Shown here: positions 1 through 64,000 of the stretch, piece after piece
How positions within the stretch are numbered: position 1 is the first letter of the stretch
How the letters are laid out: each line of letters starts with the position of its first letter
Assembly (NCBI GenBank): GCA_965261735.1
Contig: OZ253470.1
Coordinates: 2,208,001 to 2,272,000, forward strand
Length of the DNA: 64,000 nt
Source of the DNA: Alphaproteobacteria bacterium
Lineage (GTDB): Bacteria; Pseudomonadota; Alphaproteobacteria; SHVV01
Direction of reading: 5' to 3'
Notes under the pieces: model-generated
Database searches by the model: none
Told to the model about the DNA's origin: nothing
Seen by the model: the letters and a program-made list of their open reading frames with translations, nothing else
Program-made: the position numbers and the translations under genes

Positions 1-51
1 GGTGCCCAGGACGACCGCGATTTGCGGCTTGCCCATGCTTTGATCGGTCAT
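1..51 (-). CDS. 5' end of a CDS running off the window (MTDQSMGKPQIAVVLGT...), possibly a Rossmann-fold/SDR oxidoreductase
   Basis: ATG at 51-49 with a GGGAGGA RBS upstream; hydrophobic beta-strand followed by Gly resembles the start of a dinucleotide-binding fold. Confidence 0.4.
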   Translation of the reverse strand, partial: MTDQSMGKPQIAVVLGT

Positions 52-133
52 CGTGAGTGTCCTCCCTTCAATCAATCGATCCAATGTCCTCGCTCCGTCG
101 CCGGGTAACCGCGGCGGGCTGTGCCGCTGAGAG

Positions 134-666
134 CTAGCGAAGGAAGACCGCGAACGGGACCGCGTAGGTGAGCGTGAGCGCTTCGGTGCCGGGGTTGCGG
201 TCGTCGAGGCCCGCGTTCGAGGTGTGGCTGAAGCTTAACCCGACGCGGGCGCGGGAATCGAAGCGGTAGGCGAGCTCGATCTGCGAGCGGAACTCGACGG
301 CGTGGCCCAAATCCTTGCCGGCGCCGTCGTGATAGAGCCCGACGGCGAAGCTCGGGCTCGCCACCAGGCGGCGGCCGAAGAAGACGTCGACGAGCACCCC
401 GCCGTAGCCGTAGACCGCCGAATCGCTCGTGATGGCGAGCCCGGAAAACGGCTTGAAAAACCACAGCCGGATGTCGGAGCGGTACTTGAGCCGAACCTCC
501 GCCGCCTCCTCGTTGTCGTTGACGTCGAAGCCGCCGAGGCTGAAGGCGAGGAAATCGGGATCGTCGGCCCGCGCCGGCGATACCAGCAACAGAGCCGCCG
601 CGAGCACTACAAGCGCCGGGGGGGGGCCGCTCGCGCGCGACGCCCTCTATCGCTGTTGGACCGCAT
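134..666 (-). CDS. Acyloxyacyl hydrolase / lipid A 3-O-deacylase (PagL-like) outer-membrane beta-barrel; 5' end out of frame at a G9 tract
   Basis: SHTSNAG...NPG motif, EFRSQIEL strand and C-terminal aromatic pattern. The RBS-preceded ATG at 666 is 59 nt from the in-frame GTG at 607; adding one G at 618-626 restores a full signal peptide. Confidence 0.75.
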
Positions 667-788
667 GACCCCTCCCGTTTGCCGCGCCCCTCGGCGGCGG
701 GGAGTGTAGTGGAAGCGCGAGGGGGCGCAAAGTAGCGCCAAGCGGCGGAGCCGGCGCGGGCCGCGCGGGCTCCGCGGGCGGTGATATA

Positions 789-1586
789 GTGAGCACCATG
801 ACGCACCGGCGAGCCCTCGTGGCCGGCCTCGCCATCCTGTTGTGGCTCCTGCCGGCGGTGACGCCGGACGCGGCGGAGGCCGACACCACGGCGGGCGCGA
901 CCGTGGCCGAGGTGGTGGACGGCGATACCCTGATCCTCGCCGACGGCACCGAGGTCCGGCTCGTCGGCATTCAGGCCCCCAAGCTGCCGCTCGGGCGCAA
1001 GGGCTTCCGCGCGCAGCCGCTGGCCGAGGAGGCCCGCGCGGCGCTCGCGCGCCTGACGGCGGGGCGCGAGCTCGCGCTGTCCTACGGCGGCGCCGAGATC
1101 GACCGCCACGGCCGGGCGCTCGCCCACCTCCACGACGAGGCCGGCACCTGGATTCAGGGAGCGCTGCTGAGCCTCGGCCTCGCCCGCGTCTACACCTTCC
1201 GCGACAACCGCGCCCACGTCCCGGCGATGCTCGCGCTCGAGCGGGCGGCGCGGGAGGACGGGCGCGGCATCTGGCGCCACGCCTACTACCGGGTGCGCAG
1301 CGTAGACGCCAGCGCCGACCATATCGGCAGCTTCCAGATCGTCGAGGGCCTTGTGCTCGATGCCGCCGTCGTGCGCGGCCGCGCCTACCTCAATTTCGGC
1401 CCCGACTACAGGACCGACTTCACCGTCACGATCGCGCCGCGTGATCGCCGCGTCTTCACCGCCGCCGGCATCGACCCGCTCGCCTACGAGGGCCGGCGTA
1501 TCCGGGTGAGGGGCTGGCTCAAGTCCTATAACGGGCCGGTGATCGATGCGACCCATCCCGAGCAGATCGAGGTGCTCGGCGAATGA
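789..1586 (+). CDS. Thermonuclease (SNase) family secreted protein with a C-terminal OB-like domain
   Basis: Signal peptide; VVDGDT, VRLVGIQAP, DRHGRALAH and GLARVY motifs. Confidence 0.9.
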   Translation: MSTMTHRRALVAGLAILLWLLPAVTPDAAEADTTAGATVAEVVDGDTLILADGTEVRLVGIQAPKLPLGRKGFRAQPLAEEARAALARLTAGRELALSYGGAEIDRHGRALAHLHDEAGTWIQGALLSLGLARVYTFRDNRAHVPAMLALERAAREDGRGIWRHAYYRVRSVDASADHIGSFQIVEGLVLDAAVVRGRAYLNFGPDYRTDFTVTIAPRDRRVFTAAGIDPLAYEGRRIRVRGWLKSYNGPVIDATHPEQIEVLGE

Positions 1587-3034
1587 GGGGGCTTTTGCGC
1601 GCGTTCGCCCTGGCCGCCGCCGTGCTGCTCGCAGGTTGCACGGAGATCAACCCGGCGACCGGGCGCGAGGGCTTCACCCTGTTCATGCCGCCGGCCGAGG
1701 AGGCCCGCGTCGGCGCCGAGGAGCACCCCAAGGTCGTCGCGCGCTTCGGCGGCGTCCACGACGATACCGAGCTCGGCGCCTACGTCGCCGGCATCGGCGG
1801 CCGCCTCGGGCATCATGCCGCGCCGAACGGCTCGCAATTTCGCTTCACCGTGCTCAACAGCCCGGTCGTCAACGCCTTCGCCTTGCCCGGCGGCTACGTC
1901 TACGTGACCCGCGGGCTCGTCGCCCTGGCCAACAGCGAGGCCGAACTCGCCGGAGTGCTGGCCCACGAGATCGGCCACGTTACCGCCCGTCACACGGCCG
2001 AGCGCTATAGCCGCGCCGTCGTCACCCAGCTCGGCACGGCGCTGCTCGGCGCGATCGTCCAGAGCCGCGAGCTCGCCCAGCTCGCCAATATCGGCGGCGA
2101 GCTTTATCTCGCCGGCTTCTCGCGCGAGCAGGAGTTCGAGGCCGACCAGCTCGGCGTGCGCTACCTCCAGAGTACCGGCTACGATGCGGCCGCAGAGGCG
2201 CGCTTCCTCGAAAGCCTGATCCTCGAGAAGGAGCTCGCGAACAAGATCGCCGGGGCCGAGGGCCGCGAGCCCGAGGCGGCCTTCTTCTCGACCCATCCGC
2301 GCACGCCCGAGCGGGTGGCGCGGGCCATCGCAGCCGCCGGCGGCGATGGCGGCGGGCAGGTTCGGCGCGATGCGTACCTCGGCCGCATCGACGGCCTGCT
2401 GTTCGGCGACGACGCGGCCCAGGGCTTCGTGCGCGGGCGCGCGTTCTTCCACCCGGTCAAGGGCTTCGCCTTCGAGGTGCCACCCAGCTTCCGCCTGTTC
2501 AACACCGCCCGTCGCCTCATCGCCAAGGGCCCGCAAGGCGCGCTCATCGTGCTCGATGACGCCGGGCCCAAGACACATCCGGACGTCCTCGCCTATCTCA
2601 CCCGCGTGTGGGCGCCGAGGCTCGGCTTGCGCGAGGTCGAGCGGCTCGATATCAACGGCTTCGCGGCGGCGACCGGGTTCACCCGGGTCGCCACCGCCGG
2701 CGGTACGCGCGACCTTAGGCTGATCGCGATCCGGTTCCGGCCCGACACCATCCTGCGCCTGCAGTTCGCGACGCCGCCCGCGCTCACGGCGCGGCTGTCC
2801 GAGGATCTGCGCCGCACCACCTACAGCTTCCGCGCGCTCGGCGCGCGCGAGGCGGCTGCGCTCAAGCCGCTTAGGATCAGGGTGGTGAGGGTGGCGCCCG
2901 GCGATACGGTGGCGAGCCTGGCCGCGCGCATGCGCTACGACGACTTACGCCTCGAGCGCTTCACCGCGCTCAACCGGCTCAACGCCGGTGTCGCGCTCGA
3001 GCCCGGCGAGCGCGTGAAGCTGGTGGTCCAATGA
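1583..3034 (+). CDS. M48 family zinc metalloprotease lipoprotein with C-terminal LysM-like domain
   Basis: LAGC lipobox, NAFALPGG, HEIGH zinc motif, EFEADQLG, STHP, and C-terminal VAPGDTVASLA. Confidence 0.92.
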   Translation: MRGLLRAFALAAAVLLAGCTEINPATGREGFTLFMPPAEEARVGAEEHPKVVARFGGVHDDTELGAYVAGIGGRLGHHAAPNGSQFRFTVLNSPVVNAFALPGGYVYVTRGLVALANSEAELAGVLAHEIGHVTARHTAERYSRAVVTQLGTALLGAIVQSRELAQLANIGGELYLAGFSREQEFEADQLGVRYLQSTGYDAAAEARFLESLILEKELANKIAGAEGREPEAAFFSTHPRTPERVARAIAAAGGDGGGQVRRDAYLGRIDGLLFGDDAAQGFVRGRAFFHPVKGFAFEVPPSFRLFNTARRLIAKGPQGALIVLDDAGPKTHPDVLAYLTRVWAPRLGLREVERLDINGFAAATGFTRVATAGGTRDLRLIAIRFRPDTILRLQFATPPALTARLSEDLRRTTYSFRALGAREAAALKPLRIRVVRVAPGDTVASLAARMRYDDLRLERFTALNRLNAGVALEPGERVKLVVQ

Positions 3035-3642
3035 TGGTGAGACCGAGCGCCGCGGCCGCCGCCGTGCCGGCTCGCATCCTCGATGCGGTGCTCGCGCGCG
3101 CCGCCGAGGTCGGCTGGGCGCGCGTGCGACTCCACGAGGCTGCTCGCTCGCTCGGCATCGGGCTCGATGAGGTTTATCGCCATTACGCCGACCTCGACGC
3201 CGTCGGCGAGGCGCTCCTAGCGCGCGCCGACGTCGCCATGCTGGCGCTCGCCGAGGAGCCCGGATTCGCCCATCTGCCGGTGCGCGACCGCCTGCACCTC
3301 CTGATCGCGTGTTGGCTCGATTCGCTGGCCCCGCACCGCGCCGCGGTCGCCGCCTTCCTCGGCTACAAGTTCCGTCCGGCCCATGTTCACATGCGGCGCG
3401 CCCTGATCGTGCGCCTGTCACGCACCGTACAATGGCTGCGCGCGGCCGCCGGGCTCGATGCCGCCGGCCGGCGCAAGGACCTCGAGGAGGTCGGCCTCAG
3501 CCTCTTGTTCGTCGCCACGGTGCTGCGCTGGCTCGGTGATCGTTCGGAGGACCAGGAACGCACCCGCCGCTTTCTCGAGGCGCGCCTGGCGGCCGCCGAT
3601 ACGGTGATGGCGCTACTGTGGCCGCCGCGCGGCGAGCCATAG
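3031..3642 (+). CDS. TetR/COQ9-like helix-turn-helix protein
   Basis: N-terminal HTH (ILDAVLARAAEVGW...VYRHY); overlaps the upstream stop codon. Confidence 0.7.
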   Translation: MMVRPSAAAAAVPARILDAVLARAAEVGWARVRLHEAARSLGIGLDEVYRHYADLDAVGEALLARADVAMLALAEEPGFAHLPVRDRLHLLIACWLDSLAPHRAAVAAFLGYKFRPAHVHMRRALIVRLSRTVQWLRAAAGLDAAGRRKDLEEVGLSLLFVATVLRWLGDRSEDQERTRRFLEARLAAADTVMALLWPPRGEP

Positions 3643-3659
3643 ATCGGGAGGGCGGTGCG

Positions 3660-4136
3660 ATGAGGCTCTATCTCGTGCGACACGGCGAAGCGGAGCAGGC
3701 GTCGGGCGATCCGGACCCGCCGCTCAGCGCGCGCGGGAGCGAGGACGTGAGGCGCCTGGCCGCCTTCCTCGGCGACGGCGTTCGCGTTGTGCGCGTCCTC
3801 CACAGCGGCAAGCGGCGCGCGCGCCAGACGGCCGAGCTGCTCGGCGCCACCTTGGCGCCCGGAATCGCGGCCGAGGAGATAGCCGGGCTCGCTCCCAACG
3901 ACGACACCTATGCGGTCGCACGGGACATCAAATCGTGGCACGAGGACACGCTGATCGCCGGCCACCTGCCCTATATGGGCCGGCTGGTCGCCTGCCTCGT
4001 CGCCGGGACGGAGGCGGGCGCGCTCGTAACCTATCCGCCCGGCGCCGTCGTTTGCCTCGAGCGCGCGGGCGGCGCGGGCTGGGTCATCTGCTGGGCGTTG
4101 TCGCCGGAGCTTTTGGGTCCGAGTGCCGGACCCTAA
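3660..4136 (+). CDS. sixA: Phosphohistidine phosphatase SixA
   Basis: MRLYLVRHGEA, SGKRRARQTA and AGHLP motifs; RBS before ATG at 3660. Confidence 0.88.
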   Translation: MRLYLVRHGEAEQASGDPDPPLSARGSEDVRRLAAFLGDGVRVVRVLHSGKRRARQTAELLGATLAPGIAAEEIAGLAPNDDTYAVARDIKSWHEDTLIAGHLPYMGRLVACLVAGTEAGALVTYPPGAVVCLERAGGAGWVICWALSPELLGPSAGP

Positions 4137-5020
4137 TGGACGACGAGGCCGACCGCGGCCGGATCGCCGACGCGACGTGTGATCGATTCGCGCAGCTTGC
4201 CGAGCGCCTCCTGTTCGATCTGGCGCACCCGTTCCTTGCTGATGCCGAGGCGCAGGCCGAGCGCGGCCAGGGTCAGGCCCTTGTCGCGCAGGCGACGCTC
4301 GCGAATGATCGTCTGCTCGCGCTGGCTGAGCTCGCTCACCGCGGCTTCGAGCCAGCCTGCCCGAACCTCGGCCTCGAGGCGCGCGATCGTGGCCTCCTCG
4401 GGCGAAGGTGATTCATCGACCAGCAGATCCTGCCACTCGCTCTCGCCGAAGCCGCCGACCAGGTCGTTGAGCGACTTGTCGCTGGCGGCGAGGCGCGCGT
4501 CCATCGCGCCGACGTCGCGCTCCGGGACGCTCAGGGCGCGCGCGATCTCCGCCCGCCCCTCGGTACCGAGATAGCCGGCGTGCGCGCCATCGATGCGGGC
4601 GCGCAGGCGTCGCAGGTTGAAGAACAGCGACTTCTGGGTCGCGGTCGTGCCGGTGCGCACGATCGACCAGTTGCGCAGCACGAACTCCTGGATTGCCGAA
4701 CGGATCCACCAGCTGGCGTAGGTCGAGAAGCGCACCCTGCGCTCGGGTTCGAATCGCGCCGCCGCCTGCATGAGGCCGACGTTGCCCTCCTGCACCAGGT
4801 CGCCGAGCGGCAGGCCGTAGCCGCGAAAGCGCGTCGCCGTGCTGACCACGAGCCGGATGTAGGCGGTGACGAGCGCGTGCAAGGCGTCCTCGTCGCCGTG
4901 GTCGCGCCACCGTCGCGCGAGCTCGAACTCGCGCTCCTCGGCCAGCATCTCGCTCTTCATGGCGCGCCGGATAAAGCGCCGGTTGGCGAGTTGGGTATCG
5001 CGGGTATCGATGTAGCCCAT
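4133..5020 (-). CDS. rpoH: RNA polymerase sigma-32 factor (alphaproteobacterial RpoH2-like paralog)
   Basis: DLVQEGNVGLM, RFSTYASWWIR, RpoH box QKSLFFNLRR and ISKERVRQIE. Confidence 0.92.
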   Translation of the reverse strand: MGYIDTRDTQLANRRFIRRAMKSEMLAEEREFELARRWRDHGDEDALHALVTAYIRLVVSTATRFRGYGLPLGDLVQEGNVGLMQAAARFEPERRVRFSTYASWWIRSAIQEFVLRNWSIVRTGTTATQKSLFFNLRRLRARIDGAHAGYLGTEGRAEIARALSVPERDVGAMDARLAASDKSLNDLVGGFGESEWQDLLVDESPSPEEATIARLEAEVRAGWLEAAVSELSQREQTIIRERRLRDKGLTLAALGLRLGISKERVRQIEQEALGKLRESITRRVGDPAAVGLVVH

Positions 5021-5202
5021 GGCACGGTCCTACGGCCTCGCCGCCAGGGCGCGACCAGTAAGCATTATATCTGATCGAATATAACGCTCGTCAAGTGGCC
5101 ACCCGGCCGGTTTGGGCGCGTGGCCGCCCGAAAGGCGAGGGCACTCCTTGTCGGACCGGTTTAGAATGCCGCTACTTGGTCCCTGCAACGGGAGGAGAGG
5201 GC

Positions 5203-5556
5203 ATGACCAGCGCCATCGACGTTGTGCGCGCGTACCACGACGCGTTCTCAAAAAAAGACCTCACGGCGCTCCGTGCGGTCTTGAGCGACGACTTCACGTT
5301 TCACGGACCCATGATGACGGCGGCGAGCGGCGATGAGTTCGTCAGCCAATTCGAGCATTTTCCGTTCACCATGCAATTCGACAGCTCGCGCATGATAGTC
5401 GACGGCGACAATGTCGCGCACCTATTCGATTTCGTCGTGATCGCACCGGCGGAGGGGCGCGTTCGGATGTGTGAGTGCTTCGAGGTCAAGGACGGGAAGA
5501 TCAAGTCCTCCGAGCTCTATTTCGATCCCGCGACCTTCCCCAATCCCGAGGCCTAA
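5203..5556 (+). CDS. Nuclear transport factor 2 / SnoaL-like protein
   Basis: VVRAYHDAF...DDFTFHGP...VKDGKI pattern; GGAGGAGAGG RBS. Confidence 0.8.
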   Translation: MTSAIDVVRAYHDAFSKKDLTALRAVLSDDFTFHGPMMTAASGDEFVSQFEHFPFTMQFDSSRMIVDGDNVAHLFDFVVIAPAEGRVRMCECFEVKDGKIKSSELYFDPATFPNPEA

Positions 5557-5559
5557 GCG

Positions 5560-5889
5560 ATGGCGTTCGACGAGGGCCTCGCCACGCGGGTGCGCGAGCA
5601 ACTCGCGGCCCGTATCGATATCGACGAGCGCAAGATGTTCGGCGGCCTCACCTTCATGCTGGCCGGGAACATGTGCTGCGGTGTCGCCAAGGACGAGCTC
5701 ATGGTGCGCGTCGGAGTGGAGCGCGAGGCCGAGGCCCTCGGCGATCGCCATGCCCGTCCCTGCGACTTCACCGGCCGGCCGATGACGGGCCTGGTCACGG
5801 TCTCGACCGAGGGCTTCCGCACCGACGCCAACTTACAGAAGTGGGTCGAGATGGCGGTGGCCTTCGCCTTGTCATTGCCGCCTAAGTGA
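5560..5889 (+). CDS. TfoX/Sxy N-terminal domain protein
   Basis: MAFDEGLATRVR, ERKMFGGLTFM and DFTGRPMTG motifs. Confidence 0.88.
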   Translation: MAFDEGLATRVREQLAARIDIDERKMFGGLTFMLAGNMCCGVAKDELMVRVGVEREAEALGDRHARPCDFTGRPMTGLVTVSTEGFRTDANLQKWVEMAVAFALSLPPK

Positions 5890-5905
5890 GGCGCGGCGCC
5901 GCCGC

Positions 5906-6712
5906 TCACACCTCGATGGCGTCGACGCGGGTGCCTTCGAGGTCGAAGCAGGCCGCCATGAGGGGCCCGCCGAAACCGGCGCCCGCGTCGATGGAGGCGG
6001 TGAAGGCGGTTTCCGCTGGTCCCCGGTGGAGCCGGTCGTAGCCGCGCACGACGCGGCGGAAGCCCGCGTAGGGCTCGGCGATGTCGGCGAAGTAGCCGCT
6101 GCCCCACCACAGCGTGTCACCCTGTTCCGTGAGCGGCCGGCCGGGATCGATACCGGCGTGGAGGAACAACAGCTCGCCGCCTTCGGTGTAGGCCGCCCGG
6201 CGTAGGGCGTACAACAGGTCGTCGTGGCCGGGATGGCTGTGCATCGCCGCCCGGGTCTCGCTCGTCCAGCGCGTCGTCGCCAATGCGCCTTCACGAAAGC
6301 GCGAGCGCGCCGCATCGGCATTCCCGCCATAAGCCATGAGCGTGGCCGCAACGCCCTGGGTCATCATCCAGTCGAAGACCTCGCTCGGCCCGACGGCGAA
6401 CTGGAGCTGCAGCAGCTTGTGCCACATCTCCTCCTGGGCGCCCCGCAGGTACACGATGTCCTCGCTCTCCATGCCGGGCAGGGTCAGGATAAGGCGGCGA
6501 AAGCGGACGAGCGCGTCGAGCGTCGCGCAGATGTGCTCGCCGCGGCCGAGGTAGTTGCCGAGATAGACGAGCCGGTCGCCGCGCTCGAAACGCTCGCCGA
6601 CCGCCTCTTGCAGGGCTTCGAGCCGCGCCGCCTCGCCGTGGACGGCGGCGACCGCCCACACCCGGCGCGCCGCGGTCAGGACGGCGAAGCGTTCGTCGCT
6701 GGCATCAGCCAT
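5906..6712 (-). CDS. Calcineurin-like metallophosphoesterase homolog with degenerate metal-binding motifs
   Basis: AAVHG / GNYLGRG / RGAQEEM / FLHAGI / SIDAGAG align in spacing to the GDIHG / GDYIDRG / RGNHE / FVHAG / DTG motifs. Confidence 0.75.
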   Translation of the reverse strand: MADASDERFAVLTAARRVWAVAAVHGEAARLEALQEAVGERFERGDRLVYLGNYLGRGEHICATLDALVRFRRLILTLPGMESEDIVYLRGAQEEMWHKLLQLQFAVGPSEVFDWMMTQGVAATLMAYGGNADAARSRFREGALATTRWTSETRAAMHSHPGHDDLLYALRRAAYTEGGELLFLHAGIDPGRPLTEQGDTLWWGSGYFADIAEPYAGFRRVVRGYDRLHRGPAETAFTASIDAGAGFGGPLMAACFDLEGTRVDAIEV

Positions 6713-6798
6713 GGCGTTGTCCGCAAAGCCTTGAAGTCGCGAAAATTTGGGCTCGGTGAGCGTTCACCCGCAACGTGGGCGCGCGCCGGTGCCCTGGA

Positions 6799-7296
6799 TC
6801 ACGCGGCGCGCAGGACCTTTTCCAGCCGCTCCGTGGCCACGTCCTCGTCGATCTGCTCGACCGCGGCGAGCTCCCGCGCGAGGCGGTCGAGCGCGGCGTC
6901 GTAGAGCTGACGCTCGCTGTAGGACTGGTCCGACTGGCCGGCGCCGCGGTGCAAATCGCGGATCACCTCGGCGATCGATACCGGACTGCCCGAGTTGATC
7001 TTCGCCTCATATTCCTGCGCCCGGCGGCTCCACATGGTGCGTTTCACCCGGGCGCGGCCCTTGAGCGTCGCCAATGCCGACTGCATCTCATCGCGCGTGC
7101 TCAGCTTACGCATGCCGCTGCTGGCCGCCTTGGCGATCGGAACCCTCAAGGTCATGCGGTCCTTTTCGAACTCGACCACGAAGACGCGCAGCTTGGTGCC
7201 CGAAAACTCCCTATCCTCGACCCCGCTGATCACACCCACGCCATGACTTGGATAGACCACGTAGTCGTTGGTCGAGAATTGTGATTCTTTCGACAT
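6799..7296 (-). CDS. carD: CarD family transcriptional regulator
   Basis: VVYPSHGVG, MTLRVP, WSRRAQEYEAKINSG and QSYSERQLY. Confidence 0.95.
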   Translation of the reverse strand: MSKESQFSTNDYVVYPSHGVGVISGVEDREFSGTKLRVFVVEFEKDRMTLRVPIAKAASSGMRKLSTRDEMQSALATLKGRARVKRTMWSRRAQEYEAKINSGSPVSIAEVIRDLHRGAGQSDQSYSERQLYDAALDRLARELAAVEQIDEDVATERLEKVLRAA

Positions 7297-7588
7297 TCTT
7301 CCGTTCTCACCCGAAACGCTGGCTTCCCGACAACACGAACCATCCCAACGCACCGCCTGGGTGCGCTCCCGATGGAACCCCCTTGAGGCTAACTCGCTCC
7401 AGGACGCGAGGACCGATACGGCGCGCGGGCCCTGCTCAACCCGCCCAAACGACCATCACCACGATGGCAGCCACCATACCACAAGACCGGGGCAAATCCT
7501 AGCCCCAGCGTGCCTTATCGACGCTCGGACGGTGTCAGAACGCGGCCAACGGGTGGCCCGAGCGGGCGGCCTCGCCGGCCCTAGAAGA

Positions 7589-7927
7589 TCAATTCGCCGC
7601 GCCGGGATTGGCGTTGAAGTATTTCTCGAACTTGTCTTTCTCGTCCTTGAAGTCGTCGGCGTCCCCCGGCGGCTCGCCTTTGCGCGTGATATTGGGCCAC
7701 TTCTCCGCATACTCGCGGTTGATCTCGACCCAGCGCTCGAGCCCCTCGTCGGTATCGGGAACGATGGCCTCCACCGGGCACTCGGGTTCGCAGACGCCGC
7801 AATCGATGCATTCGTCGGGGTGGATGACGAGCATGTTCTCGCCCACATAGAAGCAGTCCACGGGGCACACCTCGATACAGTCCATGTACTTGCACTTAAT
7901 GCACTCTTCCTTGACCACGTACGTCAT
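7589..7927 (-). CDS. fdxA: 7Fe ferredoxin FdxA
   Basis: [18 protein letters not shown] and [12 protein letters not shown]; usual synteny with carD. Confidence 0.96.
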
Positions 7928-7972
7928 CGCACCCTCTTTGACCCTGGGCCCTGGCGGCGTCCAGGGCGTAAG

Positions 7973-8458
7973 TTAGTGTCGCTGCCCGGCCGAGGCAAGG
8001 CGCGCGGCGACGCGTTTCTGGGCCGCGCCGCGCTCGCGGTCCGACACGTAAATGAGGCCGCCGATGCGGCGCAACAGGTTGGCCTCGAAAGCATCGACCC
8101 GGCCGTCCGCGTAGACGACCTCCCACAACATCTCCATGAGCTCGATGCGCTCGGCGTGGTCGAAGTTCTCCTTGATGGCGCGGGTGAAGCGGACCAGGTC
8201 GTGGGCATCTCGCTGCACGCGGTGCGCCGCCTCAATGAGGCTCGCGGCCTCGCCGTCAGAGAGCTCGAAGCGGCGCCGAACGATATCGAGGATGGCATCC
8301 TGCTCGGCGGCCTCGAAGCTCTCGTCGATGTAGGCCGCCTCGACGAGCAATGCGGCCGCGGCGAGGTGCTTACCGCTGGGGCCGCCCTCGGCCGCCGCAA
8401 CTTCGGGTTCGACCGCGAACAACGCCTTGATGCGGTTGATCATGGCGTTGCCTACCAT
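7973..8458 (-). CDS. TerB family tellurite-resistance-like protein
   Basis: AAAALLVEAAYID and LWEVVYADG...EANLLRRIGGL. Confidence 0.85.
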   Translation of the reverse strand: MVGNAMINRIKALFAVEPEVAAAEGGPSGKHLAAAALLVEAAYIDESFEAAEQDAILDIVRRRFELSDGEAASLIEAAHRVQRDAHDLVRFTRAIKENFDHAERIELMEMLWEVVYADGRVDAFEANLLRRIGGLIYVSDRERGAAQKRVAARLASAGQRH

Positions 8459-8503
8459 GGCCCCGACGCAGCCGCAACCGAGGCCGGCGTAAGCGCGGAG
8501 AGG

Positions 8504-8884
8504 TCAGTCCGAGCGGCGCCGGCCGAGGGTTTGGGCTTGCCGTCTCGCCGTAGCTGCGTGGCGCCCACCCCAGGGGCCCGGCGCCGGGGCGGCGGCCGCC
8601 GCGGGCGGGCAACGTTCACCGGGCGGCGTCAGGTCGGCATAGAGGGTACGGGCCTCGCTCGCCGGGCCGCGGCGCGTGGCGAGCGCGACGATTCGCACGA
8701 CGCAAAGGCGCTCCCCCTTCACGAAGGTGAGCACGTCGCCGACCCGCACGAGATGGTGGGCCTTGGCCACGACGTTGCGGTTGAGGCGCAGGCCCCGGCC
8801 GCTACAGGCGCGGCTCGCGAGCGAGCGACTCTTGAAGAAGCGGGCGTGCCATAGCCACTTGTCGAGGCGCGCCGCTTCGCTCAT
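8504..8884 (-). CDS. RNA-binding S4 domain protein (Hsp15/HslR-like)
   Basis: RLDKWLWHARFFKSRSLA...RRGPASEARTLY. Confidence 0.9.
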   Translation of the reverse strand: MSEAARLDKWLWHARFFKSRSLASRACSGRGLRLNRNVVAKAHHLVRVGDVLTFVKGERLCVVRIVALATRRGPASEARTLYADLTPPGERCPPAAAAAPAPGPWGGRHAATARRQAQTLGRRRSD

Positions 8885-11403
8885 CGGACCTCGCGCGTGG
8901 CCCCGGCCGCGACGATGCGCAGGGACGCGAAGGGCGAGTCTGCGCGGTCGCTCCGGCGCCTCCCCCTGCGGTGCTCGCCGCGCGTGCGGGGCGAGACTTT
9001 CGGCGCGGCGGCGAATCGAATCGATCCAGCATCCTCGAGGGCGCGATATCCCAGCGCCGCCAGGATCGCGGCAAAATCCTCGCTCGGTGCTCCGACCAGC
9101 GAAAGCAGCTCCGGCGTTGCGGCAAAGGGGCCGCGCCGCGCCAGCCGCCGCGCCTCACTGGCGAGCCGCTCGAGCATGTCGACGCGAACCGCGCGCCCGC
9201 CCGCGGGCCGGAACCCGGCGGCTTCGTAGAACCCGTCGGCCACGCCCGCGACGCGCGGCACCGAGACGAGGCCGGCCCGCGGCGGCTCCGACGTCTCGCG
9301 GCCTTGATGGGCGGCCCAGGCGATGCAGGCCGCCTGCCGGCGCTCGGGCTTGAGCATGGCCGGGACGTAAACGCTGACCTCGCCGAAGCGGACGCCGAGG
9401 CGGCGTAGCGCCGCGCGCTCGGGCCCGCCCAAGTCCTTCGCCTGCGCCGCGACCTCGTGGCGCGCCAGGGCGCCGAACGCCTCGCTGAGATGGTAGGCGA
9501 GCCCCTTCGCCGCACCTTCGAGCCGGTTCTCGCGCAGCCGCAACAGGGGTGCGAAGGCGCGCGCCAGGTGGCCGTCGAGCCACTCCTGCAGGCGGCGGCG
9601 CACGCGCTCGCGCAAGCCCGCGTCGACCAGGTCGTTGGGCAGCGGGGCGACGCGCGGCTTGAGGGGATCGCGCCTGCCCATCAGGGTTGCCACCGGCCAG
9701 CCGCGCCAGCACAGCCGGCCCTCGGCCGACAGCGTGAAGGCCTCCGCCCCATCCTCGACCAGGAGCCGGGCATGCCCATTCGCGGCGCCGCCGAGGGCCC
9801 GGTTCGCGGCGCGACGCAAGGTGCCGCCGGCGGGTCCGGCCGCCGTCGGATCGGGAACGAAGCGCAGTCCCTCCAGCCGCCCGACGGTCACGCCGGCGAC
9901 CACCACCTCACCGTCGTCGGCGACCACCGCGTCGGGTCCCGACTTGTCTTCGAGGCGGCGCGCCAGCACGGCTGTCCGGCGGTCGAAGAAACGCTGTGTC
10001 AGGCGCTGGTGGAGCGCGTCCGAGAGCTTGTCCTCGATGGCCCGGGCCCGTTCCTGCCAGTGGCGCGCGTTGGCGACCCACTCGGCGCAGTGCGATACGT
10101 AGGTCCAGGTCCGAACGTGGGCGATGCGGGCGGCGAGCGAATCGATGTCGCCGTCGGTGCGGTCGAGGCGGGCGAGGTGAGCCGCGACCCAGTCAGTCGG
10201 CAGGACGCCTTCGGGCGCCATCAGATGGCGGTAGATCTGGCCGAGCAGGCGGGCATGGGCCTCGGCCATGGTCTTGCGGAAATCGGGAACGCGGCACACC
10301 TCCCATAGCAGGCGCACGGCGGCCGGGGAGCGTGCCAGGCCGGCGATGTCGGCCTCGTTGCTGAGCGCCTGCAGCGCCGCCTGGTCGTCGGCGGCGCGCG
10401 GCCGTACGAGATGGCGCGCGGGCGGCGGCGCATCGAGGCTGCGAAACAGGCGCGGCAGGGAGCGGAAGTCGAGGTCGGCGTTGCGCCAGTAGAGCGACTT
10501 GAGATTCTCGAACTCGTGCGACTCGACGCAGGCGACGATGGCCTCGTCGAGCGGCCCGGCGTCGGAGGTCGTGCCGAAGGTGCCGTCGCTCATGTGGCGC
10601 CCGGCGCGGCCCGCAATCTGTGCGATCTCGGCCGCCCCGAGGCGGCGCATGGCGCGACCGTCGTACTTGCGCAGGCTGGCGAAGGCGACGTGATCGATCG
10701 CCATGTTGAGCCCCATGCCGATGGCATCGGTGGCCACGAGGTAGTCGACCTCGCCGGACTCGAACAGCGCCACCTGGGCGTTGCGCGTGCGCGGGCTGAG
10801 CGCGCCGAGCACGACGGCGGCACCCCCGCGCTGACGGCGCACCTGCTCGGCGATGGCGTAGACCTCGGCCGCGGAGAAGGTGACGATGGCGCTGTGCGGC
10901 CCGAGGCGGCTGAGCTTGCGGCTTCCCGCATGGCTGAGCCGCGAGAAGCGCGGCCGGCTGATGAATTCGGCCTCGGGCACGAGGCGGCGGATGAGGCTGC
11001 GGATGGTGGCGGCGCCGAGGAACATCGTCTCCTGGGTGCCGCGCGCGCGCAGCAGCCGGTCGGTGAAGACGTGGCCGCGCTCGGGGTCGGCGGCGAGCTG
11101 GATTTCGTCGACGGCGACGAACGCGGCGCTGTGGTCGAGCGGCATCGATTCCACCGTGCACACGAAATAGGACGGGTGCGCGGGGACGATTTTTTCCTCG
11201 CCCGTGATGAGCGCGACCTGGCCCGGGCTCTTCAGCGCCACGACGCGGTCATAGACCTCGCGCGCGAGCAGCCGCAGCGGCAGCCCGATGACACCGCTGC
11301 GGTGCGCGAGCATGCGCTCGACCGCGAGGTGGGTCTTGCCAGTGTTGGTCGGCCCGAGGACCGCGGTGATCCGGGCCCCAAGGGGCCGGTTGCGCTGCGC
11401 CAT
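8881..11403 (-). CDS. Suv3/MgpS-like SF2 helicase
   Basis: GPTNTGKT Walker A, DEIQ, VATDAIGMGLN and QIAGRAGR. Confidence 0.93.
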   Translation of the reverse strand: MAQRNRPLGARITAVLGPTNTGKTHLAVERMLAHRSGVIGLPLRLLAREVYDRVVALKSPGQVALITGEEKIVPAHPSYFVCTVESMPLDHSAAFVAVDEIQLAADPERGHVFTDRLLRARGTQETMFLGAATIRSLIRRLVPEAEFISRPRFSRLSHAGSRKLSRLGPHSAIVTFSAAEVYAIAEQVRRQRGGAAVVLGALSPRTRNAQVALFESGEVDYLVATDAIGMGLNMAIDHVAFASLRKYDGRAMRRLGAAEIAQIAGRAGRHMSDGTFGTTSDAGPLDEAIVACVESHEFENLKSLYWRNADLDFRSLPRLFRSLDAPPPARHLVRPRAADDQAALQALSNEADIAGLARSPAAVRLLWEVCRVPDFRKTMAEAHARLLGQIYRHLMAPEGVLPTDWVAAHLARLDRTDGDIDSLAARIAHVRTWTYVSHCAEWVANARHWQERARAIEDKLSDALHQRLTQRFFDRRTAVLARRLEDKSGPDAVVADDGEVVVAGVTVGRLEGLRFVPDPTAAGPAGGTLRRAANRALGGAANGHARLLVEDGAEAFTLSAEGRLCWRGWPVATLMGRRDPLKPRVAPLPNDLVDAGLRERVRRRLQEWLDGHLARAFAPLLRLRENRLEGAAKGLAYHLSEAFGALARHEVAAQAKDLGGPERAALRRLGVRFGEVSVYVPAMLKPERRQAACIAWAAHQGRETSEPPRAGLVSVPRVAGVADGFYEAAGFRPAGGRAVRVDMLERLASEARRLARRGPFAATPELLSLVGAPSEDFAAILAALGYRALEDAGSIRFAAAPKVSPRTRGEHRRGRRRSDRADSPFASLRIVAAGATREVR

Positions 11404-11473
11404 GCCAGCGCCAACAATCAGGGCTTACCCGGTGCTTGGCAAGCGAATGTTGGCAATGGGGCGACAACGCCGC

Positions 11474-11860
11474 CTACGGCGCCTCGACGTTGGTTTCGAT
11501 CCAACGCGCCAATTCCGCCTCCTCGATCTGGCCGCCTGCGAGATCGCGCATGACCGCCACCGCCTCGACCTCGGGGGCGATGATCTCGTAGCCGTTCAGT
11601 TGCAGGAAAACGTCGGCGGCGGCGAGACCGATGCGTTTGTTGCCGTCGACGAAGGGGTGGTTGCGGACGAGCCCGTAGGCGTACGCCGCCGCGAGCTGGA
11701 CCAGGCTTGGGTCGCCATAGGCGAGCAGGTTTTGGGGTCTCGCCAGCGCCGAAGCGAGCAGGCCAGCATCGCGCACCCCGCCAAGTCCGCCATACGTCAC
11801 GATGAGCTCGTCTTGGAGCGCGCGGACGGTGTCCTCGGTGAGCCAGACCGGGTCGCTCAC
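11474..11860 (-). CDS. doc: Death-on-curing (Fic/Doc) family toxin
   Basis: NHPFVDGNKR Doc motif; overlaps the antitoxin stop codon. Confidence 0.92.
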   Translation of the reverse strand: MSDPVWLTEDTVRALQDELIVTYGGLGGVRDAGLLASALARPQNLLAYGDPSLVQLAAAYAYGLVRNHPFVDGNKRIGLAAADVFLQLNGYEIIAPEVEAVAVMRDLAGGQIEEAELARWIETNVEAP

Positions 11861-12087
11861 TTGGCCAATTCGCGGAACGCGTTGCGGTATTTCTTGGTGG
11901 TTCTTTCAAAGGCCCTCATCGCTTTGACGAAGGTCTCGTCGTAGGGGGTCACGCGAAATCCGTCGGGCGCGCTGGTGAGGACGAACAGATCGCCCTCGCC
12001 GACCTTGAGTTCCTTGAGGGCATCTCTGGGCAGCGTCACGCCGAGCGAGTTGCCGATGCGGCGAACCTTGAGGGTATAGCTGGACAT
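11857..12087 (-). CDS. AbrB/MazE/SpoVT family antitoxin
   Basis: LKVRRIGNSLGVTLP...YRNAFRELAK, directly upstream of doc. Confidence 0.9.
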   Translation of the reverse strand: MSSYTLKVRRIGNSLGVTLPRDALKELKVGEGDLFVLTSAPDGFRVTPYDETFVKAMRAFERTTKKYRNAFRELAK

Positions 12088-12116
12088 GGCCGGTCTCCGG
12101 TGGTGAGAGTACGAAC

Positions 12117-12124
12117 GTTATAAC
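12117..12124. promoter_or_regulatory. Palindrome GTTATAAC, candidate autoregulatory operator of the TA operon
   Basis: Perfect 8-bp AT-rich palindrome 30 bp upstream of the antitoxin start. Confidence 0.35.
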
Positions 12125-12143
12125 AATGATTTGGTGTCACCGA

Positions 12144-12171
12144 TAGGGTCGGGTTTGAAGCCCGACCCTAC
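12144..12171 (-). repeat. GTAG-type REP-like palindrome
   Basis: Minus strand reads GTAGGGTCGGGCTTCAAACCCGACCCTA: GTAG tetranucleotide plus a 10-bp perfect stem. Confidence 0.6.
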
Positions 12172-12270
12172 GAACGGCATCCGGGGTCTGCGGCCGGCGG
12201 CCGGGCCGCGTTGACAGGCTCGGACCCACTTTCCATACTTCGTTGCTTACGTAGGGACAAAGGAGCAGTC

Positions 12271-14478
<2,208 letters not shown>

Positions 14479-14496
14479 CGCAAACCGCTGGTCTGT

Positions 14497-14880
14497 CTAA
14501 GCGGCCGCGGGCGGTGCGCCGCCTTCGTCGGGGGCCGCATCGGTTCCGCTCTTGCGCCGGCGCGGGCGCGACCGCTTCGCGCTCTTGGTGGCCGCGGGCG
14601 TCGATTCCGCGCTCGGCCAGGGGCCGAACGGGTAGGGCATGTCCTCGCTGGCGAAGGTCAGGAACACGATGATCTCGCGGACGTAGCTGGCGAGGCTGTG
14701 GCCGAGCTCGCCGAGCCTGTCGAGCGCATGGCCCGTCAGCAGCTTGAACAAGAACTGCACGACGACGATGACCCCGATCACGAACTCGGCGATGTTGAAC
14801 ACCACCACGAACAGGATCATGTAAAGGAGCCGCAACCACGTACTCCGGTCGGCCAGGTTTTCCCGCGTGTCGCCGCTCAT
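14497..14880 (-). CDS. DUF4389-like membrane protein
   Basis: WLRLLYMILF...VQFLFKLLTG...FLTFASEDMPYPF. Confidence 0.8.
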   Translation of the reverse strand: MSGDTRENLADRSTWLRLLYMILFVVVFNIAEFVIGVIVVVQFLFKLLTGHALDRLGELGHSLASYVREIIVFLTFASEDMPYPFGPWPSAESTPAATKSAKRSRPRRRKSGTDAAPDEGGAPPAAA

Positions 14881-14978
14881 GATCGCCGTTCCCCCGTCGC
14901 TTTCGCGCCTTCCCTCATTAAGTGGTCATTTTGGTACGCACCGCAAGCCGGCACGCCCCGGCGGGTGCTTCCGCCGCG

Positions 14979-15659
14979 CTACTCGCTGAGTCGCGAGATG
15001 GTCTTGGGATCGCGCAACTCCCGGAGCGCATCGCGCGCGATCCAACGGGCGGCCGCGGGCTCGCGCGCCGCAATCCGCTCCGCCGCCTCGATGGCAGCAA
15101 GACGGAGGGCCCCGTTGCGCTTGCCGATCTGGCGCAGCGCCCAGTTGACCGATTTCTTGACGAAATTGCGCCCGTCCTCGGCGCCGTTCTCGATGAGCGC
15201 CAGGTAGGCGAGGAAGCGGGCGTCGGGCGCCTCCTTGTCGTGCACCGCGAGGACCGCGATCAGGCTATACCCGGCGCGCTTGACGAACTCGCGCGCATCG
15301 CCCGCCCAGGCGCGTGCGGCCTCGTGCGCCAAGGGCGATCGCCGGAAAAGGTTGGTACAGCACTGGTCGCACACGTCCCACGAATCGAAGTCCGCGACCC
15401 ACCTGTCCATCTCATCGCGGGTGAGCTTCGCCGGCTCGGCGATCATCGAGGCCAGCAGGTAGCCCTCGTGGATGCCGGTGGCCCAGAGCTTGTGCGCAAG
15501 TTCGTGGTCGCGGCCCAATCGCCTGGCGAGGGCGCGCAGGACCGGAATCTTGACGCCATAGGCGTGCGCCACATTGATGCCGAAGCGCCCCATTCCGGCG
15601 AGGTCTTCCGGTTTTGCCTTGTTGGCGTCGAACTCGGCAATGATGTCGGCGATGTCCAT
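14979..15659 (-). CDS. DNA alkylation repair protein (AlkD-like HEAT repeat)
   Basis: GVKIPVLR, DSWDVCD and FVKKSVNWALRQIGK. Confidence 0.87.
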   Translation of the reverse strand: MDIADIIAEFDANKAKPEDLAGMGRFGINVAHAYGVKIPVLRALARRLGRDHELAHKLWATGIHEGYLLASMIAEPAKLTRDEMDRWVADFDSWDVCDQCCTNLFRRSPLAHEAARAWAGDAREFVKRAGYSLIAVLAVHDKEAPDARFLAYLALIENGAEDGRNFVKKSVNWALRQIGKRNGALRLAAIEAAERIAAREPAAARWIARDALRELRDPKTISRLSE

Positions 15660-15762
15660 CGCAGGCTTGGCGCCGTTGTCCCTTCGGCGTGGCGGCCTCG
15701 AGCGAGAGCCGGTACACTCGGCTGGCCTGTGCTTGGCGCCGGCGACAGCGAGAATAGCGCGA

Positions 15763-16107
15763 ATGGCGAAGGGCTTCCTGCGTAGTCTTTTGAGCCCAGG
15801 GAAGGACGCGAAGGCGGCCCCGAAACCGGCGTCGCGGGCCGATCCCGCTGCGGCCGGCGTGGCGCCGGCAGAGGCGCCGCCCGCGGCTCCGGCGAGCGAA
15901 GCGCCTGAAGTGCAAGCGACGCCGCCGGAGCCCGCCCCGGCGCAGGGCATATGGCCCATGACGCCCGAGCGCCGCAAGCTGTTCGACGAGCTGATGAGCC
16001 AACGCGCCAAGATCCTCGCCAACATCCCGAAGAGCAGCCGGCGCCGGCTGACCGCGCTCGTCGAGGCGCAATTGGGGATCCGTACCCAGGACCGCGATGG
16101 CGACTAG
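15763..16107 (+). CDS. Hypothetical Pro/Ala-rich protein upstream of meaB
   Basis: ORF with host-like codon usage overlapping the meaB start; MTPERRKLF motif. Confidence 0.55.
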
Positions 16108-17131
16108 CGCGGCGCGCGTCGCCCGACCGGCCACCGCCAAGGGCGATACCGCGGCGCTCGCGCGCGATGTCGTCGCCGGCGATCGGCGCGCGCTGGCACG
16201 CGCAATCACGCTCGTCGAATCGGCTCGTGCCCAGGACCACGAGCGCCGCGCCGCCCTGCTCGCGCGCCTACTGCCCGATAGCGGCGGCGCCGTTCGCTTG
16301 GGCATCAGCGGCCCGCCGGGCGCTGGCAAGTCGACCTTCATCGAGGCGCTCGGCATGCACCTGATCGATTCCGGCCGGCGCGTCGCCGTGCTCGCCGTCG
16401 ATCCGTCGTCGCGCCGCTCGGGCGGCTCGATCCTGGGCGACAAGACGCGCATGACGGAGCTCGCGCGTCACGCCCACGCGTTCGTGCGCCCCTCGCCCTC
16501 GGGCGGCGCGCTCGGCGGCGTCGCCCGGCGCACGCGCGAGGCCCTGCTCCTGTGCGAGGCCGCCGGCTTCGACGTCGTCATCGTCGAGACGGTCGGGGTC
16601 GGCCAGTCGGAGACCGCGGTTGCCGACATGACCGATCTGTTCCTGCTGCTGCTCGCGCCGGGCGGGGGCGACGAGCTGCAGGGCCTGAAGCGCGGCATCA
16701 TCGAGCGCGCCGAGCTGATCGTCGTTAACAAGACCGACGGCGACCTCCTCGGTGCGGCGCGTCACGTCGCCGCCGGCTATCAGGCCGCTCTCACGCTGCT
16801 CCGGCCGCCCTCGCCCCACTGGACACCCAAGGTGCTGCTGTGCTCGGCCCTGACCGGGGACGGCCTCGCCGAGACCTGGGCGGCGGTGAGCGAGCACGCG
16901 TCCGCGCTCGGCGAGAGCGGCGAGATGGCGGCGCGGCGCGCGGAGCAGGCGGCGAGCTGGATGTGGAGCGAGGTCACCGACACCCTGATCGAGCAGCTGC
17001 GCCACGATACGCGCACGCGCGCGCTCGTCCCCGACCTCGAGCGCAAGGTGCGGGCCGGTGCGATGACCCCAGGCGCGGCCGCGGAGGCGCTGGTCGATAG
17101 CTTTCGCCGGCAGGACGAGCCTGGCGCTTGA
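16097..17131 (+). CDS. meaB: Methylmalonyl-CoA mutase-associated GTPase MeaB
   Basis: [15 protein letters not shown]...[20 protein letters not shown] and NKTD. Confidence 0.96.
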
Positions 17132-17207
17132 CGCCCGGCCGGGGCTCACCTAAAAGACGCGCGGCCGGCCGGGCCACCGGCGGCGCAGGTTAGAGAGGCG
17201 GATAAGC

Positions 17208-17504
17208 ATGGCGCGACGCTGCGAGCTCACCGGCAAGGGCGTGCTGGCCGGCAACAATGTGAGCCATGCCCACAACAAGTCGCGCCGGCGCTTTCTCCCC
17301 AACCTGCAGGATGTGACGCTGCTGAGCGACGTGCTCGACCGCCGCGTCAGCCTGCGCGTCTCGGCCGCCGGCCTGCGCGCGGTCGAGCATGCGGGCGGGC
17401 TCGACAAGTTCCTCATCAAGAGGAGCGAGGCCGACCTGTCGCTGCGGGTGCGCCGCCTCAAGCGCGAGATCGGCAAGGCCACGGCGGCGCAGCCGCAGGC
17501 CTAG
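17208..17504 (+). CDS. rpmB: 50S ribosomal protein L28
   Basis: [10 protein letters not shown]...[19 protein letters not shown]. Confidence 0.97.
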
Positions 17505-17514
17505 GACTCAGACC

Positions 17515-18240
17515 CTAATCCGAGAGCGAGAGCGGGTTGAAGCGGGTTTCGGTGTCGTAGACGTCGAGGCCCTCGCGGCGCTTGAGAAAATTGACCACGC
17601 CGTAGGTCAGCGGTGTCGCTACCGCCTCGTAAGCCGACTTGGCGAGCCACTGTGTGATGATCGCCGTCGCCAGCGCGCCGGGCGGGATAATCCCGGCGAA
17701 GGCCACGGTGATGAAGATCGCTGAATCGAGCCCCTGGCCGACCAGCGTCGAGCCGATGGTGCGAGCCCACAGCCAGCGCCCCCCGGTGGCGATCTTCATC
17801 TTGGCGAGCACGATGGCGTTGGCGAATTCGCCGACCAGGTAGGCGAGGAACGAGGCCAGCAGGATGCGCGGCACGGCGCCGAGGATCTGCTCGTAGGCCT
17901 CCTGGGCGTGCCAGAACGGCGCCGCCGGCAACAAGCCGCCGATCCAAATGGCGGCGACCACGACGAGGTTGGCGAGAAAGCCGAACCAGATCACGCGTCG
18001 CGCCCGGCGGTAGCCGTAGACCTCGGTGAATACGTCGCCGAGGATGTAGCTGATGGGGAAGATGACGATCGCCGCCGGCACGATGAGCCCGGCCACGGCG
18101 ACGAGCTTGACCGCGGTGATGTTGGCCGCGATCAGCGCGGCGATAAAGATTGCGACGAGGAGGAGAAACCACGGCGAGGCGCCGTCCGACGCATCGGCCG
18201 CCGCCGGGCGCCCCTCCTTGCCGCTGTCAGCCCGGGTCAT
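17515..18240 (-). CDS. Queuosine precursor transporter (YhhQ/VUT family)
   Basis: [17 protein letters not shown] and [14 protein letters not shown]; divergent from queF. Confidence 0.9.
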
Positions 18241-18293
18241 CGGTGTACTATAGCGGCCTTCGCGGGCATCGCGGCAGCGACGAGGAGGAGCGG

Positions 18294-18746
18294 GTGTCAG
18301 ACGGCGAACCGGTGCTCGGGCGCAAAGCGGCGCTGCCGGACTCACCCGAGGCGGCGGTGTTGGACAAGGTCGCCAACCCGCATCGGGGCACGCCTTACGC
18401 GGTGCGCTTCACGGCTCCTGAGTTCACGACGCTGTGCCCGATTACCGGCCAGCCCGACTTCGCGCATCTCGTGATCGACTACGTGCCCGATGCCCACCTC
18501 ATCGAGAGCAAGTCGCTCAAGCTCTATCTCGGGTCCTTCCGCAACTACGGCCATTTCCACGAAGCCTGCACGGTGGGCATCGCGCGGCGCTTGGTGGACG
18601 AGCTCGCGCCGCACTGGCTGCGCATCGGCGGCTACTGGTACCCGCGCGGCGGCATGCCGATCGACATCTTCTACCAGACGGGCGCGCCGCCCCCGGACCT
18701 GTGGATCCCCGACCCCGGCGTCGCCCCCTACCGCGGCCGCGGTTAG
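18294..18746 (+). CDS. queF: NADPH-dependent preQ0 reductase QueF (type I)
   Basis: [27 protein letters not shown] and YPRGG; GTG start after GAGGAG. Confidence 0.96.
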
Positions 18747-19253
18747 GTCGAGCAGCGTAGTTCGCCGGTGTCCGAGCGTTGTTGATTCAGTTCGTACCGC
18801 CCCAGAGATTCAGGTCGGTACGAGCAAGTGAGAAGGAAACCTCGGAAGATGAGCGGCTCCAGTTTTGCATCGGTATCAACCTCAGCGTCGGCAGGCCACA
18901 ACGACGCTTGCGCAAGCGGGCCCCGCCTCGCGCTGGGCTTGTCCCTCAGAAAACATTCGCACTGTAAAGTTTCCCAACAGTTCTTGCGGGCGCCCCTCCA
19001 GCGTTAAGTGTTTAAATGATCTCAACGGGTTACGCTTGAACTTTCGCTGGCTCAGCGGCCGGCGGACTGTCAGGATTCCTGACACTCGCCTGTCCATGGC
19101 GCCCCCCCCCATGAATCGTTAACCTATTGAAATACTTCATGGTTTCCTGGAGGTCCCAAACTTGCGTGACAAGTGGCGGCGTCAACCCGGGGTGTGTCGC
19201 GACGTGAAACGCTGGATTTGCTCGGCATGGACTAGCCAGTGTCGGTTGCCATT

Positions 19254-19403
19254 ATGAATCAATTACTTAAGCAGGCCTTACTCGTCGGCGCGCTCGGCGT
19301 GCTGGTCGTTTCGCCCGCGAAAGCGATACCAATAACCACGCCGACGGACCTTAGCTTCGGTGATCAATATCGGCTGGCCTTCGTAACGACCGACACCCGA
19401 AAC
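19254..19403 (+). pseudogene. 5' fragment of a secreted (PEP-CTERM-type) protein truncated by IS256
   Basis: Signal peptide ending AKA, then PTDLSFGDQYRLAFVT, a motif I recall from PEP-CTERM surface proteins; cut at the IS end at 19404. Confidence 0.5.
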
Positions 19404-20852
19404 GGTCGTGTCCCAGGACGTGGTGTAGGAGTTGTTGGAGCCTCTGGTAGCTGTGGATAGGCGGCTTGCCGTAGCGACCGCCGAGAGTCTGGCGTAGGCA
19501 AGCCGGCTATCCACAGCGGAGGCCATCGCGGTTCCGGTTTAGGGTTGGGCTAGTGCAAACCAACCTGACCCGAAGGAGAACCACGATTACCCAGGACATG
19601 ATGACCCTGCGCGCGCTTTTGGAGAAGAGCTCCGATGCCGATCTGCTTCGCGAGATGATCGGCTTCACGGCCGAGCGGCTGATGGCACTGGAGGTTGAGG
19701 GCCTGACCGGCGCCGGGCACGGCGAGCGCTCGGCGGATCGTATCACCCATCGCAACGGCTACCGCGACCGGTCCTGGGAGACGCGGGCCGGCACGGTCGA
19801 GCTGAAGATCCCGAAGCTGAGGAAGGGAAGCTACTTCCCGGGCTTCCTGGAGCCGCGGCGGATGGCCGAGAAGGCGCTGGCTGCGGTGATCCAGGAGGCC
19901 TACATCCAGGGGGTGTCGACCCGCTCGGTCGACGATCTGGTTCAGGCGATGGGGATGTCGGGCGCCTCCAAGAGCCAGGTCTCCAGGCTGTGCGGCGAGA
20001 TCGACGATAAGGTCACCGGCTTCCTCGATCGACCGCTGGAGGGCGACTGGCCCTATCTGTGGCTCGACGCCACCTACGTGAAGGTGCGCCAGACCGGACG
20101 CATCGTCTCGGTCGCGGTGACCGTGGCTGTGGCCGTCAACGACCAAGGCCGCCGCGAGGTCCTGGGCGTGGCGATCGGCGCGTCGGAGGCCGAGACCTTC
20201 TGGACCGAGTTCCTGCGCTCGCTGGCCCGGCGCGGGCTGCGCGGCGTGAAGCTGGTGATCTCCGACGACCACAAGGGCCTGAAGGCCGCCGCGACCCGGA
20301 TCCTCGGCGCCACATGGCAGCGCTGCCGCGTGCACTTCGCCCGCAACCTGCTGGCCCATGCCGGCCGCCAGGGCCGGCGCGTCGTCTCCGCCTTCGTCGC
20401 CACCGCCTTCGCCCAGGAGGACGCCGACAGCGCGAAGGTCCAGTGGCGCCAGGTCGCCGACCAGCTCAGGCCCAAGGTGCCCAAGCTGGCAGTTCTCATG
20501 GACGAAGCCGAGCACGACGTCCTCGCCTACATGAGCTTCCCCAGGGAGCACCGCCAGAAATTGCACTCCACAAACCCGATCGAACGGCTCCATGCCGAGG
20601 TCAAGCGTCGCACCAACGTCGTCGGTATCTTTCCCAACGAAGCCGCCATCACACGGCTCGTCGGCGCCATCCTTCTCGAGCAGAACGACGAGTGGGCCGT
20701 CTCAAGGAGATACATGACGCTGGAATCCATCGCTCCGCTGAGCGATGGTGTCCCCATCACGCTGCCCACCGTGGCAGCCTGAACGTCCCGGCCCTACCCG
20801 CCGGGAGCCGCGTAGAGCGCAACGCTCTTACACCACTCCGCGGGACACGATC
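19404..20852 (+). mobile_element. IS256 family element, type A copy 1 (no TSD)
   Basis: Ends GGTCGTGTCCCAGGACGTGGTGTAGGAG and its imperfect inverse ending ...GGGACACGATC; nearly identical to 39881-41329; flanks CCCGAAAC and TTCCGACC differ. Confidence 0.92.
19553..20782 (+). CDS. IS256 family transposase
   Basis: [28 protein letters not shown] and STNPIER; the first ATG of copy 2 is ATT here, so the true start may be the downstream ATG. Confidence 0.93.
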
Positions 20853-20853
20853 T

Positions 20854-21393
20854 TCCGACCCGGACGGCACGAGCATTTTTCCATCGGTCGACACGGTGGC
20901 GAAAAAAACCGGCTTGTCCGCGCGCCCGGTGCAACGGCACATGCGGGCGCTCGAACGCGAGGGCGTGTTAGTCCGGGTGGCAAGATCGAGGCGCCACCGG
21001 CCGAACGAATACCGGATAGACCTGCAGGCTTTAGGGGTGTCGCCAGCAACACCCCTAGACGGTTTAGAGGCGTCAGCAGCGACACCCCTTAAGGGGCCTA
21101 GGGGTGTCGCTGCGAGCGTTAGGGGTGTCGCTGCTGACGCTAAGGGGTGTCGCTGGCGGCACCCTACCTACCAGGACCAATCATTTGACCTGCGTAACTC
21201 GCCGCTCGCCTCGCCTGCCGAAGGGCAGGCTCGCGGCGAGACACCGACGCGGGAAGATATCGAAGCTGAGATTGCGAGCTGGCAAGCAGGGCTGGACGAC
21301 CTTGACCTGACCAATCCAAATCAATGCACGCTTGCTACGTTGCCGCGGCGAAAAATCGACGAGTTGCGCGCCAAATTGGAGGACGCCGCATGA
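20854..21393 (+). pseudogene. 3' part of a phage-type HTH replication initiator, 5' end removed by IS256
   Basis: IFPSVDTVAKKTGLSARPVQRHMRALEREG is a winged HTH typical of phage replication proteins; followed by an internal repeat array. Confidence 0.65.
21033..21153. repeat. Iteron-like array AGGGGTGTCGC (candidate replication origin)
   Basis: Direct copies at 21033, 21100, 21121 and 21143; inverted copies at 21079-21089 and about 21046-21056 (one mismatch). Confidence 0.65.
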
Positions 21394-21447
21394 CCGAGGC
21401 CGCGTTCCTAAGTACCGTGCGCGCCATAACCGAAAGGACACCTACCG

Positions 21448-21717
21448 ATGACCGATGAACAGAACAAGCGCCCCTCAATGTCAGCAACAGAAACTGCCGC
21501 CTTGGCTGCGATGCTTTACATCCGAATGGCTGCACGCGATCCGAATAGGCCGGAAAGCCGACACGTCGATTTCCAATTCCCACTCGACGACTGGCGTTTG
21601 CTGTTCGACCGGGCGTTGAACGTCGCGCTAGGGTTTCAAGACAGGGAATCCCTGGAAGATCGGGTGTGCACCGTCACGAAGTGGCTCATAGACGGACATG
21701 ACAAGCAATACCCATAA
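21448..21717 (+). CDS. Hypothetical protein of the phage-like element
   Basis: 89-aa ORF with AAAGGA RBS. Confidence 0.5.
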   Translation: MTDEQNKRPSMSATETAALAAMLYIRMAARDPNRPESRHVDFQFPLDDWRLLFDRALNVALGFQDRESLEDRVCTVTKWLIDGHDKQYP

Positions 21718-21806
21718 CCTGCTCCTGAATGTGCCATGCCTTGTTGACGCCAACGAGGGCGAAGCGGCCACCTTGGACGCGATGATAGCCGACTACCAAG
21801 ACCAGC

Positions 21807-22989
21807 TTGCCGAGATTGACCAGCTTGAAAGGATCGCAGCATGAACTGGTGCGCCAGTCAAAAGAGCGGCAGCGCATGGCCGAATTGGGCCGCGCCGAAA
21901 GTCTCACCGACGAGACCCGCGCCGAACTCGACACCATCGAGACCGGCACGCCCGACCTTGAGCGCCAGTTGCGCGCCGCGACGGTCGCCGTCGATGACGA
22001 GGAGTCCGAGCAGCGCGCGGCCGTGAAGGCCGGCGACAAGCCCGAGGGCGACACCGAGGACCGCGAGCGCGCCGAGCTGCGCGCCAAGGTGCGCCTTGGC
22101 TCCTACGTCGCAGCGGCAATCGAACAACGCGCCGCGGCCGGACCCGAGTCCGAATACATACGCGAGCTTGGGGATCGCGGGCAATCGCCTCCCGCTGGAA
22201 CTTCTGGCGCCACCGCCCGAGCGACGCCGCGCCGCCGGCGACGAGCACCGCGAGACCACCTCCGTTGACACTCAGACCATGCCGCGCACATGGCTTGATC
22301 GCCTGTTCGCCGAGACTGCCGCCATGCGGCTCGGAATCAGCATGGAGTCTGTCCCTGTGGGCGCCGCGAGCTTCCCCGTCACCACGGCGGGCGCCAGCGC
22401 GGCGCAGCGCGGCAAAGACCAAGCGGCGGCCGATACCGCCTGGACGGTTGGCGTCGTGGAAATGAAGCCCAAGCGCAACGCCGCAACGCTCAAATTCAGC
22501 ATCGAGGACACCGCCCGGATTCCGGGCCTGGAGTCGGCGCTGACGCGCGATCTACGCATGGCGTTGACCGAGGGCATTGACCGAGCGATTTTCACCGGCG
22601 ATGACGGGGCGAACCCGAACGCGGGCGATATCGTCGGCCTGCAAACTGCCGCGATCACCGAAACCACGATCACCCAGGCGAGCAAGATTCTTGGCCCCGG
22701 CACGCTCGGCGCGTTTACCGGCATGGTTGACGGGATTCACGCCAACATGCTCGGCGACCTGAACGTGGTCGCGGCCGTGGGCGCCTATCGCCTGTGGGAA
22801 AACACGGTCATCAATACGACCTCCACCGTGACGACGATGGCTAAGTTCCTCCGCGATGCCGGGCTGTCGTGGTCGGCGCGTGGCGAGATCGAGGAGAACA
22901 CCGCCAACGGTGATTTCGGCGCGTACGCGCTGTGGGACTTCGGGCTTCCCCGGACCTCGAACTTTCCGCGTATCAAGTTTGTGAACTGA
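21807..22989 (+). pseudogene. HK97-type major capsid protein, frameshifted near 22159
   Basis: Coiled-coil delta-domain-like N-terminus plus capsid core (WLDRLF, LESALTRDLRMALTEGIDRAIFTGDD). Removing one base at about 22159 joins the two ORFs (EYNASLGI). Confidence 0.7.
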
Positions 22990-23456
22990 TGGCGGGAGTC
23001 GAACGCCCCGCGGCGCTCGGCGAGATTCGCGTCGAAGGCCGCAAGCTCACCGGCACCGTGATGCGCTATGGCGAAGTGTCGCCGTCGCACCGCGAGCGGT
23101 TTGCGCCCGGCGCGATCCGCATGGCCGACGTCGTACACCTGGACCTCGCGCACGACCCCGAGCGCGTGATTGCGTGGGCGCCGAACGGCGGGCTCGAGCT
23201 GGCCGGCGGCGACGATGCGCTTGAGCTGGCGGCAGAACTGCCGCCTATCGCTGCCGCTAACCGCGCGCTCGAGGAAATCCGCGCCGGCAAGACCACCGGC
23301 TTGAGCGTCGAGTTTCGCGCCGTCAAGGAGTCGCGCGACGGCGACGTGCGCGTGATCGAGGACGCAATCTTGTCGGGCGTCGGGCTGGTAGGCGATCCGT
23401 CCTATGGCGGCGCCCGCGTTGAAGCGCGGGCGCGGAGGCGCCGCATATGGCTCTGA
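22989..23456 (+). CDS. HK97 family prohead protease
   Basis: LTGTVMRYG, ERFAPGA, H in LAHD, catalytic GLSVEF and GVGLVGDPSY; TGATG overlap with the capsid gene. Confidence 0.85.
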   Translation: MAGVERPAALGEIRVEGRKLTGTVMRYGEVSPSHRERFAPGAIRMADVVHLDLAHDPERVIAWAPNGGLELAGGDDALELAAELPPIAAANRALEEIRAGKTTGLSVEFRAVKESRDGDVRVIEDAILSGVGLVGDPSYGGARVEARARRRRIWL

Positions 23457-23830
23457 TAGGGGAGCTCACCGAGGCCGATCTGGCGACCCTCACGGCCCTC
23501 GTCCTAAACCGAATCACGGAGTCCACGGCCAGCATGTCGGCGCCGTCGGATGCGACCGCCATGGAGATCGCGGGCGCGGCCGTCGTGTTCATGGTCCAAG
23601 TGGCACCCAAGGCGCCGGAAGCAATCGGGCGTGAGGCTGCCGTGAGGCTCGGCGGCTGGTTGCTCGACAACCGACCGGCCGTTGTCTCGCATGAAATCAC
23701 CGACCCCAGCGGCACGGCCGTCAAGCTGCAATTCGCCAACACGGCGGCGACCGCGAACGGATTTCGGCACTCGGGCGCGTCGGCGTTGGTAGCGCGCTAC
23801 ATCGTGCGCCGGGGCGGGATCATCGGCTAA
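23447..23830 (+). CDS. Putative head-tail connector-like protein
   Basis: 127 aa between protease and portal; APKAPEAIGREAAVRLGGWL helix pattern resembles gp6-like connectors. Confidence 0.5.
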   Translation: MALIGELTEADLATLTALVLNRITESTASMSAPSDATAMEIAGAAVVFMVQVAPKAPEAIGREAAVRLGGWLLDNRPAVVSHEITDPSGTAVKLQFANTAATANGFRHSGASALVARYIVRRGGIIG

Positions 23831-23874
23831 TGCGCTGGCCGTGGTCGAAGCCCGAGGCGCGCGAGGCCATAGGT
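23830..23874 (+). pseudogene. Portal protein N-terminus (MRWPWSKPEAREAIG) cut by an IS1595 fragment
   Basis: TAATG coupling to the upstream gene; EAREAIG also starts the portal remnant at 37243. Confidence 0.55.
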
Positions 23875-24667
23875 TGGAGCAGAGGTGTCGCCCGCGATGC
23901 CGAGCAATGAGCGGAAGGCGTTGAACGGGTAGAACCGCCTGTTGAAGCGGAAGGTGAACTCGTTGAGGTAGGCTTGTAGGTGCTGGTGGCTAACGCCGTG
24001 GTGGATACCGATCAGCCACGTCTTCAGGTTGGCGAAAACCAGATGGATGATCGGCAGGTATTGCTCGGCAACCTCTGGATCACCACACTCGGCAACAGCG
24101 AAGTGCTCATAGCCGCGCTTACCGAGGCCAGCATAGCCGCTCCAATCGTCAGTAACGATCAGCGATCGCGGCGCGACGGTGCTCTCGACGAACCCACAGA
24201 GCGACTCGGCGCTACGGTCGAGCACGACGGCGAGCCGAACGCGTCCGGCATAGCGTCCGTCTTTCCGGTTGTCGAGCTTGGTGCCCGGCTTTCGATGACG
24301 CACCTCGATGGCACAGGAGACGGGAACCTTGTGGTGAACACCACGGCCTTCCCCACGCGTTCGCCCGCCAACCCAGGTTTCGTCCACCTCAACATGGTTC
24401 TTGGGCTGTCCACCGATCCTGTCTTGGTTGGGCCGCACCATGCCCGAGCGGAGCTTGTGGAGAATTTGAAAGGCCGTCTCGTAGCGCGAAAGACCAAGTT
24501 GCCGCTGAAACTGCACGGCGGACATGCCGGGCGTCTGACTGGCGACCAGATAAGCGGCCCAGAACCAGACGTTCAGCGGAGTGTGGCTACGCTCCATCAC
24601 TGTTCCCACCGTCAGCCCGGTGTTCTGGCGGCACTTGCGGCAGCGCAGGACGCCAGGGCAGTTTTCA
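23868..24667 (-). mobile_element. Internal fragment of the IS1595 element lacking both ends
   Basis: Essentially identical to the middle of the copies at 32473 and 54879; no terminal IRs. Confidence 0.9.
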
Positions 24668-24692
24668 GCCCGCCCCCGTTTCCTCCAGGAAT

Positions 24693-25250
24693 CTACGCTT
24701 CTTCCTCCCATCGCAAGATATCTTCCTGCAACGCCAAAAGCTTCTGCTCCAGCGTTGTGCCGAACAGCGGATCATCGGGCGGCTCGCTGAGCTGGCCGCC
24801 GATCTCCGCCCAGTCCTGTCAGCGGAGGATCTCCAATGCGGAGGGAAAGAAGAACTCCTCCTCTTCCTCGATATGGCGGTGATACGCCTCCACGAAACGA
24901 TCGGCCGCGTCGCCGAATTGTTGCCGGGAAATTGGCGCATGGAACAGTGCTTGGTGGGCCATGATACGAAAGTTGGCCAGCAGGTCCCTGAGTTCCGCGT
25001 GTGATGCCTCAAGATCGTCGAACGGCCCGGCAGCGCCTTCGTCGCGCTCACGCAGTCTGCGATAAACGGCATCTTCGAGGGGATGGTGATAGAGGGCGGG
25101 GTAATACTCGAGGTAGGCGAAAAGACCGTCGATGATTGGCTCGTCCAGGAAATCACCTGCCATGAAGAGGACGCGCTGCCGCTCGGCGACGCGGAGCAAT
25201 TTTCGCGTATTGCCGTGATCTCGGCGGAGCCTGAAGATGAGATCGGACAT
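24693..25250 (-). pseudogene. Hemerythrin domain protein with an in-frame TGA at 24819-24821
   Basis: DH...YP..YHHPLED...H...HIEEEEEFFFP iron ligands. The frame continues past the TGA as QDWAEI...DDPLFG...ILRWEEEA to a TAG at 24693. Confidence 0.75.
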
Positions 25251-25419
25251 CGCCACGTTTGCCAGCCCCACACTGGCTCGTTCGCTTGCAGCAAATAGGC
25301 TTCACAATTTACGTAATCACTCGCCGCAGTCACGGGAAGTCGCGCCCGCCAACACAAAACCGTGATCGCTGCCCGAGGGTCTGAGCCGCCGGATCCTATT
25401 CTCGGAGGGATTCCTGGCT

Positions 25420-28400
25420 CTACTCGGCTGGTGCTAGCGGGGCGCTCGGCGCGTCTTGGGGTGCCTCGCGGCCGAAGGTGCTGAGGCCGAAGTCTTCGAG
25501 GATGGCGTAGAGCGCGGGTACCAGGAGCAGGACCAGTATGGTCGCGGTCACCATGCCGAAGACGATGCTGACGACGAGCGGGATCAGCACCTGAGCCTGC
25601 AGGCTGCGCTCGGCGAGCAGCGGCAGGAGGCCGGCGATCGTCGTCAGCGAGGTTAGCAGCACGGCGCGGAAGCGGTCGCGGCTCGCCGCCGCGGCGGCCT
25701 CGTGGAGCGGCTGGCCGCGGCGCCCGTGCTGCTTGGTGAACGCGACCACCAGGATCGAGTTGTTGACCACGATGCCGGCGAGCGAGACGAACCCGATCAT
25801 GCTCGGCATCGACAGGTCGAGCCCGAGTATGAGGTGCCCCCAGACCACGCCGATCAGCGCCGTCGGGATCACCGCCATGACGATAAGCGGCTCGATGTAG
25901 CTGCGGAACAGGAAGCACAGCAGCAGATAGACCCCGGCCATCCCGAACAGGAACCCGCGGCGCACCGAGGCGCCGGTCGTCGCCGACTCGCTCGCCTGCC
26001 CCTCGAAGGTGACGCTGATGCCGGGATGGCGGCGTTCGAGGCCGGGCAGGAACCGGGCCCGGGTGTCGGCGATGATCTCGCTTGCGTTGGTGCGCCGGGT
26101 GTCGATCTCGCCCCGCAGGCTGACGGCTCTCTGGCCGTCGATGCGGGCGATGCGGGCGTAGCTGCGCCCGCTCTCGAGGATGGCCAGCGCCCCGAGCGGC
26201 ACGTGGCGGCCCTGCGGCGTGGTGACGGCGAAGTATTCGAGGTCGGCGAGGCTGTCCTGATCGACGGGCGCGAGCCGCACGTCGATCTCGTAAGACTCTG
26301 TCCCGACCTGGATCTCGCTCGCCGTGGTCCCGAAGAACGCCGAGCGGAGCTGCTGGGCGATCGTTGTCGAATCGAGGCCGAGCGCCATCGCGCCGTCGCG
26401 CAGGCGCAATCGAATCTCGGGTTTTCCCGGGCGTAGATCGTCGGTGACCTCGGCCACGCCGTCATAGCCGGTAAGCCAATCGCGGAGCTCGGTCGCCGCC
26501 CGTTTGAGGACATCGAGGTCCTCGCCCTTGATGCGGATGTCGATCGGCAGCCCGCCCGGCCCGAGCTGAAACTGCTTGTAGGTAATGGCGATGGCATCGG
26601 GCACGGTGCCCACAGCCGCGCGCCAGCGGTCGAGAAAGTCTTGGACCCGGGCGTCGCGCGTCTCGGCGCTCAGGAGATCGATGGTGACCGTGGCGACGTG
26701 GGGCCCGCTCTCGAACGCGTCCGCGTTCTTGTTGTATTGGACGTTGACGTTCCTGATCAGCGTCGTGCCGCTCGGCTGGCGCGGTGCAAAGTGCGCGGCC
26801 ACCGGCTCGAGCCCGGCGACGACGCGCGCGACAACCCTCTCGGTGCGGGCGAGCGGCGTTCCCTGGGGCAGGAGAATGCGGGCCTCGATGGCATCGCCAT
26901 CGATCTCCGGGAAGACGCGGAACTTAAGCACGCCGCCCACGACGGTCGCCAGCGAAGCCAGGATCAGGAACACGACGACGCCGACGAACAGGTAGCGCCA
27001 GGCGATGGCGAAGTCGACCGCCCGGCCGAGCACCCGTTCGCGCACCCACTCGAGCCCCTCATCGAAGCGGCGCCGGAAGCGGGGCTGCGCGGAGGCGTCG
27101 GCGTGGACGAAAGCGCGACTCAGGTGGTGGGGTAGAACCAGGAAGGCTTCGACGAGGCTGACGACGAGCGTCAGGATGAGAACGATCGGCATGATCCGCA
27201 GCACTTGGCCGATGTTCCCCTGCATGAAGGCGAGCGAACCCATGACCATCACCGTGGTCAGGAAGGACGCCACCACGCCAGGCGCGACCTCGCGGGTGCC
27301 CTGGGTGGCGGCGGCCAGCGGCGTCGCGCCGCGGCGCAGATGCGTGGCGATGTTCTCGGAGATGACGATGGCGTCGTCGACCATGAGGCCGATGGCGATC
27401 AGAAGCCCGACCATGGTGATGAGATTGAAGGAGAAGCCGAGCACCGACATCGCGAACACGGTGCCGAGGAAGGCGATCGGAAGCCCCAGCGCGACCCAGA
27501 AGGCGAAGCGCAGGTTGAAGAACAGCGCCAGCGTCAGCAGCACCAGGACCAGCCCGGCGGCGCCGTTCTTGAGCAGCAGGTTGAGGCGGTCGCGCACGAT
27601 CGAAGACACATCCTGGGTCAGCTCGAAGTGGACGCCAGGTGGCGCCGCCGCGCGTTCGCGGGCAACGAACGCCTTGACCGCCTCGACCACGTCGAGCGTG
27701 TCCTCCGCCTTGGTCTTGGTCAGCCGCAGCAGGCAGGCGCGCGCGCCATTGAAGACGATGCGCTCTTCCGCGTGCTCGAAGCGGTCGACGATGGTGGCGA
27801 TGTCGCCGAGCGGGATTTCCGCGCCGCTCTCGGCACCGACGACGATCAGGTCCTCGAAGCCGCGCGGCGAGCGCCGTTCCTCGGCGAAGCGCAACAACAC
27901 GTCCCGGCCCGAGGTCTCGAGAGTGCCCGAGGGCAGGGTGAAGCTCTGCCGGTTCACCGCCGCGGCGACGTCGGCCACGCTGAGGCCGTACTGGCGTAAG
28001 GCATGGGCCGGCAGCTGGATGCGGATCTGATGATCCGAAAAGCCCTGCAGCGAGCTTTGCGAGACCACGCCCTCGAGGCGCATGCGGTCGCGCAGGCCTT
28101 CGCAGTAGGCCTTGAGGTCGGCTGCGGCCATGGGGCCGCTCACGGCGAGGGAAGCGACGAAGTCGGTGAGGCCGAGCTGGCGTATGATCGGCTCTTCGAC
28201 CTCTTCGGGGAAATTGTCGATCGCGTCGACCTCTGTCTTGACCGCGTTGAGCAGGCGATCGAAATCCTCTCCCTCGCGCATTTCGGCGATCACCGTCGCC
28301 GTCCCCTCGCGCGCCTCGCAGCGCACTTCCTCGATCTCGTTCACGCCGTCGAGTGCGTCCTCGACGCGGCGGCAGATCGCTTCCTCGACGTCCTCGGCGG

Positions 28401-28557
28401 CGGCGCCGGGGTAGGCGATCCGGACCTCGACCTCGTCCGGGGCGATGGCGGGGAAGGTGGCGCGCTGGATCGACGGCGCGGCGGAGATGCCGAGCACGAT
28501 GAACACCACCATCAACAAATTGCCGGCCGTGGGATGGGCGGCAAAGAATTGAATCAT
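25420..28557 (-). CDS. RND efflux transporter permease (AcrB/AcrD/AcrF family)
   Basis: 1045 aa; GLMVDDAIVISENI, GIVVNNSI and RFRAVLLTSLTT; start ATG overlaps the MFP stop. Confidence 0.95.
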   Translation of the reverse strand: MIQFFAAHPTAGNLLMVVFIVLGISAAPSIQRATFPAIAPDEVEVRIAYPGAAAEDVEEAICRRVEDALDGVNEIEEVRCEAREGTATVIAEMREGEDFDRLLNAVKTEVDAIDNFPEEVEEPIIRQLGLTDFVASLAVSGPMAAADLKAYCEGLRDRMRLEGVVSQSSLQGFSDHQIRIQLPAHALRQYGLSVADVAAAVNRQSFTLPSGTLETSGRDVLLRFAEERRSPRGFEDLIVVGAESGAEIPLGDIATIVDRFEHAEERIVFNGARACLLRLTKTKAEDTLDVVEAVKAFVARERAAAPPGVHFELTQDVSSIVRDRLNLLLKNGAAGLVLVLLTLALFFNLRFAFWVALGLPIAFLGTVFAMSVLGFSFNLITMVGLLIAIGLMVDDAIVISENIATHLRRGATPLAAATQGTREVAPGVVASFLTTVMVMGSLAFMQGNIGQVLRIMPIVLILTLVVSLVEAFLVLPHHLSRAFVHADASAQPRFRRRFDEGLEWVRERVLGRAVDFAIAWRYLFVGVVVFLILASLATVVGGVLKFRVFPEIDGDAIEARILLPQGTPLARTERVVARVVAGLEPVAAHFAPRQPSGTTLIRNVNVQYNKNADAFESGPHVATVTIDLLSAETRDARVQDFLDRWRAAVGTVPDAIAITYKQFQLGPGGLPIDIRIKGEDLDVLKRAATELRDWLTGYDGVAEVTDDLRPGKPEIRLRLRDGAMALGLDSTTIAQQLRSAFFGTTASEIQVGTESYEIDVRLAPVDQDSLADLEYFAVTTPQGRHVPLGALAILESGRSYARIARIDGQRAVSLRGEIDTRRTNASEIIADTRARFLPGLERRHPGISVTFEGQASESATTGASVRRGFLFGMAGVYLLLCFLFRSYIEPLIVMAVIPTALIGVVWGHLILGLDLSMPSMIGFVSLAGIVVNNSILVVAFTKQHGRRGQPLHEAAAAASRDRFRAVLLTSLTTIAGLLPLLAERSLQAQVLIPLVVSIVFGMVTATILVLLLVPALYAILEDFGLSTFGREAPQDAPSAPLAPAE

Positions 28558-29969
28558 TTCACGGTGCTCGCGCCCATAGCTTCGGCGATCAGCGCGGCCA
28601 CGGTGTCGTCGTCGACCGGCGCCAGCAGCATGCCTTCGATGGCCGGCGATATATCGGAAACGACGACCCGCTCGCCGGCTTGGAGCCCCGCCTCGACGAC
28701 CGCGAAGTTGGTCTGCCGAAAGGCGATCGTGAGTTCGCGCGACTCGAGCCGGTTGTCCCGGTCGACGACGTAGACGCGCGTGCCCGCCAAGGCGGTGCGC
28801 GGCACCACCACGCGTTCCGGCAAGGGCCGGCCGCGCAGCTCGACCTCGACGAACAGGTTCTTGAACAGCGGCGGGCGGACGCCGCGCTGGGCCTGCCGGT
28901 AGGGATCGTCGACGGCGATGATCAACCCCATCGTGCGGGTCTGGGGGTCGACGGTTTCGCTGACGCGCGCGAAGCGGCCCTGCCACTCGGCGACGAAGTC
29001 GCCGCTGCGCAGGCGAACGATCGCCTCGAGCCCGAACAGCTCGGGGAGGCGGCGCATGTCCGCGAGCGTGAGCCCGCCGCTGTCGGGATCGGCGCCCACC
29101 AGGTGGCGCAGGCGGTCGATCGGGAATTGCGCGGCGACCTCGGAGACGTCGATCCCGTCGCCGACTGCAAGCACCTGGCCGGCACCGGCGAACTGGCTGT
29201 GCTCGACGTTGACGGCGCCGATGCGGGCATCGAACGGCAGCACGATCGTGGTGCGCTCGAGATCGAGGCGCGCGTCCGCCAGCCGCGCCTCATAGAGGGC
29301 GACCTTGGCGCGCAGGATCTCGCGCTCGGCAGGAACGAGGTTGAGGGCGTTGCGCATCGCCTGCACGCTCTGCTGGCGCCCGAGGAGCACGCGCTCCTCC
29401 TCGTCGACCCGGGCCTGGGCCAGCGTGCCGCGGGCGAGCAGCGTGCGCTTGCGGGCGAGGTCCGTCTCGTTCAGCTTGAGCGCGCGGACCTCGATGTCGA
29501 GCGAGGCGCCGTAGTTGCTCTCCTTGACCGCGAGCTCCTCGATCGCGGCGACGGCGCCGCGGACGTCGGCCTCGATCTGGGCCACCGCGAGCCGGTAGTC
29601 GGCGGGATCGATGCGCAGCAGGACGGTTCCCTTGGGCAGAATCTCGCCGCTCTTGAGGCGCGGGTGGATTTCGACGATCTTGCCGCCAACCTCGGCTACG
29701 GCCTCCCACACCGTGGCCGGCTCGACGCTGCCGTAGCCGAGCGCGCGCGGCACGACGTCGACTGCCGGGACGGCAACGACGCGCACGGCGCGCGCCCGTT
29801 CCTCGGGCGCCACCCGTTGCGGCTCCTCGCGGCCGCGTACGACGAGGACGACGAGAAGGATACCGAGCACGACCGGCGGCACGATCAGCCATCGCCGCAA
29901 CCTGCGTCCCGTCTTGTTCTTCCATCCTGGCGCCCTAGCGCTGACACGGCCGCCGCGGCGGCGATTCAT
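28554..29969 (-). CDS. RND efflux periplasmic adaptor (MFP) subunit
   Basis: N-terminal TM, lipoyl half-motifs (EVGGKIV; TTIVLPFDARI), long alpha-hairpin and VDPQTRT. Confidence 0.92.
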   Translation of the reverse strand: MNRRRGGRVSARAPGWKNKTGRRLRRWLIVPPVVLGILLVVLVVRGREEPQRVAPEERARAVRVVAVPAVDVVPRALGYGSVEPATVWEAVAEVGGKIVEIHPRLKSGEILPKGTVLLRIDPADYRLAVAQIEADVRGAVAAIEELAVKESNYGASLDIEVRALKLNETDLARKRTLLARGTLAQARVDEEERVLLGRQQSVQAMRNALNLVPAEREILRAKVALYEARLADARLDLERTTIVLPFDARIGAVNVEHSQFAGAGQVLAVGDGIDVSEVAAQFPIDRLRHLVGADPDSGGLTLADMRRLPELFGLEAIVRLRSGDFVAEWQGRFARVSETVDPQTRTMGLIIAVDDPYRQAQRGVRPPLFKNLFVEVELRGRPLPERVVVPRTALAGTRVYVVDRDNRLESRELTIAFRQTNFAVVEAGLQAGERVVVSDISPAIEGMLLAPVDDDTVAALIAEAMGASTVK

Positions 29970-30126
29970 CGCGGGATCATAAACAAATGCGCCCCTGTGC
30001 GAGCAAATGCTTACTGCGACCGCGCGATCCGAATTGTGCTACGGTGGCGCGCACGAAAAAGGGATGGGAGGTCGGCCTCGCGGGCACGCGTGGGTCGAGC
30101 TCAGACCCTTCCTAGGGGGGGTGCGT

Positions 30127-30872
30127 ATGTCGCTGATCGAGGGCCGCAATCTCGAGGGAATCGCTTTTCTGAGCGGGCTCGCCGACGCGTCTCTTCGCGC
30201 GCTGGAGCAGAAGTGCCGATGGTACCGCTATGTGGCCAACGAGCAGATCCTCGACCGCGACAGCGAGAACCGCGACGTGTTCTTCGTCGTCAAGGGCGAG
30301 GTGCGGGTGGTGAACTACTCGCGCTCGGGTCGCGAGATCGCCTATGCGCGCGTCGGCCCGGGCGGCTATTTCGGCGAGCTCGCGGCGATCGACGGGCAGT
30401 CGCGCTCGGCCAGCATCGTCGCCGCCGAGGAGTGTTTGGTCGCGGCGCTGCCGCCGGACGTCTTCGTGGGCCTGCTCGCGGACAGCCCGGACTTGACCGT
30501 GCGCGTGCTCAAGCGCCTGTCCGGCATCATCCGCAGCTGCGACGACCGCATCATGGACCTGAGCACGCTGAGGGCGGTACAGCGCGTCTATATCGAGCTG
30601 CTGCGGCTCGCCGAGCTCGACGCCGCGACGCAGTCGCACTGGGTGATCTATCCCATGCGAACCCAAAACATGATCGCGACATGCGAACCCAAAACATGAT
30701 CGCGAGCCGCGCCGGAACCACCCGTGAGACCGTCGCGCGCGTTCTCGGCCAGCTCACCACCGCCGGCATCGTCGAGCGCAAGGCGAAAACCCTCTACGTT
30801 CGCGACCGCGCCCGCCTCGAGTTCCTCGCCGACGCGAGCGACCCCAACCGCGACGAAGAGGTGTCGCGCTAG
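30127..30872 (+). pseudogene. Crp/Fnr family regulator frameshifted by a 26-bp tandem duplication
   Basis: cNMP domain (FGELAAIDGQSRSAS) and HTH (TQNMIASRAGTTRETVAR) are in different frames. Removing one copy of the 30654-30705 duplication gives a 239-aa ORF. Confidence 0.88.
30654..30705 (+). repeat. Perfect 26-bp tandem duplication CATGCGAACCCAAAACATGATCGCGA x2
   Basis: Directly visible at 30654-30679 and 30680-30705. Confidence 0.95.
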
Positions 30873-30934
30873 CCCACAGCTTGCGCGAGCGCTCGCACGC
30901 GGGGGCGCTGTCCCCCCAACCCCCTTCTTCGAAG

Positions 30935-32039
30935 CTTGCCTATCCGGTTAACGCCCATGACCGCTACATGTAGGGTGCCGCCACTCTCCCGAGTAAAGCT
31001 CGGCATAGGTTGGAGCAGAGGTGTCGCCCGCGATGCCGAGCAATGAGCGGAAGGCGTTGAACGGGTAGAACCGCCTGTTGAAGCGGAAGGTGAACTCGTT
31101 GAGGTAGGCTTGTAGGTGCTGGTGGCTAACGCCGTGGTGGATATCGATCAGCCACGTCTTCAGGTTGGCGAAAACCAGATGGATGATCGGCAGGTATTGC
31201 TCGGCAACCTCTGGATCACCACACTCGGCAACAGCGAAGTGCTCATAGCCGCGCTTACCGAGGCCAGCATAGCCGCTCCAATCGTCAGTAACGATCAGCG
31301 ATCGCGGCGCGACGGTGCTCTCGACGAACCCACAGAGCGACTCGGCGCTACGGTCGAGCACGACGGCGAGCCGAACGCGTCCGGCATAGCGTCCGTCTTT
31401 CCGGTTGTCGAGCTTGGTGCCCGGCTTTCGATGACGCACCTCGATGGCACAGGAGACGGGAACCTTGTGGTGAACACCACGGCCTTCCCCACGCGTTCGC
31501 CCGCCAACCCAGGTTTCGTCCACCTCAACATGGTTCTTGGGCTGTCCACCGATCCTGTCTTGGTTGGGCCGCACCATGCCCGAGCGGAGCTTGTGGAGAA
31601 TTTGAAAGGCCGTCTCGTAGCGCGAAAGACCAAGTTACCGCTGAAACTGCACGGCGGACATGCCGGGCGTCTGACTGGCGACCAGATAAGCGGCCCAGAA
31701 CCAGACGTTCAGCGGAGTGTGGCTACGCTCCATCACTGTTCCCACCGTCAGCCCGGTGTTCTGGCGGCACTTGCGGCAGCGCAGGACGCCAGGGCGGTTT
31801 TCAAAGTGGAACGGCTCTCCCGCCGTGCCGCAGTGCGGGCAGGCAAAGCCGTCTCCCCAGCGGGCTTTCTCCAGGTAGGCGGCGCAGGCCGCATCATCGG
31901 GGAAAAGTCGCTGGAACTCGGGTAGCGAATGCGGGAATGGGAGATCGGCGCGGTCGAGAACATCCATGGCGCGCTCCCCTATATCCGGTTTGCGCCCATT
32001 CTAGCCCTAGTGGGTGTGGGTGTAAACCGGATAGGCAAG
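30935..32039 (-). mobile_element. IS1595 family (ISSod11-like) full-length copy; transposase has a nonsense mutation
   Basis: 1105 bp, IR CTTGCCTATCCGGTT; CAA>TAA at 31635-31637 relative to other copies; no TSD. Confidence 0.93.
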
Positions 32040-32472
32040 GATCGTAAGTATGTGAGGAAGTCGAAACGGCAGTGGACAACTTGCTACGCACAGAAACGAA
32101 CAGACGTTTCAAGTATAAAATAGGTAATCATCCTCTGTATTATTGATTGGTGTCCGAATGAGATCTATAATCGTTGGTGCGATGACGGCGCTGTAGATGC
32201 ATCGAGTTTCACCGAATCCGCCGCCCGGCCAGAGGCGTCCGCCATCGCAAGCTAGTCGTCCAGCTCCCTTCGGGAGTGCTGGCCGGCGGCAGACCATTGA
32301 GGTGCTGATGGTCACTGCAGGAGAACTCGCCCAACTCCGTGACACGGCCGAAGCGGGCGATATCGACGAGGAGTTCCACTCGTTGCGTCGCGCTGCCGAT
32401 GCGGGTTGCACCAAGGCCATGCTGCCGTTGAGCGCTATCTGCATTGCGGGCTGGGGGCCCGTACCTTCGTAA

Positions 32473-33577
32473 CTTGCCTATCCGGTTAACACCCATGGCC
32501 GCTACATGTAGGGTGCCACCACTCTCCCGAGTAAAGCTCGGCATAGGTTGGAGCAGAGGTGTCGCCCGCGATGCCGAGCAATGAGCGGAAGGCGTTGAAC
32601 GGGTAGAACCGCCTGTTGAAGCGGAAGGTGAACTCGTTGAGGTAGGCTTGTAGGTGCTGGTGGCTAACGCCGTGGTGGATACCGATCAGCCACGTCTTCA
32701 GGTTGGCGAAAACCAGATGGATGATCGGCAGGTATTGCTCGGCAACCTCTGGATCACCACACTCGGCAACAGCGAAGTGCTCATAGCCGCGCTTCCCGAG
32801 GCCAGCATAGCCGCTCCAATCGTCAGTAACGATCAGCGATCGCGGCGCGACGGTGCTCTCGACGAACCCACAGAGCGACTCGGCGCTACGGTCGAGCACG
32901 ACGGCGAGCCGAACGCGTCCGGCATAGCGTCCGTCTTTCCGGTTGTCGAGCTTGGTGCCCGGCTTTCGATGACGCACCTCGATGGCACAGGAGACGGGAA
33001 CCTTGTGGTGAACACCACGGCCTTCCCCACGCGTTCGCCCGCCAACCCAGGTTTCGTCCACCTCAACATGGTTCTTGGGCTGTCCACCGATCCTGTCTTG
33101 GTTGGGCCGCACCATGCCCGAGCGGAGCTTGTGGAGAATTTGAAAGGCCGTCTCGTAGCGCGAAAGACCAAGTTGCCGCTGAAACTGCACGGCGGACATG
33201 CCGGGCGTCTGACTGGCGACCAGATAAGCGGCCCAGAACCAGACGTTCAGCGGAGTGTGGCTACGCTCCATCACTGTTCCCACCGTCAGCCCGGTGTTCT
33301 GGCGGCACTTGCGGCAGCGCAGGACGCCAGGGCGGTTTTCAAAGTGGAACGGCTCTCCCGCCGTGCCGCAGTGCGGGCAGGCAAAGCCGTCTCCCCAGCG
33401 GGCTTTCTCCAGGTAGGCGGCGCAGGCCGCATCATCGGGGAAAAGTCGCTGGAACTCGGGTAGCGAATGCGGGAATGGGAGATCGGCGCGGTCGAGAACA
33501 TCCATGGCGCGCTCCCCTATATCCGGGTTGCGCCCATTCTAGCCCTAGTGGGTGTGGGTGTAAACCGGATAGGCAAG
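32473..33577 (-). mobile_element. IS1595 family full-length copy
   Basis: 1105 bp, same IRs; no TSD (CTTCGTAA vs GGCGTATC). Confidence 0.94.
32486..33505 (-). CDS. IS1595 family transposase (intact)
   Basis: Zinc ribbon CPHC/CRKC, VEVDETWVGG, TDDWSGY and YLNEFTFRFNRR. Confidence 0.94.
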   Translation of the reverse strand: MDVLDRADLPFPHSLPEFQRLFPDDAACAAYLEKARWGDGFACPHCGTAGEPFHFENRPGVLRCRKCRQNTGLTVGTVMERSHTPLNVWFWAAYLVASQTPGMSAVQFQRQLGLSRYETAFQILHKLRSGMVRPNQDRIGGQPKNHVEVDETWVGGRTRGEGRGVHHKVPVSCAIEVRHRKPGTKLDNRKDGRYAGRVRLAVVLDRSAESLCGFVESTVAPRSLIVTDDWSGYAGLGKRGYEHFAVAECGDPEVAEQYLPIIHLVFANLKTWLIGIHHGVSHQHLQAYLNEFTFRFNRRFYPFNAFRSLLGIAGDTSAPTYAELYSGEWWHPTCSGHGC

Positions 33578-33730
33578 GGCGTATCCTTCCTTCGTGGAAA
33601 TGGCGACTTAGATCATCGCCAGGATACGCCGCCTTTACTTCACCCCATCACCAAGATTCAGCTATAGCTAAATATCAACCCGCCCCGCGGTCGACCGCTG
33701 CTGCCCCCAATCTACAAGAGGCGGCGCGAC

Positions 33731-35146
33731 ATGATCGTGAATGGTCTGTACAGGCGCTACGCGGAGAACCTCATTAAGCGGAAGGCCCGTGAAGGTCATG
33801 CCGCCGGCTGGACCCGCCTGCCTTATCCGCCGGCGGAGAACCGGCGCCTGTTGATCACGCAGCCGCCCCGCTCTCTCAAATCGATCTGCGCCTCGGTCGC
33901 GTTCCCGGCCTGGGTGCTGGGCCACGATCCCACCGTGCGCATCATGTGTGTGAGCTACGGCGAGGGCCTTGCCCACGAGTTTGCCCGGCAGTTTCGCATG
34001 GTCACCGACGGCGAGTGGTACCGGCGGGTCTTTCCCCGCATGCGTCTCAAGACGGAAACCAGGACCGAGGCGGTCACGACCAGGGGCGGCGGCCGGGTCG
34101 CCCTGTCCGTGGGCGGCTCGATTACCGGCCGCGGTGCGGACTTCATCATCATCGACGACCCGCTCAAGGCCGAGGACAGCGCTTCCGAAACGGCCCGCGC
34201 CAGGGTCATCGACTGGTACGACGGCACGCTCAGCACCCGGCTCAACGACAAGGAGCTGGGTGTCATCATCCTGGTCATGCAGCGGCTGCACCAGGAGGAC
34301 CTCGCCGGCTTCGTGATCGAGCGCGGCGGCTGGCTTGAGCTCAGTCTCCCGGCGATCGCCCCCGTTGACCAGGAGGTGTCGGTCAGCCCGGATGAGCTGC
34401 ATTATCGCGAGGCGGGCTCGATACTCCATCCCGAGCGCGAGTCCGGCGAGACCCTGGAGCGGATCAAGGCCGAGATCGGCAGCCTCCAGTTCTCGGCACA
34501 ATACCAGCAAAGCCCCGTTCCGCCGGAGGGCAACCTCATCAGGCGCGACTGGCTCAAGACCTACGACACCGCCCCCTCTCGCGGTCCCGGGGTCAGGATC
34601 GTGCAAAGCTGGGACATCGCGACAACGACCGATGAGCGCAATGACTGGTCGGTCTGCACCACCTGGGCCATCAGGCAAAAGGTCTTCTATCTCCTCGATG
34701 TCTGGCGCGCCCGGGTCGAGTTCCCTGCGCTCAGGCGCCAGATCGTCAACCACGCACTCGCTCACCGGGCACAGACCGTGCTGATCGAGAAGGCCGGTCC
34801 AGGACTGCAGCTGGTCCAGGAGTTGCGGAACGATCCGACGCCCCAGTTTCCAAAGCCGATCGGCATCGTGCCGGAAGGCGACAAGCGGATGCGCATGGAA
34901 GCGCAAACGCCGCGCTTCGAAGCCGGTCACGTGTTGCTGCCAAAGGAGGCCCCCTGGCTCGCCGACCTTCTTGACGAGCTGCTCGCCTTCCCGCGTGGGC
35001 GGCACGACGACCAGGTCGACAGCGTCTCCCAGTTCCTCAAGTGGGCGTGGGCCGACTGGAGGCGACCGAGTATTGCTCTGACCGCCCCCGAACTTATCAG
35101 GCTCGACGACGGAATCATGGATCAGCCGTTCTCGAGATATTGCTGA
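33731..35146 (+). pseudogene. Phage terminase large subunit, N-terminus probably truncated or chimeric
   Basis: PPRSLKS Walker A variant, ITGRGADFIIIDDP Walker B, VMQRLH, QSWD and FPRGRHDDQVDS nuclease motifs; the first ~30 aa look unrelated. Confidence 0.8.
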
Positions 35147-35433
35147 AATAGATGATCAGGCCTGACGCAGCACCTTAGCTGGCGCTTCGGAATAAGTGCG
35201 CGCGCCGGGTTTGATAACCGCCGTCGAAGGGTGTGCGCAGCCCAGCGACACTGGTGGGACACTTGACCGATGTGAGCTCCATTAAGCCGCCTTCGAAATC
35301 GAAACGAAATGCCTTTGTCGACCGATCAACGCTGGATGCTATTACAAAAGCACCAAATTTTTTTGAATGAGGATGCCGAGAATCTCGACGAAGGTGACCA
35401 CGGCTTTCGGAAATCATGCTGTGGGACTTAGGG

Positions 35434-36827
35434 GGTTGTGTCTCGAAAGTGGTGGAAATTGGTTTTGGCGCCTCTCCGAGCGGGTTGAGTTTTGCGGCGG
35501 TCAGGCTGCGCGGTCAAGGGTTTCGTCGGCGATTAGCTGATCGAGGGTTTCCCATCCATCGACTTTGCGCATCTGGATTTGGCCGGAAGCGAGGAGTGCC
35601 CAGAGGAGCATCGGCACTGTTTCGGGACACGGCAGCACGGTCTGTGTTTTGATCCGGCGCTTGAACTCCTCGTTGAGACGCTCAATGGCGTTGGTCGTTC
35701 GGGCTGATTTCCATTGGCTCTTGGACAGGCGCGTGAAGGTAAAGAGCTTGTCGCCCGCTTCTGCGAGGCTGTCCGCGACGGCCCTGCATTTCAGCCGCCA
35801 CTTGCGGACAAACGCCTTGCGGCGGGTTTCCACCTCGGAGGCAGTGTCGGCATAGATCATATCGCGGTAATCTTCGCTCAGCTCGTCATGCATGTGTTTG
35901 GGAGCATGACCCAGAAGGTTGCGGTGCTTGTGCACGGTGCAGCGTTGAACGGGAAGGTCATCGCCCCAAAGCGCCGACAGAGCCGCCTCCAGTCCCGGCG
36001 CGCCATCGACGATGACAAACCCGGGCCGTTTCAGTCCACGCGCATCAAGGTCGTCGAGGAACTGGCGCCACGCCGCCTGGCTTTCTCCGCCCATATTCCC
36101 GATCGAAAGCAAGACCTTCTGGCCATCCCGGCGCACCCCTATAGCCGCGAGAACCGAGATGTTGGTGGCCTTGCGGTCCAGTCGGGTCTTGATCACAGTG
36201 CCGTCAAGGATCAGCCGAACGATATCCTCATCCGCGAGGCCACGGCTGCACCAGGCGTCCCAATCGACCTTCACCTTGCGCCACGCCCGGCTCACAACGT
36301 CCTTGCTCACAGCACCCCGGAAGAGCCCGAACAGCGCGCGTTTCACCCGCCGCGTGTTGGTTCCGGACAGATACACCGAAGCGATCAGCGCCTCGGCCTT
36401 TCTGGTCAGCCGCTGGTAGCGCGGCAGCGCCCGCGAACGCCATTCCGACGCCCGACCGTCTTCCTCAACGATCCGCGCACGCGGCACGCTCACCCTCTCG
36501 GTCCCGAATGTCCCCGTCAGTTGCCGCTCCCGGTGCCCGTTCCGATACCCTTGCCGAAGCGCGTCCTCTCGACCGTATCGGCAGCGCCCGAGAAACTGCG
36601 CAAGTTCCTCCTCAAAAACGGCCTCGATCGTGGATCTGATGTTCTCCCGCAGCCGGTCCTCGAGCGGATCATAGCCGGCGTCATTGGCCAGTAGCGAAAG
36701 CGCGGAAGTCTCGGTAGTGTTCTTCATGGCGTGATCTCCTTGGCGGTGCTAGCCGCCGATTGGGTGGTTGTCTTGTCACCCGGAGATTACGCCATCCTCA
36801 AATTTCCACCACTTTCGAGACACAGCC
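35434..36827 (-). mobile_element. IS256 family element, type B, with 8-bp TSD ACTTAGGG
   Basis: IRs GGTTGTGTCTCGAAAGTGGTGGAAATT and GGCTGTGTCTCGAAAGTGGTGGAAATT; TSD at 35426-35433 and 36828-36835. Confidence 0.95.
35501..36727 (-). CDS. IS256 family transposase
   Basis: YRNGHR, LILDGT, IVDGAPGL, QRCTVHK and TTNAIERLNEE. Confidence 0.94.
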   Translation of the reverse strand: MKNTTETSALSLLANDAGYDPLEDRLRENIRSTIEAVFEEELAQFLGRCRYGREDALRQGYRNGHRERQLTGTFGTERVSVPRARIVEEDGRASEWRSRALPRYQRLTRKAEALIASVYLSGTNTRRVKRALFGLFRGAVSKDVVSRAWRKVKVDWDAWCSRGLADEDIVRLILDGTVIKTRLDRKATNISVLAAIGVRRDGQKVLLSIGNMGGESQAAWRQFLDDLDARGLKRPGFVIVDGAPGLEAALSALWGDDLPVQRCTVHKHRNLLGHAPKHMHDELSEDYRDMIYADTASEVETRRKAFVRKWRLKCRAVADSLAEAGDKLFTFTRLSKSQWKSARTTNAIERLNEEFKRRIKTQTVLPCPETVPMLLWALLASGQIQMRKVDGWETLDQLIADETLDRAA

Positions 36828-36869
36828 ACTTAGGGCGCCCACAAACTGACATAAAGAGGATGTTTTTCC

Positions 36870-37242
36870 ATGCGACAACAAACGACTCCCGAATCGGGAA
36901 CCCTGACGGCTCTGGCGGCAGCTAGTGAGCCGCCGGAGGATCCGCGTGAGCGGGCCGCGTTCTACTGGACCCGCGCGAATCACTTTGCTCGGCGCGCTGT
37001 CGAGGATGCGTGGCGTTGCGGCCAAGCGCTCAATGAGGCCAAGGCCGCGTTGCCTCATGGAGCGTGGCACCCCTGGTTGGAAAGCAGAGCCATTGCAAGG
37101 CGCACCGCGACGCGATGGATGGAGCTCGCCCGCGAGATTGAAATCGGCCAAATTGGCCGATTCGAAAGCGTGGAGGCCGCGCTCAAGTCGGTTGATAAGT
37201 GGAGACTAGACGAGTACGCCGCACGCGCGCGCTCGGCAACGG
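36870..37242 (+). pseudogene. DUF3102-like phage protein, 3' end fused to the portal remnant
   Basis: GQALNEAKAALPHGAWHPWLE...RTATRWMELA pattern. Confidence 0.6.
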
Positions 37243-38265
37243 GAGGCCCGCGAAGCGATTGGCGGATATACCGAGATCATTTCCCGGCTGGTCGAGGCGC
37301 AAGCGGCGGGAACCACGCAACTCGCGAGCGCGACCGCCGCGACCGAGGCCGTGGCCGGCTTGCTCTCACGATCCCTCGCGGCGGCGCTGGTCGAGGGCTC
37401 GGGGGCGTCCGAGGTCGTGACACCGCGTGTCCTGGGCCAGATGGGCCGCGACCTGATCCGCGTTGGTGAGTCGTTGCACGTCATTCGTTTCATGGGTGGG
37501 CGCCTGCTGCTGATCCCGGCGAGCACTTGGTATTGGGAAGGCGACACGGACCCGGCGACGTGGCTTTGCACGGCGACCGCCTACGGGCCGTCGGGATCGT
37601 CGACGTGGCGGGTGCCGCAATCGAGCGTCGTTTTTGTGACCTGGGGAAGTCCGACCGCGCGGCCATACCATGGCTTGTCGCCTTCGTCCTGGGCCGCCGA
37701 TACGGCACGGCTGAACGCGAACACCGAGCGATCCTTGGCCGATGAGGCCGGCGGACCCGTCGCCCAACTCTTGCCGGTTCCGCATGACGGTGGCGACGAC
37801 GACGCGCTCGCCGCATTGAAGGGCGACATTAAAGAGGCACGCGGTAAGGCGTTGCTGGTCGAGACTGTCAATTACGGCTGGGGCGAGGGCAAGGGCGCCG
37901 CCCCCATGGCGGACTGGAAGCAACAACGGCTTGGGCCGCAACCGACCGAGGCAATGGTCAAGCTCGCCGGCGCGGCGTTTGATCGCGTGCTCGCCGCGTC
38001 GGGCTGTTCGCCGGCGTTGTTCGACGACTCGGACGGAACGGCGAAACGCGAGGCGTTGCGGCAATGGCACTTGGGCGCCGTCATGCCGCTGGCCCGGCAG
38101 ATTGAGCACGAACTGGCGGCGAAGCTCGAAACCGACGTGCGGCTCCGTTTTGATTTGTACAACGTGGATCTCGCCGGCCGCGCTCAAGCGTTCCAGAAAC
38201 TTGTCGCCGGCGGCGTGGCGGTGAACGAAGCGCTGGTTACGGCCGGCCTGTTGGCGGGCGAGTGA
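37243..38265 (+). pseudogene. Phage portal protein lacking its start
   Basis: Open from EAREAIGG; DLIRVGESLH, PYHGLSP, VMPLARQIEHELAAKL and RAQAFQKLVAGG..VNEA are HK97-portal-like. Confidence 0.72.
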
Positions 38266-38356
38266 TGCCACGGCCGCCGCAGTGCACCTTTGAGTGTTGA
38301 CAAATATATTAATGCAGTTTACTAATGTACATCAAGCGAGAAATCGGAGGTTGCCG

Positions 38357-38761
38357 ATGGCGAAGCGAAAGGCGCAGGCGGGCCGCAAACTCGTCAGCGT
38401 GCCGAACGAGACATACGACGCGCTCGCTCAGCTTCAACGGGAGCTGGCGGCGGTCACCGGGCAGCGGGTGACCATCGGTGATGTGGTCGCGCGTGGAGCG
38501 CAATGCCTCTGCGACGCGCATGCGGGGCAGACGTGGCTGACTCCCGCCGAACAGGAAGCACCGCTGAGGGAGCGGGTTCGAACGGCCGTAATGTCGAACC
38601 TGATCGCCTTGCGCGAAATGGTGCCGGGAATCGGCATCGGCGAAATCGGGTACGACCCGGACAACGATGCTGTCTTGGTGAACGTCGCGGGCGAAGATGA
38701 GCCGGTGCCGCTCTATCCCGATTCGCCGACCGCTTGGGCCGCGCGCCGAAGGCCAAACTGA
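38357..38761 (+). CDS. Hypothetical DNA-binding (ribbon-helix-helix-like) protein
   Basis: GGAGG RBS; LVSVPNETYDALAQL...TIGDVV; an AT-rich stretch with TTGACA lies at 38297. Confidence 0.5.
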   Translation: MAKRKAQAGRKLVSVPNETYDALAQLQRELAAVTGQRVTIGDVVARGAQCLCDAHAGQTWLTPAEQEAPLRERVRTAVMSNLIALREMVPGIGIGEIGYDPDNDAVLVNVAGEDEPVPLYPDSPTAWAARRRPN

Positions 38762-38779
38762 GGGGATGGGCCGCGGCTG

Positions 38780-38977
38780 ATGGCGAATCAGAAAGCTGCC
38801 ATCACGCAAGCGGAGGTCGCGCGCCTCGCCAAAGGCATGCGCGCCGCCGGCATCGACGAATTTTCGATCAAGGTCGAGAAGCCGGACGGCACCAAGATTT
38901 CCATCGACACGGGCAAAACTTTTGAGGCCGTCAACACGGGCGACGATATCGACGCGATGATCGAGAGGTTGCCGTGA
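38780..38977 (+). CDS. Small excisionase-like protein preceding the integrase
   Basis: ITQAEVARLAKGMRAAG; GTGA overlap with the integrase start. Confidence 0.55.
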   Translation: MANQKAAITQAEVARLAKGMRAAGIDEFSIKVEKPDGTKISIDTGKTFEAVNTGDDIDAMIERLP

Positions 38978-41516
38978 AGCATCGCCGCAATCCCTTCCCC
39001 GGCGTTTCGACGAAGCCTGACCGCCACGGCAAGCTGCGGCACCGGTTGCGGCGCACCGTTATGGGGCGCAAGGTCGACACATATCTGCGCGGACCCTACG
39101 GCTCGGCAGAGTTCCGCGCGGCCTATGAGGAAGCCTGCGAGGGTGGGCGCGTGGCAGGACGGCGGGCGCCGCCCGGCACTATCGCCTACCTGATCGAGGC
39201 ATACCTGGACTCGGCCGCGTTTCGGAACCTCGCGCCCACGACGCGCACGGACAAGCGACCGCGGCTTGACTGGATCAGGGCGGCCATCGGCGACGCCCGC
39301 TATGCCCGGATGCAGCCGCGCCAAGTCGAAGCGCTGATGACGAAGAAAGGCGGCCCGGAAGCTTCAAACCGGCTGAAGAAAGACTTGGCCCAGCTTTTCC
39401 GCTTCGCGGCCAAGCACTTCGCATTCAGCAGCCCGAACCCAGCTGCGCTCGCCGACTCGTACAAGATCAGATCGTCGGGTTTTCACTCGTGGACGAACGA
39501 GGAAATAACCAGTTTTCGTCACCAATTCCCATCGGGATCACAGGCGCGGTTGGCGCTGGAACTCTTTCTGGGCACCGGCGCGGCAAGGCAGGACGCAGCG
39601 GGCTTGACGCGGGCGAACATTCGCGGCGCTGAAATCCACTACAGCCGGCAAAAAACCGGGCAAGACGTGGTAATCCCGATACTGCCCGAGCTGCGGCTCG
39701 AATTGGCGCGTATTCCGCCGACCCGACTTCCGATTCTGGCGCATGGTCGCCCGGAGCGACTGTATACAGCGCGCGCTTTGGGGGGCCTGTTCCGCCGCTG
39801 GTGTACGGAGGCCGCCTTGCCGGATCATTGCCGATCCCATGGGCTTCGCAAGGCGGGCGCGCGGCGACTGGCCGAAGCGGGGTCGTGTCCCAGGACGTGG
39901 TGTAGGAGTTGTTGGAGCCTCTGTTAGCTGTGGGTAGGCGGCTTGCCGTAGCGACCGCCGAGAGTCTGGCGTAGGCAAGCCGGCTATCCACAGCGGAGGC
40001 CATCGCGGTTCCGGTTTAGGGTTGGGCTAGTGCAAACCAACCTGACCCGAAGGAGAACCACGATGACCCAGGACATGATGACCCTGCGCGCGCTTTTGGA
40101 GAAGAGCTCCGATGCCGATCTGCTTTGCGAGATGATCGGCTTCACGGCCGAGCGGCTGATGGCACTGGAGGTTGAGGGCCTGACCGGCGCCGGGCACGGC
40201 GAGCGCTCGGCGGATCGTATCACCCATCGCAACGGCTACCGCGACCGGTCCTGGGAGACGCGGGCCGGCACGGTCGAGCTGAAGATCCCGAAGCTGAGGA
40301 AGGGAAGCTACTTCCCGGGCTTCCTGGAGCCGCGGCGGATGGCCGAGAAGGCGCTGGCTGCGGTGATCCAGGAGGCCTACATCCAGGGGGTGTCGACCCG
40401 CTCGGTCGACGATCTGGTTCAGGCGATGGGGATGTCGGGCGCCTCCAAGAGCCAGGTCTCCAGGCTGTGCGGCGAGATCGACGATAAGGTCAACGGCTTC
40501 CTCGATCGACCGCTGGAGGGCGACTGGCCCTATCTGTGGCTCGACGCCACCTACGTGAAGGTGCGCCAGACCGGACGCATCGTCTCGGTCGCGGTGACCG
40601 TGGCTGTGGCCGTCAACGACCAAGGCCGCCGCGAGGTCCTGGGCGTGGCGATCGGCGCGTCGGAGGCCGAGACCTTCTGGACCGAGTTCCTGCGCTCGCT
40701 GGCCCGGCGCGGGCTGCGCGGCGTGAAGCTGGTGATCTCCGACGACCACAAGGGCCTGAAGGCCGCCGCGACCCGGATCCTCGGCGCCACATGGCAGCGC
40801 TGCCGCGTGCACTTCGCCCGCAACCTGCTGGCCCATGCCGGCCGCCAGGGCCGGCGCGTCGTCTCCGCCTTCGTCGCCACCGCCTTCGCCCAGGAGGACG
40901 CCGACAGCGCGAAGGTCCAGTGGCGCCAGGTCGCCGACCAGCTCAGGCCCAAGGTGCCCAAGCTGGCAGTTCTCATGGACGAAGCCGAGCACGACGTCCT
41001 CGCCTACATGAGCTTCCCCAGGGAGCACCGCCAGAAATTGCACTCCACAAACCCGATCGAACGGCTCCATGCCGAGGTCAAGCGTCGCACCAACGTCGTC
41101 GGTATCTTTCCCAACGAAGCCGCCATCACACGGCTCGTCGGCGCCATCCTTCTCGAGCAGAACGACGAGTGGGCCGTCTCAAGGAGATACATGACGCTGG
41201 AATCCATCGCTCCGCTGAGCGATGGTGTCCCCATCACGCTGCCCACCGTGGCAGCCTGAACGTCCCGGCCCTACCCGCCGGGAGCCGCGTAGAGCGCAAC
41301 GCTCTTACACCACTCCGCGGGACACGATCCGAAGCGGGCGCCACCGAATTTCAGATTATGAGCTTCCTCGGGCACAAGACCCCTACTGAGGCGGCGCGCT
41401 ACACCGCAGCGGCCAATCGCACGAAGTTGGCCGCGTCGGGGATGGCGAAGTTGAGGGCCATACCGCGAACAGAGTTGTCCAACCTTGACGAAAGGTTAGA
41501 CAATGAAGGGATATAA
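38974..41516 (+). pseudogene. Tyrosine recombinase/integrase interrupted by IS256
   Basis: TGAAR, K and HGLRK lie before the IS; LGH...ARY lies after it (41330-41516). The frame is continuous once the IS and one TSD are removed. Confidence 0.9.
39881..41329 (+). mobile_element. IS256 family element, type A copy 2, with 8-bp TSD CGAAGCGG
   Basis: TSD at 39873-39880 and 41330-41337; transposase ORF at 40030-41259. Confidence 0.95.
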
Positions 41517-41553
41517 AGCATTAATTAATAAAGATAAATCATCAGTGTGCCCA

Positions 41554-41825
41554 GTCCTTCCGGGAATGGACCTCGGTGTTCGCCAGCGAGCGGCTCACCG
41601 GCGCGCTGCTCGACCGCCTCACACACCATGTCCATATCATGGAGATGAACGGCGAAAGCTACCGGCTCAAGCAGAGCAGGTCCCGACGCCGGCCCTCCTC
41701 CGGATAACCCCGCTTGTCCTCGTAGCCCACAGGCCCCTCCCATGGACTACGAGGACAAGCTACCGACGCGCCCGTGGTACAATTTTGCGCCGCCGCGCCG
41801 GTACATTCTTGTGCCGCCGTTGACA
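41554..41825 (+). mobile_element. IS21 family remnant: 3' end of istB plus right end
   Basis: EWTSVFASERLTGALLDRLTHHVHIMEMNGESYRLK; repeated subterminal motifs ending ...CCGCCGTTGACA. Confidence 0.85.
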
Positions 41826-42234
41826 GGGTTCCGGAACAGAAGTTCGATCAGGCCGCGTAGGCCAGATCGCACGCGGACCGCTCCGCTCCGAGCCAGCCGC
41901 TGCTCAAAATCAGACTGAACACCCCCGCGGTCTTCGGCGGATGCATACCGCCCGAGGCAGTGGAAGGCAGTCGCACCGCGCTTCCAAATCGGAATTTGCG
42001 GGGACCCGTGAGCCAACGCGAGGAGCCGTTCTTAGCAAGGGCTCCGGTTTCACTTTGCTGACGGGGGGTGCTAGTCTCCCCGAGACAAGCCCAAAGCGCA
42101 AAGTTTGGCTCGCGCCGCATTCGCGCAGCGATTTCGTGTTGTCCGGCCGATATGCCGGGTGGCGGTCGAGGCCGCCATGCGACCATTGCGGGTACAGCAA
42201 AGGGCGACGATGGAGGACACCACGGAGAGTGCCA

Positions 42235-43104
42235 ATGACGGGCGATACCGCCTTTGAGGAGATCAATGAAGCCAAAGCCAACATGGACTCGATCTACAAT
42301 CAGTCCGACCCAAGGGCTTACTTCCGGGAACTGAAAAAACTCGGCTACGCAATACCCGGCAGCGCCAAGCCCATCTTCCAGAAACTGATCCACCACTTGC
42401 GGCGACGCTGCGACGACACGGTCCACTTGCTGGATCTGGGTTGTTCCTACGGCATCAATGCCGCGCTCCTCAAACATGACCTTTCAATGGAGGAGCTGTA
42501 CGAACATTGGGGCCAGGAGGAGCTGACGGGCGCCGCGCCCGAGGAGGTCATTGCGTACAACCACAATTTCTTTGCCGATCTTGACGAACCTAAGGACATC
42601 GAGGTGATCGGGCTCGACTTGGCCGAAAACGCCATCGCATTTGCCGAAAAGGTCGGCCTGTTGGATGAGGGTCTCGCCGTGAACCTCGAGACCGAGCCGC
42701 TTTCAGCGTTGGCGAAGGAAGATCTGGCGTCGGTCGATTTGGTGACATCGACGGGGTGCGTGGGCTATGTGACCGAGAGGAGTTTCGACCGCTTGTTGCC
42801 GGCGGTGACGCGAGGTCGGCCGCCGTGGATAGCCAATTTCGTGCTGCGGTTGTTTCCCTTCGACGCGATCGAGGAGACCCTGAACAAATGGGGCTACGTG
42901 ACCGAAAAGCTCGATGGCCAAACCTTCTTTCAGCGTCGGTTCGCCTCAGCCGATGAGCAGGAGCAAGTGCTCGAACGGCTGCGCGGCCGAGGTATCGACC
43001 CGACCGGCGCCGAGGCCGAGGGCCATCTTCTCGCCGAGTTCTACCTGTCCCGCCCGATGAGGGATGCAGCTGAGATGCCGATCGAGCGCCTGCTCTTAGC
43101 TTGA
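42235..43104 (+). CDS. Class I SAM-dependent methyltransferase-like protein
   Basis: LLDLGCSYG motif I, IGLDLA and STGCVGYV. Confidence 0.72.
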   Translation: MTGDTAFEEINEAKANMDSIYNQSDPRAYFRELKKLGYAIPGSAKPIFQKLIHHLRRRCDDTVHLLDLGCSYGINAALLKHDLSMEELYEHWGQEELTGAAPEEVIAYNHNFFADLDEPKDIEVIGLDLAENAIAFAEKVGLLDEGLAVNLETEPLSALAKEDLASVDLVTSTGCVGYVTERSFDRLLPAVTRGRPPWIANFVLRLFPFDAIEETLNKWGYVTEKLDGQTFFQRRFASADEQEQVLERLRGRGIDPTGAEAEGHLLAEFYLSRPMRDAAEMPIERLLLA

Positions 43105-43457
43105 GCTCGTTGTTCGGCTGTTGGCGGACATCGAGAGCCGCGGCGCCTTCTTGCGAAGGGCCGGAGAACCGGCTAGAAATGACGGTGCAAGAGATTTGCC
43201 GGCGCGCCCCAGGGGATGCGCGGGCGTAGCGGTGCCTAACATCCCGTCATGCGTTTCTATTGCACGAGCGTCTTGCCTCTTTTGCAATTGCACATCCAAG
43301 CCGCCAGCGAGTAAACCCGCAAGCCAAGGGCCACGCTGGGTTTTCCAACCAATCAGGCGGCGAGGCCTGGAAGGTCCGTCATCGTATCGTAATCGGCTGA
43401 TTTCCATAGCGTGTCTATGCGTGGCGTGTCCGATCCTGATTCACGGTCATCCTCCGT

Positions 43458-43745
43458 CTACGTCTTCTGATCTGCATTCAGCGAATCCTTGAGCGTCGTG
43501 CCAGCCTTAAAGGACGGAGACTTCGACGCCGATATCGAAACGGGCTCGCCGGTCCTTGGATTGCGGCCGGTACGGGCCGGTCGGCTCCTGGTGCCGAAGC
43601 TCCCGAAGCCGGCGATCCGCACCTCCTCGCCGTTTGCCAGCGCCTCGCCGATCGTCTCGAACACACTGTCCACTGCGACCCTCGCAGCGGCCTTGTTCAG
43701 GCCGGTCCGGGCAGCCAGACGATCGGCCATTTGCCCCTTGTTCAT
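43458..43745 (-). CDS. HU family DNA-binding protein
   Basis: MNKGQM...GFGSF...ARTGRNPRTGE...PSFKAG. Confidence 0.93.
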   Translation of the reverse strand: MNKGQMADRLAARTGLNKAAARVAVDSVFETIGEALANGEEVRIAGFGSFGTRSRPARTGRNPRTGEPVSISASKSPSFKAGTTLKDSLNADQKT

Positions 43746-43882
43746 GCTCTTCTCTCCGTCGCCCCGCGGCGCCACCCCGCGATACTCGGCCAGCCGCTTC
43801 ACACAATCGACTACCACGAATTGCCACAGGTCGCGACGCCCGGCGGATCTCGGTTTGCTGTCCCCTCATTGCCGATCCACGA

Positions 43883-44587
43883 TCAGTTTGCACCGCAGCA
43901 GCGCTTGTATTTTCGGCCCGAGCCGCATGGGCAGGGCTCGTTTCGGCCCACCTTGCGGCCGAATGCCGGCGGATCGTCATGGACAGATGGGGCATGGAAC
44001 CCGGCGCCGCCCCTGCCGTGCTTCCCGATTTGCCGGGACTTGGTCCAGGCGTTCAGATTGTGGACGAACTCCGGGATCATTCCGGGCGCAAGCCGGTCGA
44101 GCTCGTCCTCGGCCTCTTCCGTCAACTCCGAGCGGCCGTAATAGAAATCGTTCAGCGCAACGATCATGCTGATCGATGCCGACGCCTCCTCGTCGTCGCT
44201 CAGCGCGATCTCCTCCCACGCATCCGGACGCAGCCGCATGGCCCGTTCGAAGCCGTCGATCCAGGGTTCCCACAAGGTCTCGCCACCGTTGGGGTCGATC
44301 TCAAGGACCGGTGCGTAATCCTCCGGATGCTCCGCCAGTTCCCGGGCGATCCGGTTGTAGTGCCCCATCACCGCGGCAATCGTCGCCTCGGCCTCGTCGA
44401 CATCCCCGAATTCGTGTTCTCCGCCCCAGACCCCCGGCAGCCATTCCGAGGGCGGGATCATCTCCGGGCAGACGATCAGGGCGGCGACATAGCCATCCAG
44501 CTCCGCGATCGTCATGCCGTCGCGTTCGGCGGGAATGGCGCTCAGAAGATCATGCAGCCGGTCGAGGTCCGGGTCCGTGTCGCTCAT
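43883..44587 (-). CDS. UPF0149/YecA family protein with C-terminal SEC-C motif
   Basis: [22 protein letters not shown] and [20 protein letters not shown]. Confidence 0.9.
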
Positions 44588-44597
44588 GGTCCGGCAG

Positions 44598-46876
44598 TTA
44601 TCCGTATGGCATCGCGCCGGTCAACGTCGATCTCTGCCGGGCCCCGGCAGCGGCGGATATGCCGGATTCCGCACCGCCCGTCGGACCGTCCAGCCACTCG
44701 TCCAGCTTCGACCAGCGCCGGCGTCCCGAGGCGTTGCGCACCGCGATGGCGACCGCCTTCTTCTGGCCCACCAGCACCACCAGCCGCTTGCCGCGCGTGA
44801 CCCCGGTGTAGAGCAGGTTCCGCTTCAGCATCGCGTAGTGCTGGGTCAGCACCGGGATCACCACCGCCGGATACTCCGAGCCCTGGCTCTTGTGGACCGT
44901 CGCGGCGTAGGCCGGCACCAGCGTATCCAACTCGCCGAAGCCGTAGAGGAGATCGCGGCCCTCGAACCGCGCGGTCAGCTCGCCGGCGTCTGGATCCACA
45001 TCGGCGACGAGCCCGATGTCGCCGTTGTAGACCTCCTTGTCGTAGTCGTTCTCGATCTGCATCACCTTGTCGCCGGGGGCAAAGGTCCAGCCGAAGCGCT
45101 CGACCTTCCGTTCGCCGGCTGGGTTGAGCGCGGCCTGCAGTTCGATGTTGAGCGAGCGGGCGCGGGCGCCGGCGCCGCCCCGGTTCATCGGGCACAGCAC
45201 CTGGATGTCCTGCATGGCGTCGAAGCCGAAGCGCTGCGGGATACGGGTCTTCACCAGCTCAACGATGCGGGCCGCCGCCGTCTCGGGATCCTCGGCCGGC
45301 ACGAAGTAGAAGTCGCTGTCGCCCTCGGGCCGGGAGAGGTCGGGGATAGCGCCTCGGTTGATACCGTGGGCGGTGGTGACGATCCGGCTTCGCGCCGCCT
45401 GGCGAAACACCTCGGTCAACCGCACCACCGGCACTGCGCCGGAGGCGATGATGTCGGCCAGAACCTGGCCCGGCCCCACCGAGGGCAGTTGGTCGACGTC
45501 GCCCACGATCAGGAGGGCGGCTTCGTCGGGGACCGCCGCCAGCAGCGCCCGCATCAGCATCACGTCCACCATCGACGTCTCGTCGATCACCAGCAGGCCG
45601 CAGTGGAGCGGGTTGTGCGCGTCGCGCCGGAACCCGCCGTTCCTGGGATCGACCTCCAGCAGGCGGTGGATCGTCTTCGCCTCCAACCCGGTGGCCTCGC
45701 TCATCCGCTTGGCCGCGCGCCCGGTCGGCGCGCACAGCAGGATATCGACGCCCTTGGCGGACAGGATGCGCAGGATCGAGTTGACGATCGTCGTCTTGCC
45801 GACGCCCGGTCCGCCGGTGATGACGGAGACCTTCGAGGAGAGCGCCGCGCGTACCGCGTCGGCCTGGCCGGGCGCCAGGGCGAGCCCGGTCTTGCCCTCC
45901 ACCCAGGGCAGGGCCTTGCTCGGGTCGATGTCGGGCCATGGGAGATTGCCGGCCGCAATCCCCAGAAGACGCCCGGCGATCGCGCGTTCGGCCCGGTGCA
46001 GGCCGCCGAGGAATATGGAGGGGATCTCCACCACCGTGTCGGCAACCACCGTGCCTTCGGCCAGCTCCAGGTCCAGCGCGGCGCGGATCAGCTCGCCGAA
46101 CCTCCAGGAGTTTGGCCGCGAGCGGTCCGAGCTCTTCTTCCGGCAGGCCGCAATGACCCTCGTCCATCGCTTCTGTCAGCGCGTAGCCGATGCCCGCGCG
46201 GACCCGGACCATGGCCGTCTTCGCGAAGCCGAGCTTCATCGCGATCGCGTCGGCGGTCACGAAACCGATGCCGCGGATGTCGCGCGCGAGGCGGTACGGG
46301 TTCTCCGTCATGACCTCGACCGCATCGGCGCCGTAGGTCCGGGAATATCCGCACCGCCCGCGCCGTGCCGACGCCGTGGCTGTGCAGGAACACCATGATC
46401 TCGCGGATCACCTTCTGCTCGGCCCAGGCATCGGTGATCCGCTTCGCCCGCACCTTCCCGATGCCGGTCACCTTGCGCAGGCGTTCGGGCTCGGCCTCGA
46501 TGACGTCAAACACCTTCTCGCCGAACGCCCGGACCAGCTTGCGGGCATAGACCGGGCCGATGCCCCGGATCGTGCCGGAGCCGAGATACTTCTCGATGCC
46601 CTCGACCGAGGACGGCTCGGAGGTGCGCATGAAGCGCGCCTTTAACTGTTGACCGTGGGTGCGGTCGTTGACCCACTCGCCCGAGGCGGTGATCCACTCC
46701 CCCGGTCCCACCATGGCGGCATGGCCGACCACGGTCACCAGGTCGCGATGCCCCCGCGCCTTCGTCCTCAGGACGCAGAAGCCGTTCTCCGGATTGTGGA
46801 AGGTGACGCGCTCGACCAGACCGGCCAGGACCTCCCGGTCCGAGGACTCTGGATGCTGGCCGGCGCCGGGTTTCAC
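44598..46876 (-). pseudogene. recD2: ATP-dependent RecD2-like SF1B helicase with two frameshifts (about 46340 and 46095)
   Basis: VERVTFHNPENGF, GIGP HhH, ENPYRL, GGPGVGKT, DETSM, GDVDQL and TVHKSQGSE, spread over three frames. Confidence 0.88.
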
Positions 46877-47262
46877 GACGTGCCGAGCGCCGGAGCGGTC
46901 AGCAGTTCCTTCACCAGGTCGAACTGCCGTGCAGCACGCTCCGCTGTCGCCTTTCCATCCGCGAAGCCTGGATATTCATCGTCCAGTGCGGCTACTTCCA
47001 TCTCGCGTCGCCGCCGTTCGGTACGCGCAAGATGCGCGGCCATTTCCTCAGGCGTGAACATGCCTCTTACCCTGGATACGAATTGCGGCAGCGCCTGCGC
47101 GAATTCGGGATGTCCCGCCGCCGCCTCGGCGAAATTGAGCAGCTTCTCTCCGACCACGTAGTCGAAAGCCGACTCCACACCGTATCTGAGCTTTATCGTT
47201 TCCGCGGCTTCGCACTGTTCGAGCCAGATGTCATGCCAGCGGCGCTCTGTCATCGACTGCAT
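46873..47262 (-). CDS. Conserved hypothetical protein coupled to recD2
   Basis: GAGG RBS; IWLEQCEAA...AFDYVVGEKLLNFA; overlaps the recD2 GTG. Confidence 0.65.
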   Translation of the reverse strand: MQSMTERRWHDIWLEQCEAAETIKLRYGVESAFDYVVGEKLLNFAEAAAGHPEFAQALPQFVSRVRGMFTPEEMAAHLARTERRRREMEVAALDDEYPGFADGKATAERAARQFDLVKELLTAPALGTS

Positions 47263-50030
47263 CCCGACCTCTCTCTTCTACAATGACCCTCTACCGCGCC
47301 CATCCGCGCCCATTCGCGGAAGTCCGGTCGGACGCAGGCCGGCGTCCGTCGACACGGCAGTTCAAGCCGCTTCCCATGCCAGCCGCCCGGCGCGCAATCC
47401 CGATCCCGGCGCCCTGCAGACGATATCTTCCTCGCTCCGCCATCCGGGAAACCCGGTCACCCCGGCCCGAACAATGCATCGATATCCTCTTCGGTGAGCG
47501 CCAGGGGGCCTTCACCCGTTCCTTCGAACAATGCGTCCGCGAGGGCCTGCTTGCGGATCTGCATCTTCTGGATTGCCGCCTCGACGGTATCTTCAGCAAT
47601 GAGACGATGTACGAATACTGGCTTGTCCTGGCCGATCCGGTGCGCCCGGTCCATGGCCTGCCGTTCCACCGCCGGGTTCCACCAGGGGTCGTAGACAATG
47701 ACGGTGTCGGCAGCGGTCAGGTTGAGACCCGTGCCGCCCGCCTTCAGGCTGATCAGGAACAGCGGCAGGTTTCCCGACTGGAAGTTCGACACCTGAACGT
47801 CACGGTCCTTCGTGCTGCCGTGCAGCATGGCATAGTCCCAGCCGCGGGCGGCGACGTCGCCTTCGATCAGTCTCAGCATCTTTACGAACTGGGAGAAGAT
47901 CAGGATGTTTCGCCCTTCGGCCACGAGTTCCTCAAGCAACGCGAAGAGGCGCGCCCGCTTGGCGCTCTCGGTCACCTTGCGGGCAGAGTCGAGCCGGACC
48001 AGACGCGGATCGCAGCAGACCTGCCGCAGCTTCAGGAGCGCGTCGAGAATCGTGATGCGGGATGCGGCCAGGCCCCTCGCCGCGATGGCGTCGCGGATCC
48101 GCGCATCCATCGCCGTCCTGATGCTCTCGTAAAGCGCGGCCTGGCCGCCTTCGAGAGGGATGAGCTCGTCGATCACCGTCTTCTCGGGAAGGTCGCGGGC
48201 GACCTGCTCCTTGGTGCGCCGCATCAGGAAGGGCTTGATCCGGGTGGAGAGCAGGCGCTGTCTCGCGCGGTCGCCCCGCTTCTCGATCGGAGTTCGATAG
48301 TCGGCCGTGAAGGATTTTCGGTTTCCGAGCAGGCCGGGGATCAGCCAGTCATAGAGCGACCACAGCTCCCCGAGATTGTTCTCGAGCGGCGTCCCGGTCA
48401 GCGCCAGACGCTGCCGGGCCCGAACGTCCCGGATACGTTTGGAGACGGCCGCAGCCGGGTTCTTGACCGTCTGTGCCTCGTCCAGGATGGCGGTGTCGTA
48501 GTCGTGGCCGAACAACGCTTCATGGTCCCGGTTCAAGAGCGGATAGGTCGTGAGGACGAGATGGTGGTTAGGGATTTCAGAAAAGCGCTGCCGCCGGTCG
48601 GGCCCGTGAAGCACCAGGAGCTTCAGGTCCGGGACGAAACGTGCGGCCTCCCGTTTCCAGTTGCCGACCAGACTTGTCGGCACCACCACGAGGCTCGGGC
48701 GGTCGGTCCTCTCCTCAAGGTGCCGATGGGCGAGCAGGGCGAGCGCCTGCACGGTCTTGCCGAGCCCCATGTCGTCGGCAAGCATGCCGCCGAAGCCGCT
48801 GTCGGAGAGCGCCCTCAGCCAGCCGTAGCCGGCGCGCTGATAGGGACGCAACTCTCCGCGCAGCGCGGCGGGGGCCGGCAGCTCCGGGGCCTCGGAGAGA
48901 GACCGGAGGCGGGCGCCGAGATCGAGCAATTCCCGGCCCCCGGTCCACGGCGCACCGCAGCCCTCCAGGGCTTCGGCCAGTTCGGACAGGCGGCCCGCCT
49001 CGGCCCGATGGAAGCCGAGCAGCCCCTGCGCTTCCAGAAAGGCCTCGGCGAACCGCGCGAACCGTGCCCCGTCAATCGCAAGATACGTCCCGTCCTCGAA
49101 TCGGGCATGGATGACCCTGCCGGCAAGATGCCGGTCGACGTCGAAGCCGTCTTCCAGCTGTCCCCATTCGTTCACGGGCAGGGCGTCGACGATCTGCAGG
49201 ACGATCGGCGAGATGTCGAACGTCTGGCCGTTCGCCTCAAGCGACAGGGCAAGCGAGAACCAGTCGGAGTCCGACGATTCCAGCGCGGTCGAGAACGCGA
49301 CCGGCCCCTCGTAAATGCGGAACGGCCCTGTCTTGTCGATCTCGACGCGCCAGCCCTCGGCGCGGAGCGCGGGAAGCGTCCGCGAGACGAATCCGATGCC
49401 GGCCGCGGCCGCCTCCCCGTCGTCCCCGTCCCGGAGCGGCGGAAAGACGAAATCCGCATCGAGCACCCCGGGCAGCAGCCGGATCTCGTGACGCAGCGCG
49501 CTTGGATCCTCGCCGCCATGGCGCTTCGCCTCCTGCACGAGCGCCTCCCGGAAGCCGGCTTCCCGCACGGGATCGCGCCGGATGACGGCGGGACGGCAGT
49601 CGCCGTCGGCCTGGAGGCCGCCGATCCCGCCGGGCCGCAGCCGCCTCCCGGCACCCTCGTAGGTGATCTCCAGCCGGGCGCAGGGAAAGACGGCCGAAAC
49701 GTCTTTGCCGGGGCCCCTGCGGTATTCGCCAGGCGCGTACAGGGTCACGTTCTGCTCGCAGCCGTAGAGCGTCAGGACCGGTTCGGGCCGCACATCGGTG
49801 CGCTCCTCGACACGTTGCAACCGGGGCACGGGCGCATGCTGGCCGACCCGCGACAGTTTCGCCGTGACCGTCCCGACCGATTCATGCGGCACCGGCGGAG
49901 CGGAGGCGAACCAGGGTAACGATTCGGTCGTGCCGGGATGGGGGGCGTGTTCGTCATGATCCTCCACGTAATGGGGTAACCCTCAACAACTCACTGGTAA
50001 CGAGATTCGTCATGCCCTATCGTCAAGCGC

Positions 50031-52274
50031 ATGGTGGCTCGCGACGAGGATTTTGACGCGGCGCTGACGCTGGCCCAGGAGAGCGACGGGACTTGGTCGC
50101 CCTCTGAGGCCGTGCCGTCGCGCGAGCCGCGCGACTGGCGCCCGCGGTTTGAGCAGGAGCGTGCCCGCGCCGACCGGGACCGGGAGCGGGCAGACGCGGC
50201 GGAGGCGCGCCTTTCGAAAGCCGCTGTCGAGTCGGCGAAGCGCCGTAAGGTCGTCTCGCCGTCCGGGCAGGTGAGCCGACTGCAAAAGGAGAACGCTCGG
50301 CTGTCCAGGGAGGCCGCTCGGCTGGACAAGCGGCTGGCCCTCGAATCGCAGTCGTCGGAGAGCCACAAGGAGACCATTAGGTCACAGAACCGCGAGATCA
50401 TTCGTCTCGTTGCGGAGTTGAGGCGATTGCGCGACCAGAAGGATACGGTCAAGCGGCTGTCCGAAGAGGCCTACCGACTGCGCTTTGCCCGGCTGCTGCG
50501 TGCGACCGAGGCGGTGCGGTCGAAGTCGCCGCCCCGCGATACCGCTGAGCTGCGCGCGGCTTTAAGACGATCACGGCGCCAGAAGACAACGATCAGGTCG
50601 CTGAGCAAGGAGAACGCCCGGCTGCACAGGACGGTGCGGAGGTCGGAGACCCGCAAGGAAGCGCTGAAGGGCCGGCTTGCCAAACTTCGCGCAGGGAAGA
50701 CGCTGTCCGACACCGTCGGCGATCTGCGCAAGGCCCTTTCAAGATCGCGGCGCCAGAAGACGACGATCAAGTCGCTGGGCCAGGACAATGCCCGGTTGCA
50801 CAGGGCGGTGCGGAAGTTGGAGACCCGGAAGGCGGCGTTGGAGTCTCAGCTTGCCAGGCTCCGCGCGACCGGGACGACCCTGTCGAAGGCGCTCTTCGGG
50901 CGCCGGAGCGAGCAGCAGGAGAAGCCGCGCTCGGAGCGCAAACGCGGCCAGCAGCGCGGTGCTGCCGGCCATGGACGCACCCAACGGCCCACGATTGAGG
51001 AAAGGACGGAAGAGCACAACCCGTCGCCGGACGAGCGCGTCTGTGCCTGCTGCGGGAAGCCCTACGTGGCGAACGGCGCCGAGGAATCCACCCTCATCGA
51101 GATCGAGGTCCAGGCCCACAAGCGCGTCATCCGCCGTCCGAGGTGGCGCCGGGGCTGCACTTGCGAATCGTCGCCGCGGGAGGTGTCGGCCCCCCCGGTG
51201 CCGCGCCTGTTCGACAATACGCCCTACGGGATCAGCGTGTGGGCGCGCGTGCTCTTTGAGCGCTGTGCCTACTTCCGCCCGCTGAACCGGGTCGCGGCCT
51301 GGCTGTCGGACCAGGGGCTGGCGATCTCACCGGGGACACTGGGCGACAGCGAGAAGCGGTTCGTGCCGATGTTCGAACCGGTGGCCGAAGCGATCCTCGC
51401 GCACCAGAACAAGGCGGCAGTGCGCCACGGGGACGAGACCGGGTGGCGCATCCACTCGCTACGCGAGCAGGGCCGGTCGAGCCGCGCCTGGCTGTGGACC
51501 TCGGTCAGCAACGACGCGGTCTACTTCCACATCGACCCCTCGCGCAGCGCCGAGGTTGCGAAGACGCTGTTCGGCGCCGTCATCGGCATCGTGTTCCTGA
51601 TCTGCGACCGCCTCTCGACCTACAAGAAGATGGCGCGCGAGCTCGACGGCAAGGTGGTTCTGTGCTGGTGCTGGGTCCATCACCGCCGCGACTTCATCCA
51701 CTGCGCTGCCGGCCAGGTGCGCATGACGCAGTGGTGCCAGGCATGGATCGAGCGGATCGCGTCGATTTACCGGCTGAACGAGGCGCGACTGATCCACTAC
51801 GACCCTTGTCGCGACCGGCAGAGAGCGGCCTTCACCGCAGCGCAATCCGAGCTGAAGGCGACGGTCGACGATCTGTTCTCAGGGGCCGAACGGGAACTGG
51901 CCGCCCTGCCGCCGGAGGCGCGCGAGGGCAAGGCGCTGCGCTCTCTGGTGAACCACCGCGAGGGGCTGAGCGTCTTCGTCGACCGGCCTCAGGTGCCGAT
52001 GGATAATAATGCGGCCGAGCGCGCGCTCAGAGGTCCAGTCATAGGAAGACGGCTGTCGTTCGGCTCCGACAGCGAGACCGGCGCGCAGTTCACGGCGCTG
52101 ACGTACTCCGTGCTGGGCACTCTCGCGTTGAACCGCATCGACGTCCTGCGCTGGCTGGAAGCATGGCTGGGCGCGTGCGCGGAGAATGGCGGTCGACCAC
52201 CGGACGACCTGTCGCCCTGGCTGCCATGGTCGATGGACGAGGAACGCAGACGCGTCCTGACGGCGTCAGGATGA
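50031..52274 (+). CDS. IS66 family DDE transposase (TnpC-like) with extended coiled-coil N-terminus
   Basis: LFGRRSE, KRGQQRGAAGHGR, zinc finger CACC..CTC, HGDETGW, ICDR and MDNNAAERALR. Confidence 0.9.
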   Translation: MVARDEDFDAALTLAQESDGTWSPSEAVPSREPRDWRPRFEQERARADRDRERADAAEARLSKAAVESAKRRKVVSPSGQVSRLQKENARLSREAARLDKRLALESQSSESHKETIRSQNREIIRLVAELRRLRDQKDTVKRLSEEAYRLRFARLLRATEAVRSKSPPRDTAELRAALRRSRRQKTTIRSLSKENARLHRTVRRSETRKEALKGRLAKLRAGKTLSDTVGDLRKALSRSRRQKTTIKSLGQDNARLHRAVRKLETRKAALESQLARLRATGTTLSKALFGRRSEQQEKPRSERKRGQQRGAAGHGRTQRPTIEERTEEHNPSPDERVCACCGKPYVANGAEESTLIEIEVQAHKRVIRRPRWRRGCTCESSPREVSAPPVPRLFDNTPYGISVWARVLFERCAYFRPLNRVAAWLSDQGLAISPGTLGDSEKRFVPMFEPVAEAILAHQNKAAVRHGDETGWRIHSLREQGRSSRAWLWTSVSNDAVYFHIDPSRSAEVAKTLFGAVIGIVFLICDRLSTYKKMARELDGKVVLCWCWVHHRRDFIHCAAGQVRMTQWCQAWIERIASIYRLNEARLIHYDPCRDRQRAAFTAAQSELKATVDDLFSGAERELAALPPEAREGKALRSLVNHREGLSVFVDRPQVPMDNNAAERALRGPVIGRRLSFGSDSETGAQFTALTYSVLGTLALNRIDVLRWLEAWLGACAENGGRPPDDLSPWLPWSMDEERRRVLTASG

Positions 52275-53152
52275 CCGGCGCCGTCGAGTGCCGCTACTAC
52301 GGACGCGACTTCAGCGCCGAGGAAATGGCGCTGCTGCGCGCGCTGATCGCCGGCCCTCCGCCGCTGAACCGCCACGCCCTGTCGAAGGAGTTCTGCCGGC
52401 GCATCCGCTGGCTCAAGCCCGATGGCGGGCTCAAGGACATGATGGCCAGGGTGACCATGCTGGCCTTGCACAAGGACGGCCTGATCGCGCTGCCGGCGCC
52501 GAAGTGGCGGCAGAACCGGCCAAAGCCGATCGTCTTCGGACCGGAAACCGAGCCGCCGCTGTTCCCGGCGCCATCTACCCTCGACGAGGTCCGTCCGCTC
52601 GACCTGCGGACCGTCGCTCGCGGCACCCAGGAGGGCAAGCTGTGGAACGAGTTCGTCGCCCGCTACCACTATCTCGGCTACAGCACCCTGGTCGGCGCCC
52701 AGATGCGCTACGCCGTCCACGACAGAAACGGCTGGCCGCTCGCCATGCTCGGCTTCTCAACCGCCGCGTGGAAGCTCGCCCCGCGCGACACCTTCATCGG
52801 ATGGACGCCGCAGCTGCGCGAGAAGAACCTACCCCTCGTCGTCGACAACCCGAGGTTCCTCATCCTGCCCTGGATCGAGATCCCCAACCTCGGCTCGCAC
52901 ATCCTCGCCCTAATCCGCCGGCGCCTGCCCGACGACTGGACCGAGCGCTACAACACAACGCCCGTGCTCATCGAGACCTTCGTCGAAACGCCGCGCTACA
53001 CCGGACACGTCTACAAAGCCTCCGGCTGGCTCCGTGTCGGAACTACCCAGGGCCGGGGACGCTACGACCGACACACGAAGCGCGCCCAGCCGAAAAAGGA
53101 CATCTGGCTCCGGCCCCTGAAAAAAGATTGGAAGCGGACACTCAACCGATAA
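52271..53152 (+). CDS. DUF4338 domain (Druantia DruA-like) protein
   Basis: RYHYLGY, RDTFIGW, NPRFLILPW...NLGSHIL, DW.ERY..PVLIETFV and G..YKASGW..VGTTQGRGR; ATGA overlap with the transposase stop. Confidence 0.82.
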   Translation: MTGAVECRYYGRDFSAEEMALLRALIAGPPPLNRHALSKEFCRRIRWLKPDGGLKDMMARVTMLALHKDGLIALPAPKWRQNRPKPIVFGPETEPPLFPAPSTLDEVRPLDLRTVARGTQEGKLWNEFVARYHYLGYSTLVGAQMRYAVHDRNGWPLAMLGFSTAAWKLAPRDTFIGWTPQLREKNLPLVVDNPRFLILPWIEIPNLGSHILALIRRRLPDDWTERYNTTPVLIETFVETPRYTGHVYKASGWLRVGTTQGRGRYDRHTKRAQPKKDIWLRPLKKDWKRTLNR

Positions 53153-53615
53153 AATCAGTGGCCTATCCCGGCACGACCGAATCGTTACGAACCAGGACGC
53201 CATCCGGGGCGACAGCGACGTTTCGGCGACACCGGTCTCCCCGGTTGCGGGATCGAGGAAGAACGGTGACGGGAACGGCAGCAGCGTCATGGTGGAACCG
53301 GCGCCGTCGCGCGCCACGATCGACTGCTCGCCGGCCGGGCCGACCTCCCAGGCGAGATCGAGCCTCCGCGGCGGCGACCACGACAGGGCCATGCCCCGGA
53401 TTTCGTGAGCCCGGGCGCGGCCCGTCTCGACGATTTCACGCACGAGGCCGGTCAGCTCTTCGCCGTCCGGCCAGTCGTAGCTCGGCTGAAAGCCGCCATC
53501 GGCAAAGAAGTCGAGCTTCCCGAGGATCGCGGCGTCCTGCACGGTCAGGTTCTTCCGGGCCCAAGACGATCGGCGGTTGAATTCCTGGAAGTTGGAGCCG
53601 ATCGTTTCATCCTTC

Positions 53616-54535
53616 CTTGCCTATCCGGTGTACACCCACACCCACTAGGGCTAGAATGGGCGCAAACCGGATATAGGGGAGCGCGCCATGGATGTTCTCG
53701 ACCGCGCCGATCTCCCATTCCCGCATTCGCTACCCGAGTTCCAGCGACTTTTCCCCGATGATGCGGCCTGCGCCGCCTACCTGGAGAAAGCCCGCTGGGG
53801 AGACGGCTTTGCGCTGCCGCAAGTGCCGCCAGAACGCCGGGCTGACGGTGGGAACAGTGATGGAGCGTAGCCACACTCCGCTGAACGTCTGGTTCTGGGC
53901 CGCTTATCTGGTCGCCAGTCAGACGCCCGGCATGTCCGCCGTGCAGTTTCAGCGGCAACTTGGTCTTTCGCGAACGCGTGGGGAAGGCCGTGGTGTTCAC
54001 CACAAGGTTCCCGTCTCCTGTGCCATCGAGGTGCGTCATCGAAAGCCGGGCACCAAGCTCGACAACCGGAAAGACGGACGCTATGCCGGACGCGTTCGGC
54101 TCGCCGTCGTGCTCGACCGTAGCGCCGAGTCGCTCTGTGGGTTCGTCGAGAGCACCGTCGCGCCGCGATCGCTGATCGTTACTGACGATTGGAGCGGCTA
54201 TGCTGGCCTCGGTAAGCGCGGCTATGAGCACTTCGCTGTTGCCGAGTGTGGTGATCCAGAGGTTGCCGAGCAATACCTGCCGATCATCCATCTGGTTTTC
54301 GCCAACCTGAAGACGTGGCTGATCGGTATCCACCACGGCGTTAGCCACCAGCACCTACAAGCCTACCTCAACGAGTTCACCTTCCGCTTCAACAGGCGGT
54401 TCTACCCGTTCAACGCCTTCCGCTCATTGCTCGGCATCGCGGGCGACACCTCTGCTCCAACCTATGCCGAGCTTTACTCGGGAGAGTGGCGGCACCCTAC
54501 ATGTAGCGGTCATGGGCGTTAACCGGATAGGCAAG
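53616..54535 (+). mobile_element. IS1595 copy with two internal deletions (920 bp) and 8-bp TSD CATCCTTC
   Basis: Both IRs present; TSD at 53608-53615 and 54536-54543; 185 bp shorter than full copies. Confidence 0.92.
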
Positions 54536-54848
54536 CATCCTTCTTCAGATAGGCCCTGTAGGGCGTGATGCACATGCCGCGCACCCGATCCCGGTGGATG
54601 ACGTAGAACAGATGCTCCTGTCCTGGCGCCGGAGGGCCCGGCGGCCGGACCTCCAGCGCGGGGGCGATCCTTCCGGGCCAGAGATCGAGCCACCGGCTGA
54701 CCTCGCCCGGCAGAAGGGCGGGGTCCGCCGGGCCGTGTGCCCCGGTCCGGCGCTCCGACATTCCCCGCGCGTCAAGCAGCAGGGCGGCGACATGCTTGCA
54801 GTTGAAACCCACCGGGCAGGAACAATGCCCCTCGACCCGGCCAGGCAT

Positions 54849-54860
54849 CGGATAGGCAAG
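54849..54860. repeat. Isolated 12-bp tip of the IS1595 IR (CGGATAGGCAAG)
   Basis: Exact match to the IS terminus, located where the SWIM-SNF2 gene loses its 5' end. Confidence 0.65.
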
Positions 54861-54868
54861 GAAGGATC

Positions 54869-56223
54869 ATGAGAGAACCTTGCCTATCCGGTTAACGCCC
54901 ATGACCGCTACATGTAGGGTGCCGCCACTCTCCCGAGTAAAGCTCGGCATAGGTTGGAGCAGAGGTGTCGCCCGCGATGCCGAGCAATGAGCGGAAGGCG
55001 TTGAACGGGTAGAACCGCCTGTTGAAGCGGAAGGTGAACTCGTTGAGGTAGGCTTGTAGGTGCTGGTGGCTAACGCCGTGGTGGATACCGATCAGCCACG
55101 TCTTCAGGTTGGCGAAAACCAGATGGATGATCGGCAGGTATTGCTCGGCAACCTCTGGATCACCACACTCGGCAACAGCGAAGTGCTCATAGCCGCGCTT
55201 ACCGAGGCCAGCATAGCCGCTCCAATCGTCAGTAACGATCAGCGATCCCGGCGCGACGGTGCTCTCGACGAACCCACAGAGCGACTCGGCGCTACGGTCG
55301 AGCACGACGGCGAGCCGAACGCGTCCGGCATAGCGTCCGTCTTTCCGGTTGTCGAGCTTGGTGCCCGGCTTTCGATGACGCACCTCGATGGCACAGGAGA
55401 CGGGAACCTTGTGGTGAACACCACGGCCTTCCCCACGCGTTCGCCCGCCAACCCAGGTTTCGTCCACCTCAACATGGTTCTTGGGCTGTCCACCGATCCT
55501 GTCTTGGTTGGGCCGCACCATGCCCGAGCGGAGCTTGTGGAGAATTTGAAAGGCCGTCTCGTAGCGCGAAAGACCAAGTTGCCGCTGAAACTGCACGGCG
55601 GACATGCCGGGCGTCTGACTGGCGACCAGATAAGCGGCCCAGAACCAGACGTTCAGCGGAGTGTGGCTACGCTCCATCACTGTTCCCACCGTCAGCCCGG
55701 TGTTCTGGCGGCACTTGCGGCAGCGCAGGACGCCAGGGCGGTTTTCAAAGTGGAACGGCTCTCCCGCCGTGCCGCAGTGCGGGCAGGCAAAGCCGTCTCC
55801 CCAGCGGGCTTTCTCCAGGTAGGCGGCGCAGGCCGCATCATCGGGGAAAAGTCGCTGGAACTCGGGTAGCGAATGCGGGAATGGGAGATCGGCGCGGTCG
55901 AGAACATCCATGGCGCGCTCCCCTATATCCGGGTTGCGCCCATTCTAGCCCTAGTGGGTGTGGGTGTAAACCGGATAGGCAAGAGAGAACTTTCGGCGGC
56001 AAGTAAACATTTGGCTTGCCTTGAGGCCAAAGCCTACCAAATTGGAGGTGGAGTTTCTACGCTCGCCTCAATCCTGAGGCGAGAGAGGTCCGTAGATGGT
56101 TATGTATTCGACAATGACGATTGGCCCGATGGGTATGAAATAGAGAATCTTTTCTTGGATATGGCTGCCACTAAGGCAACAATATCCAAACTCACGAACC
56201 AGAAGGAAAGCCTAGGCATCTAA
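54869..56223 (+). pseudogene. Small (~80 aa) hypothetical gene interrupted at codon 3-4 by IS1595
   Basis: GAAGGA RBS plus ATG AGA GAA C at 54869; continues after the IS as RELSAASKHL...KESLGI; TAATG coupling to the next gene. Confidence 0.55.
54879..55983 (-). mobile_element. IS1595 full-length copy with intact transposase (54892-55911)
   Basis: 1105 bp; duplicated AGAGAAC on both sides (8 bp GAGAGAAC if the terminal G is shared). Confidence 0.94.
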
Positions 56224-56651
56224 TGGATAGCATCGAAGCACTTTGGGCCGTCTATTTCGGTGACGCAGACGATAACCCGAACAATCCCTTTAGTTTTTTA
56301 CCCGGCATGTCCAATGCAGGTGTCGCTGTCATAGAGACCACGCGGGTTTTTGGTGGCGACTCGCAGTTCTTCTATCTCGGGAGCGTCAAAGTCACAGGAA
56401 CGCGCGTAACCGCTAAGATCACGGTGACCCATTTTAACGGCCCTGGTATGACGGCCTTTGGTGTCAACAGAACCGAACCGTTCGATGTTGAGGTAGATGG
56501 AAGTCGCGACGGAAATACGATTAGTGGTGAGATGTGGACATCTGATCAACCAAATGTGCGCCTGAAAATCATGTTTCAACGCTTGACAGAGCTACCATTA
56601 TTCAAGGTCACCGTAGTAGTCGTAAGTAATCCAGATGACCAAAACCTCTAA
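56223..56651 (+). CDS. GrlR-like beta-barrel protein
   Basis: IEALWAVYF...GVAVIETTRVFGGDSQFFYLG pattern; lower GC than host genes. Confidence 0.55.
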   Translation: MDSIEALWAVYFGDADDNPNNPFSFLPGMSNAGVAVIETTRVFGGDSQFFYLGSVKVTGTRVTAKITVTHFNGPGMTAFGVNRTEPFDVEVDGSRDGNTISGEMWTSDQPNVRLKIMFQRLTELPLFKVTVVVVSNPDDQNL

Positions 56652-56708
56652 GCCGCCCGCCCCTAAAGCCGCCCAAGCCCGCCGATATTGAGATAGAGGT
56701 GGTCAATC

Positions 56709-56829
56709 CTTGCCTATCCGGTAAAGCCCATGACCGCTACATGTAGGGTGCCGCCACTCTCCCGAGTAAAGCTCGGCATAGGTTGGAGCAGAGGTGTCGC
56801 CCGCGATGCCGAGCAATGAGCGGAAGGCG
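56709..56829 (-). mobile_element. IS1595 right-end fragment
   Basis: IR CTTGCCTATCCGGT plus the 3' end of the transposase, then abrupt loss of identity. Confidence 0.85.
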
Positions 56830-56899
56830 GCCGCCATCCGATTGGTAGCCTTCGCTCTACTTGTGTCAATTTTTCTCAAACGCTTCCGCCGGAGGTAAG

Positions 56900-57368
56900 G
56901 TGCATATTTATGCATTCGGATCGATCTGCAGAGGAGACCTGACTATCGACTCAGATATCGACCTTTTGGCGATCGTCGTAGGTCTAGATGAAAGATTTGA
57001 CCCAAGCAAATTCTCCATCTACTCGTACAATCGAATTACGAAACTATGGAACATTGGTAACGCCTTCGCTTGGCACTTGCATTATGAAAGCCGACTCATT
57101 TTCGCCGAGAACGGTCTCGATGACCTGGCGGAGCGCGGCCCGCCCGGTCCATATTGTCGGGGAGCATTAGATTGCGAGCGATTCAAGAACATTTTTGAGA
57201 ATGCCTATGAATCCTTGAGGACGGATAACGTGAGCACCGTGTTCGAGCTCTCAACAATCTTCTTCAGCATACGGAATTTAGCGACTTGTTAGTCACTCGG
57301 CGTTTGTAAGGAGCCTAATTTCGGTCGAGACGCTGCGCTACGGCTCGGGCAGTTGAGCGTGCTCTGAA
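56900..57368 (+). pseudogene. Minimal nucleotidyltransferase (pol-beta superfamily) domain protein with an internal TAG and truncation
   Basis: GGAGG RBS plus GTG; AFGSICRG...DSDIDLL motif; the frame continues past the TAG at 57290 (SLGVCKEPNFGRDAAL). Confidence 0.65.
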
Positions 57369-57691
57369 GTAGTCCGCCTACTCCGACGAACCGCGGATCG
57401 CAGTGTACTCCGGGGACTGGTCCCGAGAACTCTGCTACGGTCGGCTTCTTTTGCTCTACGAGATCAAAGCCGGAACTGGAGCAGACTGCCAGCGAGCAGA
57501 ACAGCTCGCCGACGCCCTTCCTTCGCTTGTCACGGTTGACCAACAACGGCAGGCCGAGCGCCTCTTCAGAGCTTCTGATAATCGAGCTGAGGCCCTTTCT
57601 CCTGAGTCCTTACGCTTTATTGCAACAGCTGAGCATGTCGCAGCGCAACTGGAATTGAACGCACAGCTTGAGTGGTCACCCGCTGTAATAG

Positions 57692-59043
57692 GCGGTAGCG
57701 CATGCGATGGCGATGCTTGCGGAAGAAGGCGAGTTCCCGCTCGGTCTCGGCCCGGTCGGGCGCAGCGGCGGCATCGCGAAGGTGGCGCAGCGCCCGGATC
57801 ACCTTGGCGACGCCACGGGGATCGTGACGGAGGATCTCGCGGTACTTCTCGAACCAGCCGGGCGCCACGGCATGGTCGGACGCGGTTTGCAGATGTTCGC
57901 AAGCATGCCAGAAGTCGATCACCTCGGTTTCGGGCGACAGGGTCTCCAGGAAGGTCCAGTTGTCGGCGGCGCCATCGGCGATAGCGACGATCCCGATCTC
58001 GGGGCGTGCTCGCCTGATGTGTGCGACTTCGCTTGCAAGCTGCGCCTTCAGCGTGAGCTTGCCGCTCTCCGGCATGGGGCCGAGATAGAGGGTCTTCAGG
58101 CGCTTGCCCTCGGCGTCGTGGAAGGAGACCGTGCCGCAGGCGGCCTCGCGCCAGGAGGCCTTGGCGCGACCGTCCTCGCCGGGTCTCAGCGGCACCATGA
58201 CGCCGTCGAGGGAGACCGAGGCGGTGGTCGCGTCCTGCGGTATGCCCTCGGCCTCACGGATGCTGCCCAGCGTCTCCGGGCCGAGGCTCTCCCAGCATTC
58301 GTGCATGCTCAGGGTCAGGCGCTGCAGGGTGCTCACCGACGGCGTCATGGCGCCGGTCTTCGCAAAGAACGCCGCCGCTTCCCGGGCCGTGCAGCGACCC
58401 ATCATCAGCAGACCGAGCTCGGCCGCCGGCCGCGTCAGGTAATCGTCGACGAAGCCCAGGCTCTCGTCGACCGGCACCGGCGATGCCCCGCTCGCGCCGC
58501 TGCGGTAACGCGCTCGCCGGTAGGTCACCGGACCGAGCGAGGTCATGATCGTCTTCGGCGTCACCGCGACCCGGAACCAGCTCTGCCCGTCCCGCTCGAT
58601 CCGGGAAGCGCCATCGTCCCGGTTCTCGATGACGGCGCCCATGACATCGCGAGCGAACTCGTTCGTGGCCTCACGCACCCGCAACTCGACCTCCTCGGGC
58701 ACCTCGGGGCGCGGCTCGGAACGAAGCTCCTCGCGACACAGTGCGAGCACCCGGGCGGCCGCCTCGACGACCCGAGGAGGCAGGCCGGAAAGATCGATGG
58801 ACGAAGGCGCCGGAGGCGGGGATACTGCCATGGGAATGCCCCCGATGTTGGGTTTCGAGACACGGCATCGTACCGCTTCTGGCGGTGCGGAGCGTTCCCA
58901 CCTTCCCCTGCTCGACCCTGCCGTCGTGACAAAATCCTGCCTTGGAGCGGCCCATTGTCACGAATAGCCGTTTTCGGCCGTTCGTCTCGACACAAAAACG
59001 CACTAAATCAATGACTTGGATTTTCCATACCAGACCCACACCC
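57692..59043 (-). mobile_element. ISKra4-like element, 3'-truncated (transposase 58831 to about 57692)
   Basis: SLDGVMV, WREA, IADGAADNW, IDFWHACEHL and RMRY; the final catalytic Glu region is missing; the left end begins GGGTGTGGGTC at 59043. Confidence 0.78.
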
Positions 59044-59343
59044 TTGAAATTCCGCAACGAGCACAGGCGAACAGCCGTGTCATTTGCCGTGATTGCGGTG
59101 GTGTTCACACGCTGAGCACGTTATTGAGGGCTCTCGACGAACGTTATGAGCGGAACAAGTCCGGAGGCGATCCGCAGAAATGAACGAGTGGCTTCCGATC
59201 TCGACATCTGGCGCGCCGCCCAAGGACGATACAGCAGCATAGCGACGGCGCGGCCCTACATCACACCTCCGCTCCCGCGCACTCCCACAACTGCGTTCGT
59301 TGCCGTAAGCTGATCAACCGCAAGCGATCTGGAGGATGGCGAG

Positions 59344-59487
59344 ATGGGGTTTATGTTATTCTTGGAAATTGTCGCGCTCGCCGCGATGGTGTGGTTTTTG
59401 TACCGGATCGATTCCAAGCTCCAGGCGATCGGTGACATGATCAATGAAGCCCGCAGGCACGAGGCGCCACGGAGGCTGACGGACTAA
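59344..59487 (+). CDS. Small putative membrane protein (47 aa)
   Basis: One TM helix (FMLFLEIVALAAMVWFLY) followed by a charged tail. Confidence 0.35.
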   Translation: MGFMLFLEIVALAAMVWFLYRIDSKLQAIGDMINEARRHEAPRRLTD

Positions 59488-60036
59488 GCCGGAATCGGCC
59501 CTGAAGGCCCTGACACACCGATTCCGACCTTCCGCGCAACAATCTGTCGCGTTCAGCCGGCCGCTGAATGGCCTTCCCGCACTTGGCCGGGACAGGGATA
59601 CTCCCCATATCCTTGGATAGGACGCCGCAGGGAGCCGCGCGGCACACCCTCGTGCCCTCCAGGCTCGGCTCCCTGCGACTCGCGGGATCATCAAAGCTGT
59701 GTCCTGCCGTGGTCCCGCGATTTTTGTTGGCATCGATAATCGGAATTTCCCAGTTTAGGGTCGGACTAAGGATGGCTTCATATGACGTATTGAGCGAACT
59801 TGAAAACCAGTTCACAGAGCTATTTGTGAATAATCCGGTACTCGAATCCTACAATTCAATGAAGCTCTGATTTCCTGGAATATTCCATCGGTGTCGTTCA
59901 CCTCCGATTTCAGATAAATTTCAATGAAGTGACGGTCCTTTATGCAACGTGGCGTTTTGCCAAATCCGACTCAATGATTAGGATTTCCGCCACGCTAAAG
60001 TGTCGCCTAAAAGCCGCTACAATGCCGTCCGAGTCC

Positions 60037-60145
60037 CTGCTCGGCATCGCCGGAGATATCTCCGCTTCGACCTGCACCGAGCTTTACTCAGGAAAATGGG
60101 TGCACACTACATATAGTGGGTGTGGGTGATAACCGGATAGGCAAG
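60037..60145 (+). mobile_element. Diverged right-end remnant of a related IS1595
   Basis: Encodes SLLGIAGDISASTCTELYSGKW and ends in AACCGGATAGGCAAG; many substitutions relative to the young copies. Confidence 0.8.
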
Positions 60146-60309
60146 GTTTGTTGTTTCATTCCGTGACCGTTTCCGCGTTTCTGTCGTGGCCGTCCGGGGG
60201 CATCCGGGCGCCGTCCTCGGTAACAGCCTGTCGCGACAGAGCTGAGCCGACGGGACTGGAAGGCTAGTCGGGCGTTGTCCGAAGGTAAAGCGCGAGGGTT
60301 TGCCGTCAG

Positions 60310-60401
60310 TGTTGACCGGCGTCGAATGTTGACCCCTCACAGTCACGCAATATCAATGCATTAGCACGCCGATCGGCGTCGAATTGGCGCGCCGATCAAC
60401 A
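60310..60401. mobile_element. 92-bp miniature IS21-like element (both ends, no ORF)
   Basis: TGTTGACCGGCG...CGCCGATCAACA (11/12 IR, TG...CA ends) with internal repeats of CGGCGTCGAAT. Confidence 0.55.
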
Positions 60402-60533
60402 GTCTGGGACGAACCGCAGCCCGAACCCCGGCACAACACCCACCCAAAGCGGCGCCTCTCGTCCCGTCGGTGACGGCGACGAACCTGCTCACCGCACTCG
60501 GCGCCTGGCTTTTCCTCACCAGCTGACATCGGC

Positions 60534-61686
60534 TAGTGGATTGATCGGAACGAAAGAGTCCGATTTGAGATTCCGTATTGTGCGGTGTCATGCGAGTCTG
60601 TGCTATGCGCACCGGCATCCATTTTACTGTCACGTCTGGCGACCGTCAGCGATTGCAAGCTATCGTCGCGGACCCGAAGAGCTCGCAGAAACATGTCTGG
60701 CGGGCGCGGATCATCCTGAAGAGCGACGAGGGGCTCGGGAACTCGTCGATCATGGCCGAGACCGGCAAGTCCAAGACCTGTGTCTGGCGCTGGCAGGAGC
60801 GGTTCATGCACGAGGGTGTCAACGGCTTGCTTCGCGACAGGTCCCGTCCGCCTGGCAAAGCGCCGATCCCGCCGGAGCGCGTCGCCGAGATCGTCCGCCT
60901 GACCCAGCAAGCGCCGCCGCACGAGGCGACCCACTGGACGCTGCGCGCGATGGCGAAGGTTGCTGGCGTCGCGGCGTCGACGGTCCAAGCGATCTGGAAG
61001 GCCCATGGCCTCAGCCCGCACCGCTGGCGGCACTTCAAGCTCTCCAATGATCCCGCCTTCGCCGAGAAGCTCACAGATATCGTCGGCTTGTATGTCGATC
61101 CGCCGGCCCATGCCGTGGTGCTGTCGGTTGATGAGAAATCACAGATCCAGGCGCTCGACCGCACCCAACCCGGCTTGCCGATGAAGAAGGGCCGCGCCGG
61201 TACGATGACCTATGATTACAAACGGCATGGCACGACGACGCTGTTCGCCGCGCTCAACGTGCTGGACGGTACGGTCATCGCACAGAACATGCAGCGCCAC
61301 CGCCATCAGGAGTTCATCCGCTTCCTCAACCGCATCGAGCGCGAGGTGCCGACGGACAAGGCCGTCCACGTCATCCTCGACAACTACGCCGCGCACAAGA
61401 AGGACAAGGTCCGCGCCTGGCTCGCCCGCCATCCACGCTGGACCTTCCACTTCACGCCAACCTCGTGCTCGTGGCTCAATGCCGTCGAGGGCTTCTTCGC
61501 CAAACTAACGCGGCGCAGGCTCAAATACGGCGTCTTCCAATCCGTCGTCGACCTTCAGGCCCCCATCAACCGATTTGTCCGCGAATACAATGACGCAAAC
61601 CCAAAACCCTTCATCTGGAAAGCCGACCCCGATCATATCATCGCCGCACGAAACAGAGGGTTCCAAACGTTGGAATCAATCCACTA
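60534..61686 (+). mobile_element. IS630 family element in a CTAG/TA target
   Basis: CTAGTGGATTGAT...ATCAATCCACTAG ends. Confidence 0.9.
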
Positions 61687-61687
61687 G
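60605..61687 (+). CDS. IS630 family transposase
   Basis: SVDEKSQIQAL, YKRHGTTTLFAAL, ILDNYAAHK and SWLNAVE. Confidence 0.94.
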   Translation: MRTGIHFTVTSGDRQRLQAIVADPKSSQKHVWRARIILKSDEGLGNSSIMAETGKSKTCVWRWQERFMHEGVNGLLRDRSRPPGKAPIPPERVAEIVRLTQQAPPHEATHWTLRAMAKVAGVAASTVQAIWKAHGLSPHRWRHFKLSNDPAFAEKLTDIVGLYVDPPAHAVVLSVDEKSQIQALDRTQPGLPMKKGRAGTMTYDYKRHGTTTLFAALNVLDGTVIAQNMQRHRHQEFIRFLNRIEREVPTDKAVHVILDNYAAHKKDKVRAWLARHPRWTFHFTPTSCSWLNAVEGFFAKLTRRRLKYGVFQSVVDLQAPINRFVREYNDANPKPFIWKADPDHIIAARNRGFQTLESIH

Positions 61688-61857
61688 GTGTCCGCTAAAC
61701 TCTTGGCGGACATCTACGAAGTTTCCGCTCCCCGGTCGCCCAGCCTGCCCAATCTCACCCGATCAGAACAGGTGGCCGACGTAGGATGGATACTTTGGCT
61801 AACTCCTCGCTCATGGAGAGAACAAAATCCATGCCCGAACAGCATTCACTGGAGAGC

Positions 61858-61900
61858 ATGCTGAGTTGATGGGATTCGAACCAACGGTATGCTTTGCGCA
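61858..61900 (-). other. Degenerate tRNA 3'-half remnant (tRNA-Ser-like), possible att-site relic
   Basis: Minus strand reads ...GCAAAGCATACCGTTGGTTCGAATCCCATCAACTCAGCA, with a T-loop GGTTCGAATCC but no 5' half. Confidence 0.4.
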
Positions 61901-62127
61901 CCGCTTTGTTTTTTCGGAGTGTTTTCAGCGCTTTAGGCTCTGAGAAACCCGCGCCAAACGAGCTCTTTGTAGTGGACTTCCGGGCGCCAGGAAGCGGTAC
62001 TGTCGTCAGGTCGAGGAACGGGACAGTCCCCGCTCTCCGCCCGCCCGGACCGGGGTTCATACCCCTACCGGGCTTGGGGTGGTGGGAGGCCGCGCAAGGG
62101 GCGCGGCCGGAGACGGAGGACCGCCCC

Positions 62128-62424
62128 ATGACCAAGCGAACCCCGAACAAAACGCGCCCGCGCACCCGTGCGAAGAAGAAGAGCGCCGCGACGAGCGCTC
62201 AGAAATCGGATGCGGCCAGACGCCCGAGCGGCAAGCTCGGCCTGATCGTGGACCGGCTCGAACGAACGGCCGGAGCGACGATCGACGAACTTGTCGATGC
62301 GACGGGATGGCAGAAACATTCGGTCCACGGCGCTCTGAGCCGGCTCCGGTCAGCGGGCTTCGCCATTCGTCTGGAATTGACGGTGGGACGGAAGGCCTAT
62401 CGGCTCGCACCGGCCGAGGCGTAA
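62128..62424 (+). CDS. DUF3489 domain protein
   Basis: GATIDELVDATGWQKHSVHGALS motif. Confidence 0.85.
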   Translation: MTKRTPNKTRPRTRAKKKSAATSAQKSDAARRPSGKLGLIVDRLERTAGATIDELVDATGWQKHSVHGALSRLRSAGFAIRLELTVGRKAYRLAPAEA

Positions 62425-62427
62425 GCC

Positions 62428-62967
62428 ATGTCAGTTACGGAAATCCACACTATGGAAAGCCCGACGCGCGCAGACGGCGCGCCAAGTGACGCGGGCTCCG
62501 AAGACGCAGTGGCTGCCAAGCTTCGGGCTCTCGAGGGTATGACCTACGACGGATTACGCGTCGAATGGCGGCGGCTTTACCGCGCCCATCCGCCGAAGCG
62601 GGTGGCGCGCGATCTGCTCGTGCTTGGTGTCGCCTGGAAGATTCAGGAGCAGGCCTATGGCGGCCTTGGCGCAGCCACCAAGCGGCGCCTCGCCGATCTG
62701 GCGAAGACCATGGAACAGGACGGCGACCTCGCCCGGCGTCGTGTTGCACGGCTGAAACCCGGGGCGAGGCTGGTGCGCGAATGGCGCTGCCAAACCCACA
62801 CGGTGATCGTTCTCGAAGACGGGTTCGAATGGCAGGGCAAACGATGGCGATCGCTGTCGGTGATCGCCCGCGAGATCACCGACGCTCACTGGTCCGGCCC
62901 GCGCTTTTTTGGTCTGAACGGGAAAGCGGAGGCAGGCGTCGCGATCGGGGAGGCGGGCGATGCGTAA
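62428..62967 (+). CDS. DUF2924 domain protein
   Basis: [21 protein letters not shown] and [20 protein letters not shown]. Confidence 0.88.
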
Positions 62968-63270
62968 ATCCACGACTGGCAAGGGGACGAACGGCAAAGC
63001 ATTAATCCGCTGCGCCATCTACACTCGGAAATCATCGGAGGACGGCCTCGAGCAGGACTTCAACTCGCTCGATGCCCAGCGGGAATCCTGCGAAGCCTTT
63101 ATCCTCAGTCAGAAGCACGAGGGCTGGACCGCGCTGCCCGAGATGTACGATGACGGCGGCATCTCCGGCGGCACCCTTGAGAGACCCGCCCTGAAACGGA
63201 TTCTTGCGGATATCGAGGCCCACCGGATCGACACTGTGGTCGTCTACAAGGTGGATCGACTGACACGCTC
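62960..63270 (+). pseudogene. Large serine recombinase, truncated after the catalytic domain
   Basis: [25 protein letters not shown] and [10 protein letters not shown], then unrelated sequence. Confidence 0.88.
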
Positions 63271-63326
63271 GCCGAGGATCCGGAGATCACCAGCTTCACG
63301 CCGCGCAGCCCGCGCCGGGCCAGCGA

Positions 63327-63395
63327 GCGCGCTCCCCTATATCCGGTTTGCGCCCATTCTGCCCTAGTGGGTGTGGGTGTAACCGGATAGGCAAG
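63327..63395 (-). mobile_element. IS1595 left-end fragment
   Basis: Matches the 5' non-coding end and IR of the other copies, with two single-base deletions. Confidence 0.85.
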
Positions 63396-63625
63396 CAGTC
63401 ACCAGGTGCGGCGGCTCGAGGAATTCCTCGGTACGGCATTGATCGACCGCGCGGGCAAGCGCCCCAGACTGACCGATACCGGCCGCCGCTACCTCGAGCA
63501 GATCGAACCCGCGATACACCAGATCCAAAGGGCAACCGAAGCCCTACTGCCGGCGGGCGGCCGCAGCATCGTACGCCTCACGCTGCCGCCCTCGCTCGCC
63601 GCCACATGGCTGATCCGAAAATGCT
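63396..63625 (+). pseudogene. Internal fragment of a LysR family regulator
   Basis: SHQVRRLEEFLGTALIDR...LTDTGRRY; cut by IS ends on both sides. Confidence 0.8.
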
Positions 63626-63629
63626 CTAG

Positions 63630-64000
63630 CAGGCTGCTGAAAAAGTCATCATTGCCGGGCCTTGAACTCGGATTCATCGCCGAAATGAAATGAGATTTCG
63701 TGTCTTAGGGTGAAACCGTCTTCAATCTCGACCGATCCGATGCCCTGGGCTTCGTCCAGTTCGATGATCTGCCACTTTGCGGTCAGCGGCGTGCCGGCAT
63801 CGCCCGTCATGTTGGCGCCTCCGCCAGCAGTCTGGGTAGTCGGACGAGGTTGTAGGCGGCCAAGGCCAGGGTGAACGAAGCGTCGACCCGGTGGCGGCCC
63901 CGGAATTTGGTCTTGCTCAATCCCGCGCTCGTCTTGACCCAGCCGAAGACCTCCTCGATGCGCTTGCGGCAACGTTGGCTGACGCCGTAACCGGGATGGC
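63630..64000 (-). mobile_element. Right part of an IS5-family element: transposase C-terminus (63807 to beyond 64000) plus a small coupled ORF (63649-63810)
   Basis: YGVSQRCRKRIEEVFGWVK...AAYNLVRL; end CAGGCTGCTGAAAAAG adjacent to CTAG. Confidence 0.78.

Follow-up and report, generated by a model that had tools for sequence, protein, structure and literature searches.

An IS66-type element of 3273 bp is located at positions 49916-53188 of the window (the whole stretch of 64,000 nucleotides that was analysed), within a gene for an SNF2-type helicase. It contains only two genes, which are joined by an ATGA overlap at 52271-52274. The features of the locus are listed below.

47457-49915, minus strand: SNF2-type helicase gene (target), C-terminal ~820 codons; PF00176 (E 2.7e-63) and PF00271
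49908-49915, no strand: target-site duplication, left copy, 8 bp, GAACCAGG; same letters at 53189-53196
49916-49942, plus strand: left terminal inverted repeat (IR-L), 27 nt, tip GTAAC
49990-50036, plus strand: conserved block CTGGTAAC ... GCTAYCGTC ... GCGCATGG, upstream of and spanning the tnpC start
50031-52274, plus strand: tnpC (ORF1), IS66-family DDE transposase, 747 aa; PF03050, NF033517
50522-50866, plus strand: tandem duplication of 171 nt (74% identity, spacing 174) in the tnpC segment for the coiled coil
52271-53152, plus strand: DUF4338 ('DruA'-domain) gene (ORF2), 293 aa; PF14236 (E 1.7e-39)
53128-53155, plus strand: sigma-70-like site TTGGAA-16-TAAAAT that faces outwards and spans the stop codon of the DUF4338 gene; consensus match only
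53162-53188, minus strand: right terminal inverted repeat (IR-R), 27 nt
53189-53196, no strand: target-site duplication, right copy, 8 bp, GAACCAGG, by direct reading
53197-53542, minus strand: SNF2-type helicase gene (target), N-terminal ~115 codons; its frame joins the 47457-49915 part

Structure and insertion site of the element

The hallmarks of the IS66 family are an 8-bp target-site duplication and terminal inverted repeats that start with GTAA. Both are present in this element, together with an IS66-type DDE transposase. According to direct reading and a repeat search, IR-L and IR-R are 96% complementary over 27 nt, and their outer 24 nt are perfect. When the element and one copy of the 8-bp repeat are excised in silico, a single uninterrupted SNF2 frame of 934 aa is obtained. 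The empty site is detected in contigs of all four public runs (four studies), in which position 49906 is joined to position 53188; these contigs skip 3281 bases, the sum of 3273 and 8, and nine letters fit on either side. The element is thus an intact, recently inserted mobile element that splits the SNF2 helicase gene. The complete two-gene IS66 element that had been recognised from its inverted repeats, its 8-bp duplication inside the SNF2 gene and its two ATGA-joined ORFs is thereby confirmed by an empty site. In the source genome this is the sole intact copy, beside fragments that have decayed, which is a point against the role in transposition proposed below. The element gives no match with plasmids in a megablast search, and an Rfam scan of 49500-53600 gives no match at E<=0.1.

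Canonical IS66 elements, such as IS66 and IS679, have the organisation tnpA-tnpB-tnpC, and the transposase gene is the sole gene in the ISBst12 group of this family. The distance from the left tip of the element to the tnpC start is 115 bp, and that from the ORF2 stop to the element end is 36 bp. There is therefore no space for tnpA or tnpB in the element. The further ORFs listed for this region lie in other frames of the GC-rich DNA and overlap the two genes.

TnpC matches PF03050 (DDE_Tnp_IS66) with an E value of 5.1e-57 and NCBIfam NF033517 with 272 bits, the equivalog cut-off being 180. Its N-terminal ~300 aa form a variable coiled coil, and its DDE domain covers aa 399-686. In the class sample, the clade relatives of TnpC are 69-75% identical to it, and the next step down is at 32% or less; as judged from these sequences, the transposase is a sharply separate clade within the IS66 family.

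An inverted repeat pair of the same kind is present in 71 of the 91 full-length gene copies at related loci, and 31 of the 91 have in addition a perfect 8-bp duplication, every duplication being different, which exceeds what chance would give. The tips of the inverted repeats in these 31 relatives are GTAAG (21), GAAAG (6), GTAAC (3) and GTATC (1). Thirteen related loci are found on a single 6.03-Mb chromosome. When the left ends of 15 elements are compared, the block at 49990-50036 is seen again in those with short IRs but not in the long-IR types L036 and L102. This block may be a promoter or a subterminal site for the transposase; it is not called by a strict promoter scan. The promoter scan finds two sites, compared with 0.2 expected in shuffles, and, of the right ends of 15 related elements, about half have hexamers resembling those of the site at 53128-53155.

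Pairing of the transposase with the DUF4338 gene

At all 79 related loci, the end of the TnpC-homologous sequence and the DUF4338 start are no more than 18 nt apart, and an ATGA or GTGA overlap is present at every complete DUF4338 start examined. The pairing was also examined in reverse, from the transposase, among 401 sampled genomes of the class. At foreign loci with a TnpC of at least 69% identity, the DUF4338 gene is located directly downstream in six of six cases and TnpB in none; TnpB is found at none of the seven loci of the clade. In contrast, at the canonical loci, with a TnpC of 32% identity or less, DUF4338 is found at 0 of 23 and TnpB at 18 of 23 (17 of 22 when locus L166, which is from the unpublished genome G621, is left out). 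These results indicate that the DUF4338 gene moved within the element, as the sequence-only reading had proposed, and that its linkage to this clade of transposases is strict; homologues that lack the second ORF are not the rule.

The DUF4338 gene has an omega of 0.215, compared with 0.402 for the catalytic part of TnpC, and the amino acid identities are 86% and 71% respectively. The dN value is smaller for DUF4338 in 60 of 64 usable pairs.

Among the best 120 long relatives of the DUF4338 protein, 62 are fused to DDE_Tnp_IS66, 57 to a Tn5-like domain and one to neither. Natural examples are an 808-aa IS66-DUF4338 fusion and a DUF4338-Tn5-like fusion of ~775 aa. One protein matched by phmmer, P0220 (1013 aa), gives no Pfam hit. 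The DUF4338 domain of fused forms is masked by their annotation, which reads simply 'IS66 family' or 'IS4 family transposase'. In a sample of the phylum, a transposase or TniQ gene is adjacent or fused to the DUF4338 gene at no fewer than 16 of 30 loci, the transposases being of the IS66, Tn5-like, UPF0236 and DDE_Tnp_1 types. The two-domain build of the DUF4338 protein is preserved in all these transposase contexts. That DUF4338 has partners in several unrelated transposase families speaks against a protein contact specific to one family. An uncontrolled complex prediction for TnpC aa 301-747 and the DUF4338 protein scores 0.00, the mark being 0.32, and is neutral on binding.

Fold of the DUF4338 protein and its remote resemblance to Mom

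In the DUF4338 protein, a helical domain at the N-terminus (aa 1-75) is connected by a linker to a GNAT domain (aa ~105-293), and the AlphaFold model of the protein has a pLDDT of 91.8. A Foldseek search with this model gives 236 hits at E<=0.001, and the PDB hits listed are all GNATs, in agreement with the GNAT-like fold suspected earlier from the C-terminal pattern. When only the first 90 aa are searched, none of the 314 hits is at E<=0.001, and the best weak hits are of the Myb, homeodomain and MarR types, with E values of about 1. Binding of DNA by the modelled N-terminal domain is only suggested, and the label 'winged helix' for this domain is unproven, because Foldseek gave nothing significant.

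Mom of phage Mu is described as a dimeric, Gly-tRNA-dependent N6-adenine DNA modifier (PMC13219725) that shields Mu DNA from restriction (PMC7261163, PMC13219725). In the Foldseek search against the PDB, Mom (8bv8) is at rank 4, with a TMq of 0.41 and an E value of 6.9e-6, which does not separate it from SpeG-type acetyltransferases (E 4.1e-6). A phage 'Mom' protein is at rank 7 in BFVD, and the three best named clusters outside PF14236 in ESM-Atlas are Mom, with scores of 0.90, 0.88 and 0.87, the score of 0.90 being borderline by the tool's own statistics. Alignment with 27 Mom proteins by hhalign gives an E value of 0.0039 over 158 columns with a probability of only 8.5%, while reversed controls give E values of 0.31 and 0.44 over 13-14 columns; the match with the Mu Mom sequence alone is weak (E 0.029). 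When aa 101-293 are searched with the Mom HMM PF25680, nothing is hit at E<=10; this HMM has no match in the source genome, a phmmer search of the DUF4338 protein against PDB sequences gives no hit at E<=10, and no NCBIfam family matches the protein. Mom is the nearest among the named GNAT families, but remotely. The Mom likeness suspected from the sequence is supported as to the nearness and the alignment of the motifs; the relationship is remote, with an hhalign E value of 0.0039 and no hit of the Mom HMM.

The active-site residues of Mom are H58, Y59, R111, S124, D149, R151 and Y159 (PMC13219725). In the remote alignment (E 0.0039), H58, Y59, S124, D149, R151 and Y159 correspond to H133, Y134, S209, E239, R242 and Y248 of the DUF4338 protein, so that six of the seven fall on near-invariant positions, and the essential R111 is opposite an alignment gap. 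The motifs NLGS, ETFV and YKASGW..VG are aligned with the catalytic Ser, Asp/Arg and Tyr region of Mom. Among 35 stand-alone proteins, H133 is conserved in 35, Y134 in 28, S209 in 34, E239 (as D or E) in 32, R242 in 30 and Y248 in 33; the corresponding numbers for 122 fused proteins are 122, 118, 122, 117 (D or E), 118 and 122. A loop of ~16 aa with T-x-G-R-G between the last two strands is aligned with GG-x-RG of Mom and is about half the length of the essential HTH-like insertion of Mom.

The conservation of these residues bears on whether the DUF4338 protein is an enzyme at all. It might be a non-catalytic architectural partner, which would hold the element ends by its N-terminal domain and use the GNAT fold only as a scaffold for dimerisation or docking, in the role of TnpA/TnpB. 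The location of the DUF4338 gene in place of tnpA and tnpB and the preservation of the two-domain build across transposase contexts fit such a partner, as does the dimeric state of Mom (PMC13219725). However, the residues aligned with the catalytic set of Mom are near-invariant over 157 proteins, which would be unusual in a dead enzyme, and this explanation is very unlikely.

An enzyme of this fold might also be a protein acetyltransferase that acts as an obligatory helper and switches transposition on or off by acetylating the transposase or a host DNA-architectural protein. Most GNATs have protein or small-molecule amines as acetyl acceptors, the top PDB matches include SpeG, RimI, RimL and a protein acetyltransferase, and the coupling, fusion and constraint would suit any cis-acting regulator. 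However, as read from the sequence, the acetyl-CoA motif Q/R-x-x-G-x-G/A is absent from the PNLGS loop that follows strand 4, and Mom, the closest named family, uses Gly-tRNA and acts on DNA. A single substrate lysine common to the IS66, Tn5-like, UPF0236 and DDE_Tnp_1 transposases is also unlikely. Protein acetylation is therefore regarded as an unlikely function.

GNAT toxins that acetylate aminoacyl-tRNA exist, and an addiction module of this kind would act on charged tRNA and punish loss or silencing of the element. Charged tRNA is also used by Mom (PMC13219725). Such a module is highly improbable, because the two-gene element contains no antitoxin gene, in-frame fusion to a transposase is ill-suited to a freely acting toxin, and up to 13 loci are present side by side in one genome.

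Relation to Druantia and defence

The PADLOC DruA model (407 positions) matches the DUF4338 protein only at aa 111-235, with an E value of 5.4e-7. None of druB-druE, including the large helicase, is present beside the DUF4338 gene, because a half of one and the same SNF2 gene lies on either side. A Druantia system is ruled out by the absence of DruB-E beside the gene and by its location inside an insertion sequence. Among the papers listed in a literature search on DruA, DruB and DruC, nothing concerns DruA chemistry, and DruA function is not discussed in the available part of the YprA/Druantia preprint. A search on DUF4338, DruA-transposase and IS66-GNAT finds no paper on the pairing; the arrangement may be catalogued in ISfinder, which lay outside the search.

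The DUF4338 gene could still be cargo, either as a Mom-like anti-restriction modifier for the host or a carrier plasmid or as a DruA-like factor that acts by itself in defence or counter-defence. This would be consistent with the protection of Mu DNA by Mom and with the filing of the domain under Druantia by Pfam and PADLOC, and this GNAT is listed among the variable N-terminal domains of DndF in a 2024 NAR paper. Cargo is decidedly unlikely, because in-frame fusion to a transposase in 119 of the 120 best long relatives, presence in every copy of multi-copy elements and a constraint stronger than that on the transposase would all be unexpected for it, in addition to the missing DruB-E neighbours and the partial DruA match. 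Among the roles considered earlier for the protein, stand-alone defence is the least likely, because it has no Druantia partners and the domain occurs mainly in fusion or coupling with transposases, which belong to several families.

Possible role in transposition

It is tentatively proposed, and quite possible, that the DUF4338 protein took the place of TnpA/TnpB as an obligatory partner in transposition and that it probably acts by modifying DNA. The mobility of the element, the strict coupling, the fold, the conservation of the residues aligned with the Mom active site and the frequent fusion to transposases are observed here; the catalysis, its donor and substrate and its effect on transposition are inferred. 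The element belongs to a distinct two-gene branch of the IS66 family, in which a single DUF4338 gene stands in for tnpA and tnpB, and the DUF4338 protein is probably made by translational coupling to the transposase. The protein would act in the transposition machinery rather than as cargo and, as Mom does, may put an acyl or aminoacyl group onto nucleic acid. The likeliest substrate would be DNA at the element ends, the target or a transposition intermediate, and the mark would license, time or protect transposition.

In a broader form of this proposal, DUF4338 would be a Mom-type enzyme with charged tRNA or an acyl donor, by which at least four DDE families mark their own ends, targets or intermediates. 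This broader form is doubtful. If it is true, a self-encoded licensing layer of transposition exists in IS66, Tn5-like, UPF0236 and DDE_Tnp_1 elements, and, by extension, the component that marks DNA in type I Druantia, so far missing, would be DruA.

IS66 elements are common and the mechanism of their mobility is poorly understood, and the exchange of TnpA/TnpB for one partner provides a handle on the accessory function. Because the DUF4338 module is fused to well-studied Tn5-like transposases, the idea can be tested by standard assays. If the enzyme marks DNA, a new class of DNA modification encoded by transposons would be at hand, and with it a concrete hypothesis for DruA. The label 'DruA/Druantia' is misleading for the DUF4338 domain, since most relatives found here sit in transposons, so that defence-gene finders may score insertion sequences as immunity genes. 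The two-gene TnpC-DUF4338 branch points to an undescribed transposition helper rather than a phage-defence gene.

Comparison with known systems

The element shares the DDE_Tnp_IS66 transposase, the 8-bp duplication and the GTAA tips of the inverted repeats with canonical IS66 elements. It differs from them in that tnpA and tnpB are absent, the DUF4338 gene is coupled downstream, the N-terminus of the transposase is a long variable coiled coil, and the catalytic part of TnpC is only 24-32% identical to that of canonical TnpC in the class sample. tnpA and tnpB are also missing from the ISBst12 group, but the element has a second, strictly conserved gene. The two-domain DUF4338 module and its invariant residues are likewise found in the forms fused to Tn5-like (IS4-family) transposases and in those coupled to IS66-type, UPF0236 or DDE_Tnp_1 transposases; there the module is upstream of or N-terminal to the transposase, whereas here it is a separate gene downstream.

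DruA of type I Druantia (PF14236; PADLOC DruA) has the DUF4338 GNAT core in common with the protein described here, which differs in its transposon context, its lack of DruB-E neighbours and the restriction of the match to the core at aa 111-235. Mom (PF25680; PDB 8bv8) shares with it the GNAT fold, and its gene, too, lies at the right end of a transposable element of the DDE type (Mu); in the remote alignment, HY, Ser, Asp/Glu-x-x-Arg and Tyr residues of the two line up, as does an extra loop with G-x-R-G. The DUF4338 protein differs from Mom in that it is not hit by the Mom HMM, has no residue aligned with R111, has a shorter loop and contains an additional N-terminal domain. IS10 and IS50 are controlled by Dam methylation. 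By analogy only, a mark at the element ends would gate both binding of the transposase and its expression; the mark on IS10 and IS50 is made by a host enzyme, whereas the element described here would bring its own modifier.

Structure of the element

The element occupies positions 49916-53188 (3273 bp), as determined by direct reading and repeat search.

Features of the element and its flanks
49908-49915 and 53189-53196: 8-bp direct repeat GAACCAGG, flanking both element ends
49916-49942: left terminal inverted repeat (IR-L), 27 nt, tip GTAAC, 96% complementary to the right one, outer 24 nt perfect
50031-52274: tnpC, 747 aa (PF03050, E 5.1e-57; NCBIfam NF033517, 272 bits, cut-off 180)
52271-53152: DUF4338 gene, 293 aa (PF14236 'DruA'/DUF4338, E 1.7e-39)
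53162-53188: right terminal inverted repeat (IR-R), 27 nt, pairing with IR-L

The DUF4338 ATG and the tnpC stop codon overlap as ATGA. Neither tnpA nor tnpB can be present, because the element leaves just 115 bp upstream of tnpC and 36 bp downstream of the DUF4338 gene. The complete two-ORF IS66-type unit with inverted repeats and 8-bp target-site duplication, proposed by the sequence-only reading, is confirmed by reading, repeat search and domain matches. A conserved block at 49990-50036 (CTGGTAAC...GCTAYCGTC...GCGCATGG), in which the IR tip recurs subterminally (GGTAAC), extends into the tnpC start codon; the tnpC mRNA may be leaderless, because no obvious Shine-Dalgarno sequence precedes tnpC in this block. 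The coiled-coil N-terminus encoded by tnpC contains a 171-nt tandem duplication (50522-50866, 74% identical, spacing 174), and this stretch is the most variable part of TnpC among relatives (27-39% identity). An outward-facing promoter-like site, TTGGAA-16-TAAAAT (53128-53155), overlaps the stop codon of the DUF4338 gene and ends 7 bp short of IR-R; of 15 related right ends, about half have comparable consensus-like hexamers. Were the element to form a circle or head-to-tail dimer, this site would be directed at the next tnpC.

Insertion into an SNF2-type helicase gene

The element is flanked by two parts of one minus-strand SNF2-type helicase gene (PF00176, E 2.7e-63), and in silico excision of the element with one repeat copy yields a continuous 934-aa SNF2 frame. 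In 4 of 4 public sequencing runs (four studies), contigs connect 49906 to 53188, omitting 3281 bases (the element plus 8), with 9 letters at the junction compatible with both sides. The length of one of these contigs is 1422 nt. The empty site is therefore present in close relatives of the organism. The element is a recent insertion, and the DUF4338 gene moved as part of it into the SNF2 gene, as had been claimed. In runs X1, X2, X3 and X10, the summed contig depth over 52280-53000, within the DUF4338 gene, exceeds that of the flanks and the tnpC 5' part by a factor of tens to hundreds, consistent with the conserved gene being common to many related elements in those communities.

The SNF2 gene has been hit a second time, at 53545-55911: a fragment of the IS1595 family occupies 53692-54522 and a full copy 54892-55911 (PF12762, E 1.8e-37). 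They cut the body of the SNF2 gene off from a SWIM zinc-finger ORF (54519-54848; PF04434, E 7.2e-6), which is probably the former SNF2 N-terminus. A further ORF at 32486-33505 has the same coordinate pattern and length (339 aa) as the full copy. Beside the SNF2 gene, a minus-strand RecD2-type helicase (44598-46876) is broken into two ORFs, suggesting a frameshift or sequencing error:

46088-46876, minus strand: OB_YrrC and HHH domains
44598-46049, minus strand: AAA_19, SH3_13 and UvrD_C_2 domains

Towards its right side the window is IS-rich; further transposase genes there, at 57617-58831 and 60578-61687, are a fragment of UPF0236 type and a DDE_3 gene resembling IS630. The 5.03-Mb genome itself holds one intact copy plus decayed pieces. 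These decayed relatives lie at C1:1952126-1953086 (L002/L010) and at C1:2727992, 3356516, 3262765, 668171 and 247897, with three 146-nt matches near 3.22-3.26 Mb; among them are a frameshifted DUF4338 gene accompanied by no more than the final ~24 codons of TnpC, TnpC fragments, and short right-end-like pieces in a repeat-rich region.

Coupling of tnpC and the DUF4338 gene in related elements

Of the candidates scored, 5973 are related to the DUF4338 protein at E<=0.001, and the protein matches 8279 clusters formed at 50% identity. The best 120 relatives are at least 74% identical to it, 119 of them at least 80%. Related loci were sampled from alphaproteobacterial MAGs (79 loci, 13 of them in one 6.03-Mb chromosome). 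TnpC-homologous sequence stops no more than 18 nt from the DUF4338 start in 79/79 loci, including some in which TnpC is truncated or interrupted (e.g. L034, L040, L055, L069, L072, L080, L100), and an ATGA or GTGA overlap occurs at all complete DUF4338 starts examined. An IR pair accompanies 71 of the 91 full-length gene copies in these loci, and 31 of the 91 have both the pair and a perfect 8-bp duplication, each of different sequence; among the other 60 are locus-edge copies, nested or tandem ones, and cases that the simple script may have overlooked. The co-occurrence that the sequence-only reading proposed to check holds in these IR/TSD-bounded units. Related elements are 3182-3749 bp long with IRs of 24-157 nt, and the tips of the 31 copies are GTAAG (21), GAAAG (6), GTAAC (3) and GTATC (1).

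In some lineages (L036, L038, L043, L047, L102) the right end, together with the final ~38 DUF4338 codons, recurs in inverted form as the left end, which gives very long perfect IRs (146-157 nt) with the tip GAAAG. Head-to-tail tandem copies are seen in L046 (2385-9594), L056, L058, L083, L086, L090 and L097; in L046, 8 bp (GCCTACCC) separate two 3601-bp copies and the identical 8 bp flank the pair.

In the reverse direction, the TnpC catalytic part (aa 301-747) was searched against 401 genomes of the class, and 30 loci were fetched. A gap separates the matches at 69-75% identity from the next ones, at 32% or below. DUF4338 lies directly downstream in 7/7 high-identity loci (six foreign plus the window), with TnpB upstream in 0/7, whereas it does so in 0/23 low-identity loci, with TnpB upstream in 18/23 (17/22 without L166, from the unpublished genome G621). 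TnpB is not seen in L152, L159, L165, L170 and L172, of which L165 and L172 end at contig edges. The DUF4338 gene is thus an accessory gene bound to a distinct IS66 transposase clade.

Selection was compared among 17 elements (136 pairs), of which 64 pairs were usable; the other 72 were left out, as indels made an ungapped comparison unworkable. Median omega is 0.215 for DUF4338 (86% amino-acid identity) and 0.402 for the TnpC catalytic part (71%), and dN is lower for DUF4338 in 60/64 pairs. Variability is far greater in the N-terminal coiled coil of TnpC (27-39% identity). Constraint is tighter on the DUF4338 partner than on the transposase. That the gene is cargo, serving anti-restriction or defence, has to be weighed against this constraint and the coupling in 79/79 loci, and is considered quite improbable.

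Association of DUF4338 with other transposases

A profile search limited to long proteins (560-2000 aa) gave 2179 matches at E<=1e-10. Among the best 120, DUF4338 is fused to PF03050 (IS66) in 62, to a Tn5-type transposase (PF14706, mostly with PF02281) in 57 and to neither in one. Many separate clusters have lengths near 808 or 775 aa, so the fusions are natural architectures; their source annotation is solely 'IS66 family' or 'IS4 family transposase'. In the phylum sample, PF14236 is found in 26/401 genomes, and a transposition gene is adjacent or fused in at least 16/30 loci.

Partners of PF14236 in the phylum sample
IS66 TnpC upstream: 2 loci, both in the own genome
IS66-type transposase downstream: L123, L124, L144
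Tn5-like: L122, L125, L138
UPF0236: L120, L121
DDE_Tnp_1: L128, L130, L132, L136, L145
TniQ: L119
Long multidomain proteins: L133, L135, L134
Short contigs, other neighbours or outside the examined set: remaining 11/30

The top PF14236 match of this sample (L119, G319:C1:2600364-2604227; E 9.4e-68) lies directly 3' of a TniQ-domain gene, hinting at a link to Tn7- or Tn5053-like transposons too. A Thiodictyon plasmid carries DUF4338 with an IS4-family transposase, broken by an IS91 insertion, and a second one has a DUF4338 match within a gene annotated 'ISAs1 family transposase'. That the DUF4338 protein is a toxin-like module is highly improbable beside these fusions.

Fold and similarity to Mom

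In the AlphaFold model (35-sequence alignment, pLDDT 91.8), an N-terminal domain of strands and helices (aa 1-75) is connected through a linker to a GNAT core (aa ~105-293). A Foldseek search of the PDB yields 236 matches at E<=0.001, of which every one listed is a GNAT; the top one is SpeG (E 4.1e-6), and Mom S124A of phage Mu (8bv8_B) ranks fourth (E 6.9e-6, TMq 0.41). In BFVD the best matches are uncharacterised phage proteins (E 7e-9), with a protein named Mom at rank 7. In ESM-Atlas, once PF14236 clusters are set aside, the top three clusters that have a name carry PF25680 Mom (0.90/0.88/0.87), scores that are borderline by the tool's figures. Alignment of the DUF4338 profile to 27 Mom proteins by hhalign covers the entire GNAT domain (158 columns, E 0.0039, probability just 8.5%), whereas the reversed controls align over 13-14 columns, at E 0.31 and 0.44. 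The proposed Mom/GNAT likeness therefore stands as to the GNAT fold and is supported remotely as to Mom, but the Mom HMM matches neither the DUF4338 protein nor any other in the own genome. The acetyl-CoA motif, Q/R-x-x-G-x-G/A, is absent from the loop after strand 4 (PNLGS). Protein acetylation, which the fold and the SpeG match would suit, is accordingly weighed as unlikely. DUF4338 is already termed a GNAT domain in a 2024 NAR paper (PMC10853773).

The N-terminal domain is kept across all transposase contexts. Modelled alone (pLDDT 80.5), it has 0/314 structural matches at E<=0.001, the best weak ones being Myb-like, homeodomain, MarR and Fur domains (E about 1-3); as no match is significant, DNA binding by this domain is just a suggestion.

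According to a 2026 paper (PMC13219725; residue numbers are those of the Mu record + 10), Mom modifies adenine at N6 in dsDNA by means of Gly-tRNA(Gly), its active site is lined by H58, Y59, R111, S124, D149, R151 and Y159, and an HTH-like insertion is essential. Six of these seven residues match in the remote profile alignment (hhalign E 0.0039), and R111 falls in a two-residue gap.

Mom residues, DUF4338 counterparts and conservation (stand-alone; fused)
H58, H133: 35/35; 122/122
Y59, Y134: 28/35; 118/122
S124, S209: 34/35; 122/122
D149, E239 (D or E): 32/35; 117/122
R151, R242: 30/35; 118/122
Y159, Y248: 33/35; 122/122

A non-catalytic scaffold is very improbable beside these conserved residues. 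The preferred reading is that the DUF4338 protein would act within the transposition machinery and may transfer a group onto DNA.

Comparison with known systems

A Druantia system is ruled out, because partner genes are absent and the PADLOC DruA model matches merely aa 111-235 (E 5.4e-7). A literature search, with supplements and ISfinder outside its scope, found no publication connecting DUF4338/DruA with IS66 or transposases. The DUF4338 loop T259-x-G261-R262-G263 aligns with GG-x-RG of the essential insertion of Mom, but is shorter. The DUF4338 protein is translationally coupled to the transposase and more constrained than it, and its widespread fusions to transposases involve two unrelated families. 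Compared with the canonical tnpA, tnpB and tnpC layout, the element belongs to an active branch of the IS66 family where TnpA/TnpB have given way to a Mom-like GNAT protein.
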